From positions 8,435 to 72,434 of the forward strand of contig CAZCNF010000010.1 of NCBI GenBank assembly GCA_964500135.1: a DNA stretch of 64,000 nt, read 5' to 3'. Position numbers and translations under genes: made by a program. Shown here piece by piece: positions 1 through 64,000 of this stretch. This DNA is from an uncultured Porphyrobacter sp. GTDB taxonomy: Bacteria > Pseudomonadota > Alphaproteobacteria > Sphingomonadales > Sphingomonadaceae. Positions within the stretch are counted from its first letter, which is position 1; each line of letters starts with the position of its first letter. The notes beneath the pieces were generated by a model. The model was not told where the DNA came from and did not search any database. It saw nothing but the letters and a program-made list of their open reading frames with translations.

Positions 1-1569
1 AACGAGCTTCCCGATACCTGGTCCCAGGTGCCCATCAGCGAAGTCGCCGAGATCAACCCGCGAAAGAGCGTCGATTTGAATGGAGATGACCTGGTCTCAT
101 TCGTCCCGATGGCTGCCGTTGACGAAGTGTCTGGCACTATCGCCGCACCGATTGATCGGCCTTACAGCGAAGTCTCGAAAGGGTTCACCCACTTCCGTGA
201 CGAAGACGTGATCTTCGCGAAAATTACGCCTTCGATGGAAAACGGCAAGTCGGCAGTCGCTCGCGACCTGACCAATGGCACTGGCATGGGTTCAACTGAA
301 TTCCATGTGTTCCGCAGCTACGGGGCAATCGAGCCGGAATATCTCTGGCGTTACATCAGGCAACAATCGTTCCGTGATGATGCGCAGACTGTCATGTCGG
401 GTGCCGTTGGCCAGCAACGAGTCCCAGCGGAGTGGCTGAAGGAATACATGATCCCGCTCGCGCCGAAGGCCGAGCAGGGGCGCATCGTGAAGAAGGTGGA
501 CAGCCTGACCACACGCACCGCCCGTGCCCTCAAAGAGCTGGACCACGTCCCCGACCTCATCGCCCGATACAAGCGATCTCTATTGGGGAACATGTTCGAA
601 CGGCTTGCTGCGGAGCATGGCACACAGCCACTGGCAGAGCTTACAACGAAAATTGGAAGTGGAGCTACTCCACGTGGCGGTTCGAGCGTCTACGTGGAGC
701 AAGGAACTCCCTTTATTAGATCTCAAAACGTCTATTTCGAGGGCTTCGAGTATGAGGGATTGGCATTTATCGACGACGCTGCTGCCAAGGCTCTTTCAAA
801 TGTGACAACAGAAGAAAATGACGTTCTGCTAAACATTACCGGAGCATCAATCGGCAGAGCCACTATCCTGCCGGATGAGCTGGCTGGTGGCCGGGTGAAC
901 CAGCATGTCTCGATTTTACGCTGCAAACCTAATCTGCTGAACTTGTTCCTTCTGTATTTTCTATGGTCCCCTGAAATGCAGAAACTGATCAATGACGAGA
1001 ATTATGGCGTCACACGGCAAGCCCTAACAAAGAGTATGATCGAGGGCTTCTTGGTTCCGCTACCACCACTAGAAGAACAGGCCAAAATCGTACGCCGCAT
1101 CGAATCCGCCTTTGACTGGATTGACAGTGTGGCTAATGAACATGCCTCGGCTACAAAGTTGCTCCCGAAGTTAGACGGGGCCATCCTTGCCAAAGCCTTC
1201 CAAGGCAAACTTGTCCCGCAAGATCCGAACGACGAGCCCGCGAGCGCGTTATTGGAGCGAGTAAAGAAAGCACGTGTCGCGGAGCCAAAGGTAATGCGCG
1301 GAAAAGGGGCGAATAACTCGAAGTCCCGAAAGGAAACGCAGACCATGACCAAGAACCTGGAAGAGGTGTTGTCTGAAGCCGGAGACTGGATTTCTGCACA
1401 GGAAGCGTTCGCACAGTGCGGAATTGGCGGCTCTGCAACAACAGAAGAGATCGAAAAGATCTACGCCCAGCTGCGCAAGCTCGACAAGGCGGACCGTCTT
1501 GAAGCCGAGCCGATCCATGACGAGCAGGGGCGAAAGCTGCACGATCGGCTGCGTCTGAAGGCCGCCTGA
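1..1569 (+). CDS. hsdS: Type I restriction-modification specificity subunit, 5'-truncated by window, with extra C-terminal domain
   Basis: Frame is open from base 1 (NELPDTWSQVPISEV). Two TRDs, each followed by the conserved repeat (IPLAPKAEQGRIVKKVDSL; VPLPPLEEQAKIVRRIESA), then QGKLVPQDPNDEPASALLERV and ~100 more residues. Confidence 0.92.
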   Translation, partial: NELPDTWSQVPISEVAEINPRKSVDLNGDDLVSFVPMAAVDEVSGTIAAPIDRPYSEVSKGFTHFRDEDVIFAKITPSMENGKSAVARDLTNGTGMGSTEFHVFRSYGAIEPEYLWRYIRQQSFRDDAQTVMSGAVGQQRVPAEWLKEYMIPLAPKAEQGRIVKKVDSLTTRTARALKELDHVPDLIARYKRSLLGNMFERLAAEHGTQPLAELTTKIGSGATPRGGSSVYVEQGTPFIRSQNVYFEGFEYEGLAFIDDAAAKALSNVTTEENDVLLNITGASIGRATILPDELAGGRVNQHVSILRCKPNLLNLFLLYFLWSPEMQKLINDENYGVTRQALTKSMIEGFLVPLPPLEEQAKIVRRIESAFDWIDSVANEHASATKLLPKLDGAILAKAFQGKLVPQDPNDEPASALLERVKKARVAEPKVMRGKGANNSKSRKETQTMTKNLEEVLSEAGDWISAQEAFAQCGIGGSATTEEIEKIYAQLRKLDKADRLEAEPIHDEQGRKLHDRLRLKAA

Positions 1570-1573
1570 TCCC

Positions 1574-3268
1574 ATGCGCCTGGACAAGATCACCATCGGC
1601 AGCGCGAAGGATAGCCCGACCCACTGCTTCAAGAATCTGAAAAACGTCACGGTCGATTTTGATCAGAAGCACTGGGTCACGGTGGTTATCGGGTGGAACG
1701 GCACCGGTAAATCCAACGTCCTGGAAGCCTTGGCGATCATCTTTCGTGATTTGATTCAAGGTAGTGAAAAACCAAACAAACCTGTTCGACCTGCCTTTGC
1801 GTTCAATTTGAGTTACCGCATGGGCAGCGGCGATGAAGCCCTGCATATCAGCATCGATGCAGACCCCGATCGGGACAGGGAAACGCTGATTATCCATGTC
1901 GCGACTGATGCTGAAGCAAGGGGCGTCGGAACGCTGACGCCGTTCATAGAAGGCGAACCCAAAACATCTCCGCTGCGGGGCAAGAAGATTCCCGCCAAGG
2001 CGTTCTTCGAAGCCGGAGCGCGACACTTACCGCGCTTTGTTTTCGCTTATTACTCTGGCGAAAGCGACCGTCTTTATGAGGTATTCAAGCCCTATCTGGA
2101 AACCTTCGACAGGCAACTCAGGCAAGGCAGAAATCCAGGCTTGAAGCGGCTTTTCTACGCCTTGCCGACCCACAGCCAGTTCGTCTTGTTGGCGTTTCTG
2201 ATACAGCAGTCTGACGAGGTCAGGGAGTTTCTCGCGGATCATCTTGGGATTGATCCCGAAGAAGGGATCGACTCCGTCCTGTTCGTCCTGCGCCAACCGC
2301 CCTGGGATTCGAAAGAAGGTGACCCGCGCTTTTGGTATGCGAAAGGGGTTGTCGCCGACTTCTTAAGTCGACTTCAAGACATTGCGCTTGCACCGGTCGA
2401 AATCAGCCGCCGCGTTGCCGTATCGCTGTGGAACGAGAAGACACTTCAGTTCAAGTATCTATATATAAAAGATATTGCATCACTTCGGGAGCTTGTCGGC
2501 GCACAGCGCCCGGCCGAATTCTTCCGTGACATGGAAAGTACCTACGTCTCGCAGCTGATCGAAGAAGTGCGCATCCGCGTGCGTCTCAAGAAGAATGACG
2601 GGACAGTAACATTCCGCGAGTTGAGCGAAGGCGAGCAGCAGTTGTTGACGGTCCTGGGGTTGCTCCGCTTCACCGCCGAGAGTGAAAGCCTGTTCCTGCT
2701 GGATGAGCCTGACACGCACCTCAACCCCCGCTGGGCGGTTGATTACCTCAGCTATCTCCGCAAGTTTGCCGGACAGAATGACGGTGACCGAGAGAACAGC
2801 CACATTTTGATTACGACGCACAATCCCTTGGCCATCGCAGAACTCGCGAAAGAGCAGGTGCAGATCTTATATCGGACACCGGAAGCCAAAATCGTATCAG
2901 AAAATCCTGCCCTCGATCCCAAGGGGATGGGTTTTGCAAATATAGTAACGAGCGACATGTTTGGTTTGGGCACCAGTCTCGATCAGCAGACCAATGATGA
3001 CCTGGTCGAATTGCATCATTTGTCTACCAAGACTGAACTGACGGATGAGGAGCGCACGCGGATCGTCGAATTGCGGAAGGGACTCGAGGGTTTAGACTTC
3101 AATTTTGCGATGCGCGACAGGCTTGAGCAAGAGTATCTTCGAGCTCGGTTCGACTTGGCGAACGACGGCGAAATGGACGCCGCAATCGTAACTCCGGAGA
3201 ACAAGGAAAGGGCCCTACAGGCTCTGATCACCAGCCTGCTTTCAGATTTACAGCAGGAACGCCCGTGA
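1574..3268 (+). CDS. ABC/AAA_21-type ATPase (PtuA-like defence ATPase)
   Basis: Walker A GWNGTGKS, signature LSEGE, Walker B/D-loop LFLLDEPDTHLNP, H-loop ITTHNP. Starts 4 nt after the hsdS stop. Confidence 0.88.
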   Translation: MRLDKITIGSAKDSPTHCFKNLKNVTVDFDQKHWVTVVIGWNGTGKSNVLEALAIIFRDLIQGSEKPNKPVRPAFAFNLSYRMGSGDEALHISIDADPDRDRETLIIHVATDAEARGVGTLTPFIEGEPKTSPLRGKKIPAKAFFEAGARHLPRFVFAYYSGESDRLYEVFKPYLETFDRQLRQGRNPGLKRLFYALPTHSQFVLLAFLIQQSDEVREFLADHLGIDPEEGIDSVLFVLRQPPWDSKEGDPRFWYAKGVVADFLSRLQDIALAPVEISRRVAVSLWNEKTLQFKYLYIKDIASLRELVGAQRPAEFFRDMESTYVSQLIEEVRIRVRLKKNDGTVTFRELSEGEQQLLTVLGLLRFTAESESLFLLDEPDTHLNPRWAVDYLSYLRKFAGQNDGDRENSHILITTHNPLAIAELAKEQVQILYRTPEAKIVSENPALDPKGMGFANIVTSDMFGLGTSLDQQTNDDLVELHHLSTKTELTDEERTRIVELRKGLEGLDFNFAMRDRLEQEYLRARFDLANDGEMDAAIVTPENKERALQALITSLLSDLQQERP

Positions 3269-4050
3269 GGTTCATTGCCGTCGCGCTTCCGCCCAACCTG
3301 CCGAAGAAGTGGTCCAAAGTCTACGAGGGCCGGACTTCCGGACTTGCCAGCAAGGCCACGCAAAGGCTGCGCGCCGAATACTTGACGAAAAATCCGAGCT
3401 GGGGCCGATTGAAATCATGGCTGTCGAACTTGAGCCATCAGAAGTGCTGGTATTGCGAGGCAAATAGCCGCCGTTCGCCTTTCGACGTGGATCATTTCCG
3501 GCCGAAACTCGGGGTCACCGTCGACGGTCAACCACTCCCTGACGGTTTCGGCTACTATTGGCTGGCGTACGAGTGGTGGAATTTCCGCCTGTCATGTCAG
3601 CGCTGCAATCGACCTGAAAAAATAGATCGAACGACCCGGCGAGGTAAATGGAACGAATTTCCGATTGAATCTGAGCATACGCGTTGTGCGCCAACCTCTA
3701 TCACGGTGGATCAAGAAACCCCTCGCTTCCTTGATCCCTGTGTACAATCAGATTGTGATCTGTTGGCGTATGGCATCGACGGCGAGGTCAAGCCGGCATG
3801 TCCTGCCGGGACTTGGGAGCACGAGCGTGCACGCTACACAATCGAGCAACTGGGCTTCAATGACTGGAACGTGCCGGAGGATCGAAAGAAGGCGTGGCAG
3901 ACGCTTGCCCTAGTCATTCAACACGCGCCACAACCCGAAGCTGAAGGGTGTGTCGCGTATTATTTGAGCGAAGAGCACGAATATTCCAGGTTTTTTCGGT
4001 CCGTAGTAGGAACACACCGTGATAAGCAATGGGTTGATACCCTCCTCTAG
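3265..4050 (+). CDS. HNH endonuclease (PtuB-like)
   Basis: KCWYCE...DVDHFRPK...YYWLAYEWWNFRLSCQRCN. GTG start overlaps the ATPase stop (GTGA). Confidence 0.85.
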   Translation: MRFIAVALPPNLPKKWSKVYEGRTSGLASKATQRLRAEYLTKNPSWGRLKSWLSNLSHQKCWYCEANSRRSPFDVDHFRPKLGVTVDGQPLPDGFGYYWLAYEWWNFRLSCQRCNRPEKIDRTTRRGKWNEFPIESEHTRCAPTSITVDQETPRFLDPCVQSDCDLLAYGIDGEVKPACPAGTWEHERARYTIEQLGFNDWNVPEDRKKAWQTLALVIQHAPQPEAEGCVAYYLSEEHEYSRFFRSVVGTHRDKQWVDTLL

Positions 4051-4345
4051 TGTGTTACGAGCCTGGATCGAAATTCCGCGGCCTTCACCACCGCCCTCGA
4101 AGCGTTGAGGATCGCGTAGTTGGCGGCCTTGAGCACTTTCAGCTAGCACAAGGGGTAGTGAGCCTTACCTAAGCTCGTCCTGCTCGGGGACCCGCAGCAC
4201 GCCATCAAGTCCCTGCAATCGCAAGGTCGCGGATAGCCTTGTTGCGGATTGGCCCCACAATGAGGCCCCCTTTCCGCTCCAGGGCATGGATTTCGGAAGC
4301 ACTCACAATGAGGAAACCGGTGCGTGAGAGGCTAAGCCTCGTAGG

Positions 4346-4738
4346 TCATCTTTGATACCAATCACCGACTTCCTTGGCGGCCGCTTCTACCGCCTTGCGG
4401 ATCTGCTCGGCCGCACCCAGCACATTGCCTTCGCCTGACTCCATGATGTCGAGCGCCTTATCGACAGTACGTTGCAGCTGATCGAGCCGATATGCCCTGT
4501 GGGAGATAGCTATTTTGCCTACTTCCTTGTGGAAGCGCTCTCGCACCAGCGCGTGATACTCGAGCCAACGGAGAGACGCTGCGAACTGAAACGATGCAGG
4601 ATCGTAGGCCCTAACGTGCCGTGGCGTGAGTATGACGCCGAACTCCTTCTCGATCAGATCCACAACGTCCGCCGGCCTCTGGAAGCAGGCAAGGTGCTCC
4701 ACGATCCGTTTCTTGATTGCCTCTGGAAGTCTTTTCAT
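4346..4738 (-). CDS. DUF2280 family protein (terminase small-subunit-like)
   Basis: MKRLPEAIKKRIVEHLACFQRPADVV..IEKEFGV..TPRHVRAYDP...IAISHRAYRL...AAAKEVGD fits the DUF2280 pattern. Start placed at ATG 4738. Confidence 0.75.
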   Translation of the reverse strand: MKRLPEAIKKRIVEHLACFQRPADVVDLIEKEFGVILTPRHVRAYDPASFQFAASLRWLEYHALVRERFHKEVGKIAISHRAYRLDQLQRTVDKALDIMESGEGNVLGAAEQIRKAVEAAAKEVGDWYQR

Positions 4739-4887
4739 AAGGTAAGTCCTGGGTAAGAAGCGCACGTCTAGGGACGTGGAAAACGCCCTAGAGTGCTCGC
4801 CAAGTTTTGAGTTTCTTGCACATCCCACGGCAGTGCACTGCCCGCTTCTCCTGGCAACTGAAGTGCCCGTTGTGAATGTTGCCAGAC

Positions 4888-6114
4888 TCAGTCTGTTACG
4901 TCTGTTACGTCTGTTACGTCTGTTACGTCTGTTACGCTTTTCCCGGGTTCCGTGAGCTTGACGTCGGTGATCGCCAAATCGGGGAGGTAACGCTTCCAAG
5001 CATCGTATAGATCTTCCCGAACATAGCCCTTGAGTGGCCCGAAATCGGTTCGAATCGATCTTGGCCGAACTTTGTATGGACTAAGAAGCGCGGCCAACTT
5101 TCGATCATCGAGCGGCTTGCCTCGAAAGTCTCCCCAAGGGGCTTCTTCATCGCTGTTGAGCGTCTCGAGAATCTTCGTTGTTGGCATCTTTTCTTCATCG
5201 CCGAAGATCTGGCGAAGGTCTGATAGCAGACGGACGCCTATGCTGGGCTTGTTGGTCTTGGAAGCCGTAACAAGCGTAACAGCCGCTACACGAGCCCGTC
5301 GTTCCCACTCCTCCCCAAACGTTGTTGCGACAGCAAGAAGCGGCTCCCAGAGGTCAGCGTCCCGATCGGCTATGCCATACGGCATAGTTGGCCGCAGTGC
5401 CCTCAATCTCGCCACGTTGCGTTCAGCCCAGCTGGCAAGCCTATCACGGAGTTTATGCCCCAGCGGCGCATGATCTCGGTATCGATAGGATTCGACCTTT
5501 TCCTCACGGCTTCGGCGCCTCATATGTATAATGATTGAGCGCGTACGGATTGTGAGTGGGAGCTCAAACAAGCCAGCGAGAGCAACCGCTGAGTAGGCCG
5601 GCAGCTCCTCGGTCTCTATCTGCCTTCCCCTTACGATGCACCGACCCGCTACTGCGCCTTTCCGGTGTCCGGCATTGAGCAGGCCCCGGATCTCTTCGTT
5701 ACCTTTGGCTTGCGGGCCAAAGATCGTGTCGATCTCATCAAACAGAATCGTTGGCCGACCGGCCTTGGCGCCAACCTTGCGGAAAAGATATGCCGGCGTG
5801 ACGTTGACCGCTTCCACTGGGTTCGGGACTAATGTCTCGGTGACCTCAAGTGCGCGTGTCTTGCCAGATCCCGGTTCGGGAGACAGAAAAGCAAGTCGAG
5901 GGGTGGAGTCCCAGGCATCCATGGCATGGGCATGAGCAATCCAGAGGACATGGGCATCGGCAGCCTCTGCGCTTGGATACACGACAAAACGACACAAGAG
6001 CCGGTGAACCATGTCCAACAAGCAGCCATCCGATTTCTCACGAGGAGCTAGGGGCATTTGGATGATTGTCCCCGATGAGTTCCCACTTGGCGCATGATGT
6101 TTGTCGAAGGTCAT
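4888..6114 (-). CDS. DUF3631-containing P-loop replication protein (primase/helicase-associated)
   Basis: P-loop SPEPGSGKT, ILFDEID, GLLNAGH, and C-terminal LLSDLRQIF...EAPW...LAALLSPYKVRP...KGY..DLYDAWKRYL typical of DUF3631. Confidence 0.8.
   Translation of the reverse strand: MTFDKHHAPSGNSSGTIIQMPLAPREKSDGCLLDMVHRLLCRFVVYPSAEAADAHVLWIAHAHAMDAWDSTPRLAFLSPEPGSGKTRALEVTETLVPNPVEAVNVTPAYLFRKVGAKAGRPTILFDEIDTIFGPQAKGNEEIRGLLNAGHRKGAVAGRCIVRGRQIETEELPAYSAVALAGLFELPLTIRTRSIIIHMRRRSREEKVESYRYRDHAPLGHKLRDRLASWAERNVARLRALRPTMPYGIADRDADLWEPLLAVATTFGEEWERRARVAAVTLVTASKTNKPSIGVRLLSDLRQIFGDEEKMPTTKILETLNSDEEAPWGDFRGKPLDDRKLAALLSPYKVRPRSIRTDFGPLKGYVREDLYDAWKRYLPDLAITDVKLTEPGKSVTDVTDVTDVTDVTD
4891..4935. 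repeat. 5 perfect tandem copies of GTCTGTTAC (iteron-like)
   Basis: Read directly; encodes the (VTD)5 C-terminus of the DUF3631 gene. Inverted variants CGTAACAAG/CGTAACAGC at 5266-5283. Confidence 0.95.
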
Positions 6115-6431
6115 GCGCCTGGGCCCTCCATATCAATGTTCTCCGCCTGCATCGCTGTGACCAGGAGGCGACGAAGGAAGAGGTTGAGGTCCTTGAGCTC
6201 GCTTTGATGGGCATGTGAGTAGACCCAAAGCGTGGCATAATCTGAGGCAATCCACGCCAACTGCCTCGCGGTATCGCTGGCTGTACTGCGGATCATGCAG
6301 CTTGCTACGTTCCTGAATGAACGCATCTTCGCTCTGAGCGCATGCTCTTCATCACTGATGCCCGGCAAGAAGATGCGGATATCGTCCGGCTCAGGAAATG
6401 CAGTGGTTGGATCTTTGGAGCTCGGCATCAC
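6111..6431 (-). CDS. Hypothetical protein
   Basis: 106-aa ORF with 4-nt overlaps to both neighbours. Confidence 0.65.
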   Translation of the reverse strand: MMPSSKDPTTAFPEPDDIRIFLPGISDEEHALRAKMRSFRNVASCMIRSTASDTARQLAWIASDYATLWVYSHAHQSELKDLNLFLRRLLVTAMQAENIDMEGPGA

Positions 6432-6616
6432 ACGTCTCCCTCAAGGAGAGCGTGCAAACTTTCTGCCGTGATCAGGGACCTGCGGCCGACCCGGCGCTTA
6501 ATTAGCTTTCCCTCTTGGATGAGCTCATAAATTCGGGTCTTTCCGAGGGATGTGAGATGGGCAGCCTGCTTGATTGAATAGGCAAGCTGCCGCTGATTCT
6601 TGATACCTTCAGTCAT
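6428..6616 (-). CDS. Excisionase/AlpA-like HTH protein
   Basis: LAYSIKQAAHLTSLGKTRIYELIQEGKL..RRVGRRSLI; GGAG RBS before ATG 6616. Confidence 0.85.
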   Translation of the reverse strand: MTEGIKNQRQLAYSIKQAAHLTSLGKTRIYELIQEGKLIKRRVGRRSLITAESLHALLEGDV

Positions 6617-6728
6617 TGGATATCTCCGTTCTACTTCGTGAACGGCCATCCAAATACACTGATGTCAGCGGACGTCAGCAACCATCGGCATGACAAAAAG
6701 CTGTACCAAGTTTTCGTCCAGAGAGGTC

Positions 6729-7340
6729 CTATGTTCGCTCTTTGCTCGCTGAAGCTAAGATCCGAACCCATTGGCCCCAAGTCAGAGACCGTGCGAGCGC
6801 AGCATTCTTTTGTTCAGCTTCCTTGTCCGCCCTTACTGCTTCCTCATACAGCTTAACCTTCCCGACATACTTGTAGACGGTATTGTCTTTGACCCCGAAT
6901 TCTTTGGCTAATTCCTTGACCAGCGACTCGACCTCGCCTTTCCGCCACCGCGCTCGGTATTCTTTTGCTATTCGGAAAGCCAAGTCCGGAGGTCGCCCAT
7001 TTTTTTTAGGCGCCCCACCTTTCGCAGCCGGCCGATCGGGATGCTCCACAACAATAAGCCGATAATCAGATCTATAGTGGGTTCCCGCAATCAGCTTTCT
7101 TAGTTCGAGAACAACCTCCCGGTCGGGTATGCCGCGCTCTTGTCGCAAATATTCACCGAGGCTATCGAGGCAACCATTCCGCAGGTCGGCCACTACGACC
7201 AGGGGGTGCACCCGTGACAAACAAGCCTTCTTGGGTAGATCATGCACAGGTTTGAAGCGCTTGTGCCGAATGCTCGTTTCCCTAACGTGCCGTACCTTTA
7301 CTAGCTTACCTTTTGCACGGCCTGAACGTCGTCTTGTCAT
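6729..7340 (-). CDS. Hypothetical basic protein with probable C-terminal HTH
   Basis: 203-aa ORF overlapping the HD gene stop; VESLVKELAKEFGVKDNTVYKYV is HTH-like. Confidence 0.55.
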   Translation of the reverse strand: MTRRRSGRAKGKLVKVRHVRETSIRHKRFKPVHDLPKKACLSRVHPLVVVADLRNGCLDSLGEYLRQERGIPDREVVLELRKLIAGTHYRSDYRLIVVEHPDRPAAKGGAPKKNGRPPDLAFRIAKEYRARWRKGEVESLVKELAKEFGVKDNTVYKYVGKVKLYEEAVRADKEAEQKNAALARSLTWGQWVRILASASKERT

Positions 7341-7909
7341 CTCCTCACCCCTTCATTTGATGCAGCAGGAGAAAGCCAATTGGCTTCCCCTAACGCCCAC
7401 TTGTCGAGGCAGGCATTCACCCCGCTGCACCCCGACATCACCTCTTTGGCGAACTGGAGGTATTGAGCCTTCCGATTCTCGCTCCAATTTGGCGGCGCAG
7501 CCTTGATGTCTCTTAAGTTCGCAATCTTATCGGCGATCTTGATGAGCTTGGCGTCATTCGACTTCCTTGGCGCATTGAGCACCTGCAGGCGCTTGCGCTC
7601 AGCCTTTGGGAGGGTCTTGTCGTCGGTGACTTCGAGAACCAGGGAACATATCCGCTCACCAAAGACAGCGGCCAATTCCTCTGCCGTGGTCTCGGTGTCC
7701 TCGATCGTGTCGTGCAGGATGGCCGCTACGAGGATGTCCGTGTCGTCAATTCCAGCCTCGGTCAGGATCCGGGCCACCTCGAGCGGGTGGTTGATGTAGG
7801 GCGTGGCACCTACGTCCTTACGTCGCTGGTTCCTGTGGCGGTCCGCCGCGAAACAGGCAGCCTCAAGCAGCCTTGCAGCGTCAGTCTTCGTCCTCTTCAA
7901 TTCTTCCAT
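7337..7909 (-). CDS. Stand-alone RSH-type HD hydrolase (Mesh1/small alarmone hydrolase-like)
   Basis: FAADRHRNQRRK..TPYINHPLEVA...AAILHDTIEDT...EVTDDK...KIADKIANLRD; GGAGG RBS. Confidence 0.88.
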   Translation of the reverse strand: MEELKRTKTDAARLLEAACFAADRHRNQRRKDVGATPYINHPLEVARILTEAGIDDTDILVAAILHDTIEDTETTAEELAAVFGERICSLVLEVTDDKTLPKAERKRLQVLNAPRKSNDAKLIKIADKIANLRDIKAAPPNWSENRKAQYLQFAKEVMSGCSGVNACLDKWALGEANWLSPAASNEGVRR

Positions 7910-8564
7910 ACCTTACCTCCATGCGTTGGCTGAGCTCGTCGAACACGTCGACGATGTGGACCTCACGTCCCGGTGACATTGCTTCCAGCAGCCCTGCGGT
8001 CTCGAGCACGCACCGCGTCCAGTCGGGACGTTCGGTGACGCGGGCAAAGCACTCCTTCTCGAGGAAACTCCCCCATTTGCGGTGCTCTCTCGCCCGCTGG
8101 TCCTCGAACAGGTCGATCTGCGGGTCGAACAGCAGTCGGCGATAATGCGAGCAGAACCCGGCCCAGGGCAGGTAGAACTCGCCTAGGTCCAAAGCCGAGC
8201 GGTCGAACAGGCTGTCAGGTGGGTTGGCGCGCGGGTTGATCAGTTCGACCGCGTAGCAATAGCGCTGCCGGCACAGCCAGATCAGTTCCTTGAGATCGCT
8301 CTCGGACGAGCGCTTCTGATGGAACACCATCTCGTCGAGGCTCATGGTCGCGTCCGAGACGTGAAGCTGACCGGTGGGTCGAAAATAGACGGGTAGCCCG
8401 GATTGAGCCTTGAACTGGCTCTGGGCAAGTTGGTGCATCGGCAGTCTCCTAAAAGGACACCGAACCTTCTGCGCTGCTGGTTGGAACCCAACAGAGCCTT
8501 GAGGCTCGGGTTCGTCAGCAACTTCCTGATTTTCAGGGAGGTCGAGAACTTCTCTCGACGACAA
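7881..8564 (-). CDS. Hypothetical protein, start uncertain (TTG 8564 or an internal ATG)
   Basis: Long ORF filling the gap between integrase and HD gene on the same strand; no motif recognised. Confidence 0.5.
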   Translation of the reverse strand: MSSREVLDLPENQEVADEPEPQGSVGFQPAAQKVRCPFRRLPMHQLAQSQFKAQSGLPVYFRPTGQLHVSDATMSLDEMVFHQKRSSESDLKELIWLCRQRYCYAVELINPRANPPDSLFDRSALDLGEFYLPWAGFCSHYRRLLFDPQIDLFEDQRAREHRKWGSFLEKECFARVTERPDWTRCVLETAGLLEAMSPGREVHIVDVFDELSQRMEVRYGRIEEDED

Positions 8565-8679
8565 TCACGATACGAAAACTGCGCCGCTTAGCAACTCAAA
8601 ACCAACGCATCCGGCCCATTCACCGACAGCTGCATCTTCTGTGCAACACTCATAACAAAGGGCTGAGTCTAGCCGCTCG

Positions 8680-9897
8680 TCACGCACGGTTGGCCAGCTT
8701 GACCACCTCACCGCCATCCCTCAGCTGGTCGAGATAATCGCTCCACCACTGCGCCATGCGCACGCGCTCGTCCCAGTGCTGGCCACGGTGGTAAATGCCG
8801 CGCACGACGTTCTGGTCCTGGTGCGCCAGCGCACGCTCGATCGCGTCATGGCTCCACAGGCCGGATTCGTTGAGTAAGGTAGACGCCGTAGCCCGCAGGC
8901 CATGCGCGGTCATCTCGTCGCCGGTGTAGCCCATGCGGCGCAGCGCGCCGTTGATCGTGTTCTCACTCATCGGCCGATCCTTCGAAGCCAGCGAACGGAA
9001 CACGTAGCGCGATCCGCCGTTGAGACCGCGCAACTGCTCAAGCAGCCCAAGGACCTGATGGGAGAGCGGAACGGCATGCGGCCGGCGCGATTTCATCTTG
9101 CCGGCAGGGATACGCCAAACCGATGCCTCGAGGTCGAACTCCTCCCATTCCGCGTGGCGCAGTTCGCCCGGGCGGACGAAGACATGCGGCGCCATCCGCA
9201 GCGCAAACAGCGTCGTGTGATTGCCTTCGTACTTTTCGATCGCACGCAGCAGTCCGCCAAGTTCAACCGGATCGGTGATTGCGGCATAGTGTTTGGGCTT
9301 GGGGGAGATCAGCGCGCCCTTCAGCGGCGCGCAAGGGTCATGCTCGGCGCGCAGGGTCGAGACCGCAAAGCGGAACACGCGGCTGGCAAAGCTGCGCAGC
9401 CGGCGTGCCTTCTCGTAATTGCCCTTCTGCTCGTAACGCTTGAGTGTGGCGAGCATCTCATGCGGCGTGATCTCGGCGATCGGTCGGTGCCCGATCGACT
9501 TGTTGAGCACGCTCGCCAGCCAGTTCGACTTGACCAGTGTCGCCATGGCCAACCCCTCGGCCTCGCGCTTGGCGATGTATTCAAATGCAACGGCCTGGAA
9601 GGTGTCGCCTTGCCGGATGATCGCGGCGATCTTCTCCTCGCGCCTGCGCCGCGCGGGATCACCGCCCCGCCCGACCTCGACCCGCGCTTCGTCGCGCATC
9701 AGCCGCGCCTCCTTGAGGCCGACCTCGGGGTAGCGGCCGAAGGAGAGTTTCTTCTCCTTGCCGAGCTGGCGATATTTCATCCGCCACAGCTTCGAGCCGT
9801 TGGGCCGGATCAGGAGATAGAGCCCGCCGCCATCGGACAGCTTCCAGTCGCGCTCGCGCGGCGTAGCTTGCTTCACCTGCAGATCAGTCAATGCCAT
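8680..9897 (-). CDS. P4-like tyrosine integrase with Arm DNA-binding domain
   Basis: LSDGGGLYLL..GSKLWRMKYR N-domain; catalytic VRPGELR, HGLR, LAH, GIY; GGAGG RBS before ATG 9897. Confidence 0.95.
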   Translation of the reverse strand: MALTDLQVKQATPRERDWKLSDGGGLYLLIRPNGSKLWRMKYRQLGKEKKLSFGRYPEVGLKEARLMRDEARVEVGRGGDPARRRREEKIAAIIRQGDTFQAVAFEYIAKREAEGLAMATLVKSNWLASVLNKSIGHRPIAEITPHEMLATLKRYEQKGNYEKARRLRSFASRVFRFAVSTLRAEHDPCAPLKGALISPKPKHYAAITDPVELGGLLRAIEKYEGNHTTLFALRMAPHVFVRPGELRHAEWEEFDLEASVWRIPAGKMKSRRPHAVPLSHQVLGLLEQLRGLNGGSRYVFRSLASKDRPMSENTINGALRRMGYTGDEMTAHGLRATASTLLNESGLWSHDAIERALAHQDQNVVRGIYHRGQHWDERVRMAQWWSDYLDQLRDGGEVVKLANRA

Positions 9898-9912
9898 GGG
9901 GTCCACCTCCAA

Positions 9913-9979
9913 TAGGGGGCGATTCCGGCGTCATTTTCGCTGGGGGCCTCAGGGCAAAAAAGGCCCCCAGGGCCCCCAG
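9913..9979. repeat. Probable integrase arm-type sites
   Basis: CTGGGGGCCT (9940-9949) is inverted to AGGCCCCCAG (9961-9970); direct copy GGCCCCCAG 9971-9979; TAGGGGGC 9913-9920. Confidence 0.6.
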
Positions 9980-10082
9980 GTCGAAAATGGACGTTGGCGA
10001 ACGCCTCCGAACAGCTCGGAGAATTTTCTACCATATTTCAGTGGGTTTTGGAATTGCCGGCGAACAAAGCCGGAAGAACAAA

Positions 10083-10169
<87 letters not shown>

Positions 10170-10216
10170 ACGAAAACGCGCCGGTCATCGAAGTCCGGCT
10201 CGCGGTAGGCGCGGGC

Positions 10217-10245
10217 CAATAGCGAGTGCCGACACCACCTGTCAA
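10217..10245 (-). promoter_or_regulatory. Probable sigma70 promoter of tRNA-Leu
   Basis: TTGACA-17 nt-CTATTG on the minus strand. Confidence 0.5.
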
Positions 10246-10345
10246 CGCCAGAAAGCAAGCAAAGCAACCGGCCGGGCTTGCGGGGCGCCGCGCATTGCGG
10301 CAATGCGCCCGCGACCAAGCACGCGCATTCGAACACGGACTTCCG

Positions 10346-11299
10346 ATGGCCCAGACCAATCCCCTCGCGAACAAGCTCGTCACGCTCTTCGGCGGCAGCG
10401 GCTTCCTCGGCCACTACGTCGCGCAGGCCCTGCTTGGGCGGGGCACGCGCCTGCGCATCGCCAGCCGAAATCCCGAACGCTCGTTCAAGCTGAAGCCGCT
10501 CGCCAACCTCGGCCAGCTGCAATTCCAACGCTGCGACATCACCAGCGAGCAGAGCCTTGCCGCTGCGCTCGCAGGCAGCGATGCCGCCATCAACCTGGTC
10601 GGCGCCTTTGACGGCGACCTGATGCAGCTGATGGGCGAAGCCCCCCGCACCATGGCGCGGCTGGCCCAGGCGAATGGCCTGCAAGCCTTCGTCCATGTCA
10701 GTGCGATCGGCAGCGACGCCGCATCGCCTGTGCCCTATGCCCGTGCCAAGGCCACAGGCGAGCAGCAGGTGCTGGCCGAGTTTCCGCAAGCGACCATCAT
10801 CAAGCCTTCGATCATATTCGGCGAGGACGACAACTTCCTCAACCTGTTTGCCGGGCTGATCCAGCTGATGCCGGTGCTGCCCGTATTCGGGCCCGAGGCG
10901 AAGCTGCAGCTGACCTATGTCGGCGATGTCGCCGAAGCGATCGTCACCGCGCTGGAAGACCCGGCCCGGCATGGCGGCAAGACCTTCGAACTGGGCGGCC
11001 CCGAAGCGCTGACGATGATGGAGATCAACCGCCGCATCGCCGCCGCGCAAGGGCGCCAGCGCCATTTCATCGCAGTGCCCGACACTGCTTCTGCAGTGTT
11101 CGCCGCACTGCCCGGTTCGCCGATGAGCCGCGACCAATGGGCGCTGCTCAAGCCTGGCAACACCGTATCAGGCGAACACCCCGGCTACCACCAGCTGGGG
11201 ATCGATCCGCGCCCGCTCGGCCTGTTCCTCGACAAGTGGATGGTGAGATACCGCAAGCACGGCCGGTTCGACGTAACCGCAGGCACCAGCGCGACCTAA
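10346..11299 (+). CDS. Complex I NDUFA9-family NAD(P)-dependent SDR
   Basis: LFGGSGFLG Rossmann motif, NLVG, HVSAIG, YARAKA. Confidence 0.88.
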   Translation: MAQTNPLANKLVTLFGGSGFLGHYVAQALLGRGTRLRIASRNPERSFKLKPLANLGQLQFQRCDITSEQSLAAALAGSDAAINLVGAFDGDLMQLMGEAPRTMARLAQANGLQAFVHVSAIGSDAASPVPYARAKATGEQQVLAEFPQATIIKPSIIFGEDDNFLNLFAGLIQLMPVLPVFGPEAKLQLTYVGDVAEAIVTALEDPARHGGKTFELGGPEALTMMEINRRIAAAQGRQRHFIAVPDTASAVFAALPGSPMSRDQWALLKPGNTVSGEHPGYHQLGIDPRPLGLFLDKWMVRYRKHGRFDVTAGTSAT

Positions 11300-11826
11300 T
11301 CGCCGACGCCCCCGCCGTCACCAACCCCGTCTCCGCCGTCGATTGCGCTGTCATCAGCCTTGCCGGGCGGCGGAAGCGCGGCCTCCACCGGCTCGACCAG
11401 CAGCACAGCCCCGTCGCTGCCCGTGATCCGCACCCTTGCGCCTACTGGAATGTCCGGCCCCTTGGCCAGCCACTCGCTGTCCCCGTGCCTGACCCGGCCC
11501 GAGCCGCCATCGAATGCCTGTGTCACCACCGCCGTATCGCCCGCCAGCCGCGACCCGCGCCGGTTGAGCAGCGGGTCGGAGCTTTCGATCGGCGAATCGC
11601 GCAGGAAGCGCCGCGCACTGAACGCCGCGATCAGCGAAGCGGAGACAAACACCACGATTTGCGCTGGCAGCGCCAGGTCGAGGCCGAAGGTCAGCACGCC
11701 GGTTACGATCGCGGCCACCGCCAGCCAGATCAGGTAGACCCCCGGCAACAGCATTTCGAGCGCGGCAAGCACCAGCCCGATCGCGATCCACACCCAATGC
11801 GGATCGAACCCGTCCAGCCCGTTCAT
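11296..11826 (-). CDS. NfeD family membrane protein
   Basis: [37 protein letters not shown]; coupled to the SPFH gene. Confidence 0.88.
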
Positions 11827-12827
11827 GCGCTGTCACCGGAACGCGGCACGGCCGCGCGCGAGCGCACCTGCGGCAGCGGCTGGCCCGCGGGGTTGGCGGC
11901 CGGCACCGTCACGTCGCCTTCGCGCGTGCCGATCGCGTCCTTGACCAGCTCGCCGATCCCGCCGAGCGAGCCGATCAGCTGGGTCGCCTCGACCGGGAAC
12001 AGGATCGTCTTGGCGTTGGGGCTGGTGGCAAACTTGCCCACCGCCTTGGTGTATTCCTGCGCAATGAAGTAATTGATCGCGGCATTGCCGCTTTGGGCGA
12101 TTGCATCAGAGACCATCTGCGTCGCCCGCGCTTCAGCCTCTGCCGCGCGTTCGCGCGCTTCGGCATCGCGGAAGGCGGCTTCCTTCTTGCCTTCGGCCGA
12201 AAGAATTGCCGACTGCTTCTCGCCCTCGGCGCGCAGGATACGGCTGGCGCGCTCGCCCTCGGCCTCGAGAATCTCGGCGCGCTTGAGGCGTTCGGCCTTC
12301 ATTTGCCGCGCCATCGCTTCGGAAATGTCATGCGGCGGGCGAATGTCCTTGATTTCGACCCGGGTGATCTTCACGCCCCACGGCGAAGTGGCATGATCGA
12401 CCACGCTGAGCAGGCGGGCATTGATCTCGTCACGCTTCGACAGCGTCTCGTCGAGGTCCATGCTGCCCATCACCGTACGCAGGTTGGTGGTCGTCAGAGC
12501 CATGATCGCGGCATAGAGATTATGCACTTCATAGGCCGCCTTGCCCGCATCGAGCACCTGGAAGAACACCACCGCGTCCACCCCCACCATCGCGTTGTCG
12601 CGGGTGATGATCTCCTGCCCGGGGATGTCGAGCACCTGCTCCATCATGTTCACCTTCTGCCCGACCCGGTCGATGAAGGGGATGATCAGGTGCAGCCCGG
12701 GATCAGCCGAAATGGTGAAGCGGCCCAGCCGTTCGATGGTGTAGACATATCCCTGCCGTACCACGCGCACCGCCATGATGAGGAAGGTGACCAGCAGAAA
12801 CAGCAGCGCAAGCAGCACATATTCCAT
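11823..12827 (-). CDS. SPFH/band 7 (stomatin-like) protein
   Basis: [45 protein letters not shown]. Confidence 0.93.
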
Positions 12828-13060
12828 CGAAAATTTCTCCCCTAAAGACCAGGCCCGGGCAGATTACATGGCCTCTGCCTGGCTTCCAAGGGAAACCGGA
12901 CAAACACATCGCTGGGGAAGCTCGGCCAAGGTGGCAACCTGCCTTCCGAAGGGGCAATTCTCCGGTTGTTGCAACCCTGGGTGCCAGCTGCGAACGCAGC
13001 CACAGCTGCGCCCCGCGCAGTTGTAGCATCACTGTCATATTCCAATTATAGGCGCGCGCC

Positions 13061-13480
13061 ATGGACGTGATCATCTACCACAACCCCGCCTGCGGGACCT
13101 CGCGCAATACGCTTGGACTGATCCGCAACGCCGGTGTCGAGCCGCAGGTAATCGAATATCTCAAGACCCCGCCCAGCCGTAGCGAACTGGTCGATCTGAT
13201 TGCCCGCATGGGTATGCCGGTACGCTCGGTCATGCGCGAAAAGGGCACGCCGTTTCACGAACTGGGGCTCGATGATACCGCGCTGGGCGATGACGCGCTG
13301 ATTGATGCGATGATGGCCCACCCGATCCTGATCAATCGCCCGATCGTTGTGACACCCAAGGGCGTCAGGCTATGCCGCCCGTCCGAACGGGTGATCGATC
13401 TGCTGCCGCCACAGTTGGGAGAATTCTACAAGGAAGACGGGCAATTGCTGGTGGACGCAGAGGGCAAGCCGGTCGCATGA
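13061..13480 (+). CDS. arsC: Arsenate reductase (glutaredoxin-dependent)
   Basis: IYHNPACGTSRN, HPILINRPIV, LCRPSE. Confidence 0.93.
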   Translation: MDVIIYHNPACGTSRNTLGLIRNAGVEPQVIEYLKTPPSRSELVDLIARMGMPVRSVMREKGTPFHELGLDDTALGDDALIDAMMAHPILINRPIVVTPKGVRLCRPSERVIDLLPPQLGEFYKEDGQLLVDAEGKPVA

Positions 13481-14154
13481 ACCAAGGCCTGCCGCGCAGT
13501 CTGCTGGCCGAGGCGCTGGGCACTGCGCTGCTGGTCGCCACAGTGGTGGGATCAGGCATCATGGCCGAAACACTTGCCGGCGGGAGCCTGGGCCTGGCGC
13601 TGCTCGCCAACACCATTGCCACCGGCGCGATCCTGTTCGTGCTGATCACCGTGCTTGGCCCGGTGTCCGGTGCGCACTTCAATCCTGTCGTGATCTGCGT
13701 GTTTGCGTTGCGGGGGCAGTTGGCCCCGTCATATGCGCTTGCGTTTGCAGCCACGCAGCTGCTGGGCGGAATCGTCGGCACATTGCTGGCTCATGCCATG
13801 TTCGACCAGCCGCTGCTGCAATTCTCGAACACCGGGCGGGCCGGCCTGTCGCAATGGCTATCGGAAGGCGTCGCGACCTTCGCGCTGGTCTTCACAATCC
13901 TGGGCACGCTCAAGTCGCGCCCCGCCGCGGTGCCCGCGGCCGTGGCACTGGTGATCGTGGCTGGTTACTGGTTCACCGCCAGCACATCCTTTGCCAATCC
14001 GGCGGTGACCGTGGCGCGCGCGCTGACCGATACATTCTCCGGTATTGCGCCGCGCGATGCCCTCCCCTTCATCGTGGCACAGTTCATTGGCGGCATCGCT
14101 GCCTTGGTGCTCTGCAAGGCCCTGTTCGACCTCGACGAAACAGCCAGCCAGTGA
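13477..14154 (+). CDS. MIP/aquaporin family channel (AqpS-like, ars-associated)
   Basis: SGAHFNPV and TSFANPAVT; ATGA overlap with arsC. Confidence 0.88.
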   Translation: MNQGLPRSLLAEALGTALLVATVVGSGIMAETLAGGSLGLALLANTIATGAILFVLITVLGPVSGAHFNPVVICVFALRGQLAPSYALAFAATQLLGGIVGTLLAHAMFDQPLLQFSNTGRAGLSQWLSEGVATFALVFTILGTLKSRPAAVPAAVALVIVAGYWFTASTSFANPAVTVARALTDTFSGIAPRDALPFIVAQFIGGIAALVLCKALFDLDETASQ

Positions 14155-14164
14155 ACCGCCGGCG

Positions 14165-15061
14165 CTAGAGCGCGCCTTCGTAAAGCCTCAGCAATTCGCC
14201 CCAGGCGCGCTCCGCCTCGGCTTCGGCATAGGCGGGGCTGTCGGGCACGCACCAGCCATGGTCGCCGGCGAAGACCTCGACCACTGCCTTGCGCCCGGCG
14301 CTGGCAGCGGCTTCGCGCAGCGCGTCCTTCTCGCCCGGCGCTTCGGCGTCATCGTCCTGTGCGATTGCAATCAGCAGTGCAGCGTCCATCTGCCCGAACA
14401 GCTTGTGCGGGCTCATCGGATTGTCGGGACGGATCAGCCCGCCGCCGTGGAAGCTGGCGGCTGCCTTGACCCGCGCTGGTGCCGCCGCTGCGGTCCACAT
14501 CGCGAAGGGGCCACCCATGCAGTAACCCTGGGTGCCGATGCCGCACTGTGCGTCCACCTCGCGGCGGCTATCGAGGAAAGCGACGGCAGCGGTGGCATCG
14601 CGCATGATTGCTGCCGCATCGAGCTTGCCCCGCATCGCACGGGCGCGATCCCACCCGCCATTGGCGGCGAATTCGGCGAAGCTCGACCAGATCGGCGCGG
14701 GCAGATCGCGGTAGTACTGGTTCACGACCAGCGCCGCGAACCCGCGATCAGCCAGCCGCCGCGCCATCGCCTTCTTGCTTTCGCGCACCCCCGCGATGTC
14801 CGGCCACAGGATCACCGCCGGTGCCGGGCCGGACGTAGGTGCAGCCAGCCAGCCGTCCATCGTACCATCAGGTGTCGGGAAGCTGACCGCCGCTTCGGTG
14901 AAGCTGGGAAACCCGGGCGAAGTCACCACCTGCGCACCGCCATCGGCAGCGCCAAGTGCGGGCGAGCACGCCGTTATCGCCGCAGCTGCCCCCAGCACAC
15001 CGAATTCGCGGCGGCTCAACCCTTCGCGCGCCCAGCGGGCGATCTTGTCCTCATCGCACAT
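14165..15061 (-). CDS. Dienelactone hydrolase family protein with Tat-like signal
   Basis: SRREFG, WPDIAG, GYCMGG, FHGGG, HGW. Confidence 0.88.
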   Translation of the reverse strand: MCDEDKIARWAREGLSRREFGVLGAAAAITACSPALGAADGGAQVVTSPGFPSFTEAAVSFPTPDGTMDGWLAAPTSGPAPAVILWPDIAGVRESKKAMARRLADRGFAALVVNQYYRDLPAPIWSSFAEFAANGGWDRARAMRGKLDAAAIMRDATAAVAFLDSRREVDAQCGIGTQGYCMGGPFAMWTAAAAPARVKAAASFHGGGLIRPDNPMSPHKLFGQMDAALLIAIAQDDDAEAPGEKDALREAAASAGRKAVVEVFAGDHGWCVPDSPAYAEAEAERAWGELLRLYEGAL

Positions 15062-15168
15062 GGCCAGTCCCTTCTATCGCCGCGGCAAGTGTGCCCCTGC
15101 GCCGCTAAATGCGCAATGGACAGCGCCCGCACTTCGCGGCAGTCTGCCGCTCGAGGGGAGAATGCGGG

Positions 15169-17289
15169 ATGGCGGCAAAAGGTTTCCTGGCGGGTGCAAT
15201 CGGCGCGCTGGCGCTGCTGGTGGCGGGCTGCAGTGAGCGCGGAGCGGAGCGATCAGCGGCGCCGACGCAGGGCGTGACCGACGCGATGATCGAAGCCGGC
15301 GTGGGCGAGGAATGGCTGAGCTACGGCGGTGGCTATGAGGAGCAGCGCTTCTCGCCGCTCGACCAGATCGACGAGGCCAATGTCGGCCAGCTGGGCCTCG
15401 CCTGGTATGCCGATCTCGATACCGCGCGCGGGCAGGAAGCCACCCCGCTGATGCATGACGGCACCATCTATGTCTCCACCGCCTGGAGCATGGTGAAGGC
15501 TTATGATGCCAAAACCGGCACGCTCAAATGGAGTTATGACCCGGAAGTCCCGCGCGAAACGCTGGCCCGCGTGTGCTGCGACGCGGTGAATCGCGGTGTG
15601 GCGCTCTATGGCGACAAGGTGTTCGTGGCCGCGCTCGACGGGCGGCTGATCGCGCTCGACCAGCAAACCGGCAAGGAGGAATGGTCGAGCCTGGTGGTGC
15701 CCGACCAGGACAGCTATGCCATCACTGGCGCGCCGCGTGTCGCCAAGGGGCTGGTGTTCATCGGCAGCGCCGGGGCGGAATATCGCGCGCGCGGCTTCCT
15801 GGCCGCCTATGATTGGCAGACCGGCAAAGAGGTGTGGCGCTTCCGCACCGTGCCGGGCAATCCCGCCGATGGCTTCGAGAACGACGCCATGGCCCGCGCG
15901 GCAGAGACCTGGCAGGGCAAGTGGTGGGAATTCGGCGGCGGCGGCACCGTGTGGGATTCGATCGTCTACGACCCGGTTACGAACCTCGTGCTGTTCGGCA
16001 CCGGCAATGCCGAGCCGTGGAACCCCAAGACCAACGACCGCGGACTGGGCGATGCGCTCTACACGTCGTCGATCGTGGCGGTGGATGCCGACACCGGGGA
16101 ATACGCCTGGCATTTCCAGGAGACGCCTGAAGACCGCTGGGACTTCGATTCCAATTCGCAGATCACGCTCGCCAATCTCGAAGTGGGCGGCAAGATGCGC
16201 CGGGTGGCGATGCATGCGCCCAAGAACGGCTTCTACTATGTGCTCGACGCAAAGACCGGCAAGTTCCTGTCGGGCGAAGCGATCGTACCAGTCAACTGGG
16301 CCGAAGGGCTGGATCCCGCCACCGGGCGACCGAAGATCCGGCCAGAGGCACGCTATGAGCAAACGGGGCAGCTCTTCATCGGGACACCGGGGATTTACGG
16401 CGCGCATACCTGGCACCCGATGAGCTTCAGCCCGAAGACCGGCCTGATGTATATCCCCGCCAATAACACCATGATGCCCTATCTTGCCGACAAGGAATTC
16501 AGGGGCAGCGAGTTCGGGATGCAGCTGGGGATCGATGCAGGCGCCGTCGAGTTGCCGGCCGACAAGACTGCCCGGCAACAGGCGATGGATGCCACCACCG
16601 GCATGCTGCTGGCGTGGGACCCGGTCGCGCAGAAGGAACGCTGGCGGGTGAGCCATCCGGGCCCGTCGAACGGGGGCACGCTCTCGACCGCGGGCAATCT
16701 GGTGTTTCAGGGCACGGCCGGGGGCGAGTTCCGCGCCTATGCCGCCGACACCGGCCGCCAGCTGTGGTCCTTTGCCGCGCAGACCGGGATCATCGCCGCA
16801 CCGATGACCTATGCGATCGACGGCGAGCAATATGTCGCGATCCTGGTCGGCTGGGGCGGGCTGTGGGACCTCAACACTGGCCTCCTGGCCGGAAAATCGG
16901 GCCCGACCCCGAACATCAGCCGCCTGCTGGTGTTCAAGCTGGGGGCTAAGGGCGAACTACCCCCGCCCCCGCCGCTGCGCGAACTGGTGCTCGATCCACC
17001 GGCTTTCACCGGTACGGCGGCGCAAGTGGCCCGCGGCCAGGCGCTCTATGGGCAATACTGCTCGGCCTGCCATGGCGACGCGGCGATCGCCGGGCAGCTC
17101 AACCCAGACCTGCGCCATTCCCCCACCATCGGCCGGACCGAAGCGATCAGGGCAATCGTGATCGACGGTGCGCTGAAGCACAATGGCATGGTGTCGTTCA
17201 AGCAGGTGGTTGACGGCAACGACGCAGTGGCAATCCGGCAGTATCTGATCAAGCGTGCCAATGAGGACAAGGCGCTGGAGCAAAGCTGA
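15169..17289 (+). CDS. PQQ-dependent quinohemoprotein alcohol dehydrogenase (type II), lipoprotein
   Basis: LVAGC lipobox, RGQEATP, CCDAVNRG, GAEY, WDFD, C-terminal CSACHG heme c motif. Confidence 0.92.
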   Translation: MAAKGFLAGAIGALALLVAGCSERGAERSAAPTQGVTDAMIEAGVGEEWLSYGGGYEEQRFSPLDQIDEANVGQLGLAWYADLDTARGQEATPLMHDGTIYVSTAWSMVKAYDAKTGTLKWSYDPEVPRETLARVCCDAVNRGVALYGDKVFVAALDGRLIALDQQTGKEEWSSLVVPDQDSYAITGAPRVAKGLVFIGSAGAEYRARGFLAAYDWQTGKEVWRFRTVPGNPADGFENDAMARAAETWQGKWWEFGGGGTVWDSIVYDPVTNLVLFGTGNAEPWNPKTNDRGLGDALYTSSIVAVDADTGEYAWHFQETPEDRWDFDSNSQITLANLEVGGKMRRVAMHAPKNGFYYVLDAKTGKFLSGEAIVPVNWAEGLDPATGRPKIRPEARYEQTGQLFIGTPGIYGAHTWHPMSFSPKTGLMYIPANNTMMPYLADKEFRGSEFGMQLGIDAGAVELPADKTARQQAMDATTGMLLAWDPVAQKERWRVSHPGPSNGGTLSTAGNLVFQGTAGGEFRAYAADTGRQLWSFAAQTGIIAAPMTYAIDGEQYVAILVGWGGLWDLNTGLLAGKSGPTPNISRLLVFKLGAKGELPPPPPLRELVLDPPAFTGTAAQVARGQALYGQYCSACHGDAAIAGQLNPDLRHSPTIGRTEAIRAIVIDGALKHNGMVSFKQVVDGNDAVAIRQYLIKRANEDKALEQS

Positions 17290-17759
17290 TGGCTAAACCA
17301 GGGAACGCCGATCCGGCCGACATCCGCAACTGGCGCCGCCGGCCCGACGGCACCACGACCTCCGGCAGGCTCGAGCCGCATGACCCGGCGCGCCTTGCCG
17401 CCGTAGGCGTCAGGCATGTCGTGAACCTGGCACTCGACAGCCATCCCGAAGCGCTGGCGGACGAACAGGCCCTGCTCGCCGCCCAAGGGATCGGCTACAC
17501 CCATATCCCGGTGCCGTTCGACGCGCCGACCGCCGAGCACATCGCTAGGCTCAAGGCTACGCTGGAGGAGGCCGAAGGCCCGGTCCATGTGCATTGCATC
17601 ATGAACTGGCGCGTCACTGCCTTCATGTATCTGCTCGACCTTGAGGCTGGCGTGCCCGAGCCCGAGGCGCGCGCGCGCCTGCTCGACGTGTGGGATCCCT
17701 TCACTAGCGACGAACCGGCCGCCCGGCCCTGGCGCGAATTGCTGTCCCAGAGGCGCTAA
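17289..17759 (+). CDS. PTP-like/DUF442 family protein
   Basis: TTSGR, VVNLA, HIPVPF, VHVHCIMNWRV. Confidence 0.7.
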   Translation: MAKPGNADPADIRNWRRRPDGTTTSGRLEPHDPARLAAVGVRHVVNLALDSHPEALADEQALLAAQGIGYTHIPVPFDAPTAEHIARLKATLEEAEGPVHVHCIMNWRVTAFMYLLDLEAGVPEPEARARLLDVWDPFTSDEPAARPWRELLSQRR

Positions 17760-18157
17760 CTGGCGAAGAAGTTCAGTTCCAGCAGCACATTGTTGGGATC
17801 GGCGGTGAAGATCTGCCGCAGCCCGATCGCGGAGAGATCGTTCACCCGGTAATCCGCGCCGCGCGCGTCGAGCCGCGCCTTGACTTCGTCGAAGTTACCA
17901 CAACGCAGCGCTACGTGATGGATCGCGCCCGTCTCGCTGCCGGGCGCTACCTTGCGGTCAAAGGCGCGCGGGCAGTCGACCGAATTGAGGTGCAGGATCG
18001 CAATTCCCGCGCTGTCATACATCCAGCGGACCTGTTCGGGCTTCAGCGGCGGCGGGCCGTCGCGCTCTTCCAGATCGAGCAACTCGGCATAGAACCGCGC
18101 GGTTTCGGCCAGCCGGTCGGTGATGATGTTCACATGGTCCAGCCGCTCGACGATCAT
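17756..18157 (-). CDS. VOC/glyoxalase family protein
   Basis: LDHVNI..FYAELL, IHHVAL, DPNNVLLELN. Confidence 0.88.
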   Translation of the reverse strand: MIVERLDHVNIITDRLAETARFYAELLDLEERDGPPPLKPEQVRWMYDSAGIAILHLNSVDCPRAFDRKVAPGSETGAIHHVALRCGNFDEVKARLDARGADYRVNDLSAIGLRQIFTADPNNVLLELNFFAS

Positions 18158-18171
18158 CCGCTTGCTCCTGT

Positions 18172-19026
18172 TCAGCCCCTGAACACCACGGTGCGCGTAC
18201 CGTTCATCAGCACGCGCTCTTCCAGATGCAGCCGCACCGCTTCGGCAAGCACGCGCCGTTCGATGTCGCGGCCCTTGCGCACCAGTTCCTCAGGCGTGTC
18301 GGCATGGGTGATCGGTTCGACATCCTGGTGGATGATCGGCCCTTCGTCGAGGTCCTGCGTCACGTAATGCGCGGTCGCCCCGATCATCTTCACCCCACGC
18401 GCATGTGCCTGGTGATAGGGCTTGGCACCCTTGAAACCGGGCAGGAAGCTGTGGTGGATATTGATGCAGCGCCCGGCGAAATGCGCCGCCTGCTCGTTCG
18501 AGAGGATCTGCATATAGCGCGCTAGCACCACCAGTTCCGCCCCCGTCTCTTCCGCGATGGCGCGCACCTGTGCTTCCTGCTGCGTCTTGGTTTCGGCGGT
18601 AACCGGCAGATGGTGGAACGGCACGCCATCAACGTCTGTGTGCCTTATGCTCTCGCGCGGATGGTTGGAGACGATCGCCACCGGCTCCATCGGCAGTTCG
18701 CCGATGCGCCAGCGATAGAGCAGATCGGCGAGGCAATGGTCGAACTTGCTGACCAGGATCAGGACGCGGCGCGGCCGGTCGCGCTGCACTAGCTTCCATT
18801 CCATGCCGTGGTCGGCCGCCAGCGGAGCAAAGGCCTCGCGGAACAGGTCGGGTGATGCGGCGCCGGGATCGAATTCGACTCGCATGAAGAAGCAATCGCT
18901 GGCGCGATCGTTGAACTGCTGCGCCTCGAGCACATTGCCGCCGCGTTCGAACAGCAGCGAGGTGACCCGCGCGGTGATGCCGGGGCGGTCGGCGCAACTG
19001 AGCGTAAGGACGATCGGTTCGGCCAT
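18172..19026 (-). CDS. purU: Formyltetrahydrofolate deformylase
   Basis: ACT domain [39 protein letters not shown]. Confidence 0.97.
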
Positions 19027-19027
19027 G

Positions 19028-20047
19028 TCAGCGGCGCGCCAGCGCGTCCTCGCATTCGGACATCAGCGTGGCGATGATCTGCGCGACGGGCTCTTCCGCC
19101 TTGACCATGCCGACCGACTGGCCAGCCATCAGGCTGCCGCTCTCGACATCGCCTTCGATCACGGCGCGGCGCAGCGCGCCGGCCCAGAAATGCTCGATCT
19201 GGAGCTGCGCCTCTTCCATGCCCACTTCACCGCGGTCGAGCATCCCCGCCACTTCGATCTGTTTGGCGGTGAATTCCTCGGTGCCTTTGTTCTTGAGCGC
19301 GCGGACCGGGATCACCGGCAAGCGCGGATCGACCTGGACACTGGCCACCGCATCGCGCGCCGAAGCGCGGAAGAAGGCCCTTTTGAAATCGGGATGGGCA
19401 ATGCTTTCGGTGGCGCAGGCAAACCGCGTTCCCAATTGCACGCCGGCGGCACCCATTTCGAGGTAACCGGCGATCGCTTCGCCCCGACCGATCCCGCCCG
19501 CCACGAAGATCAGATGATCTTGCGCCAGTTCGGGCAGCATTTCCTGCGCCAGCACGCTGGTCGACACCGGGCCGATGTGGCCGCCCGCTTCCATTCCTTC
19601 GATCACTAGCGCATCCGCGCCGGAGCGCAGCAGCTTCTTAGCCAGCGCCAGTGTGGGGGCAAAACAGATCACCTTGGCATCGTGCCCGCTTTCGCCCTTG
19701 ATCGCTTCAACGCTGCCCTTGGGCGGAATGCCGCCCGCCAGCACGACGTGGCTCACCCCGTGGCTGCGGCACACCTCGATCAGCTCGAACAGTTGCGGGT
19801 GCATGGTGATGAGGTTGACGCCGAATGGCTTGGACGTCAGCGCCTTGGTCGCCGCGATCTCCGCGTCGAGCAGCGCCGGGGTCATCGCCCCGCAGGCGAT
19901 CACGCCAAAGCCGCCGGCATTGCTGATCGCCGACACGAGATTGCGCTCGGAAACCCAGCTCATTGCGCCGCACAGGATCGCCGTTTCGCAACCGAGGAAC
20001 TCGGTGCCACGCCGCATCAATGCCCTGGTCCTGGGATAGTCGCTCAT
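19028..20047 (-). CDS. Nitronate monooxygenase/FabK-like flavin oxidoreductase
   Basis: [33 protein letters not shown]. Confidence 0.88.
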
Positions 20048-20092
20048 CTGGCCCCCTTGTTGACCCCAATCTGACCGCCGCGCTTAGGGCGC

Positions 20093-21274
20093 TCAGTCAC
20101 GATAGGCAATGCGCAGCTTACCTGCGGCCTCGGCGGCAACCCGCCGCGCGATATCGGTGTCGCTGGCCTCAGCAAGTGCCACGCCCATCCTGCGATAGGG
20201 CCGCGTGGTTGGCTTGCCGAACAACCGCAGGTCAACAGTGCCCCCCGCTGTTGCCAGCGCATCGGCCAGGCCATGGAACTCGAAATCGGCGCTGTCGCGC
20301 TCAGCCAGCACCACGGCAGACGCGGCCGGGCGCGCGTCAATCGCATCGGGCACCGGCAGGCCCAGGATCGCCCGGGCATGCAGGTCGAACTCGGTCAGGT
20401 CCTGCGAGATCAGCGTGACCATGCCGGTGTCATGCGGGCGCGGGCTCAGTTCGGAAAAGATCACCTCGTCGCCTTTGACAAAGAATTCCACCCCGAACAG
20501 GCCCCAGCCGCGCCCGCCTCCTTCGAGCGCCAGCACCACCTTGCGTGCCATGTCCTGTGCCTGGGCGATTGCCGCCGCGCTCATCGGCGTGGGCTGCCAG
20601 CTTTCCTGGTAGTCGCCACGTTCCTGGCGGTGCCCGATCGGCGGGCAGAAGGTGATGCCGCCTGCATGGCGGACCGTCAGGAGGGTGATTTCGTAATCGA
20701 AGGCAATGAACTGCTCGACAATCACGCGGTCGCGGTCGCCGCGCATATTGGCCACGGCATAGTTCCACGCCGCTTCCAGCCCCTCGGCATCATCGACCTT
20801 GCTCTGGCCCTTGCCCGAGGAAGACATCACCGGCTTGATCACGCAGGGAAAGCCGGTGAATTCGGCAGCCGCCCGAACTTCGGCCAGGTTCTCCGCGTAG
20901 CGATAGCGCGAGGTCGCCAGGCCCAGCTCCTCCGCTGCGAGATCGCGGATCCGGTCACGATTCATGGTCAGCTGGGTCGCGCGAGCGGACGGGACTACGT
21001 TGAAGCCTTCGGCTTCGAGCTCGCCCAGCACCTCGGTGCGGATCGCCTCGATCTCGGGCACGATCAGATCGGGTCGATGCCGTTCGACCGCTGCCCGCAG
21101 CGCTGCCCCATCAAGCATCGGGAAGACCTCGCAGGCATCAGCCACCTGCATCGCGGGGGCATCGGCATAGGCGTCACAAGCGACCACATAGGCGCCCAGC
21201 CGCTTGGCCGAAATTGTGAATTCGCGGCCCAGTTCGCCCGAGCCAAGCAGCAGGATCTTTGCAATGAACGGCAT
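20093..21274 (-). CDS. purT: Formate-dependent phosphoribosylglycinamide formyltransferase
   Basis: [38 protein letters not shown]. Confidence 0.96.
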
Positions 21275-21333
21275 TGCGCCGCCTTAGCGGGAGAATAGGC
21301 CCACTCCAAGCGCGCGCTGCGCGGATGGATCGG

Positions 21334-22251
21334 TCAAGTGCCGGTGCGCGGGGCCTGCCAGGTGGGCAGGTGATCTCGCATCTCGGCGCGCCTTCCGCCC
21401 AGCGCACGGGCCACCACCAGCGCGCGCTCGGCATGGATCATGACCGTGTCGAGCGAACCGGCGATGGTGGCGAGCCCGGCCGAAGCACTGAGGCGTGCCT
21501 CGGCACGTTGGGCATCGCTCGACAACGCAGCGAAGGTCGCCAGGATCTCGCGCGTGATTTCCATCGCTGCCGGGCCGTCGCAATCGGGCATGAGTACCGC
21601 AAAGCGGTCGCCGTCATGCCGTGCCAGGATGAACTCGGGGGGCAGGATATTGGCGAGAAAGCGACCGAAGGCCCACAACATGTCCTGTGCCATGCCGTGC
21701 CCGAACCGCAGCTTGAGCGCCGCAAATCGGTCGATCTCGAAAATTGCGACGGCGCCTTGCGCGGACGCGCCCATGAGATGCGCCAGCATAGCCTGGAACG
21801 CGCGGCCATTGGCCAGCCCGGTTACCGCATCGGTCGTGGTGGCAACCGCCAGTTCCTCTTCAAGCAGCCGACGCCCTTCAAGCGAGCGCAACAGGCCCAG
21901 CGCCCCCGATGCGCGGCCGTGTTCGTCAGGCGCGGGGCGCAGGCAGAGCGAGTACCACGCCGGTTCCGAACCGCCCTTGCCGATCGGAAACTCGAGCCGA
22001 TTGAGCAGAGGCCGCCCGTGCAGTGACTCGGCGTAGTAGGCGCGCACCGCCGCTGCGTGGCTGGACTCGGCAAGATCGGCGATATGCGGTTTGAACAGCA
22101 TGTCGGAAAGGTGCAGGCCCAAGGCCTCGATCCCCTTCGAGGCCTCCTCTATGAAGCCTTCGGTGTCGGTCTTGATCACGATGCTGTCAGCCGCGTCGAC
22201 CAACATCTCGTGAAGGATCTCTCCGTATCTCGCGGAGAACGCATTCATCAT
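21334..22251 (-). CDS. PAS + degenerate GGDEF domain protein
   Basis: TDAVTGLANGRAF, EIDRF, active site RHDGDRF in place of GGDEF, SASAG. Confidence 0.8.
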   Translation of the reverse strand: MMNAFSARYGEILHEMLVDAADSIVIKTDTEGFIEEASKGIEALGLHLSDMLFKPHIADLAESSHAAAVRAYYAESLHGRPLLNRLEFPIGKGGSEPAWYSLCLRPAPDEHGRASGALGLLRSLEGRRLLEEELAVATTTDAVTGLANGRAFQAMLAHLMGASAQGAVAIFEIDRFAALKLRFGHGMAQDMLWAFGRFLANILPPEFILARHDGDRFAVLMPDCDGPAAMEITREILATFAALSSDAQRAEARLSASAGLATIAGSLDTVMIHAERALVVARALGGRRAEMRDHLPTWQAPRTGT

Positions 22252-22343
22252 GGCCGATTGCCCCCGGCTGTTCACCTACCCCTTGATCCGCCTTCCCCTG
22301 GTTAGCCATCAGCCCCTAACCAAAATACCCAGAAATCATGAAT

Positions 22344-22359
22344 AACAGTATTTACTGTT
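22344..22359. promoter_or_regulatory. Palindromic operator candidate AACAGTA-TT-TACTGTT
   Basis: Perfect 7-bp inverted repeat in the AT-rich spacer between the PilZ-HTH and GGDEF genes. Confidence 0.45.
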
Positions 22360-22494
22360 CATTTATTACTGAGTCATGTTAAATGGGTTAGTTAACCTTG
22401 CTAAAAAACGAATCAAACTCGTTTTTATTTACCATATTATTGTGGTTTTCAGTCATTTCTATTGGGGGCAATGCGTAGGAAATTATACTGCGCG

Positions 22495-23163
22495 TCACAG
22501 TTCAATGAGGATGCGGATCTGCTTCGGCTCGATCCCCAGCGCTTCGGCGATCCGTTCGCGGCTCGAATCGAGCAATTCGGACAGGCCGGCGGGTTGCTGC
22601 AGTTCCTGCAGCTCTTCCGGCGCGAGGCCCAACGCCTCGGCTATCGCCGGAAAGCGTTCGTCAACCGGCCGTGCCTTGCCCTTCTCCCAGGCCCATACGG
22701 TCGGCTTGCTCACCCCCAGTTGCTCGGCGACCTGCGCCAGAGTGAGGCCCCGCGTCTTGCGTGCCTGCTCGAGCCTGCGCCCCAGTGCCATGCCGCGAGC
22801 AAACGCCGGGTCGGGCATGCCGACGGTGGGCGGCAGCGGGGCTTCGGCTTTCAGTTGGGCTGCACTGAGCGCCGCGGCGCCGATCGGGCCGAGAAAGCGG
22901 CAGCCGAACAGCCGCCCGCTGCTCCACACCACTTCAGCGTCAACCGCGCCTTCATGCGGCAGGTCCACCGCCAAGGTGGCGCCGGTTTCGAGCGGCAGCA
23001 CGGTTTCGATCAGCAGGCCGCTGGCGGAGATGTTATGAACCGACACATTGGCTTGCTCGCCCGTGGCCAGCCCGCCGCTGGTCTCGAGATAGAGCATCCG
23101 GCGCGCATGGCGCCGGTCGTCGGGGGTGGCCGCCGCCTGGTCGAGATGTCCCTTGATCGGAAT
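22495..23163 (-). CDS. PilZ domain-XRE HTH fusion regulator (probable ATT start)
   Basis: RRHARR (RxxxR), NISASG, WSSGRLFGCRF, then RGLTLAQVAEQLGVSKPTVWAWEKG. GAGGAG RBS 8 nt before ATT 23163; first ATG is 23097. Confidence 0.8.
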   Translation of the reverse strand: MPIKGHLDQAAATPDDRRHARRMLYLETSGGLATGEQANVSVHNISASGLLIETVLPLETGATLAVDLPHEGAVDAEVVWSSGRLFGCRFLGPIGAAALSAAQLKAEAPLPPTVGMPDPAFARGMALGRRLEQARKTRGLTLAQVAEQLGVSKPTVWAWEKGKARPVDERFPAIAEALGLAPEELQELQQPAGLSELLDSSRERIAEALGIEPKQIRILIEL

Positions 23164-23205
23164 GATGTGTGCTCCTCGCTACCGGCCGACGGTGCGAGGA
23201 GCGGG

Positions 23206-23221
23206 TTAAGTTTTCGTTAGC
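23206..23221 (-). promoter_or_regulatory. CtrA-box-like site
   Basis: CTAA-N7-TTAAC on the minus strand, one mismatch to TTAA-N7-TTAAC. Confidence 0.5.
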
Positions 23222-23271
23222 ACACGGGGTGAAACGCGCCGCGGGCGCGGCAGCCTGCGGCGATCGTACGG

Positions 23272-24552
23272 TCAGGCCGCCTCGTCCTTGGCGTCGAGCC
23301 CATAGGCGGTGTGCAGCACGCGCACGGCCAGTTCGGTCTCGTCCTCGTCGATCATGACAGAGACCTTGATTTCCGAAGTGGAAATGGCCTGGATATTGAT
23401 CCCGCGATCACTCAGCGCGCGGAACATGGTGCTGGCCACGCCGGCATGGCTTTTCATGCCCACACCCACCACGCTGATCTTGGCGATCTTGCTGTCAGTG
23501 ATGATGCGGTTATAGCCGATCACCTCGCGCTTGTCCTCAAGCAGCGCCTGCGCGCGCGCTAGGTCCGCCTGAGGGACTGTGAAGGTCACGTCAGTCTCGC
23601 CTTTGTCGCGCCCCACGTTCTGGATGATCATGTCGACATTGATCGCGGCCTTGGCCAGCGGCTCGAAGATGTTGGCCACGGCACCCGGCCGGTCGGGCAC
23701 GCGGGTGAGGATCACCTTGGCCTCGTTCTTGTCATGCGCGATCCCGGTCACGAGCTGGCGTTCCATGTCGCCTTCCTCCACTAGTCTGTCCATTTCCTCG
23801 TCCGACACGATCATCGTGCCGGGCAATTGGTCGGCGGGCACGGCGTCGTCGCCAAGGAAGCTCGACAGCACTTGCACCCGAACGCCTTCCTTCATCGCCA
23901 GCCCGACCGAGCGGGTCTGCAGCACCTTCGCCCCGACCGATGCCAGTTCAAGCATTTCCTCGTAGGTTACGGCCTTCAGCTTCCTCGCCTTGGCCACGAT
24001 GCGCGGATCGGTGGTGTAGACCCCGTCAACATCGGTGTAGATCTCGGTGGTCGCCGTATCATTAAAAAACGCCACGGCCACCGCTGAGGTATCCGAACCG
24101 CCGCGGCCCAAAGTGGTCACCCGACCATCCGCGCCAAGGCCCTGGAAACCCGGGATCACGGCGATCTCGCCGGCCTTCATCGAGGCAATGAGCGCGTCGG
24201 AATCAATCGATTCGATGCGCGCCTTGGCATGCGCTTCGATCGTGCGGACCGGGAGCTGCCAGCCCAGCCAGCTGCGTGCCTTGCAGCCCAAAGACTGCAG
24301 CGTCAGCGCCAGCAGCCCGCTCGTCACCTGCTCGCCGCTCGACACCACCACGTCATATTCGGCTGGATCGTAGAGCGCGTTGGCCTCGCGGCAGAAGTTC
24401 ACCAGCCGGTCGGTCTCGCCCGCCATGGCCGACACGACTACCGCCACTTCATGCCCGGCAGCCTGCTGCTTGCGCACGATATTCGCCACGCGACGAATGC
24501 GCTCGGACCCAGCCATCGAGGTGCCGCCGAATTTCATCACGATACGTGCCAA
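23272..24552 (-). CDS. lysC: Aspartate kinase (contains adapter artifact at 24035-24069)
   Basis: TTG start, VMKFGGTS, VVSAM, TTLGRGGSDTSA, IYTDVDGVYTTDPR, two ACT domains. Confidence 0.95.
   Translation of the reverse strand: MARIVMKFGGTSMAGSERIRRVANIVRKQQAAGHEVAVVVSAMAGETDRLVNFCREANALYDPAEYDVVVSSGEQVTSGLLALTLQSLGCKARSWLGWQLPVRTIEAHAKARIESIDSDALIASMKAGEIAVIPGFQGLGADGRVTTLGRGGSDTSAVAVAFFNDTATTEIYTDVDGVYTTDPRIVAKARKLKAVTYEEMLELASVGAKVLQTRSVGLAMKEGVRVQVLSSFLGDDAVPADQLPGTMIVSDEEMDRLVEEGDMERQLVTGIAHDKNEAKVILTRVPDRPGAVANIFEPLAKAAINVDMIIQNVGRDKGETDVTFTVPQADLARAQALLEDKREVIGYNRIITDSKIAKISVVGVGMKSHAGVASTMFRALSDRGINIQAISTSEIKVSVMIDEDETELAVRVLHTAYGLDAKDEAA
24035..24069 (-). other. Illumina P5 adapter plus A-tail assembled into lysC
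   Basis: GTGTAGATCTCGGTGGTCGCCGTATCATT+AAAAAA is the reverse complement of AATGATACGGCGACCACCGAGATCTACAC. Confidence 0.97.
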
Positions 24553-24605
24553 GGCCGTTGTGCTCCAAGCTGGTCCGAATCCCCGCGCGCTGTTAGGGAT
24601 GCCGC

Positions 24606-25346
24606 ATGGCAAAGGCAAATGTCACAAATGTAACTATCCGCCCAGAGGAAGCGGCGCATTTTTCTGCGCTGGCGCGCGAATGGTGGAACGCCAAAGGGCC
24701 GATGGCCTCGCTCCACCAAGTCAATCCCGTGCGACTTTCCTTCCTGCGCGACGCGGTTGATCGGCACTGGGGGGGGCAAGCTCGTGCCGCGCGCCCGCTC
24801 GCCGGAAAGAGCGCGCTTGACGTGGGCTGCGGCGCGGGCCTGGTATGCGAACCGCTGGCGCGCTGGGGCGCGGCCACCACCGGAGTCGATGCCTCGGCCG
24901 AGAATGTCGGGGTTGCCAGTGCTCATGCCGAAGGCATGGGGCTCGCTATCCGCTATCTGGCGGGCGAGTTGGCTCGGCTCGATCTGGGCGCTTTCGACCT
25001 CGTCACCGCGTTCGAAGTGATCGAGCATGTCGCGGACAAGCGCGCCTTCGTGCAGGCTCTCGCGGACAGGCTCAAGCCCGGCGGGCTGCTGGTCATGTCC
25101 ACACCCAACCGCACAATGGCGAGCCGGCTGTTGCTGGTCGAGGCGGCCGAGCGGGTGGGCTATGTCCCGCGTGGAACACATCGCTGGGAAGACTTCGTCA
25201 CGCCTGAGGAACTGGCGGATCTGCTCGCCGGAGCGGGGCTCGAGTTGGGCCCTGCCCGCGGGATCGCGTGGCGCCCGGGGAGAGGGCTATCTCTGTCTGA
25301 CAGCGACCTGTCGCTGAACTATATCTTCACGGCGACGCGCGGCTGA
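24606..25346 (+). CDS. ubiG: Ubiquinone biosynthesis O-methyltransferase
   Basis: WWNAKGPMASLHQVNPVR, LDVGCGAG, EVIEHV, STPNRT. Confidence 0.93.
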   Translation: MAKANVTNVTIRPEEAAHFSALAREWWNAKGPMASLHQVNPVRLSFLRDAVDRHWGGQARAARPLAGKSALDVGCGAGLVCEPLARWGAATTGVDASAENVGVASAHAEGMGLAIRYLAGELARLDLGAFDLVTAFEVIEHVADKRAFVQALADRLKPGGLLVMSTPNRTMASRLLLVEAAERVGYVPRGTHRWEDFVTPEELADLLAGAGLELGPARGIAWRPGRGLSLSDSDLSLNYIFTATRG

Positions 25347-26358
25347 TCGGCCCGAACAGGGCAGGTGCATCAGTGAAGATCCCGTTGACCCCTGCGCGCA
25401 TCAGCATGTCCCTGAGCGTGGCAGCATTGCCATGAGCCGCCTCGCCTCCAGTCCCACGCAGGGCGGGAGGCAAGAACGCATTTTCCGGCCGCAGGGTCCA
25501 GGCATGAACCAGGAGCCCGGCGGCCCGCGCATCGCTGACCAGCGCGCTCGGCGCACCATCGGTCCCGATTACCAGGCCGATATGCGCGCCGATCCCGTCG
25601 GCATATTGCGCGATCTCGGCGAGACCCGAAGGCGCGACCATGTCGATATAGCGCATGGCCGGCTCGTCCGCAGGGCCGTCATCGGGTTTGACAAGCTGCA
25701 CCAGTTTGAAATCGCTGCGCTGGGCAAGCCGCCGGAGCACGCCCACTTCGAAGCTCTGGACATACACAGGGTCAGCCGCTTCGATGCCGAGCCGCTCAAG
25801 CTCGCTCAGCAGCAGATCGACCATGTCGATGCCCGCTTCCTGCAACAGGAAACTGGGATGCTTGAGTTCGGGGTAGAGCCCGATCCTTCGCCCGGTCTGC
25901 GCTTCCTTGGCACGGACCAGCCGCACGATCTCTTCCAGCGTCGGCACCTGGTATAGCCCGTCGAAGCGCGCATTCGCCGGGCGGATCGCGGGCAGGCGCT
26001 CTTTTGCACGCAAGGTACGCAATTCCGCCAGCGTGAAATCCTCCGCGAACCAGCCCGCCACACGCTGGCCGTCGATGATCTTGTCACGGCGGCGATCCTC
26101 GAATTCCTGGCGGCTGGCGACATCGGTGGTGTCTGACAGCTCGTTTTCGTGCCGCGCGACCAGTACGAGGTCCTTCGTCGCGACTAGGTCAGGCTCGATG
26201 TAATCGGCGCCCTGGTCGATAGCCAGTTCGTAGGCTGCCAGCGTGTGCTCGGGCCGGTCCGCGCTGGCGCCGCGATGCGCGATCACGACAAATTCACCCT
26301 CACCCGCAAAGGCCGTTGCCGGATTGACAAGCCCCGCAGCCAACAGGGTTAGCAGCAT
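25327..26358 (-). CDS. Glycerophosphodiester phosphodiesterase (exported)
   Basis: IAHRGAS..RPEHT, IEPDLVATKD, YPELK, QSFE, IFTD; start placed at ATG 26358. Confidence 0.9.
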   Translation of the reverse strand: MLLTLLAAGLVNPATAFAGEGEFVVIAHRGASADRPEHTLAAYELAIDQGADYIEPDLVATKDLVLVARHENELSDTTDVASRQEFEDRRRDKIIDGQRVAGWFAEDFTLAELRTLRAKERLPAIRPANARFDGLYQVPTLEEIVRLVRAKEAQTGRRIGLYPELKHPSFLLQEAGIDMVDLLLSELERLGIEAADPVYVQSFEVGVLRRLAQRSDFKLVQLVKPDDGPADEPAMRYIDMVAPSGLAEIAQYADGIGAHIGLVIGTDGAPSALVSDARAAGLLVHAWTLRPENAFLPPALRGTGGEAAHGNAATLRDMLMRAGVNGIFTDAPALFGPISRASP

Positions 26359-26372
26359 GGTCAGGCCGGCCT

Positions 26373-26387
26373 TTAACCTCGCATTAG
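26373..26387 (+). promoter_or_regulatory. CtrA-box-like site
   Basis: TTAA-CCTCGCA-TTAG, 26 nt before the small ORF at 26414. Confidence 0.45.
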
Positions 26388-26413
26388 CTTTGAGAGTTCT
26401 ATTTTTGGCTGTC

Positions 26414-26587
26414 ATGTTCAAGAAATTGCTCCTTGCGACCCTGATCGTGATCATCGGCATGTGGGCCGCAGGTTACGATGTTGCGGCAATGAAAGACAAA
26501 TACTGGAGCGCTGCCAACAAGCAGGCCGGCCAGATGACCGGTCGCGCCATGATGGAAGACAGCGACTGGGGCGATGACGCGCTCTAA
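26414..26587 (+). CDS. Small exported/membrane protein (57 aa)
   Basis: MFKKLLLATLIVIIGMWAAG signal-like N-terminus; fills the intergenic gap. Confidence 0.6.
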   Translation: MFKKLLLATLIVIIGMWAAGYDVAAMKDKYWSAANKQAGQMTGRAMMEDSDWGDDAL

Positions 26588-26940
26588 GCCGCGCCTGTCA
26601 GCACCTTGGCCCACTCGCTCTCGGTAAAGCCGACGAGCAGCCCACCGGGGTGTTCGGCCACCGGGCGCTTGATCAGCGAAGGTTGCCGTGCCATCACCGC
26701 CACCGCGCCACCTGCCTCGATCTCTGACCGGTCCGCATCGCACAGCCTGCGGTAGGTGATGCCGCGACGGTTGAGCACGGCATCGAGCCCTGCAGCTGCA
26801 ATCCAGCCTTCGAGCCGCGCCGGATCGGCCCCTTCCTTCTTGTAATCGTGAAAGGCGTGATCCACGCCCTGCGCCTCAAGCCAGGCGCGCGCCTTCTTCA
26901 CGGTATCGCAATTGGGAATGCCATAGAGGTGGATTGTCAT
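26584..26940 (-). CDS. ArsC/Spx (YffB-like) family protein
   Basis: LYGIPNCDTVKKAR, PSLIKRPV. Confidence 0.9.
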   Translation of the reverse strand: MTIHLYGIPNCDTVKKARAWLEAQGVDHAFHDYKKEGADPARLEGWIAAAGLDAVLNRRGITYRRLCDADRSEIEAGGAVAVMARQPSLIKRPVAEHPGGLLVGFTESEWAKVLTGAA

Positions 26941-27422
26941 GGTTTCTCCCGCTGTGCGCCTGCCAGATGCGCGTCGGCAATGGCTACCGCCAGGGCATCG
27001 GCGGCATCGGCTCCGGCAATGGCAACGCCGGGCAGCAGCACCTTCAGCATGGCCTGGACCTGTAGTTTGTCCGCCGCGCCGATGCCCACAACCGATTTCT
27101 TCACCAACCGAGCGGCATGTTCGTTGACAGTAAGCCCGCCCGCCGCACAGGCGGCCAGCACCGCGCCGCGCGCCTGTGCCAGTTTCAATGTCGATTGCGG
27201 GTTCTTGTTAAGGAAGACTTCCTCGGCTGCCGCACGGTCAGGCGCATGCGCCGCAATCACCGCGCGGATCGCATCATGGAGATGATGCAACCGCTGCGCC
27301 ATCGGCGCACCTGCATCGGTACGCACCTCGCCATGCGCAACATGGGCAATGCGTGATCCCTCGGCCCGCACCAGTCCCCAGCCGGTGCAGCTGAGCGAGG
27401 GATCGAGGCCAAGGATCAACAT
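26937..27422 (-). CDS. ruvC: Holliday junction resolvase
   Basis: LGLDPSL..TGWG, EEVF, KLAQARG, DAADALAVA. Confidence 0.95.
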   Translation of the reverse strand: MLILGLDPSLSCTGWGLVRAEGSRIAHVAHGEVRTDAGAPMAQRLHHLHDAIRAVIAAHAPDRAAAEEVFLNKNPQSTLKLAQARGAVLAACAAGGLTVNEHAARLVKKSVVGIGAADKLQVQAMLKVLLPGVAIAGADAADALAVAIADAHLAGAQREKP

Positions 27423-27432
27423 GACTGCGCGA

Positions 27433-28176
27433 TCAGCCGATCTTCTCCATGATCTCGTCGCTTATCTCGTAATTGCCCCACACGGTCTGGACGTCGTCAT
27501 CGTCGTCCAGTGCGTCGACCAGCTTGAGCAGTGTGGCCGCGCCCGCCTCGTCCATCGCCACAGTGATGTTGGGCTTCCACGCCAGTTTGACGTTATCGGC
27601 CGCGCCCAGCGTTGCCTCGATCGCACTGGCAACCGCGTGCAGATCGTCGGCCGCAGTCCAGATTGTGTGCCCGCCTTCCGAGCTTTCGACATCGTCAGCG
27701 CCTGCTTCGATCGCGGCTTCGAGCACCTTTTCCTCATCGCCCGCGCTCGCGGGATACTCGATCAGGCCCTTGCGCTCGAACCCGTGCTGGACCGAGCCTT
27801 CGCTGCCCAGGTTTCCGCCGTTCTTGCTGAAAGCGGTACGGACATTGGTGGCAGTGCGGTTGCGGTTGTCGGTCAGAGCCTCGACAATCAGCGCGACGCC
27901 GCCTGGGCCATAGCCCTCGTACCGCACCTCCTCGTAATCCTCGCCACCGGCCATGCTGGCCTTGTCAATCGCGCGCTGGATATTGTCCTTTGGCATCGAT
28001 TGCGCCTTGGCCGCATTGACCGCCAGCCGCAGGCGCGGGTTCATGTCCGGATCGGGCATGCCCATCTTGGCCGCGACAGTGATTTCGCGGGAGAGTTTGG
28101 AGAACATGGCCGAGCGCTTCTTGTCCTGCGCGCCCTTGCGATGCATGATATTCTTGAATTTGGAATGGCCTGCCAT
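27433..28176 (-). CDS. yebC: YebC/PmpR family protein
   Basis: [25 protein letters not shown]. Confidence 0.96.
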
Positions 28177-28229
28177 GGGTTTTCGCTTCGGAATTCTGGA
28201 TGGTGGGAATCGGGGGTCGCATTAGCCGC

Positions 28230-28970
28230 ATGACGCGTAGAACCACAAGCCTTCCTGCGCCGGTGGATGCGCGTGCGGAATGGAGCAGCTATTTCGCTTT
28301 CGTTAAGCGTCCCGCCCTGCCCGAGCGGGCGGCTGCGCCGGGCGTGCCCAGTCTGATGGCGCTGCAACGCATGCTGGGGCTCGACCTGATTTTCATGATG
28401 GTCCTGATTTCGCTGGCGGGTCTCGCCGTCGCGGCCGGAGTCGACCTGCCCGAAACCGCGCTGGCCGGGCTAGAGATCGATCTCCAGTTGGCCTTGACTG
28501 TGGCGCTGATCGCCCCGCTGGCTGAGGAGATCCTGTTCCGCGGTTGGTTGTCGGGCCGCCCCGGCCATGTTCTGGCCATGCTTGTCATGGCCATTGGTGG
28601 TTTGGCCGTGGCAATGGCAATGGCCAACCGGGACGAAGGCGTTTATTTTGCTGCCGCAGCAACCACGGCAATCCTCGCGGTGGCGGCGATTGTGCTGCTC
28701 AGGAAGCGGCCGACCATGGGATGGTTCCGGTCGATCTTCCCCCTGCTGTTCTGGCTCAGCACGGCGGCCTTCGCGTCGATCCATCTGCTCAATTACCAGG
28801 AGGGCAGCCTCGGCGTCCTGCTGCCACTGGTGCTGCCGCAATTCCTGCTGGGCACGATCCTCGCCTATATGCGGGTCAATTACGGGCTGTGGAGCTGCGT
28901 GCTGCTGCATGCGCTGCACAACGGTTTGATCCTCGGGGCGGTGGTGTTGGCGGAGAGCGTCTTTGCCTAA
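28230..28970 (+). CDS. CPBP (CAAX/Abi) intramembrane metalloprotease
   Basis: EEILFRG, FASIH, LHALHN. Confidence 0.88.
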   Translation: MTRRTTSLPAPVDARAEWSSYFAFVKRPALPERAAAPGVPSLMALQRMLGLDLIFMMVLISLAGLAVAAGVDLPETALAGLEIDLQLALTVALIAPLAEEILFRGWLSGRPGHVLAMLVMAIGGLAVAMAMANRDEGVYFAAAATTAILAVAAIVLLRKRPTMGWFRSIFPLLFWLSTAAFASIHLLNYQEGSLGVLLPLVLPQFLLGTILAYMRVNYGLWSCVLLHALHNGLILGAVVLAESVFA

Positions 28971-29848
28971 GCTGGCAGTGGCATGTGCCGCGCCAGGAAC
29001 TCGATTACAGCCGCATTGAAGGCATCGTTCTTGTCGCCCGCGACCATGTGGCCCGCGCCGCCCACATCCACCGCCTCGGCATGTGGCACCTTGCTCTGGA
29101 ACGCCGCGATGCTGGCATCGGACACTATGTCACTTAGCTGGCCGCGTACCACCAGCACCGGCACGTCAGGCCGATGGCCCAGTTCCACGGTCGAGCGTTC
29201 GAGCGGTTCGCGGAAGCGGCTGGGGTCTTCAACCTGGAACATCACTGGGTCCCAGTGCCAGTAGAGGCGCCCGTCGTCGCGCAATCGCAGGTTCTTCATC
29301 AACCCGCTTGGATCGCGGGGACGCGGCCGCTCGGGATAATAGGCCGCAACGGCATCGGCGGCCTCCTCGAGCGAAGCGAAACCGCCAAGATGCGCGTTCA
29401 TGAACCCCACGATGCGGTCGACTCCCTTGGGTTCCATGTCAGGCACGATGTCGACCAGCACCAGCGCCGCCGGAGCAAGTCCCTCGCCCACCGCATGTAT
29501 CGAAGTCAGCCCGCCCATCGAAGCGCCGACCATGGCAAAGGGCACGCCGCAACCATCCACCACCGCATGGATATCCTTGATCCGGTCATCGATCGAATAG
29601 GCACGGCTGGCCGACCAGTCGCTCTCGCCATGACCGCGCGAATCGAGATTGGCTACGCGATAACCCGCGCGGATCAGTGCCCGCATCGCACCGGCCCAGC
29701 TGTGGCGGGTCTGGCCCCCGCCATGCATCAGCAGCACTAGCGGCGCACCGTCGGGCCCGCCGACATCGCACGCCAGCTCCAGCCCGTCCGATGCGACGAA
29801 GCGGCGAGTGTCGAATTCGGGAGCGGTCTGCGGGGACAACACGGTCAT
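28967..29848 (-). CDS. Alpha/beta hydrolase
   Basis: HGGGQTRHSW, GASMGG, GAGHMVAGD. Confidence 0.9.
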   Translation of the reverse strand: MTVLSPQTAPEFDTRRFVASDGLELACDVGGPDGAPLVLLMHGGGQTRHSWAGAMRALIRAGYRVANLDSRGHGESDWSASRAYSIDDRIKDIHAVVDGCGVPFAMVGASMGGLTSIHAVGEGLAPAALVLVDIVPDMEPKGVDRIVGFMNAHLGGFASLEEAADAVAAYYPERPRPRDPSGLMKNLRLRDDGRLYWHWDPVMFQVEDPSRFREPLERSTVELGHRPDVPVLVVRGQLSDIVSDASIAAFQSKVPHAEAVDVGGAGHMVAGDKNDAFNAAVIEFLARHMPLPA

Positions 29849-29905
29849 GCGGCCATCGCCTAAAGAGCGGGCTGAGGACGGGCAATCATCCATTTGCACA
29901 GCGCT

Positions 29906-30361
29906 TCAGGGTGCGATGTCGAAATGGTACGCCATGATCTCATCCGACGCCAGCTTGCGATAAAGTGCGCGGGCCGGCTCGTCTTCGGGTAGAACATCGG
30001 CCTGGACAAAAATCGTCCAGGCGCCGATGGCGCGCGCGATCCGCCGCATTTCACCGATCATGGCCGTGGCGATGCCTTGCCTGCGATGATCTGCGTGAAC
30101 CGCCAAGTCGTAGATATAGAGCTCGCTGCGCACCTGCTCGAACTTGGGCAGTTCATAGCCGGCGAGCGCGCCTACTGCTTTGCCGTCTCGTTCGGCCAGG
30201 ATAGCGATGTTCCGGCTCTCGCCAAGCCAGTGTGCTGCATAAGCATCATCAGGCGGGTGAACGGCGTATTGTGCCGGTTCCTCGAACACGTCGCAAAACA
30301 GCGCGTTCATGGCGCGAAAGCCGGCGATATCGCCTTCGCCCAGCCGCCGCACGGCCAGCAT
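29906..30361 (-). CDS. AAC(3)-I-like GNAT aminoglycoside acetyltransferase
   Basis: GALAGYELPKFEQVRSELYIYDLAV..HRRQGIATA...FVQAD..DEPA.ALY.KL...HFDI. Confidence 0.8.
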   Translation of the reverse strand: MLAVRRLGEGDIAGFRAMNALFCDVFEEPAQYAVHPPDDAYAAHWLGESRNIAILAERDGKAVGALAGYELPKFEQVRSELYIYDLAVHADHRRQGIATAMIGEMRRIARAIGAWTIFVQADVLPEDEPARALYRKLASDEIMAYHFDIAP

Positions 30362-30363
30362 GA

Positions 30364-30711
30364 TCAGATCCTGACCGCAGTCCCGCTGGCCGAGACCATA
30401 AGCATCGATCCGGTATCCCCGATCACTTCGTAATCGAGATCGACGCCCACCACGGCATTACCGCCACGCTCACCGCATGCAGCCTGCAATTCCTCGATCG
30501 CCTGCTGCCGCGCCTCGGCCAGGATCCGCTCGTAACTGCCCGAGCGTCCGCCTACGATGTCGCGGATGTTAGCGAAGAGGTCACGAAAAAGGTTCGCACC
30601 CACAATCACTTCGCCGGTCACAATACCGAGATACTGCTGGATCGGCTGCCCTTCGATGGTGGGCGTGGTCGTAACGATGATGCCGCGTGCGTCTTTCCAG
30701 GGTCCAGCCAC
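30364..30711 (-). CDS. YbjQ/UPF0145 family protein
   Basis: [31 protein letters not shown]. Confidence 0.92.
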
Positions 30712-30737
30712 GATGGGTCTCCTTCCTGCTTGGCCGA

Positions 30738-30974
30738 TCAGGCCAGCCCAAGTGCCGCCTTGTAGGTATCCAGCACCATTTCCATTTCCGCCCGGTCGTC
30801 GGGCTTCATCTTCCGCAGCCGCACGATCTGGCGCATGATCTTGGTATCATAACCCACAGCCTTGGCCTCGGCATAGACGTCGCGGATGTCGTCTGCGATG
30901 CCTTTCTTCTCTTCTTCAAGGCGCTCGATACGTTCGATCAGCAGGCGCAGACGGTCATCGGTGGCTTCGGCCAT
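30738..30974 (-). CDS. gapR: DUF2312 nucleoid-associated protein GapR
   Basis: [47 protein letters not shown]. Confidence 0.9.
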
Positions 30975-31055
30975 GGTGTTCAATGCTCCGGAGAAATGAG
31001 AATCGGTTGGCCGGTCGATAGCCAGCGGCCCGCCGTGCGTGAACCCGCTGGCCGC

Positions 31056-31370
31056 TCAATCCACCTGATTTTTCGCGATGCTTGCATCCATTGCCGCCAG
31101 CTGTTCAGGCGTTGCCTCGGTCTGGTAACGCGCTTTCCATTCGCCCATCGGCATGCCGTGGATCACCGCGCGCGCGGTGTCCTTGTCAGCAGTATAGCCC
31201 GCATCCCTGATCCAGTCGGCCAGGCAATTGCGGCAAAAGCCGGCCAGCCCCATCAGCTCGATGTTCTGCGCATCGTGGCGGTGGCGCAGATGCCGTACCA
31301 GCCGGCGAAATGCGGCGGCGGCAACCTTGTCTTCGAGTTGGTCGAGCGGATCAGGCGCATTCGTATCCAT
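31056..31370 (-). CDS. DUF1244 family protein
   Basis: AAAFRRLVRHL..DAQNIELMGLAGFCRNCL; start placed at ATG 31370. Confidence 0.88.
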   Translation of the reverse strand: MDTNAPDPLDQLEDKVAAAAFRRLVRHLRHRHDAQNIELMGLAGFCRNCLADWIRDAGYTADKDTARAVIHGMPMGEWKARYQTEATPEQLAAMDASIAKNQVD

Positions 31371-31418
31371 TGAGACTATTCCTTGAGTTGCCACGCTTCT
31401 GTGCCATAGCTGCGAGCC

Positions 31419-32903
31419 ATGTCGAGACGCGAAACTGCCAATTCCTCCGCCCGCAAGGTCGATCCGCGCGGCCGTAAGGTCAAGATACTCGCCACCATCG
31501 GCCCCGCCAGCAGCAATCCCGAAATGCTGGCTCGCCTGTTCAAGGCCGGGGCAGACGCGTTCCGCGTCAACATGAGCCATGGCGAGCACGCGGTCCACGC
31601 CGAAACGATCAAGGCAATCCGCGCACTCGAGAGGGAATTCGGCCGCCCAATTGCAATTCTGGCCGATCTGCAGGGCCCCAAGCTGCGCGTGGGCACATTC
31701 AAGGATGGGCAGGCGGTGATCCGCCATTCGGGCCACTTCACGCTCGACCGCGATCCCTCTCCGGGTGACGAGAACCGTGTGTGCCTGCCGCATCCCGAAC
31801 TGTTCGGCATCCTGGAAAAGGGCCAGCGGCTGCTGATCAATGACGGCAAGATCAGGCTCAAGGTGATCCGCGCAGGCGAAGAGGAAATCCTGTGCTCGGC
31901 CGAAGTCGGCGGGGTGATCTCGGACCGCAAGGGCGTGAATGTGCCCGATGCCGAAGTGCCAATCCCGGCGCTCACCGAGAAGGACCGGCGCGACCTCGCC
32001 TTCGCGGTAGAACAGGGCGTCGACTGGATCGGGCTCAGCTTTGTGCAGCGACCCGAGGACCTGGCCGAGGCGCGCAAGCTTATGAAGCCCGGGATCGGGC
32101 TGTGCGCGAAGATCGAGAAGCCGATGGCGGTGCGACGCCTCGCGGACATTATCGAGCAATCCGACGGGATCATGGTGGCGCGCGGCGACCTAGGGGTCGA
32201 GCTCGAGCCGCAGGAAGTGCCGCCGTTGCAGAAGAAGATCGTAAATGAAGCACGCACCGCGGGCAAGCCGGTGATCGTGGCTACGCAGATGCTCGAATCG
32301 ATGATTGAGAGCCCGACTCCCACCCGCGCCGAGGTATCCGATGTTGCCAACGCGGTGTATGATGGGGCCGATGCGGTGATGCTGTCGGCTGAAACCGCCG
32401 CAGGCCAATGGCCCGAAGAGGCCGTGACAATGATGGACCGGATCGCGGTGCAGGTGGAAGGCAGCGAGGATTATCGTGCGCGCGTGCGCTTCCTCGCCAC
32501 CCCGCCCGATGCCACCACCGCCGATGCGCTGGCGCATGCCTGCATGACCATTGCCGACACGGTGTCGATCAGCGCGATCAATGTGTTCACCTCATCCGGC
32601 TCGACCGCCCGGCGTGTGGCCCGCGAGCGGCCTGACACGCCGATGCTGGTGTTGACGCCTTCGGTCCGCACTGCACGCCGGGTGGCGCTGCTGTGGGGCG
32701 CGCATGCCGTCAACACCAAAGATATCGGCAGCTTCGAAGAGATGATCGCAAAGGGTAAACGGATGGCGCTGCGCCATGGCTTCGGCAAGGCGGGTAGCAA
32801 GCTGATCGCGCTGGCCGGGGTCCCGTTCGGCACGCCGGGTGCCACCAATCTACTGCACATCGTGACCCTGACCGGGGATGAGCTCGACAAGCACGCGGAT
32901 TGA
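31419..32903 (+). CDS. pyk: Pyruvate kinase
   Basis: KILATIGPAS, DLQGPKLR, AKIE, MVARGDLGVE, ATQMLESM, MLSAETA. Confidence 0.97.
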   Translation: MSRRETANSSARKVDPRGRKVKILATIGPASSNPEMLARLFKAGADAFRVNMSHGEHAVHAETIKAIRALEREFGRPIAILADLQGPKLRVGTFKDGQAVIRHSGHFTLDRDPSPGDENRVCLPHPELFGILEKGQRLLINDGKIRLKVIRAGEEEILCSAEVGGVISDRKGVNVPDAEVPIPALTEKDRRDLAFAVEQGVDWIGLSFVQRPEDLAEARKLMKPGIGLCAKIEKPMAVRRLADIIEQSDGIMVARGDLGVELEPQEVPPLQKKIVNEARTAGKPVIVATQMLESMIESPTPTRAEVSDVANAVYDGADAVMLSAETAAGQWPEEAVTMMDRIAVQVEGSEDYRARVRFLATPPDATTADALAHACMTIADTVSISAINVFTSSGSTARRVARERPDTPMLVLTPSVRTARRVALLWGAHAVNTKDIGSFEEMIAKGKRMALRHGFGKAGSKLIALAGVPFGTPGATNLLHIVTLTGDELDKHAD

Positions 32904-32929
32904 CCGTGGCGTGCGACGCGGCACTCCAA

Positions 32930-33217
32930 TCAGGCGGCGAGGCGCGAAAGATGCTCAAGGGTCGGCTCGTAGAGCGGTTCCTCGAACGCAATCCCGGCGC
33001 GCTGGTCCTCGATCCAAACTACTTCGGCCGGCTGGTAGCCGAGGCTGGGCAGCTTGATCGAAACCAGTTCACCCGCGCGGATCGACCAGGTGCGGGCATC
33101 GACCATGCAGCCACCGAGGCTGATATCGAGCACCGGCAAAAGCAGCTTCTGGCCCGAGCGGTAGCGGACCTCGGCGTTGTAGTGCGCTGACTGCCGCTCA
33201 TTCTTCCTGCGCTCCAT
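32930..33217 (-). CDS. Stand-alone PilZ domain protein
   Basis: ERRKNER (RxxxR), DISLGG, VVW..AGIAF; TTAACCAT upstream on the minus strand (33309-33316). Confidence 0.88.
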   Translation of the reverse strand: MERRKNERQSAHYNAEVRYRSGQKLLLPVLDISLGGCMVDARTWSIRAGELVSIKLPSLGYQPAEVVWIEDQRAGIAFEEPLYEPTLEHLSRLAA

Positions 33218-33370
33218 CGGCCCGTTCCCTCGCGTTTGTGCCCGGCGATTTGCTTTGCCCTGAGTAAGACAATGCGATTGCTAATCGGCAACCGATCATG
33301 GCCTATAAATGGTTAACAACGAGGGTTGCAGCGGTGTGAACAAGATCGGCGCGCGACTGCGGCTTCACGA

Positions 33371-34720
33371 TCAACCGTGCGCGGCATGCTCCAGCCGGGC
33401 GCGGGCCTCCGCCTCACCAATCAGCGGCAGCAGTTCGGCCATATCAGGGCCGTGATCCATGCCCGTAAGCGCCTGGCGCAGCGGCAGAAACAGCGGCTTG
33501 CCCTTGCGCCCGGTCCGATCCTTGAGCGCGTTGGTGAGCTCGTGCCATGGGTCATCCCCCCAACCGAGATTTCGCGCGGCCTCCGCAAGATAGGCGCGGT
33601 CCTCGGGCGAGAACTCGAGCTGGTCGATCGGCCCAGTAACGAGGCGCCACCATTCGGCGGCATCGTGCACGGTGGCAAGGTTGGGCCGCACCGCGTGCCA
33701 GCCGGCCTCATCCATGCCGGGCGGCAAGCGGTGCCTTACCGCATCGAATTCCAGCTGATGGACGATCGCGGTGTTGAGCCGCTCAAGCTCGGCGTCGTCG
33801 AACCTCGCCGGCGCACGTCCGAATGTCGCAAGGTCGAAACTGGCCAGCAGCACCGCGCGGTCGGCTATCGGTTCGACCGGCAGGGACGTACCCAGCCGCG
33901 CCAACAGTGCAACCAGGGCTTCGGGTTCGATTCCCTTTTCGCGAAAGGCATCGCAACCAAGCGAGCCCAGTCGCTTCGAAAGCTTGCCTTCGCTGCCCAC
34001 CAGCAGCGCCTCATGCGCGAACTGTGGCAGCGGGCGTTCCGCAGCAAAGCCTGCAGCATAAAGTGCGGTAAACATCTGTATTTGGGTCGCTGTGTTCGAC
34101 ACGTGATCTTCGCCGCGCAGGATCTGCGTCACCCCCATGTCGATATCGTCGATGGCTGAGGGAAGCATGTAGAGCCACGAGTCATCGGCCCGCCTGATGA
34201 CAGGGTCGGACAATTGCGCCGGATCGAATTTCTGCGGCCCACGAATTCCGTCGTGCCATTCGATCAGCTCGTTATGGTCAAGCTTGAAACGCCAGTGCGG
34301 CTTGATCCCGGCGGCCTCCTTTGCTGCGCGCTCCTTATCGGAGAGCTTGAGCGCGCCGCGATCATAAATTGGCGGAAGCCCGCGCCCGAGCAGCACCTTG
34401 CGCATGAGGTCAAGCTCCTGCGCGGTTTCATAGCAGGGATAGGCCCGCCCAGCGGACTGAAGCAAGGACAGCGCCGCATCGTAGCGTTCCAGACGGGCCG
34501 ACTGGCGTTCCTCGCCCTCAGGCTCGATCCCGAGCCAAGCGAGATCGGCCTTGATAGCCGCAACATATTCCTCGCGCGAACGTTCGGCATCGGTATCATC
34601 GATCCGCAGCAGGAACCGCCCGCCTAGCTTCTTCGCCAGCATCCAGTTGTGGAGCGCGGTGCGAATATTGCCGATATGGAGGCGGCCGGTGGGCGACGGC
34701 GCGAAGCGGGTAACGGTCAT
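33371..34720 (-). CDS. gltX: Glutamate--tRNA ligase
   Basis: RFAPSPTGRLHIGN, RIDDTD, RGEDH, KLSKR. Confidence 0.95.
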   Translation of the reverse strand: MTVTRFAPSPTGRLHIGNIRTALHNWMLAKKLGGRFLLRIDDTDAERSREEYVAAIKADLAWLGIEPEGEERQSARLERYDAALSLLQSAGRAYPCYETAQELDLMRKVLLGRGLPPIYDRGALKLSDKERAAKEAAGIKPHWRFKLDHNELIEWHDGIRGPQKFDPAQLSDPVIRRADDSWLYMLPSAIDDIDMGVTQILRGEDHVSNTATQIQMFTALYAAGFAAERPLPQFAHEALLVGSEGKLSKRLGSLGCDAFREKGIEPEALVALLARLGTSLPVEPIADRAVLLASFDLATFGRAPARFDDAELERLNTAIVHQLEFDAVRHRLPPGMDEAGWHAVRPNLATVHDAAEWWRLVTGPIDQLEFSPEDRAYLAEAARNLGWGDDPWHELTNALKDRTGRKGKPLFLPLRQALTGMDHGPDMAELLPLIGEAEARARLEHAAHG

Positions 34721-34767
34721 GCGGCGGGCGGTAACGCGCCAGCGCGCTTGCCACAAGCGGCGAAGTG

Positions 34768-35211
34768 TCAGGCCCGTGCGCTTTCGCTCGCGACCAGTTC
34801 AACGCAATCAGCCCACAGCCGCTGGCTGCGCTCGGGTCGGATCAGGCCATGGAGCTGGAGGTTGAACTGGTCCTGCCGGTTGTGCCACGCCGCTTCGACC
34901 AGCGCCGCGATGGTGGCTTCATCATGGCTGAGAGCACGACAGCAGAACCGGCGCAACTGGACCGGTTCGGGCCAGCAGGCGCCGATGCTGTCTGCTAGCT
35001 GCAGGGTCCTGACCGCCACCGTCATGCTCCCGAGGCGCAGCGCCAACTCGGCCGTGGGATCGCGTCCCGCCCTTGCGTGAATGGCGATGAGCCGAAGCGA
35101 GAAGACAAGGCGCGCCGCCGCCGGGTGCAGCACTTCGAGCGCAGGCGGATGCTGCAGCTGCTCGATCCAGCGCGCCGCGCCGGAACCGCCTAGTTTATCA
35201 CGTTCAGCCAT
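34768..35211 (-). CDS. Hypothetical protein with CC-x3-S-x-DE motif
   Basis: ORF between gltX and the rpoC terminator; FCCRALSHDE. Confidence 0.65.
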   Translation of the reverse strand: MAERDKLGGSGAARWIEQLQHPPALEVLHPAAARLVFSLRLIAIHARAGRDPTAELALRLGSMTVAVRTLQLADSIGACWPEPVQLRRFCCRALSHDEATIAALVEAAWHNRQDQFNLQLHGLIRPERSQRLWADCVELVASESARA

Positions 35212-35248
35212 TGGCCCAATCCTTTCGATGAGCCCATGGCTACAGTAT

Positions 35249-35265
35249 TTGCGAATGCCTCGCAA
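35249..35265. promoter_or_regulatory. Palindrome TTGCGA-N5-TCGCAA (alphaproteobacterial Fur-box-like)
   Basis: Perfect inverted hexamers ~40 nt upstream of the 35211 start. Confidence 0.55.
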
Positions 35266-35303
35266 TAGCGTTTATGCGCGAATAATGCCCGCGCCATCCA
35301 AGC

Positions 35304-35336
35304 AAAAGCCCCGCCCGAGCGAACTCGGGCGGGGCT
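35304..35336 (-). terminator. rpoC intrinsic terminator
   Basis: AGCCCCGCCCGAG-TTCG-CTCGGGCGGGGCT followed by TTT. Confidence 0.88.
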
Positions 35337-35366
35337 CAAGCTGTGCGGTCAATCGGTTGCCGGGGA

Positions 35367-39656
<4,290 letters not shown>

Positions 39657-39729
39657 TTTTCAATTCCCATGCGGGGTGAAATCTCTGGGCAAAGGAAGGT
39701 AGGCGCCAGGCAGGCTGGCGCCCGCTCGC

Positions 39730-43896
<4,167 letters not shown>

Positions 43897-44140
43897 GGAG
43901 AGGAATGCCTCTTTATCTGATGGGCCGGCGCCACATGGTGCCGGCAGCCGTGAACTCGATCGGTCACGCGTGGACTCGCCCGCCATTCAGGACGCGAAAA
44001 GGCCGCAGCGATGGGCACGGCTTTCCGGCCATCTTGCTGCAGCTCACCTAAGCGTCGCGAATATGGAGCCCGCTACTTCCATTCCTAGGTCGATCCCCGC
44101 GTATGAATCGGCCTTGCTCGAAGCAAGCGAATGAGGCGGC

Positions 44141-44169
44141 CCTATAGGCATGGCCCGGGTCGCTGTCAA
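44141..44169 (-). promoter_or_regulatory. Probable sigma70 promoter for rpoBC
   Basis: TTGACA-17 nt-TATAGG on the minus strand. Confidence 0.55.
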
Positions 44170-44250
44170 ACCCCGGCTTCCACAACGCAGCTGTCCCATT
44201 CTCTTTGCGGCGAAATGTGTTAGCGTGCCAGTGGCGCGGAAGGAGCGGGG

Positions 44251-45321
44251 ATGGCGAAACGGCTGATTTTCTGGCTGGCGCTGCTGTGGGCGGCACTTCT
44301 GGCATCAATGCCGCTGCGCGCAGACGACCCGGGCGCCGATTCCCCCCGTATCGTCGCGGTGGGTGACCTGCATGGCGATTTCGAAGCGTGGCGCGCCATC
44401 GCAACGGCGGCTGGCCTGATCGATGGCAAGGGTAATTGGGCAGCCGGCGCAACCACCTTTGTCCAGCTGGGCGACGTGACCGACCGGGGGCCCGATTCGC
44501 TGAAGATCATCCGCGCATTGCAGCACCTCGAGAACGGCGCAGCCGGCGCAGGCGGCGGCGTGGTGGTTTTGCTCGGTAACCACGAGGCCATGAACGTTAT
44601 CGGCGACCTGCGCTATGTCCACCCCGGCGAGTATGCCGCCTTTGCGGATCGCCAATCCGATAGACGGCGCGAGGCGACCTGGCGCGCCAATCGCGAGCGG
44701 CTTGAAGCGGCCTATGCCGCACTTGATCCTCCAGTTGGGCCCGATGAAGCCAAGCGCCGCTGGTTCGAGACGACGCCGCTCGGCAAGCTAGAGCACCGAC
44801 GCGCCTGGGCTCCCGGCGGAGAACTGGCGGTCTGGGCTGCAGAGCGCCCGGCGGTGGCAAAGATTGGGGACTTGTTGTTCGTGCACGGCGGGCTGAGCGG
44901 GGAGCGGGGGATGGAACCCGTTGCCACGATCAATTCACGGATTGCGGCCGCGCTCGCGCCGGGCGAAATGGTTGATCGAAGCGCGATCGAGGATCCGCTC
45001 GGCCCGCTGTGGTATCGCGGGAATATCACAAGAGCACCTGAGGATGCCGCACGTCAGACGTCGCAGGACGAGATTGCGGCAGTGCTCGCATATCATGGCG
45101 CCAGCCGTCTGATCGTGGGCCATACGCCAGCAATCGGCGGGATCAAGCAAAGCCATGGTGGGAGGCTGATCCAGGTCGATACCGGCATTTCGGCCCATTA
45201 CGGTGGGCCAGCAAGCTATCTCGAAATCGTCGGGGACCGCCTCGTCGCGCATCAGCGTGGCAAGGACGGGACGTGGACCAGCCGGGAACTTCCGGCAGCG
45301 GTACAGGGGGAACTGCCATGA
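44251..45321 (+). CDS. Exported metallophosphoesterase (Shewanella-like PPP phosphatase)
   Basis: Signal peptide; GDLHG, GDVTDRG, GNHE, VHGG, GPLWYRG, VGHT, VDTG. Confidence 0.9.
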   Translation: MAKRLIFWLALLWAALLASMPLRADDPGADSPRIVAVGDLHGDFEAWRAIATAAGLIDGKGNWAAGATTFVQLGDVTDRGPDSLKIIRALQHLENGAAGAGGGVVVLLGNHEAMNVIGDLRYVHPGEYAAFADRQSDRRREATWRANRERLEAAYAALDPPVGPDEAKRRWFETTPLGKLEHRRAWAPGGELAVWAAERPAVAKIGDLLFVHGGLSGERGMEPVATINSRIAAALAPGEMVDRSAIEDPLGPLWYRGNITRAPEDAARQTSQDEIAAVLAYHGASRLIVGHTPAIGGIKQSHGGRLIQVDTGISAHYGGPASYLEIVGDRLVAHQRGKDGTWTSRELPAAVQGELP

Positions 45322-46355
45322 AGTTCAAATTTGCTATCGCTATGTTGACATGTGTCACGAGCGTTCCGGCGTTGGGGCAGGAGCAGAGCGACAAGGTGAC
45401 ACCGCTCTTCGCACAGGACGGCATCCTCGAACTTACGCTTGAAGGCCCGATCAAGCAGATCGTGCGGAGTGCAGAACGCTCAACCGATCCTCATCCTGCC
45501 TCGCTGAAGTTCGCCGGCGAGAGCCTGCCGATTGAGTTGGCCGCCCGCGGTGTCTCGCGCCGCAAACGCGAAAACTGCCGTTTCCCGCCGCTGCGGCTGA
45601 GTCTTTTGGCAAAGCCGGGGGAAACCTCGCTGTTCCACAAGCAGGGGCGCCTTAAGGTCGTAACGCATTGCCGCGACCAGGCAAGCTACGACCAGACGGC
45701 ATTGCGCGAATACACCGCCTACCGGCTCTACAACGTGGTCACGCCGGAGAGCCTCAAGGTCCGCCTCGCGAGGGTGAGTTATGTCGATGCAGGTGAGGCG
45801 GTGGCCACTCGGCTCGCCTTCCTGATCGAAGACGCAGACGATGCCGCGCGGCGGCTGGGCCTAAAGGAGGTGAATTCGGGCAATTTCCGACCCAGCGGCC
45901 TTAATTCCGCCGACGCCGCGCGAAGCGCGGTTTTCCAGTACCTGATCGGCAATACCGACTGGGACATGACGGTTGGCCCTGATCCAACTGACTGCTGCCA
46001 CAACTCCAAGCTGCTGGGCGCGGCCAAGGATGCGGTCAGTGACCTGACCCCGCTGCCGTATGATTTCGACAATTCAGGCCTGGTCGATGCGCCTTATGCC
46101 GTGCCGAATGCAATCCTCAATATTCGCTCCGTAAAGACGCGAGTCTATCGCGGCTATTGCTCGCTGAATGCGCTGATCCCCGCCGAGGCAGCTCGCCTGA
46201 GAGAGTTGCGTCCGGCCCTCGAAGCCGCGATCCGCGAGGTTCCGGAGGTCGACGCCAAGTCGCGTGAAGAGATGCTGACCTACCTTGCCAGCGGGTTCGA
46301 AGATATCGCCGACGATGCCGCGATCGGCCGAAACTTGCTCAAGAAGTGCCGCTGA
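45318..46355 (+). CDS. Exported protein with CotH-like atypical kinase motifs
   Basis: Signal peptide; ARGVSR, LKVVTH, REYTAYRLYN, FLIED, IGNTDW..HNSKL..PLPYDFD; ATGA overlap with the phosphatase. Confidence 0.6.
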   Translation: MKFKFAIAMLTCVTSVPALGQEQSDKVTPLFAQDGILELTLEGPIKQIVRSAERSTDPHPASLKFAGESLPIELAARGVSRRKRENCRFPPLRLSLLAKPGETSLFHKQGRLKVVTHCRDQASYDQTALREYTAYRLYNVVTPESLKVRLARVSYVDAGEAVATRLAFLIEDADDAARRLGLKEVNSGNFRPSGLNSADAARSAVFQYLIGNTDWDMTVGPDPTDCCHNSKLLGAAKDAVSDLTPLPYDFDNSGLVDAPYAVPNAILNIRSVKTRVYRGYCSLNALIPAEAARLRELRPALEAAIREVPEVDAKSREEMLTYLASGFEDIADDAAIGRNLLKKCR

Positions 46356-46368
46356 CAAGAGCCCGGCA

Positions 46369-47055
46369 CTAGCGCGGGCGCATACCTTCGCCCGATTGCC
46401 CCGGTTCCGGTTCGTCCGGGTTGCCAGGCGCTTCGGGGTCCGGATGGCTAGGCTGGAGATATCGGTGCGCGCCTTTTAGCCCGCCATAATCGGCTACCCA
46501 CAGCAGCGCGAAAGCATAATTGAACATCACCGTCATCACGAGCGCGATCTCGAGCGCGCCGATCCCGGCTGCTAGGCCAATCCCGATTGCTAGAAGGATG
46601 TAGATCGCGTCGCCCGAACTCTTGAGATTGTTGCGAAAGCGCACGCCGCCCACGATTCCGGCAAGTGAAAAGGCCAGTGCCAGCGAGTTGTGCACCATCA
46701 CCACGATCGCTGTGACCGCAATAGGCAGCACGATCATGGTTTCGACCAGCGCTTGGTCGTATTCGCTGCGGCTACGGCTCGCCATATAAGTCCAGGTCAC
46801 CGGCAGGGTGGTCAGGATTGCGCCCGCGACCGCCACGAACAGCCACAGGATCGAACCGCCCAGATGGGTTACGCGGCGCGCCTCGATCGCCACGCCCTGC
46901 ATCGGGTCTGAAGCGGGTGCGGCCAACAGGGTCTGCGCGCCGCCGATCGGCAGGAAATCGGACAGAATCGGGCTGAGCGCGGCCGCCGCCACAACCGCCC
47001 CGGTAACGACAGCGTAAAACACAGTGAGTCGCAGGAACAGCCTTCTGACGATCAC
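46369..47055 (-). CDS. DUF4956-like membrane protein
   Basis: NSLALAFSLAGIVGGVRFRNNLKSSGDAIYILLAIGIGLAAG; GTG start at 47055 after a purine-rich RBS. Confidence 0.7.
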   Translation of the reverse strand: MIVRRLFLRLTVFYAVVTGAVVAAAALSPILSDFLPIGGAQTLLAAPASDPMQGVAIEARRVTHLGGSILWLFVAVAGAILTTLPVTWTYMASRSRSEYDQALVETMIVLPIAVTAIVVMVHNSLALAFSLAGIVGGVRFRNNLKSSGDAIYILLAIGIGLAAGIGALEIALVMTVMFNYAFALLWVADYGGLKGAHRYLQPSHPDPEAPGNPDEPEPGQSGEGMRPR

Positions 47056-47208
47056 GATCTTCCCCCCAAAGCCACAACGCCCCTCGCCGGCCACTTCCCC
47101 GTGGATCAGCGCTTCGGAGCTATAGGGCGAACAGCGATGCTGTCCAATCGCAGATGCAGCCCGCTCGGCCGTTCGATCGAGCAGATTATCGCAAAACAAA
47201 CATAGAGA

Positions 47209-47268
47209 TATCGTTTTTCAATATTATTGATTGACGATAAGGGCGAATCGGATTATTGATTATCAATA
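47209..47268. promoter_or_regulatory. Three TATYGW-N3-WCRATA operator-like palindromes
   Basis: 47209-47223, 47225-47239 and 47254-47268. Confidence 0.7.
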
Positions 47269-47291
47269 TTGACCATCAAGGAGTTCGATAA

Positions 47292-47420
47292 ATGACACGT
47301 TTCGCCAATCACTCGTTCGCTGCCATCGCTGCGATCCTGCTCACCATCGTATCGCTGCACGGCATCGTCACTGTCCCTCCGGCACAGGCGCAGGATGCGA
47401 ATGTGCCGGTGCTGGTCTGA
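47292..47420 (+). CDS. 42-aa small hydrophobic protein (below the ORF-track cutoff)
   Basis: AAGGAG RBS; MTRFANHSFAAIAAILLTIVSLHGIVTVPPAQAQDANVPVLV. Confidence 0.7.
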   Translation: MTRFANHSFAAIAAILLTIVSLHGIVTVPPAQAQDANVPVLV

Positions 47421-47438
47421 CCCTTGGAGCGACCCGAA

Positions 47439-47990
47439 ATGAGCTTGAACCGACCCGATCCCTTGCTGACTGCGGCACAACTGCTGTTGTTCTTCTTCAT
47501 CGGCGTGCTGGGGCTCTGCGCAGCTCTGGTTGCCATCAGCGTGCCGGCAACCGTGATCTTCCAGGACCGGATCCTCGCGGAAGTCGCGGCCAAGGGCGTT
47601 CCGGCCAGCCCTGAGTTGATCGGCGCCCTGTTGATGATCCTCACCTGTGTCTTCGCGATCATGGCGCTGGGGGTATGCTTCATGGAATTGCTGCGCCGGA
47701 TCGTGCGCACCGTCGGTACTGGCGATCCCTTCATCCCCGAGAATGCCGAGCGACTTTCGCGTATGGGCTGGATCGGCGTAGCCGCGCATCTGGTCATGCT
47801 GCCGCTGGGCGGCGTTGCGATGTGGCTGATGCAGCTGGTGGAAGACACACCCGCCGCCGAGGACATCAAGTTCGATCTCGATTTCGGCCTCGATTTCAGC
47901 GGGATCCTGTTGATCCTGATCCTGTTCATCCTGGCCCGAGTGTTCCGCAAGGGCGCTGAAATGCGCGAAGACCTGGAAGGGACCGTGTGA
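47439..47990 (+). CDS. DUF2975 membrane protein
   Basis: GDPFIPENAERL, ILARVFRKGAEMREDLEGTV. Confidence 0.88.
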   Translation: MSLNRPDPLLTAAQLLLFFFIGVLGLCAALVAISVPATVIFQDRILAEVAAKGVPASPELIGALLMILTCVFAIMALGVCFMELLRRIVRTVGTGDPFIPENAERLSRMGWIGVAAHLVMLPLGGVAMWLMQLVEDTPAAEDIKFDLDFGLDFSGILLILILFILARVFRKGAEMREDLEGTV

Positions 47991-48226
47991 TGGCGCCCAG
48001 GACACCAGGCGAAGAAGGAGCCAATATCGTGGTCAAGCTTGACGACCTCTTGCACGCGCGGCGCATGACGCTGACCGAGCTCGCCGAACGGGTCGACCTG
48101 ACCCTTGCCAACCTGTCGATCCTGAAGACCGGCAAGGCCAAGGCGATCCGTTTCTCGACCCTCGAAGCGATTTGCCGCGAACTCGAATGCCAGCCGGGCG
48201 ACCTGCTCGGTTACCAGCCTGACTAG
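47990..48226 (+). CDS. XRE/YozG-type HTH regulator
   Basis: MTLTELAERVDLTLANLSILKTGKAKAIRFSTLEAIC..CQPGDLL. Confidence 0.92.
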   Translation: MAPRTPGEEGANIVVKLDDLLHARRMTLTELAERVDLTLANLSILKTGKAKAIRFSTLEAICRELECQPGDLLGYQPD

Positions 48227-48303
48227 CCAAATTGCTTGACAGCACTGCCGAAATCCTTAGAGGCCCGCCGCGATTGGCGGGCCTCTTTGGCTTTGTCGGT
48301 CAT

Positions 48304-48359
48304 CCGTCCGAGACAGTTGGTGAAGGCAATCAGGCCTTCTTAATTTCCAGCCTAGACGG
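48304..48359 (+). ncRNA. Probable L10 (rplJ) autoregulatory leader
   Basis: CCGTC-CGAGAC...TTAAT...CCTA-GACGG hairpin upstream of rplJ; TTGACA at 48236-48241. Confidence 0.65.
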
Positions 48360-48527
48360 GGAAACGAGATTTTCGCGGCGCATTCGCGCCGCTTCGACAT
48401 GCTTGGCGTGTCACCTCCTTCCCTTTGTCGAACGGACTCGCCCATGCCGGAGCAGGCGCTTCGTCGTGGACAAACGTAGCCGGCCGTGCGGGATCGATCC
48501 CAATCGGTCATAGTGAAGGAGTATGGC

Positions 48528-49043
48528 ATGGATCGTTCGCAGAAAGCCGACGCGGTCGCCCAGCTCAATGCGGTCTTCAGCGAGGTCGGCGTGGTGGTTG
48601 TCACCCGCAACCTCGGCATGACGGTGGCTCAGTCCACCGACCTGCGTGCGAAGATGCGCGAAGCCGGTGCGTCCTACAAGGTTGCGAAGAACCGTCTTGC
48701 CAAGCTCGCCCTGAAGGACACCGACTACGTCGGGCTCGAGGAATTCCTCACCGGCCCGACTGCGCTGGCCTGGTCGACCGACCCGGTCGCAGCCGCCAAG
48801 GCTGCTGTCGATTTCGCCAAGTCGAACGACAAGCTGGAAATCGTCGGTGGATCGATGGGCACGCAGGTGCTCGACGAAGCAGGGGTCAAGGCACTCGCCT
48901 CGATGCCCAGCCTCGACGAACTGCGTGGCAAGCTTGTGGGTCTTATCAACGCCCCGGCGACCAAGGTCGCTCAGGTCGTCAATGCCCCGGCTGCCAAGCT
49001 GGCTCGTGTCTTTGGTGCCTATGGCGCCAAGGAAGCGGCATAA
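48528..49043 (+). CDS. rplJ: 50S ribosomal protein L10
   Basis: [30 protein letters not shown]. Confidence 0.97.
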
Positions 49044-49120
49044 GGTTCATCGCGCACAGCGATATTTTCCGGGGCCTGCAGCAATCCCGCAGCCCCAGCC
49101 CAAATTTGGAGTGATACATC

Positions 49121-49498
49121 ATGGCCGATATTGCCAAGCTTGTTGAAGAACTGTCGAAGCTGACCGTCCTTGAGGCGGCCGAACTCGCCAAGGCGCTGGA
49201 AGAAGAGTGGGGCGTGAGCGCCGCTGCTGCCGTCGCCGTGGCCGCTGCCCCCGCCGGTGGCGCTGCTGCTCCGGCTGCTGAAGAGCAGACCGAATTCAAC
49301 GTCATCCTGACCGGTGACGGCGGCAAGAAGATCCAGGTGATCAAGGAAGTCCGCGCCATCACCGGCCTGGGCCTCACCGAAGCCAAGACCCTGGTCGAAA
49401 GCGCACCTGCCGCGATCAAGGAAGGCGTCAACAAGGCCGAAGCCGAAGACATCAAGGCGAAGATCGAAGCAGCCGGCGGCACCGTCGAACTCAAGTAA
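49121..49498 (+). CDS. rplL: 50S ribosomal protein L7/L12
   Basis: [37 protein letters not shown]. Confidence 0.98.
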
Positions 49499-49521
49499 GC
49501 TTCGTTCAGCCTGTGCTGATC

Positions 49522-49555
49522 TGCGAAGGGCGGTGCCGCAAGGTGCCGCCCTTTT
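49522..49555 (+). terminator. rplL intrinsic terminator (repeat copy 1)
   Basis: AAGGGCGGTGCC-GCAA-GGTGCCGCCCTT followed by TT. Confidence 0.85.
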
Positions 49556-49682
49556 GGCATCTGTGGCGAGGATACCGCATTACCAGCCGTTCGAGGCCGC
49601 TTCGGGAAATCGCGCTTCCAAAGCGGGCCCCACCCGCCTATCCGGTCCGGCTGTCCGCCAGCTTCGGGCAGTAGCGTGAACG

Positions 49683-51089
49683 ATGACCGACGGACATTCA
49701 CTCAAGCCCCTGCCATTGAGCAGCGAAGGCTGGCGCGACGAGATCGGCGCGACCTTGCGGCTCGCGCTGCCGCTGGCGCTCGCCAACTTGCTGCAGATGC
49801 TGGTGCATGCGGTCGACGTGATTTTCGTCGCCCGGCTCGGCGAGGTCGAACTGGCCGCTTCGGCGCTCGGCATCTCGGTGTTCGGATTACTGATGTGGGC
49901 CTTTTCCGGCCTAACCGGGATGGTCGCTGCCCTGATCGCCGAAGAGCTGGGGCGGCGCGCGCATTCCGTGCGCGAGGTGCGGCGATCGGTCCGCATGGGG
50001 CTATGGGTGGCGGTCGCATCGGGCATGGTGGGCATGGCCATCTGCTGGCAGGGTGAGGCGCTAATGCTGGCGACCGGGCAGGATCCGCACCTAGCGCAGC
50101 GCGCCGGTGATTTCCTGCGCATCATCATGTGGGCCATGGTGCCGATGGTGATGGCCAATGTGCTGCGCAGCTTCGTCTCGGCTTTGGGCCGCCCGGTGTT
50201 TGCGACCGCGATCACCGCGCTGGCGCTGGGCGCCAGCCTGCTGGGCAACTACGCCTTCGTTTTCGGCAATCTCGGCGCACCCGCGCTCGGTCTCGAGGGT
50301 TCGGCCCTGTCGAGCGTCCTGACCGCGCTGTTCGTACTAGGTTGCTACTTATCTGCAATCGCTGTCGACCGACGGATGCGGCGCTACCGGATTCTCGGCA
50401 ATTTCTGGCGCCCCGAATGGGATCGCCTGAAGCAGCTGGTGCGGCTGGGCTCGCCGGTGATGATGATCATTATCGCCGAGGCCGGCCTGTTCAGCGCTGC
50501 CGCGCTGCTGATGGGGCGGATCGGCGCATCCGAACTCGCAGGCCACACCGTCGCGCTGCAGATCGCCGCGCTGGCCTTCCAGATCCCGTTCGGGATCGGC
50601 CAGGCCGCGACCATCCGCGTGGGCTACCATTTCGGTGCGGGCGACCGTGCGGCAGTGGGACGCGCCGGCTGGGTCGGGATTGCGATGGGCGGCGGCTTCA
50701 TGTGTTTCACCGCCGCATTGATGATCCTCGCCCCCGAATTGCTGCTGCGCATCTACGTCGACCCGGCCGATCCTGCCAATGCGGCGATGGTCGGCTTCGC
50801 CGTCAGTTACATGGTGGTAGCCGCCGCCTTTCAGCTGTTCGATGGCGTCCAAGCAGTCGCCGCCGGTGCGCTGCGCGGGGTTCAGGATACCCGCATGCCG
50901 ATGGTGATCGCGGTGTTCAGCTATTGGGTGCCCGGGTTCGGCGCGGCGATCTGGCTCGGTTTCTTCACCCCGCTGGCCGGCACCGGTGTGTGGATCGGGC
51001 TGGCGACCGGATTGATCTTCGCTGCGGCACTGCTGACCTGGCGCTGGTCCCGGCGGGATTTGCTTGGGCTCTCCATCCGTACAGCCTGA
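49683..51089 (+). CDS. MATE family efflux transporter
   Basis: LALPL, VDVIFVARLG, FGNLGAPALG, QLFDGVQAVAAGALRG. Confidence 0.93.
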   Translation: MTDGHSLKPLPLSSEGWRDEIGATLRLALPLALANLLQMLVHAVDVIFVARLGEVELAASALGISVFGLLMWAFSGLTGMVAALIAEELGRRAHSVREVRRSVRMGLWVAVASGMVGMAICWQGEALMLATGQDPHLAQRAGDFLRIIMWAMVPMVMANVLRSFVSALGRPVFATAITALALGASLLGNYAFVFGNLGAPALGLEGSALSSVLTALFVLGCYLSAIAVDRRMRRYRILGNFWRPEWDRLKQLVRLGSPVMMIIIAEAGLFSAAALLMGRIGASELAGHTVALQIAALAFQIPFGIGQAATIRVGYHFGAGDRAAVGRAGWVGIAMGGGFMCFTAALMILAPELLLRIYVDPADPANAAMVGFAVSYMVVAAAFQLFDGVQAVAAGALRGVQDTRMPMVIAVFSYWVPGFGAAIWLGFFTPLAGTGVWIGLATGLIFAAALLTWRWSRRDLLGLSIRTA

Positions 51090-51170
51090 GCGACGAAGCA
51101 CTCTGTCCGGCGAAATTTTTTCCGACGTGACCGGTTGACTCGCTGCGTCGCCATCCCCAAATGCCGCTCG

Positions 51171-51197
51171 CTGGCACTCTCGAGAGGGGAGTGCCAA
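51171..51197 (+). promoter_or_regulatory. CIRCE element (HrcA operator) before groES
   Basis: CTGGCACTC-N9-GAGTGCCAA; TTGACT...CCCCAAAT RpoH-like promoter just upstream. Confidence 0.88.
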
Positions 51198-51232
51198 GGC
51201 AGATATTCACTCAATTGAGAAAGGTCATCACC

Positions 51233-51520
51233 ATGGCATTTCGTCCGCTGCACGACCGCGTTCTGGTCCGTCGCATCGAAGCCGAAGAAAAGACGGCCGG
51301 CGGCATCATCATTCCCGACAGCGCCAAGGAAAAGCCGAGCGAAGGCGAAGTCATCGCCGTTGGCGAAGGCAATCGCGACGAGGATGGCGATCGTATCCCG
51401 CTCGACGTCAAGGCAGGCGACCGCATCCTGTTCGGAAAGTGGTCGGGTACCGAAGTGAAGATCAACGGCGAAGAGCTGCTGATCATGAAGGAAAGCGACA
51501 TCATGGGCGTGATCGGCTGA
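51233..51520 (+). CDS. groES: Co-chaperonin GroES
   Basis: [22 protein letters not shown]. Confidence 0.98.
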
Positions 51521-51556
51521 ACCGCCGCGCTCCCAAGCTTTCCATCAACCATCTGA

Positions 51557-53215
<1,659 letters not shown>

Positions 53216-53246
53216 GCCTTCAACCGAGTCCGATAGTCAAAAAGAC

Positions 53247-53282
53247 GGCCCGGCAGGAGCGATCCTGCCGGGCCTTCTCTTT
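53247..53282 (+). terminator. groEL intrinsic terminator
   Basis: GGCCCGGCAGGA-GCGA-TCCTGCCGGGCC followed by TTCTCTTT. Confidence 0.85.
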
Positions 53283-53324
53283 GCGACGCGTGGTGCGCCG
53301 GTCATGCAAGAACCGACCAGCGGA

Positions 53325-55595
53325 TCAGCCGCCCGTGCGGCTCGCCTCAAGCCGGTCGAGCACATCTTTCGACCAGGTCACCTGGGTCTGCGTCTGCGGG
53401 TTGAACACATCGCCCGGATAGCTTGCCGCCTCGGCCGCCGCGATCTCCTCGGCGCTGAGGAACTCGCTCGGCTCGAGCGCAAACACATCAAGCCCGCGGG
53501 TGATTTCGGTCGCATAGATCCGGCCCTTGTACCAATAGGCCGACCAGTAACCACCGACGACCATCTGGTCCTTGTCGACCGGCCCGCGATCGAAATAGGC
53601 GATTTCGCGGATGTTCTTGGGATCGGTGAAGTCGATCACGCTGATGCCGCCCTGGTACCAAGCCTGGACGAAGATATCGCGCCCCGGCACGGGGATGATC
53701 GAACCGTTGTGGGCGACGCAGTTTTCCTTGTCAGTCTGCGGTGCAGGCAGCTTGTAGCTGCCGGCGTAGACCAGCTTGCCGTCCTTGATGGAATAGAACG
53801 CGTTGGCGCCCCAGTTCACCGGATCGCCAGCCTGGCACCGCGGACGGCCGCCGCCGCCCCATTCGTCGGTGAAGAGAACCTTGGTGCCATCATTGTTGAA
53901 CGTTGCCGAGTGCCAATAGGCAAAGCCTTTGTCGGTCACGTCATCGATCCGCTGCGGTTTGAGCGGATTGGAGATGTCGAGAATGATCCCGTTGCCCGAA
54001 CATGCGCCCGCCGCCAGCTTCTTCGAAGGAAACACGGTGATGTCGTGGCACTGGTCGGTTTCGCTGGTGCGCTGGGTACCATCGCCATGGTCGCCGCCGC
54101 GCCACAGACCGGCGATCTTGCCATCGCTGGCAAACACGCGCGGCCGGTCGACAATCCGCGCGCCGGCCGGATTGGCGACGGGGATCTCGATCACGTCGAT
54201 GCTGAACAGTGCGGTTTCATCGCCAGCGATGTCATAACAGCCCTCGAGCTCGTCGGCATCGCGCACATAGGATGTGCCCGAATTGTAGACCACGATGCGC
54301 TGGTTGTCGGCACTCACGACCGAATGGGTGTGGCTGCCGCGGCAGGTCTGCACCTGGCCGACCTGGCGCGGGCGGGTGATATCCGAAATATCGAAGATGC
54401 GCAGGCCACGGAAACGTGCCTGATCGACTTTGCCACTGGTGCCGCCAAGGCCGCAGTCGACCCGTCCGCGTTGCTCCTCCACGCTCATGATCAGAATCTT
54501 GCCGATGATCGACACGTCGCCCTGGCCGCCGGGGCAGACGATCGAGCTTACCAGCTGCGGTCGCCCATCGTCGCCCAACCGATAGGCATTGAAGCCATGG
54601 TAATTGCCCGCGACCATCATGTCGCCGGCAAAGGCCATGTCGGTATTGGCAAAGTCGAGCAGCGAGCCGCGCTCTGCGAATTCCGGCTTTACGGCTTCCT
54701 CGGCATCACGCGGGTCGGCCGCTGCCTGCGGCTGGGGCGCAACTGCGGCAGTGGAATGGCCGGCATGCGGATCGGCGGGCACCTGAGCCTCGTCCTTCTT
54801 CTTCGGCTTCAGCGGCTGCAGCCCGGCCGGATTGGCGGGATCGAAGAAGCCGGCCGGCTTGGGCAGCGCCGCGACCAGCCGCAGATTGCTGATGGCGTGT
54901 CCGGCATCGCGGAAGCCTGCTGCCAAAGTGGCGCGAGGATCGGTCGAGAGCCCGGAAAGCAGTCGGTTCATCCGCTCGATCTCGGCTCGCTGGTCGCTTA
55001 CCACATCATTGGTGAACTGGAACATCACCGGATCGTAGGCCGTACCCGGAGCGTTGTGGAGATCGTCCACCATGTCCAACGCGCCGCGATGGTGCGCAAT
55101 CATCAATTGCAGGAACAGGCGATCGAAAGCGGTGCCGGAGGCAGCGGCCAGCGCTGCCATCTGCTCGGGGCTGGCCATCCCCATCATGCTGTGGTGATGC
55201 GCGTGGCCCATGCCCGCCATGGCCACTGGCTCACCGCGCGCCTCGAGCCATTCACGCATGAATTTCATTTCGTCGGCCTGGCTGGCATCGATCCGACCGG
55301 CCAGAGCCACAATGTCCGAATTGTTTGTGCGGCCCTTGACCAGCGCAGCCATGTCTACCGCTTGCTGGTGGTGCACGATCATGCCCTGCATGAAGGTGAC
55401 GTCACCCGGCGCATGGGTGGTCCCTGCCAGCTTGGTGGCGTCCTCGACCGTGAGAACGCGAACCGGCTTGCCCGGCGCGCCTGGCTGCACGATCGGCGCC
55501 TGCTGCGCCAATGCAACGCCCGAAGCACCGGCAAGCAGACCGGCCACAGCCAGCGAAAGCCCGCGAATGGCGGTGCGCGATTGGTTCGAATTCAT
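53325..55595 (-). CDS. Exported DUF305 + LVIVD-repeat beta-propeller protein
   Basis: Signal peptide; FMQGMIVHHQQA and FLQLMIAHHRGA (DUF305); CPGGQGD, CRGSHTH, CHD, YWHSA, NCVAHN. Confidence 0.8.
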   Translation of the reverse strand: MNSNQSRTAIRGLSLAVAGLLAGASGVALAQQAPIVQPGAPGKPVRVLTVEDATKLAGTTHAPGDVTFMQGMIVHHQQAVDMAALVKGRTNNSDIVALAGRIDASQADEMKFMREWLEARGEPVAMAGMGHAHHHSMMGMASPEQMAALAAASGTAFDRLFLQLMIAHHRGALDMVDDLHNAPGTAYDPVMFQFTNDVVSDQRAEIERMNRLLSGLSTDPRATLAAGFRDAGHAISNLRLVAALPKPAGFFDPANPAGLQPLKPKKKDEAQVPADPHAGHSTAAVAPQPQAAADPRDAEEAVKPEFAERGSLLDFANTDMAFAGDMMVAGNYHGFNAYRLGDDGRPQLVSSIVCPGGQGDVSIIGKILIMSVEEQRGRVDCGLGGTSGKVDQARFRGLRIFDISDITRPRQVGQVQTCRGSHTHSVVSADNQRIVVYNSGTSYVRDADELEGCYDIAGDETALFSIDVIEIPVANPAGARIVDRPRVFASDGKIAGLWRGGDHGDGTQRTSETDQCHDITVFPSKKLAAGACSGNGIILDISNPLKPQRIDDVTDKGFAYWHSATFNNDGTKVLFTDEWGGGGRPRCQAGDPVNWGANAFYSIKDGKLVYAGSYKLPAPQTDKENCVAHNGSIIPVPGRDIFVQAWYQGGISVIDFTDPKNIREIAYFDRGPVDKDQMVVGGYWSAYWYKGRIYATEITRGLDVFALEPSEFLSAEEIAAAEAASYPGDVFNPQTQTQVTWSKDVLDRLEASRTGG

Positions 55596-55861
55596 GAAAG
55601 CCCCTATCAGAAATTGCCGGGGGAATACCTGCCATGGCGCCGGTGGAGGTCAAGTCGCATAACCGTCAACAACCGCCGAAACGCGAATAGGATCGACGAA
55701 CGACGCGAAAAGGACACGTCCCGCACGGTTCCCGGCGTGCGTCCAAAGTGGATTCGGTCGCAATGAGGGAACTTCTCGTCGCAGCGAGGCGGGATTTGGC
55801 TTGCTGCCGGGAATCGGCAGTCGTTAATCCTGTGCAAACCACAATGGCTTAGGGTTGGGGC

Positions 55862-56878
55862 ATGAGAAAATCGATCGCGGCATGGATGACCCTGACGCTC
55901 GCCATTTCCGGCGCAGCACCGGCATTGGCCCAGTCGCAGGATTTCGAAGCGATATTCGATCGCACGCTTGGGACCGAACGGCGCGCTCCGCAGACCTTCG
56001 ATGCCGTCTACCAGACTTCGTTCGAACGGCGCATTGCGCAATTGGCCGAGGGCAGCCGCGGCCGGATCGGGGTCGCTGCGATGGATCTGACCACGGGCGA
56101 GCGGATCGGCGTGCTCGACGATCAGATGTTCCCGATGGCATCGACCAGCAAGGTGGCGGTGGCCGCGACCTTTCTCGAACTGGTCGAACAGGGCAAATAC
56201 ACGCTCACCAGCGAGTTTCCACTGCTGATTCCGGTGGGTTCGGCACGCTTCTCCTCTGCCGCAGCGCCGGTCCGCGAAGGCGAATACATGCCGGCGCACC
56301 AGCTGATCGAGATCATGATCGCGCGGTCGAGCAATCCCGCAACCGATGCGCTATTGCGCGTGGTGGGTGGCCCGAGAAAGGTCAACGACTGGATGCGGCG
56401 CCACGGCTTCACCGAATTCAGCATCAATCGGGACATTGCCACGCTGGTGCGCGACGATGGTGAGTTCGATCCCGCATCGCATATCGACAAGCGGGATGCA
56501 GCGACCCCGCGCGAGATGCTCGATTTCCTCGCTGCGCTTTACCAGGGCAAGATCCTCAAGCCGCAAAGCCGGCAGGTGTTGCTCGATGCGATGGCCAAGA
56601 CGCGGACCGGGAAGCGCCGGATCCCCGCGCAGATGCCGGAATTCGTACAGGTCAGCCACAAGACCGGGTCGCTCAGCAATACGTCGAGCGACATAGGCAT
56701 CATCGAGGGGCCCGACGGTCGCGCCATCGCGGTAGCGATCTATGTTACCGGCCAGGGTTCACGCGCGGCGCGGGAAGACCGGATCGCGGCGATTGCCCGT
56801 GCGCTTTATGACGGCTTCGAACAGAAGGCACGCATAGCGCAACCGAACTGGACCAGTGCGGACCGCCCCGGCGGCTGA
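55862..56878 (+). CDS. Class A beta-lactamase-like serine hydrolase
   Basis: FPMASTSK (SxxK), SSN, HKTG; signal peptide. Confidence 0.88.
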   Translation: MRKSIAAWMTLTLAISGAAPALAQSQDFEAIFDRTLGTERRAPQTFDAVYQTSFERRIAQLAEGSRGRIGVAAMDLTTGERIGVLDDQMFPMASTSKVAVAATFLELVEQGKYTLTSEFPLLIPVGSARFSSAAAPVREGEYMPAHQLIEIMIARSSNPATDALLRVVGGPRKVNDWMRRHGFTEFSINRDIATLVRDDGEFDPASHIDKRDAATPREMLDFLAALYQGKILKPQSRQVLLDAMAKTRTGKRRIPAQMPEFVQVSHKTGSLSNTSSDIGIIEGPDGRAIAVAIYVTGQGSRAAREDRIAAIARALYDGFEQKARIAQPNWTSADRPGG

Positions 56879-56934
56879 ACATTCAATCCCGCTTAGGTGC
56901 GCGCGACGCCAGGCATAGGTTCAGCCAAGAAGCG

Positions 56935-56968
56935 AAAAGGGCGGCGCCTTGCGGCACCGCCCTTCGCA
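56935..56968 (-). terminator. Intrinsic terminator of the small lipoprotein gene (repeat copy 2)
   Basis: 33/34 identical to 49522-49555, inverted. Confidence 0.85.
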
Positions 56969-57008
56969 AATCGAAAAATCGATTTACCGATTGCTCGGCT
57001 GTAGCAGC

Positions 57009-57245
57009 TTACGAAGCAGCGGCTTCGGTGGCTTCAGCAGCAGCAGCGTCGGTCGCTTCAGCAGCAGCGTCGGTCGCTTCGGTAGCGGCTTCAGCGGTCG
57101 CTTCGGTAGCGGCTTCAGCATTGGCTTCGGCGTCAGCGGCCATCGCGTCAGCGGTTTCACCAGCTTCTTCAGCAGCCTTTTCACCGCAAGCGGCAAGGCC
57201 CAGGGTCGAAGCGGCCATAGCGGCAGCAAGAACGATCTTACGCAT
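57009..57245 (-). CDS. Small Ala/Glu/Thr-rich lipoprotein
   Basis: MRKIVLAAAMAASTLGLAAC lipobox; EATAEAA/EATDAAA repeats; AAGGA RBS. Confidence 0.85.
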   Translation of the reverse strand: MRKIVLAAAMAASTLGLAACGEKAAEEAGETADAMAADAEANAEAATEATAEAATEATDAAAEATDAAAAEATEAAAS

Positions 57246-57501
57246 AGGTTCAATTCCTTGATCAGCGAGTGTTTCTGCTCGACCCGTCACCGGCGTCTCG
57301 CACAAAGCCGGCCCGTGAGCCGACTTCGGGTGGCTAAATAATGGCCGATTTGTGGCGGCGCAAGCGAATTTGCGCTTCTCCACGCCTTTTTTTCGCCGCA
57401 ATTGACATTCGGCCTTCGCTATGCCGCGTATGGGACCGACCGATGGGCATAGCGCCCAAAAGCGGCTTACCAGCATGACGCTGCGCTGCTAGCACTCCGG
57501 C

Positions 57502-60363
57502 ATGGCCCAGCAGCAGCACCTCTACCTCGTTGACGGATCGTCCTACATTTTCCGCGCCTATCACCGGTTGCCGCCGCTGACTGATCCCGAGGGCACTCCG
57601 GTGGGCGCGGTCTATGGCTATACGACCATGCTGTGGAAGCTGGCCGAGGATCTCGACAAGGCCGAGGGGCCGACGCATCTAGCGGTGATCCTCGACAAGG
57701 ACTCGCAAAGCTTCCGCAACGAAATCTACGATGGCTACAAGGCCAACCGGCCCGAACCGCCCGAAGATCTGGTGCCGCAATTTCCGCTGATCCGTGACGC
57801 GACGCGGGCCTTCAGCCTGCCTTGCATCGAAATGCAGGGTTATGAAGCAGACGATCTGATCGCGACCTATGCCCGCGCTGCGCAGGCGCGCGGCTGGAAC
57901 GTCACGATCGTCAGTTCTGACAAGGACCTGATGCAACTGGTCGGCGAGCAGGAAGGGCCAAATGGCCTCGCGCGGATCGACATGCTCGACACGATGAAGA
58001 ACCAGCGCATCTTCCTCGACGAGGTCGAGGAGAAGTTCGGGGTGGGTCCGGAACTGGTTGGCGATGTTTTAGCCTTGATGGGCGATTCGGTCGACAATGT
58101 GCCAGGCATCTACGGGATCGGGCCGAAGACGGCCTCGAAACTGATCGCGGAGCACGGCTCGCTCACTGCCGCATTGGATGCCGCACATGAAATGAAGCCC
58201 TCGAAGCTGCGCGACCGCCTGATCGAAGGGCGCAAGGACGCCGAACTCAGCAAGATCCTGGTCACGCTCAAGGAAGATTGCGAACTGCCGGAGCCGCTGG
58301 ACGACTTCAAGCTTGACGGCGTGCCGCCCGAACCGCTGGCCGCGTTTCTGGCCAAGCATGGTTTCACCTCGCTGCTGCGGCGGCTTGACGGCGGCCACGG
58401 CAGCCCGTCACGCGCCACCGATCTCAACCCGCCCAAGCCGCAGACCGCAGGAGATAAAGGCCAGGCGGAAGGCAACCGCCAGCCGCTGCCCGAAATGCCG
58501 CCAGTTGATCGCAGCGCCTATGAGACGGTGCAGACGATCGAGCGGCTCGAACACTGGGTTGAGCGTGCCTTTGCCGCGCGCCTGGTGGCGGTCGACACCG
58601 AAACCTCGGCGCTCGATTCGGTGGCCGCGGACCTCGTCGGTGTCAGCCTGGCACTCGGCCCCAACGACGCCTGTTACATCCCGCTCGATCATCTCAACGA
58701 AGGCGGGGGCGGCAGTGACATGTTTGCCCAGCGCCCGGAGCAAGTGCCACTGGCGCAGGCCATCGCCGCGCTGAAACCGCTGCTTGAAAGCGACGCGGTG
58801 CTCAAGGTCGGCCAGAACATCAAATATGACATCAATGTGCTGGCCCGCCACGGCATCGCCGTGGCGCCGGTCGATGACACGATGATCCTCAGCTTCACTC
58901 TCGACGCGGGCCGCGCGCAGGACGGGATCGGCGGCGGCCACGGGATGGACGAGTTAAGCGAACGGCACCTTGGCCACACCCCGCTGGCCTTCAAGGATAT
59001 CTGCGGGACCGGCAAGAAGGCGATCACTTTCGGCGAGGTCCCGCTCGACCGGGCGACGGCCTATGCCGCCGAAGACGCCGATGTGACATGGCGCCTGCAC
59101 CAGCACCTGAAGCCGCGTCTCGCGATCGAAGGCGGCACCCGGATCTACGAACGGGTCGATCGGCCGCTGATCCCGGTGGTGGCGCAGATGGAACGGCACG
59201 GGATCAAGGTCGATCGGGCGCGGCTTGTCCGGCTTTCGGAGGAGTTCGCCGCCGAAACGGGTCGGCTCGAGAAGGAAATCCACGCGCTGGCGGGCGAGGA
59301 GTTCACCGTCGGCAGCCCCAAGCAGCTGGGCGACATCCTGTTCGACAAGCTGGGCTATAAGGGCGGCAAGAAGGGCAAGAGCGGCCAGTATTCGACTGAC
59401 CAGAGCGTGCTCGAAGTGCTGGCTGCGCAGGGTGCCGATATCGCGCGCAAGGTGCTGGAATGGCGTCACCTCGCCAAGCTCAAGTCGACCTATACCGATG
59501 TGCTGCAGGAACAGATCAATCCGGCCACCGGCCGGGTCCACACCAGCTACTCGCTGGTCGGCGCTCAGACCGGGCGGCTGTCGTCGACCGATCCGAACCT
59601 GCAGAATATCCCCGTGCGTACGGCGATCGGACGGCAGATCCGCGAAGCCTTCGTGCCTGAGGAAGGCCATGTGCTGCTGGCGGCGGACTATTCGCAGATC
59701 GAACTGCGGCTGGCCGCGCACATGGCCGATGTGGCCACGCTTAAGGAGGCCTTCGCGCAGGGCGAGGACATCCATGCCCGCACTGCCCGCGAAATGTTTG
59801 GCGAAGTCACGCGCGACACCCGCGCACGCGCCAAGACGATCAATTTCGCGATCCTCTACGGCATTTCGCGCTGGGGGCTGGCGACGCGGCTGGAAGTCGA
59901 GCCCGACGAAGCGCAGGCGATGATCGACACCTATTTCCAGCGTTTCCCGGGCATCCAGCGCTATATCCACGATACGCTCGAGGCCGTGCGCGAGCGGGGC
60001 TATTCGGAAACGCTGTTCGGCCGCAAAACCTGGTTTCCCCGGATCAATTCGAAGAATCAGGCCGAACGCCAGGGTAGCGAGCGCGCCGCGATCAACGCAC
60101 CGATCCAGGGGACCAGCGCCGACATCATCAAACGCGCCATGGTGCGGATGATGCCGGTACTGGAAGCCGAGGGCCTGGGCCATGTCCGCATGCTGCTGCA
60201 GGTCCATGACGAACTGGTGTTCGAACTGCCCGAAGCCGACGCTGCTCGCGCCGCTCCGGTGATCGAGCGCGTCATGGCCGATGCCGCGCGGCCCGCAGTA
60301 GAGTTGTCGGTGCCGCTGGGGGTAGATATTGGCACCGGAACCAGCTGGGATGCTGCCCATTGA
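57502..60363 (+). CDS. polA: DNA polymerase I
   Basis: LVDGSSYIFRAY, DTET, DYSQIELR, AKTINF, LQVHDEL. Confidence 0.98.
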   Translation: MAQQQHLYLVDGSSYIFRAYHRLPPLTDPEGTPVGAVYGYTTMLWKLAEDLDKAEGPTHLAVILDKDSQSFRNEIYDGYKANRPEPPEDLVPQFPLIRDATRAFSLPCIEMQGYEADDLIATYARAAQARGWNVTIVSSDKDLMQLVGEQEGPNGLARIDMLDTMKNQRIFLDEVEEKFGVGPELVGDVLALMGDSVDNVPGIYGIGPKTASKLIAEHGSLTAALDAAHEMKPSKLRDRLIEGRKDAELSKILVTLKEDCELPEPLDDFKLDGVPPEPLAAFLAKHGFTSLLRRLDGGHGSPSRATDLNPPKPQTAGDKGQAEGNRQPLPEMPPVDRSAYETVQTIERLEHWVERAFAARLVAVDTETSALDSVAADLVGVSLALGPNDACYIPLDHLNEGGGGSDMFAQRPEQVPLAQAIAALKPLLESDAVLKVGQNIKYDINVLARHGIAVAPVDDTMILSFTLDAGRAQDGIGGGHGMDELSERHLGHTPLAFKDICGTGKKAITFGEVPLDRATAYAAEDADVTWRLHQHLKPRLAIEGGTRIYERVDRPLIPVVAQMERHGIKVDRARLVRLSEEFAAETGRLEKEIHALAGEEFTVGSPKQLGDILFDKLGYKGGKKGKSGQYSTDQSVLEVLAAQGADIARKVLEWRHLAKLKSTYTDVLQEQINPATGRVHTSYSLVGAQTGRLSSTDPNLQNIPVRTAIGRQIREAFVPEEGHVLLAADYSQIELRLAAHMADVATLKEAFAQGEDIHARTAREMFGEVTRDTRARAKTINFAILYGISRWGLATRLEVEPDEAQAMIDTYFQRFPGIQRYIHDTLEAVRERGYSETLFGRKTWFPRINSKNQAERQGSERAAINAPIQGTSADIIKRAMVRMMPVLEAEGLGHVRMLLQVHDELVFELPEADAARAAPVIERVMADAARPAVELSVPLGVDIGTGTSWDAAH

Positions 60364-60412
60364 ACAGGCCAAGGCGCTTTAGGCAGAAGTTGATACGGGA
60401 GAATCACGGCTG

Positions 60413-61486
60413 ATGCTGGAACGGTTCAATCCTGCGAACTGGCACATCGCGTGGGACAATGTCGCGGTAAGTGCCGCAGCCGTGGCCCTCGCCGTGGTCG
60501 CGGCTTACCTGGTCTACCGCATGGTGTTCGCTGTGGCCGGTCGCCTCGCCCGGTTGTCAGAAACCGAAGTCGACGAGATGGTTCTCGACCGGGTGCGTCG
60601 GCCCGTAAAGTGGGGCTTCTTCGCGATCGGGGTGACGCTTGTGGCGCAGGTCGAGCCCGAACTCAAACAATTGTGGGAGCCGATGGCGCGCTTCGTGCGC
60701 CCGGCGCTGCTGGGCTGGATTGCCTATACGCTGGTCAAGGCCTTTACCGCCGCGCTGGAATACCGGCTCGAAATCTCGGACGATCCGGTGGCGGTGCGCA
60801 GCCGCCGCACACGCATTTCCGTGCTGTCGCGCACCGCCACGTTCGCCATCATCCTGATCACTGCGGGCCTGATGCTGATGGGGATACCGGGCGTACGCGA
60901 CATCGGCACCACTCTGCTGGCTTCGGCCGGTCTGGCCGCATTGGCCGTAGGCGCGGCCGCCCAGCCAGCGCTGAAATCGCTGATCGGGGGCTTGCAGATG
61001 GCGTTTACCGAACCGCTGCGGATTGGCGACCTGGTCAAGGTCGATGGTCAGACCGGCCGGGTCGAGGAGATCCGCATGGGTTTTGTGACCGTGCGCACCT
61101 GGGACGAACGCGTGCTGATTGTGCCGACCAACCGCTTTCTCGACCAGCCGTTCGAGAATTGGTCGCGCCGCAATGAAGCGCTGACCGGCCCGGTCTTCCT
61201 GCACCTCGACCCGGCAGTCGACGTGGCCCCGATCCGCGCCGAGTTCGAACGCTATGTCGAGACCAACCCGCTGTTTGACGGGCGCAACCACCAGCTGCTG
61301 GTGACCGAGGCTTTTCGTGACAGCGTCGAACTGCGGATGTCGGTCAGCGCGCGGACCATTGCCGACCTGTTCGAACTGCGCTGCCAGCTGCGCGAACACA
61401 TGCTGAAATGGTTGCGCGATAACCAGGCCGATGCCTTGATCCGGCACCGGCTCGAACCGGCCAGAGCGGCGCCGCCACCCTCCTGA
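60413..61486 (+). CDS. MscS family mechanosensitive channel
   Basis: LLASAGLAALAVGAAAQ, PLRIGD, GRVEEI, ENWSR. Confidence 0.9.
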   Translation: MLERFNPANWHIAWDNVAVSAAAVALAVVAAYLVYRMVFAVAGRLARLSETEVDEMVLDRVRRPVKWGFFAIGVTLVAQVEPELKQLWEPMARFVRPALLGWIAYTLVKAFTAALEYRLEISDDPVAVRSRRTRISVLSRTATFAIILITAGLMLMGIPGVRDIGTTLLASAGLAALAVGAAAQPALKSLIGGLQMAFTEPLRIGDLVKVDGQTGRVEEIRMGFVTVRTWDERVLIVPTNRFLDQPFENWSRRNEALTGPVFLHLDPAVDVAPIRAEFERYVETNPLFDGRNHQLLVTEAFRDSVELRMSVSARTIADLFELRCQLREHMLKWLRDNQADALIRHRLEPARAAPPPS

Positions 61487-61492
61487 TCCGGA

Positions 61493-63835
61493 TCACTCGA
61501 TCCCGCTTTCCTCAGGTCCAGACGCGTGCTTGCGGCCACGGGTCGGCTCGACCATGCCTTCGTGGATGAAGCCGATCGGACGCACTTCGGCCGCGCGCTT
61601 CTTCAGCTCACCGCGCATCTTGCGGTATTCCTCTTCCATGACCTCGGTCACCGTGGCGCGCGAATCCTCCAGTGCGGTCGCGAAGTCTTGCGCCGCGACC
61701 TGGTCGACCTCGCTACCGACTCGGCGCAGGGCGTTGAGCCCGGCGCGGCGCACCAGATCCTCGAGATCCGCACCGGTAAACCGCTCGGTCTTGCCCGCGA
61801 TCGCGGCTAGATCGACATCGGCGGCCAACGGCATATCCCGCGTGTGGATCTGCAGGATATGCTCGCGCCCGCCCTTGTCGGGTGTGCCGACATAGACCAG
61901 CTCATCGAACCGGCCCGGTCGCAGCAGCGCCGGATCGATCAGCGCGGGGCGGTTGGTCGCGCCGATCACCACCACCGACTGCAGTTCTTCGAGGCCATCC
62001 ATTTCGGCGAGGATGGTGTTGACCACCCGGCCGGTGACTTGCGGTTCACCCTGCCCGCTGCCGCGCGCGGGAACCAGGCTGTCGATCTCGTCGATGAAGA
62101 TCACGCAAGGCGCCACCGACCGTGCGCGCTGGAACATCCGCGCGATCTGTTGCTCGCTTTCACCATACCACTTGCTGAGCAGGTCCGAGCTTTTCATCGA
62201 GATGAAATTGGCTTCGGCTTCCTTGGCGACGGCCTTGGCGAGCAGGGTCTTGCCCGTGCCGGGCGGTCCATACAGCAGGAATCCCTTGGCCGGGCGGATC
62301 CCCAGCCGGTCAAAGGCGGCACGGTTCCTGAGCGGAAGCTCGATACCCTCTTTCAGCTTGTCGACCGCTTCGGACACGCCGCCAATGTCGCTCCAGCCGA
62401 TGGTCGGGATCTGCACCATCACTTCGCGCATCGCAGAGGGCTGGACGCGCTTGAGTGCGGCCAGGAAATCGTCGCGTTCGACGCACAATTCGTCCAGCAC
62501 TTCGGGTGGGATGGTGCGTTCGTCGAGATCGAGCTTGGGCATGATCCGGCGCACCGCCTCAATCGCCGCCTCGCGCGCCAGCGCGGCAAGATCGGCCCCG
62601 ACAAAGCCGTGGGTGGTGCGTGCCAGTTCCTGCAGGTCGACCTTCTCGCCCAGCGGCATGCCGCGGGTATGGATTGCCAGGATCTCGCGCCGGCCGCTTT
62701 CGTCGGGCACGCCGATCACGATCTCGCGATCGAAGCGCCCAGGGCGGCGCAGTGCCTCGTCGATCGCGTCGGGCCGGTTGGTAGCGGCGATCACCACCAG
62801 ATTGGCGCGCGCCTCCAGCCCGTCCATCAGGGTCAGCAGCTGTGCCACCAGCCGCTTTTCCGCTTCGCCCGGAACCTGCGTGCGCTTGGGCGCGATCGAA
62901 TCGATTTCGTCGATGAACACGATCGACGGGGCGGAACGGGCGGCTTCCTCGAACACCTCGCGCAGGCGTTTCTCGCTTTCGCCATAGGCCGAGCCCATGA
63001 TCTCGGGCCCGTTGATGGTGAAGAAGGTGGCATCGCTTTCGTTCGCAACGGCCTGCGCCAGCCGGGTCTTGCCGGTGCCCGGCGGCCCGTGCAGCAGCAC
63101 GCCCTTGGGCGGATCGACCCCCAGGCGGGTGAACAGTTCGGGATAGCGCAGCGGCAATTCGACCATCTCGCGCAGCTGGCGGATGGTGTCGCCCATCCCG
63201 CCGACATCGTCGTAATTGACCACGGCCCGCCCGTCGCGCGGCTCCTCGAATTCGGCGCGCAGTTCGACCTCGGTGTTCTCGTCGATGTGGACGATGCCCT
63301 TGGGTGACGTCGATACCACCGAGAGGCGGATCTGGGTCAGCGCATAGGCGGGCGTGCGCAGCAACTGGCGCAAGTCGGGCGGCATGTTCTGCACCGGCTG
63401 CTGGCCAGTCGTCGCCACCAGGTCACCAGCCATCACCGGGCGACGGAAGAAGTTGCGCTTGAGGGCCTGGCCCGGGCCCTGCAGCCGCATCTCGCGTTGG
63501 GCTGGCGCGAATACGACTCGCGTGGCCGGACGTGACTGGGCAACAGCGATCGTCACGTGCTCGCCCGAGCCGACCCCGGCATTGCCGCGCTGCAGCCCGT
63601 CGAGCCGCACCACGTCGAGCGCTTCGTCTTCCGGATAGGCCGCCATGGCGATCGCCGGTGTGCCGCGCTTGCCGGTGATCTCGATCACATCGCCTTCGGC
63701 AATGCCCAGCGCCTTGAAGGCCGAGCGCGGGATCCGCGCGATGCCCTGACCCGATTCCTCCTGGCGGGCTGCGGCGACCTGCAGCCGGACGGTTTCGGGC
63801 TCTGGCTTGGTCTTGCTGGCGGGCGCATCGGCCAT
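61493..63835 (-). CDS. CDC48/p97-family double-AAA ATPase
   Basis: N-domain plus two [20 protein letters not shown] modules; PSAMRE linker; start placed at ATG 63835. Confidence 0.95.
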
Positions 63836-63932
63836 GGGATGGCTACCTTGTGCTGCTGTTTGAGCATCCAAGCTAGGAAGCCAAAGCCGAATGTGCAAAT
63901 TCCGCAGCCACCACCGGCTATCGGATGCAGCC

Positions 63933-64000
63933 AAAGAAAAAGGCCCGACCAAGTGGCCGGGCCTGAAAGTCTTTGGGAGAGGATGCCTAAAAGGCCTGCT
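63933..64000 (-). ncRNA. Candidate sRNA 3' part: CCUCUCCC motif plus terminator (suhB/MmgR-like)
   Basis: Minus strand reads GCCT-TTT-AGGC ATCCTCTCCCAAAG ... AGGCCCGGCCA-CT-TGGTCGGGCCT TTTT; may continue past the window end. Confidence 0.45.

Follow-up and report, generated by a model that had tools for sequence, protein, structure and literature searches.

The pair of ABC ATPase and HNH nuclease genes that follows hsdS at the left end of the window (the whole 64,000-nucleotide stretch of uncultured Porphyrobacter DNA that was analysed) is best explained as a PtuAB effector wired to the type I restriction-modification (R-M) enzyme. PtuAB would be docked on the methyltransferase via a winged-helix tail of HsdS and would serve as a guard, which fires when anti-restriction proteins jam the methyltransferase; we give this explanation about an even chance of being right. 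The comparative data point to a dependence of PtuAB of this clade on the HsdS tail, and a physical coupling of PtuAB to the restriction enzyme is likely.

Table 1. Features of the hsdS-ptuA-ptuB operon and its surroundings. Positions are those of the window unless marked otherwise.
Feature	Position	Strand	Remarks
hsdR, hsdM, 8xMP, DUF4357 protein	G000:C10:1872-8435		upstream of hsdS, beyond the window edge
hsdS, type I specificity subunit, 523 aa	1..1569	+	ATG 3 nt ahead of the window
hsdS architecture	1..1569	+	two target-recognition domains, basic linker, C-terminal winged-helix tail
Predicted internal ribosome-binding site and in-frame ATG in hsdS	1330..1347	+	duplex energy -5.6 kcal/mol
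AAGGAA, Lys-Glu codons	1330-1335	+	predicted Shine-Dalgarno; ATG at 1345-1347
Acidic winged-helix tail of HsdS, 74 aa	1345..1569	+	pLDDT 93.7; pI 5.1; predicted PtuA-binding adaptor
ptuA-like ABC ATPase, 564 aa	1574..3268	+	Walker A, signature, Walker B and H-loop intact
Beta-sheet insert of PtuA, residues 233-333	2270..2572	+	carries the predicted tail-binding surface
ptuB-like HNH nuclease, 261 aa	3265..4050	+	GTG start overlaps the ptuA stop; zinc-finger cysteines, His77
Integrase and tRNA-Leu	8680-10169		end of the low-GC region

By its gene content the R-M operon is a complete type I (EcoKI-like) system, with the genes for HsdR, HsdM and HsdS all present. The order upstream of hsdS is hsdR (1126 aa; PRK11448, 1515 bits against a cut-off of 729), hsdM (490 aa; N6_Mtase match), an 8xMP membrane protein and a DUF4357 protein, with 4-nt overlaps between neighbouring genes, and a domain search finds two Methylase_S repeats in HsdS. 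A gap of 4 nt (TCCC) separates hsdS from the ATPase gene, which overlaps the HNH gene by 4 nt (GTGA). The coordinates confirm the tight operon of the preliminary description, which was also right that no hsdR follows downstream; retrieval of the upstream sequence, which it had proposed, located hsdR and hsdM there, and the genome has no reverse transcriptase match. The stretch between the contig start and the integrase and tRNA-Leu has a low GC content of about 0.53-0.58, compared with 0.644 for the genome; a second attachment site of the island was not found on the same contig. Scans of the operon for promoters, terminators and repeats gave nothing exceeding chance.

The ATPase/HNH pair is, by homology, a Septu-type PtuA/PtuB effector. 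PADLOC, which had been suggested as a check, scores the two proteins as PtuA (PDLC00302, 829 bits, residues 1-559) and PtuB (PDLC00343, 197 bits) and files them as Septu type I. The ATPase carries Walker A (G40-S47), signature (L350-Q356), Walker B (D377/E378) and H416; the HNH protein carries C61xxC64, D76-H77, N106 and C111xxC114-N115. The fold of PtuA matches that of 8eea with E 2.9e-12, TM 0.37 and 13% identity. In a quick tree the ATPases form a clade of 32 rows with a support of 99; with TIGR04435-like rows added, the 37 rows have a support of 81, and a single clade is neither established nor rejected. Searches of the ESM Atlas returned unnamed clusters only.

The ATPase gene lies directly behind hsdS in 104 of the 105 loci whose upstream sequence spans 250 nt or more (102 by script, L020 and L026 assessed separately; L092 and L106, where upstream DNA is absent, are outside this count). 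The metagenome homologues are the best 80 of 171 matches, with a plasmid match (H6) and a phage match (H9) left out. Among distant PtuA-like controls hsdS is upstream in 0 of 8 assessable loci, whereas it is so in 7 of 7 loci that score at least 75 bits (L137 and L139, with upstream DNA absent, are outside the control count), and 8 of 8 further ATPase loci, tested later, come after hsdS. On these counts hsdS linkage is specific to this ATPase clade, and the survey of ATPase homologues for hsdS linkage, which the preliminary description had proposed, does not refute its reading. The hsdS-ptuA gap is 2 nt in 45 of 72 loci. In 66 of 105 plus-strand loci hsdM is found 3' of ptuB, which places the PtuAB pair of these loci within the R-M operon. 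Among 41 loci with long flanks hsdM is retained in 40, and hsdR is absent or internally deleted in 13, counting the locus only. Ordinary type I loci also commonly lose hsdR while keeping hsdM and hsdS. One ATPase-TOPRIM protein (L185) comes after a tail-less hsdS; it had been considered as a winged-helix-ATPase fusion, and was discounted as support, its N-terminal extension being unlike the tail.

The tail profile matches 93 of the 105 loci and misses 12, and the tail of L152 has no profile likeness to that of the present locus; the tails of distant subclades are therefore alike only by eye. In 401 sampled genomes, with no more than 14 candidates evaluated in each, the tail occurs in only two, both times linked to ptuA. 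Whether the tail implies ptuA can be judged from these two genomes only, because the tail alignment is too variable for a scan of contigs. A tblastn search of plasmids with the tail gave no match.

The start of the tail coincides with a putative internal translation start. An in-frame ATG, GTG or TTG is present there in 72 of 72 dereplicated loci; 68 of the 72 also have a Shine-Dalgarno sequence ahead of it, compared with 252 of 4101 control windows. The Lys-Glu pair is coded as AAGGAG in 44 of 49 cases, compared with 20 of 97 elsewhere, and 74 of 92 proteins have Met at the tail start, compared with 1-6 of 91-92 in neighbouring windows; five of the 93 tails, scoring below 50 bits, are left out of the internal-start counts. 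In several distant loci (L018, L132, L019 and L025) the start is weaker or absent. Twelve proteins of 70-82 aa, known without genomic context, begin at the tail start. It is likely from these patterns that hsdS yields two products, the full HsdS-tail and a free tail. The preliminary description mentions neither the tail nor the internal start; no description of these, or of a tail-PtuA interface, was found in the literature searched.

A role of the tail in DNA binding is thought unlikely, as the domain is acidic (pI 5.1, median net charge -2.5) and its conserved surface falls in the predicted PtuA interface. Kleisins bind the base of the ATPase head. An analogy with them was dropped: the top row of the fold search, Scc1 6qpq_D (Z 7.7, rmsd 3.3, 70 residues aligned), is tied within 1 with many other, generic winged helices, and the models place the tail on the PtuA insert instead of the base of that head.

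Four operons whose HsdM is 73-79% identical to that of the present locus illustrate how the tail has moved. In L002 both the tail (78%) and the ATPase (91%) resemble those of the present locus; in L152, L019 and L027 the tail is 9-18% and the ATPase 25-33% identical. Target-recognition domain 2 of L152 is nevertheless 86% identical to that of the present locus, despite the different tail and ATPase. At the level of sequence, these operons show that the tail exchanges with the ATPase and not with the R-M genes. Over all loci, tail identity correlates with that of PtuA with a rho of 0.64 and with that of PtuB with 0.11; its correlation with the HsdS core (0.70) and HsdM (0.72) is no weaker than that with PtuA, and the loci are non-independent kin.

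According to structure prediction, the tail would bind PtuA at its beta-sheet insert. Models of the complex scored 0.82 in three runs, and the best of three controls 0.00; of solved pairs 116 of 157 attain the mark used, and of mismatched pairs 2 of 215, although these counts apply only roughly where own alignments are used. Candidate interface residues are E37, Y40, R44 and D67 of the tail and A273, P274 and Y295 of PtuA. The runs share at least 96% of their contacts, and partner pLDDT is at least 88. Interface positions of the tail are conserved above the rest of the tail (0.82 vs 0.68, p 0.006); those of PtuA are no more conserved than the remaining insert (0.83 vs 0.81, p 0.4).

Nature has also joined the two proteins covalently. 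In the long homologues among those listed, HsdS is N-terminal to the ATPase in 120 of 120, with an HsdS Pfam domain found in 119. The fusions retain the whole HsdS core and carry a shortened, tail-like segment (hhalign probability 53%, E 1.4e-4), before which a Met is found in 111 of 120 proteins, compared with 5-36 of 120 in control windows. They form three clusters at 60% identity, and may therefore have a single origin. The earlier proposal that the R-M complex replaces the retron as sensor or antitoxin of the pair has gained a candidate for the physical link, in the predicted tail-PtuA binding and the fusions; its antitoxin part is not supported, as discussed below.

By combining this information, it is possible to outline how the guard might operate. 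Judging from solved PtuAB complexes, PtuA would work as an oligomer; the free tail would then fill most of the PtuA subunits, and the HsdS-tail would tie one of them to the M2S complex. From the fusion genes, this internal start would yield tail-PtuA in free form alongside the tethered HsdS-tail-PtuA. A DNA mimic or an R-M inhibitor landing on M2S would send a signal via HsdS to PtuA. PtuA would then release PtuB, which would cut tRNA or DNA and abort the infection. The tail would be an adaptor required for signalling and not an antitoxin. PrrC and Ronin are described precedents for such guards. Stand-alone Septu, reported to defend without any partner, counts against the guard explanation.

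The M2S-tail complex might, instead of sensing inhibitors, find unmethylated sites and bring PtuAB to them as a tethered second restriction arm that replaces HsdR, with PtuB cutting phage DNA or starting abortive infection in a sequence-dependent manner. This is possible but doubtful. The predicted tether and the fusions fit it equally well, the target-recognition domains continue to be swapped (20-86% identity), and HsdM retains NPPF/NPPY in 81 of 81 full-length copies. Of the 40 long-flank loci in which hsdM, hsdS and ptuAB are all present, 12 either lack hsdR or carry an internally deleted copy, and so does E. coli MB06233; the other 28 retain it, however, which would make the extra arm redundant. 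In its favour, PtuAB of stand-alone Septu is described as nicking DNA; against it, related PtuAB is described as cleaving tRNA-Tyr, and the hsdR-less HsdMS of Ronin is presented as a decoy sensor without methylation. Less probable still, and in our view unlikely, is that the free winged helix is a third subunit of an R-M-independent PtuAB, joined to hsdS to borrow its expression. Strong selection on the internal start, the travelling of tail and ATPase as one cassette and the twelve short proteins mentioned above would agree with this, as would embedded systems reported to function alone. In L008, L055, L075 and L087, furthermore, the HsdS core is interrupted while the tail frame survives, and the motifs of PtuA and PtuB are intact. 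Against it, tail and HsdS core share one reading frame in 90 of the 93 tail loci (for the other three, the sequence upstream is shorter than 500 nt), no tail-ptuA-ptuB was found away from an R-M operon among the 105 loci, and the fusions preserve the entire HsdS core.

The remaining readings are harder to reconcile with the loci. That HsdS, via its tail, cages a toxic PtuAB which is freed by loss or displacement of HsdS is improbable. Retron-type PtuAB is reported to be toxic without RT-msDNA, the tail is predicted from the models to bind PtuA, and the free tail would be made just 5' of ptuA, the typical place of an antitoxin. In L078, however, an in-frame deletion removes domain 2 together with the tail, of which about 22 residues are left, and the motifs of PtuA and PtuB are nevertheless intact, which argues against a simple antitoxin; as the locus is known from a single metagenome contig, misassembly is possible. 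In the fusions the tail-like segment is covalently attached to the ATPase and could not be lost. The preliminary suggestion that loss of HsdS would free a suicidal nuclease is not supported, given the PtuAB, intact by its motifs, of L078 and of the four loci with interrupted hsdS. That a stand-alone Septu happens to lie beside a type I R-M system, as an ordinary neighbour in a defence island, is hardly credible. The PADLOC assignment and the low-GC island would suit it, but it is at odds with the adjacency counts (104 of 105 vs 0 of 8), the tail, the co-exchange and the fusions.

The layout is in part already known. The best NCBIfam match of the ATPase is the sister family TIGR04435 (145.7 bits; cut-off 300), named 'restriction system-associated AAA family ATPase', whose members likewise lie behind hsdS, as the present ATPase lies in a type I R-M cluster; identity is 25-27%, and tail and partner nuclease differ. 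No paper naming this family was found in the literature searched. Defence systems embedded in R-M operons are also a described class.

PrrC is a single chain with a HEPN anticodon nuclease. It is described as an ABC-ATPase effector inside a type I R-M operon, held by EcoprrI and triggered by Stp. Unlike in PrrC/RloC, the present ATPase has no HEPN match; its nuclease is an HNH protein encoded by a gene of its own, and HsdS carries a dedicated tail. In Ronin (bioRxiv 10.1101/2023.04.06.535777), HsdMS is reported to sense anti-restriction proteins and is linked to an effector, a 61-aa membrane protein, in a locus without hsdR; the present locus, in contrast, has an intact hsdR and an ATPase and HNH nuclease after hsdS, although hsdR-less versions of the module exist, as in Ronin (12 of 40). 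Payne et al. (bioRxiv 10.1101/2024.01.29.577857) describe defence cassettes, Septu included, nested in R-M, BREX, DISARM and Hma operons; these were chosen as also working alone, and the accessible part of that report describes no HsdS tether. The MADS families score far lower than their cut-offs (MAD2 86.5 of 720, MAD3 30.6 of 420 and MAD5 60.8 of 400 bits).

Septu type I (8EEA; Septu Ec-B88, PMC13096335) has the same ABC ATPase-HNH order and no RT. Known Septu consists of two stand-alone genes, whereas the present clade follows hsdS, has a beta-sheet insert predicted to bind the HsdS tail and occurs in HsdS fusions. In type I-A retrons (Eco7/Ec78; PMC12673091, PMC12819146) the partner is reported to co-opt PtuAB, and PtuA has partner-specific additions and clusters by partner, which PtuB does not. 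The present clade is similar in that PtuA, and not PtuB, follows the partner; it differs in that the operon has no RT and the partner is a protein domain instead of msDNA. The Ec78 PtuA and PtuB families (NF041760, NF041761) score far under cut-off, at 49.2 of 500 and 29 of 150 bits. A retron identity was rejected: the genome, 99.93% complete, has no PF00078 match, and Rfam gave zero matches in contig bases 1-13000, which contain the upstream region where an msr-msd would be expected; ptuA is preceded by a gap of only 4 nt. Neither search turned up an RT or ncRNA that might have explained the pair.

PtuAB is known alone, in Septu, and under retron control; wiring to R-M through an adaptor would, if true, be a third mode. 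More broadly, and tentatively, the loci may represent a modular class of R-M systems in which an hsdS gene-within-gene adaptor, tethered and free, plugs in swappable ABC-ATPase/nuclease cassettes; the methyltransferase would aim or trigger the nuclease by sequence, and HsdR would be dispensable. Specificity could then be reprogrammed by exchanging target-recognition domains. With the adaptor domain, its internal start codon and the predicted contact residues specified, the hold and release of guard effectors by R-M can be tested with point mutants. Part of what PADLOC files as stand-alone Septu is likely R-M-dependent, and may fail when cloned as two genes.

The frames claimed in the preliminary description for hsdS, the ATPase gene and the HNH gene are borne out (see the table), and hsdR (1126 aa) and hsdM (490 aa) were found upstream of hsdS, so that the R-M system is complete. 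Two further genes 5' of hsdS encode a membrane protein of the 8xMP family and a DUF4357 protein, and each of the four upstream genes overlaps the next by 4 nt. The proposed PtuA/PtuB identity of the pair agrees with the PADLOC matches to Septu families, at 829 bits for PtuA and 197 bits for PtuB, and the catalytic motifs of both proteins are intact. The best NCBIfam match of the ATPase is TIGR04435, with a score under the family cut-off, and its AlphaFold model resembles retron and Septu PtuA chains at an identity of about 13-15%. No reverse transcriptase that could explain the pair is matched in the genome; the region contains no Rfam match.

Coordinates of the features in the window and in the compared loci (the window covers 8435-72434 on contig C10; L001 is the own locus, numbered from upstream of the window)
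Feature	Position	Strand	Remark
hsdS	1-1569	+	frame confirmed
predicted Shine-Dalgarno site	1330-1335
internal ATG of hsdS	1345
ATPase gene (ptuA)	1574-3268		564 aa; 4 nt after hsdS
HNH gene (ptuB)	3265-4050		261 aa
satellite-like island genes	4346-10169	-	DUF2280, DUF3631 protein, 73-aa ORF, HD-domain protein, tyrosine integrase
9-nt tandem repeats	4891-4945		end of DUF3631 gene
8xMP-family gene (PF24838)	L001:6718-7515		between hsdM and hsdS, upstream of window
DUF4357 gene	L001:7512-8435
reduced hsdR	L005:7519-8247
reduced hsdR	L038:5699-6187
hsdS with in-frame deletion	L078:7411-7998
hsdM-hsdS-ptuA-ptuB	L149:3050-8749		E. coli
R-M operon of congener	L152:8001-12279
ATPase-TOPRIM locus	L185:2469-9433

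The 8xMP gene is also present in three compared operons (L002, L019 and L030) and absent from three others (L027, L029 and L152), and its product thus looks like a second optional effector of the operon. The DUF4357 protein, whose copy in L019 is annotated as GIY-YIG nuclease family, is 72-75% identical between operons with different ATPase cassettes and travels with hsdR/hsdM.

The expected linkage of the ATPase to hsdS was examined in 107 loci, comprising the own locus, eight loci from genome contigs, three from a 401-genome sample, seven of eight plasmid matches, eight viral contigs and, out of 171 metagenome matches, the best 80 (91 clusters at 90% identity, 25 at 70%). hsdS lies directly 5' of the ATPase gene in 104 of the 105 loci with upstream DNA, 102 counted by script and two (L020, L026) added individually. 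The sole exception, L007, is a deletion remnant with a broken ATPase. A PtuB match follows the ATPase in 102 of 106 loci. Two layouts dominate, hsdR-hsdM-(x)-hsdS-ptuA-ptuB and hsdR-hsdS-ptuA-ptuB-hsdM; of the 105 plus-strand loci, 66 have hsdM 3' of ptuB, placing the pair inside the operon. Among 41 loci with long flanks, 40 have hsdM, and in 13 hsdR is missing or internally deleted. As a control, ATPases were collected with TIGR04435 from the same 401 genomes: all seven scoring at least 75 bits follow hsdS (three being already among the counted loci) and none of the eight weaker assessable ones does, a clean split. All eight later-found loci follow hsdS; six are from the phylum that includes the compared locus L009, and the other two are from a congener and from E. 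coli. A quick tree places the rows linked to hsdS on one side of a single branch (support 81), with a core clade of 32 rows (support 99). The locus is a real, clade-wide, R-M-coupled Septu variant.

Several individual loci deserve mention. Internal in-frame deletions have shrunk hsdR to its two ends in L005 and L038, which keep hsdS, ptuAB and hsdM. The E. coli locus L149, the only probe match in 5426 genomes of that species, is situated between mutS-region genes and flhA, lacks an adjacent hsdR and is a possible native test system. L185, one of the later-found loci, encodes an ATPase-TOPRIM protein behind a long methyltransferase and a specificity gene that has no tail; this protein, with a possible winged helix in its N-terminal extension, is a different R-M-linked effector.

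HsdS runs about 120 residues beyond its usual end, through a basic linker into a 74-residue domain, the tail, modelled as a winged helix (pLDDT 93.7); fold comparison gave no single best structural relative. Among 1.84 billion proteins the domain occurs in 115, nearly always C-terminally, and twelve proteins of 70-82 aa start at its first residue. The tail profile detects the domain in 93 of 105 loci, the remainder having other extensions, and in the 401 genomes it occurs in only two, both with this ATPase 3'. The median identity of the tail, 64%, is like that of PtuA, compared with 35% for the HsdS core and 32% for PtuB.

The tail goes with the ATPase, judging from four operons whose HsdM and DUF4357 protein are 73-79% and 72-75% identical to the own ones. 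L002 combines an own-type tail (78%) with an own-type ATPase (91%); L152, L019 and L027 combine other tails (9-18%) with other ATPases (25-33%). In L152 the second target-recognition domain is 86% identical to the own one despite the other tail and ATPase. This congener locus has the same R-M operon with a TIGR04435-like ATPase and a different nuclease and tail, and is a ready-made specificity control. Across 46 loci, tail identity correlates with that of PtuA (rho 0.64, partial 0.49) and little with PtuB (0.11), and also with the HsdS core (0.70) and HsdM (0.72).

Complex prediction supports a putative binding of the tail to PtuA. The score was 0.82 in three runs, which share at least 96% of contacts and give a partner pLDDT of at least 88, against 0.00 for the best of three controls. 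Of 157 solved complexes 116 attained the mark, and of 215 mismatched pairs 2; with own alignments these counts are only rough. Tail residues A18, Q19, F22, E37, Y40, L43, R44 and D67, among others, are predicted to contact a beta-sheet insert of PtuA (residues 233-333). The predicted interface is conserved above the remainder of the tail (p 0.006); on PtuA it shows no extra conservation relative to the rest of the insert (p 0.4). Searches by fold and sequence turned up no comparable solved complex.

The tail is preceded by an AAGGAG-like site and an in-frame ATG, GTG or TTG. A start codon is present there in all 72 dereplicated loci (33 ATG, 37 GTG, 2 TTG) versus 1243 of 4101 control windows from the same genes, and a Shine-Dalgarno duplex at least as stable as -4 kcal/mol in 68 of 72 versus 252 of 4101. 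At 70% clustering the start is found in 11/11 and the site in 10/11. Synonymous codon choice agrees: Lys-Glu is written AAGGAG in 44 of 49 cases there, versus 20 of 97 elsewhere, and GTG is the codon for Val in 73 of 90 cases versus 751 of 2331. From these conserved signals we infer that a free 74-aa protein is probably made beside full-length HsdS.

Longer homologues (223 matches) carry the HsdS domain in 119 of the 120 listed, and HsdS is N-terminal to the ATPase in all 120. The median spacing is 164 residues, compared with 163 across the own two genes. Between the two lies a shortened tail-like segment, its motif present in 95 of the 120; the segment escapes the tail profile on its own, and hhalign aligns it with tail residues 8-47 (probability 53%, E 1.4e-4). 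A Met precedes it in 111 of the 120 versus 5-36 of 120 in control windows, and insert residues S234, L236, A273, P274 and Y295 of PtuA are retained in 118-120. The listed fusions form only three clusters at 60% identity.

Both architectures, two-gene and fused, would yield one HsdS-tethered copy of the tail-bound ATPase alongside several free copies, in agreement with the oligomers reported for retron and Septu PtuAB in the available part of PMC12673091. The pair is very probably coupled physically to the R-M enzyme, a link that is specific and testable. Its purpose might well be to guard that enzyme, the favoured reading at even chances, by analogy with PrrC and Ronin (available parts of PMC12707154, bioRxiv 2023.04.06.535777 and bioRxiv 2024.01.29.577857).

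That the pair is instead a tethered second restriction arm is rather unlikely, and an independent three-subunit system that merely hitch-hikes is less likely still. Lower again in probability is the simple antitoxin version, by which loss of HsdS frees a toxic nuclease. In L078 an in-frame deletion took out most of the HsdS tail together with the second target-recognition domain, while ptuA, ptuB, hsdM and hsdR are intact, and four loci with an interrupted hsdS likewise keep intact ptuAB, which makes this version weak.

The name of TIGR04435 shows that the link of this sister family to R-M clusters is already on record. The tie of PtuAB to HsdS, the tail and the internal start are not described in the available parts of PMC13096335, PMC12673091, PMC12819146, PMC12707154, PMC12839542 and PMC8565338, nor in those of bioRxiv 2023.04.06.535777, 2022.08.21.504612 and 2024.01.29.577857. 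Literature searches returned no paper on any of the three; the gene layout may be listed already.

In the neighboring satellite-like island the tyrosine integrase adjoins tRNA-Leu(CAG), and the 73-aa ORF is presumably AlpA-like. The 9-nt repeats encode a repeated three-residue unit and are possibly a replication origin.

Follow-up and report, generated by a model that had tools for sequence, protein, structure and literature searches.

Septu systems of type I (PtuA-PtuB; PDB 8EE4/8EEA) and the type I-A retrons (Ec78 and Ec83; 9N69, 9NNB) encode an ATPase followed by an HNH nuclease, an order shared by the locus described here. PtuA forms tetramers or hexamers (PMC12065111; PMC12819146). In the retrons, the ATPase-HNH pair is described as being restrained by a separate module that acts via insertions of the ATPase (PMC12475279, PMC12819146); the IS2 insertion of retron I-A holds the msDNA that exerts this restraint, in the absence of which the pair is toxic (PMC12475279). 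The PtuAB of Ec78 needs such a restraining partner, and that of stand-alone Septu is reported not to need one in the same way (PMC12819146). PtuC, as annotated by PADLOC, is the retron reverse transcriptase (PMC8565338). It is different from the tail module that is the subject of this work.

PrrC carries an ATPase and a HEPN-type tRNA nuclease domain in a single chain. This ABC-ATPase nuclease is encoded within a type I restriction-modification (R-M) operon, the EcoprrI type IC locus, and is activated on inhibition of R-M (PMC12707154). Ronin (HsdM-HsdS-RonA), which often lacks HsdR, uses HsdMS to restrain a toxin and is reported to respond to ArdA and Aop1 (10.1101/2023.04.06.535777); RonA is described as a 61-aa membrane toxin with a gene of its own. 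In MADS, methylase and specificity genes are joined to an ATPase-nuclease pair, MAD3-MAD4 (PMC13662399). Retron-Kva2 includes a winged-helix protein that helps to suppress its nuclease (10.64898/2026.07.14.738597), where it is reported to act with msDNA on a HEPN nuclease, unlike the HNH system considered here. The PARIS preprint (10.1101/2024.01.02.573894) is cited as an analogy only. That defence genes are embedded in type I loci is already known (10.1101/2024.01.29.577857), the tail module being unmentioned in the available part of that account. Across the literature searched, no HsdS winged-helix tail, R-M-tethered PtuAB or internal hsdS start is described; some work on ABC ATPase classification and Septu structure, together with supplements, lay outside its scope.

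Layout of the locus and its relation to known systems

The window, by which we mean the whole 64,000-nucleotide stretch of DNA that was analysed, opens within hsdS (1..1569, plus strand; start codon 3 nt before the window, TGA at 1567-1569), which encodes 523 aa with two target-recognition domains (TRDs) and a fused C-terminal module. The TRDs correspond to two stretches matching Pfam Methylase_S (PF01420, 79.5 bits). In PADLOC, the product is Specificity_I (PDLC03127), and the tail is already part of that model, unnamed, at positions 498-571. By its TRDs and the presence of hsdM and hsdR in the same operon, the module-bearing protein is assigned to the HsdS of type I R-M. The conserved end of HsdS, QDPNDEPASALLERVK, lies at 1219..1266, and tail-less control HsdS proteins stop shortly past this motif, after a basic stretch. 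A first-pass annotation of this DNA had noted an extension past the usual HsdS end, made up of a basic linker and a 74-aa segment, and this description is borne out: the linker is 26 aa long (1267..1344; eight Lys/Arg and two Glu), its final codons also serving as the putative ribosome-binding region, and 74 codons, ending RLRLKAA, run from ATG 1345. This nested in-frame open reading frame (1345..1569, plus strand; 8.3 kDa, acidic pI of 5.1) is predicted to encode a winged-helix adaptor. It is preceded by a Shine-Dalgarno (SD)-like AAAGGA (1329..1334, plus strand), which takes the form AAG GAG at codons -5/-4 in the family, with a spacer of 10 nt to the ATG. A DNA contig of sequencing run X2, which may be the source sample, covers 1275-1450 and is identical to the window.

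The gene that starts 4 nt past the hsdS stop (1574..3268, plus strand) had been recorded simply as an ATPase; it can now be named as a Septu-type PtuA with an HNH partner. The 564-aa ABC/SMC-like product matches PADLOC PtuA at E 5.5e-250, its Walker A, signature, Walker B and H-loop motifs are all intact, and its nearest solved folds are those of retron I-A and Septu PtuA. Only ATPase families are found in it by Pfam, the nuclease being the separate HNH gene ptuB (3265..4050, plus strand; 261 aa, PADLOC PtuB E 1.2e-58), with the motifs CWYC, DHFRP and CQRCNRP. Just before the PtuA signature motif lies an alpha/beta insertion domain of about residues 230-340 (2261..2593, plus strand), delimited from predicted interface residues 234-333 and secondary structure. 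The operon as a whole runs hsdR, hsdM, 8xMP, DUF4357, hsdS, ptuA, ptuB, all genes abutting or overlapping. In the coordinates of the enclosing locus (L001), an intact hsdR of 1126 aa occupies 1872-5252 (NF008521, 1515 bits against a cut-off of 729) and an hsdM-type methylase gene 5249-6721. Between hsdM and hsdS (6718-8435) are an 8xMP octameric membrane protein of 265 aa and a DUF4357 protein of 307 aa; an 8xMP/DUF4357-like pair recurs in locus L002, and a DUF4357-type gene alone in L004. Defence finders report this locus as two independent systems, and the nested product is missed by annotation pipelines.

The GC content of the operon is 55%, against 64% for the genome, and the PtuA clade is absent from all 11 genomes of the same genus that were searched. 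Close by are a tyrosine integrase gene (8680..9912, minus strand; Pfam Arm-DNA-bind_3, Phage_int_M and Phage_integrase) and a tRNA-Leu(CAG) gene (10083..10169, minus strand; aragorn) that is the likely integration site. Because low GC near an integrase and tRNA-Leu is combined with the lack of the PtuA clade in congeners, the operon likely sits on a mobile island. The rest of that island (4346-10169) encodes DUF2280, DUF3631, an HTH_17 excisionase-like protein and an HD-domain hydrolase, followed by the integrase and tRNA-Leu. A short tandem repeat at about 4890-4940 encodes (VTD)n at the end of the DUF3631 reading frame and (NRR)n in an overlapping frame. Scanning for promoters and terminators gave results at chance level, with no plus-strand promoter-like sites in 1-4400.

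Comparison with the systems introduced above places the locus outside the retrons, PrrC, Ronin, MADS and TIGR04435 by the features tested, its parts belonging to known families (type I R-M and Septu-type PtuAB). In contrast to two-gene, stand-alone Septu type I, PtuA of the window's clade has the genetic context of a preceding tailed HsdS in all 11 loci that were picked by PtuA alone. Unlike retron I-A (Septu type II), the window has no reverse transcriptase, the upstream reading frames being hsdS, DUF4357, 8xMP, hsdM and hsdR; its PtuA scores 49 against the NCBIfam cut-off of 500 for Ec78 PtuA, and its insertion is an alpha/beta domain with no coiled coil, unlike those of the retron I-A and Septu ATPases. 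Whereas PrrC is a single chain, the ATPase and HNH nuclease are here on separate chains, and the link to R-M is a covalent HsdS module plus its likely free form. The effector PtuAB and the presence of hsdR distinguish the locus from Ronin, as does a small product that is nested in hsdS and has a soluble predicted fold; assignment to Ronin was rejected since no separate gene for a 61-aa transmembrane toxin stands beside hsdMS. MADS was likewise rejected, on scores far below the cut-offs (MAD2 86.5/720, MAD3 30.6/420 and MAD5 60.8/400 bits), and MAD4 is a Toprim nuclease in contrast to the HNH enzyme of the window.

The best NCBIfam match to PtuA is the sister family TIGR04435, the restriction system-associated AAA ATPase, at 145.7 bits; membership was rejected against a cut-off of 300 bits. 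No paper naming that family was found in the literature searched. In its loci (two over the cut-off and one split; L099, L100 and L108), the ATPase gene is likewise preceded by an hsdS whose product is extended at the C terminus, by 67-95 aa, and two of the three extensions begin with Met. They may be distant winged helices. Tested against the tail profile they give no clear match (15, 1 and 6 of 200 shuffles as good), and that of L099 has neither a significant profile match nor a clear start.

The tail module, its association with ptuA and its predicted docking

Searching 1.84 billion cluster representatives for the tail returned 115 matches, two of them long repeat proteins that we discounted as spurious. 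The remaining 113 comprise 96 fused to upstream sequence, 15 recorded alone and two intermediates, and an HsdS-type end motif is present in 88 of the 96 fused forms. Short contigs account for most of the stand-alone records, one of which falls in a cluster with a fused form of 511 aa; the records on chromosome-length contigs are P0001 (74 aa, Sphingomonas aurantiaca) and P0144 (109 aa, Aeromonas caviae). The tail is conserved far above the HsdS body, for example 62% versus 22% in L005, and is acidic throughout the family (median charge -3.5 over the 113 sequences). In L011 (65-903) and L082 (near 5114), both from low-coverage or metagenome assemblies, the tail has left the HsdS frame by what look like single-base shifts within the A-rich linker, and its own start is kept. 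These shifts reflect either assembly error or natural split or slippage.

The suggestion made at first sight that the segment could be a winged helix is well supported by prediction. AlphaFold2, given the 113 sequences, models three helices and a two-strand wing with a pLDDT of 94.7, and fold searches with this model return winged helices only. The top structural match is 6qpq_D, a cohesin kleisin C-terminal domain (Z 7.6, rmsd 2.9, 69 residues aligned), which at below Z 8 is tied within 1 Z with MarR, PadR and Fur regulators and histone H5; 6yuf_B and 1w1w_E are further kleisin matches. Foldseek gave nothing at E <= 0.001. By sequence, Pfam yielded only a sub-threshold Sua5_C match, NCBIfam no family and the PDB chance matches only, and the Atlas supplied no family name, its clusters matching at 0.91-0.92. 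We describe the tail as a predicted small acidic winged-helix module. Like the C-terminal winged helix of the kleisins (Scc1/Rad21), it is predicted to sit on an SMC-like ATPase; it has no counterpart of the kleisin N-terminal domain. The kleisin winged helix binds the surface of the SMC ATPase head, at the head cap. Such a mode of binding was considered for the module and dropped, as the modelled site lies on the insertion domain of PtuA.

The tail and ptuA occur together. Among 85 loci, ptuA is directly behind the tail in 83 of 83 tail-bearing locus records (75 distinct), one locus (L017) being without the tail; the gap is 1-6 nt in 70 of the 75 distinct loci, and the arrangement covers two gene orders and two HsdR types. 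In the reverse direction, the 11 loci picked by PtuA alone (five plasmids, four genomes and two Escherichia coli chromosomes) all have an upstream HsdS with a C-terminal extension. In 10 of the 11, this extension matches the tail profile and has ATG or GTG at the tail start; seven of these matches were shuffle-tested (0 of 200 as good), and three, at 22-111 bits, were scored without shuffles. The remaining one, L094, has an extension with no significant match to the tail profile and no clear start. The E. coli loci (L128:4799-10498 and L129:4863-10390) are compact, reading hsdM-hsdS(tail)-ptuA-ptuB, and lack an hsdR within 8 kb. A control search with the HsdS end over 301 genomes led to 10 other genomes, a small set of controls in which kin are not independent. 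Six control HsdS proteins share the end motif and terminate just past the basic stretch, none having a PtuA-clade gene behind it; the sole tailed HsdS among the controls precedes a TIGR04435 ATPase. The expectation that the tail would be limited to HsdS proteins followed by an ATPase thus agrees with both sets. In L115 and L121, a tail-less HsdS lies directly before other, unrelated ABC-type ATPases, an arrangement that indicates the existence of further R-M-embedded ATPase cassettes without the module.

With blastn and one homologue as query, 3 of 5426 genomes matched. A single-sequence tblastn of the tail against plasmids found none, yet divergent tails are present in plasmids. A match in G398 was rejected as a tail, being part of an efflux-type gene.

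Mirror-distance comparison over 48 loci, in which pairs are not independent, gave a Spearman coefficient of 0.45 between the tail and the PtuA insertion, against 0.79 with HsdM (partial values, 0.40 versus 0.78), and 0.77 with the PtuA core. Contrary to what had been expected, the tail tracks HsdM and the PtuA core over the insertion, so the unit is inherited whole, and the test lends no support to specific co-evolution. Among the same 48 loci, PtuB of two types occurs next to closely related PtuA (22 window-like and 26 distant), and the C-terminal part of PtuA shows a poor fit to the tail in these comparisons, which makes swapping of effectors likely. In L003 (8225-9945), ptuA is in two pieces of 168 and 390 aa, with the tail, the tail start and ptuB intact.

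The proposal that the tail interacts with the ATPase gains support from structure prediction. In complex prediction, the module and PtuA obtained a score of 0.81 over three runs, the best of three controls obtaining 0.00; of the pairs used for calibration, 116 of 157 that are solved and 2 of 215 that are mismatched attain the score mark, counts that hold only roughly because the alignments were custom-made. The runs share at least 96% of contacts, with a partner pLDDT of at least 88. The predicted interface on PtuA spans residues 234-333, in the alpha/beta insertion just before the signature motif, and on the module it takes in the face of helix 3 that is invariant. Tail residues at this interface, among them E37, Y40, L43, R44 and D67, are more conserved than the rest (0.69 versus 0.51, p 0.001), and conservation on the PtuA side falls short of significance (p 0.07). 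A sequence-based look for a similar solved complex returned none. The module is thus predicted to bind the PtuA insertion domain, at a site that by chain position, without superposition, may correspond to IS2 of the retrons.

The internal start of hsdS

The first-pass annotation had also credited the nested reading frame with its own ribosome-binding site and ATG. The elements are as described, and they are selected across relatives; the window signal alone is within chance. At -5.6 kcal/mol, its SD ranks 5 of 29 among the in-frame ATG, GTG and TTG codons of hsdS, and an ATG within the linker, at 1294, scores -5.8, past the value for the tail start. It is only through the relatives that the internal start exceeds chance. 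These were analysed as 70 distinct in-frame loci, after removal of exact duplicates and exclusion of seven records (duplicate, reversed, broken or out of frame), with SD energies computed from a generic anti-SD motif.

All 70 loci have an ATG, GTG or TTG no more than one codon away from the boundary, compared with 15% of background windows, and a start codon is present at the boundary in all 37 representatives below 80% nucleotide identity. Codon choice follows the same pattern. Where Lys-Glu occurs at codons -5/-4, it is written AAG GAG in 46 of 48 cases versus 12 of 104 elsewhere, and a boundary Val is GTG in 39 of 41 cases versus 805 of 2382 in the background. The median SD energy at the tail start is -8.7 kcal/mol versus -2.1. 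In the wider family, the boundary residue is Met in 77 of the 96 fused 50%-cluster representatives and Val or Leu in the remaining 19, against a background of 2.7%. On the PtuA tree (60 rows), ATG, GTG and TTG replace one another 14 times or more, and the start codon is never lost. Each of the two SD codons shows one synonymous change, versus 7-21 at two-fold sites from codon 7 onward (49 rows). The SD of ptuA itself is weak (median -4.1), being strong in 9% of loci versus 83% for the tail start.

As judged from these codon patterns, the SD and start of the nested reading frame are under selection at the DNA level. It is likely that one gene makes the module twice, fused to HsdS and free from the internal start.

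Proposed control of the nuclease pair

The reading that we prefer, and consider modestly probable, is that the module ties PtuA-PtuB to the methylase and restrains it until a phage interferes. A free 8.3-kDa module would be translated from the internal start. As ptuA begins 1-6 nt past the stop codon common to both forms and its own SD is weak, ribosomes finishing the module would go on to provide PtuA by coupling. Coupling would yield about one adaptor per PtuA subunit, compared with a single HsdS-fused copy per methylase. The fused copy would anchor PtuAB on the methylase, and free copies would cap the other PtuA subunits. On the model of PrrC, Ronin and retron I-A, adaptor-bound PtuAB would be quiet; once anti-restriction proteins acted, or the methylase complex was damaged, the nuclease would be freed and abortive infection would follow. 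We favour this account because there is one tether per methylase, PtuA is oligomeric, and a strong internal start feeds a weak, coupled ptuA. Restraint of PtuAB is not a given, since stand-alone Septu is reported not to share the requirement of Ec78 PtuAB for a restraining partner (PMC12819146). The adaptor reading put forward at the outset is largely supported; we infer both its antitoxin role and its production in tethered and free forms.

The same predicted binding and adjacency would also serve a system in which the HsdS-fused module brings PtuA-PtuB to unmethylated sites as an alternative or extra nuclease, the free copy taking part as a subunit in assembly of the PtuA oligomer. Degradation of viral DNA has been reported for type I Septu (PMC12475279), and the flanks examined contain no hsdR at 5 of the 43 tail loci that are well flanked and at 7 of 10 PtuA-picked loci, the two E. 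coli chromosomes included. Against such recruitment, the main rival, which we consider unlikely but worth keeping in view, 38 of the 43 well-flanked loci retain an hsdR match, including the intact 1126-aa gene of the window. Free module would compete with tethered module for PtuA, which suits capping over targeting, and Ronin, too, is without HsdR and yet is described as a decoy (10.1101/2023.04.06.535777). The internal start might, on the other hand, be an expression device that lifts coupled translation of ptuA above the low level of HsdS, with the free module a by-product and the fused copy alone of importance. The short gap to ptuA and the weakness of its SD fit this; a start that was out of frame or later would couple equally, however. 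The one observed never leaves the frame and coincides precisely with the domain boundary, and the predicted interface would be present in full on the free product. We regard this as improbable.

Two further possibilities are, in our estimation, very improbable. The module could be a DNA-binding helix-turn-helix, giving HsdS an extra grip on DNA or acting as a small autoregulator of the operon, as the MarR, PadR and Fur proteins within 1 Z of its top fold match would allow; one Atlas cluster is auto-named 'Transcriptional regulator' (0.91, no Pfam family). Its acidity, with net negative charge family-wide, disfavours DNA binding, the invariant face of helix 3 is that predicted to contact PtuA, the module is never seen apart from ptuA in the 83 tail records, and no plus-strand promoter-like site was found in 1-4400 of the window. 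Alternatively, the module could be the relic of a once separate small gene that became fused to hsdS, its SD and start codon now unused. A past fusion is itself likely, as the linker matches the natural end of tail-less HsdS, where the same basic stretch is found, and about 15 of the 113 representatives are recorded as stand-alone proteins, although mostly on short contigs and in one case clustering with a fused form. An unused SD and start would have decayed, whereas here they are frozen while synonymous sites within the module change freely.

Returning to restraint of PtuAB by the module, it may represent a third and widespread mode of Septu control, after the stand-alone and the retron-bound, in which an antitoxin-adaptor nested in hsdS would act both as a tethered tripwire for anti-restriction proteins and as free caps, with a stoichiometry set by coupling. 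This broader proposal is tentative and falls somewhat short of probable. What is new here is the codon-level case for a free second product, together with a controlled prediction of the interface. The activator of Septu has been called unknown in the published account (PMC12475279). The coupling of guard nucleases to a restriction enzyme, and the control of Septu outside the retrons, become testable through a link of 74 residues, a predicted interface and a hidden second product. Where the module begins with GTG, read as valine in HsdS, synonymous changes suffice to remove both SD and start, and the free form can thus be separated from the tethered form with HsdS unchanged. If the model is true, these bacteria would hold a backup anti-phage nuclease in check until their restriction enzyme is attacked.
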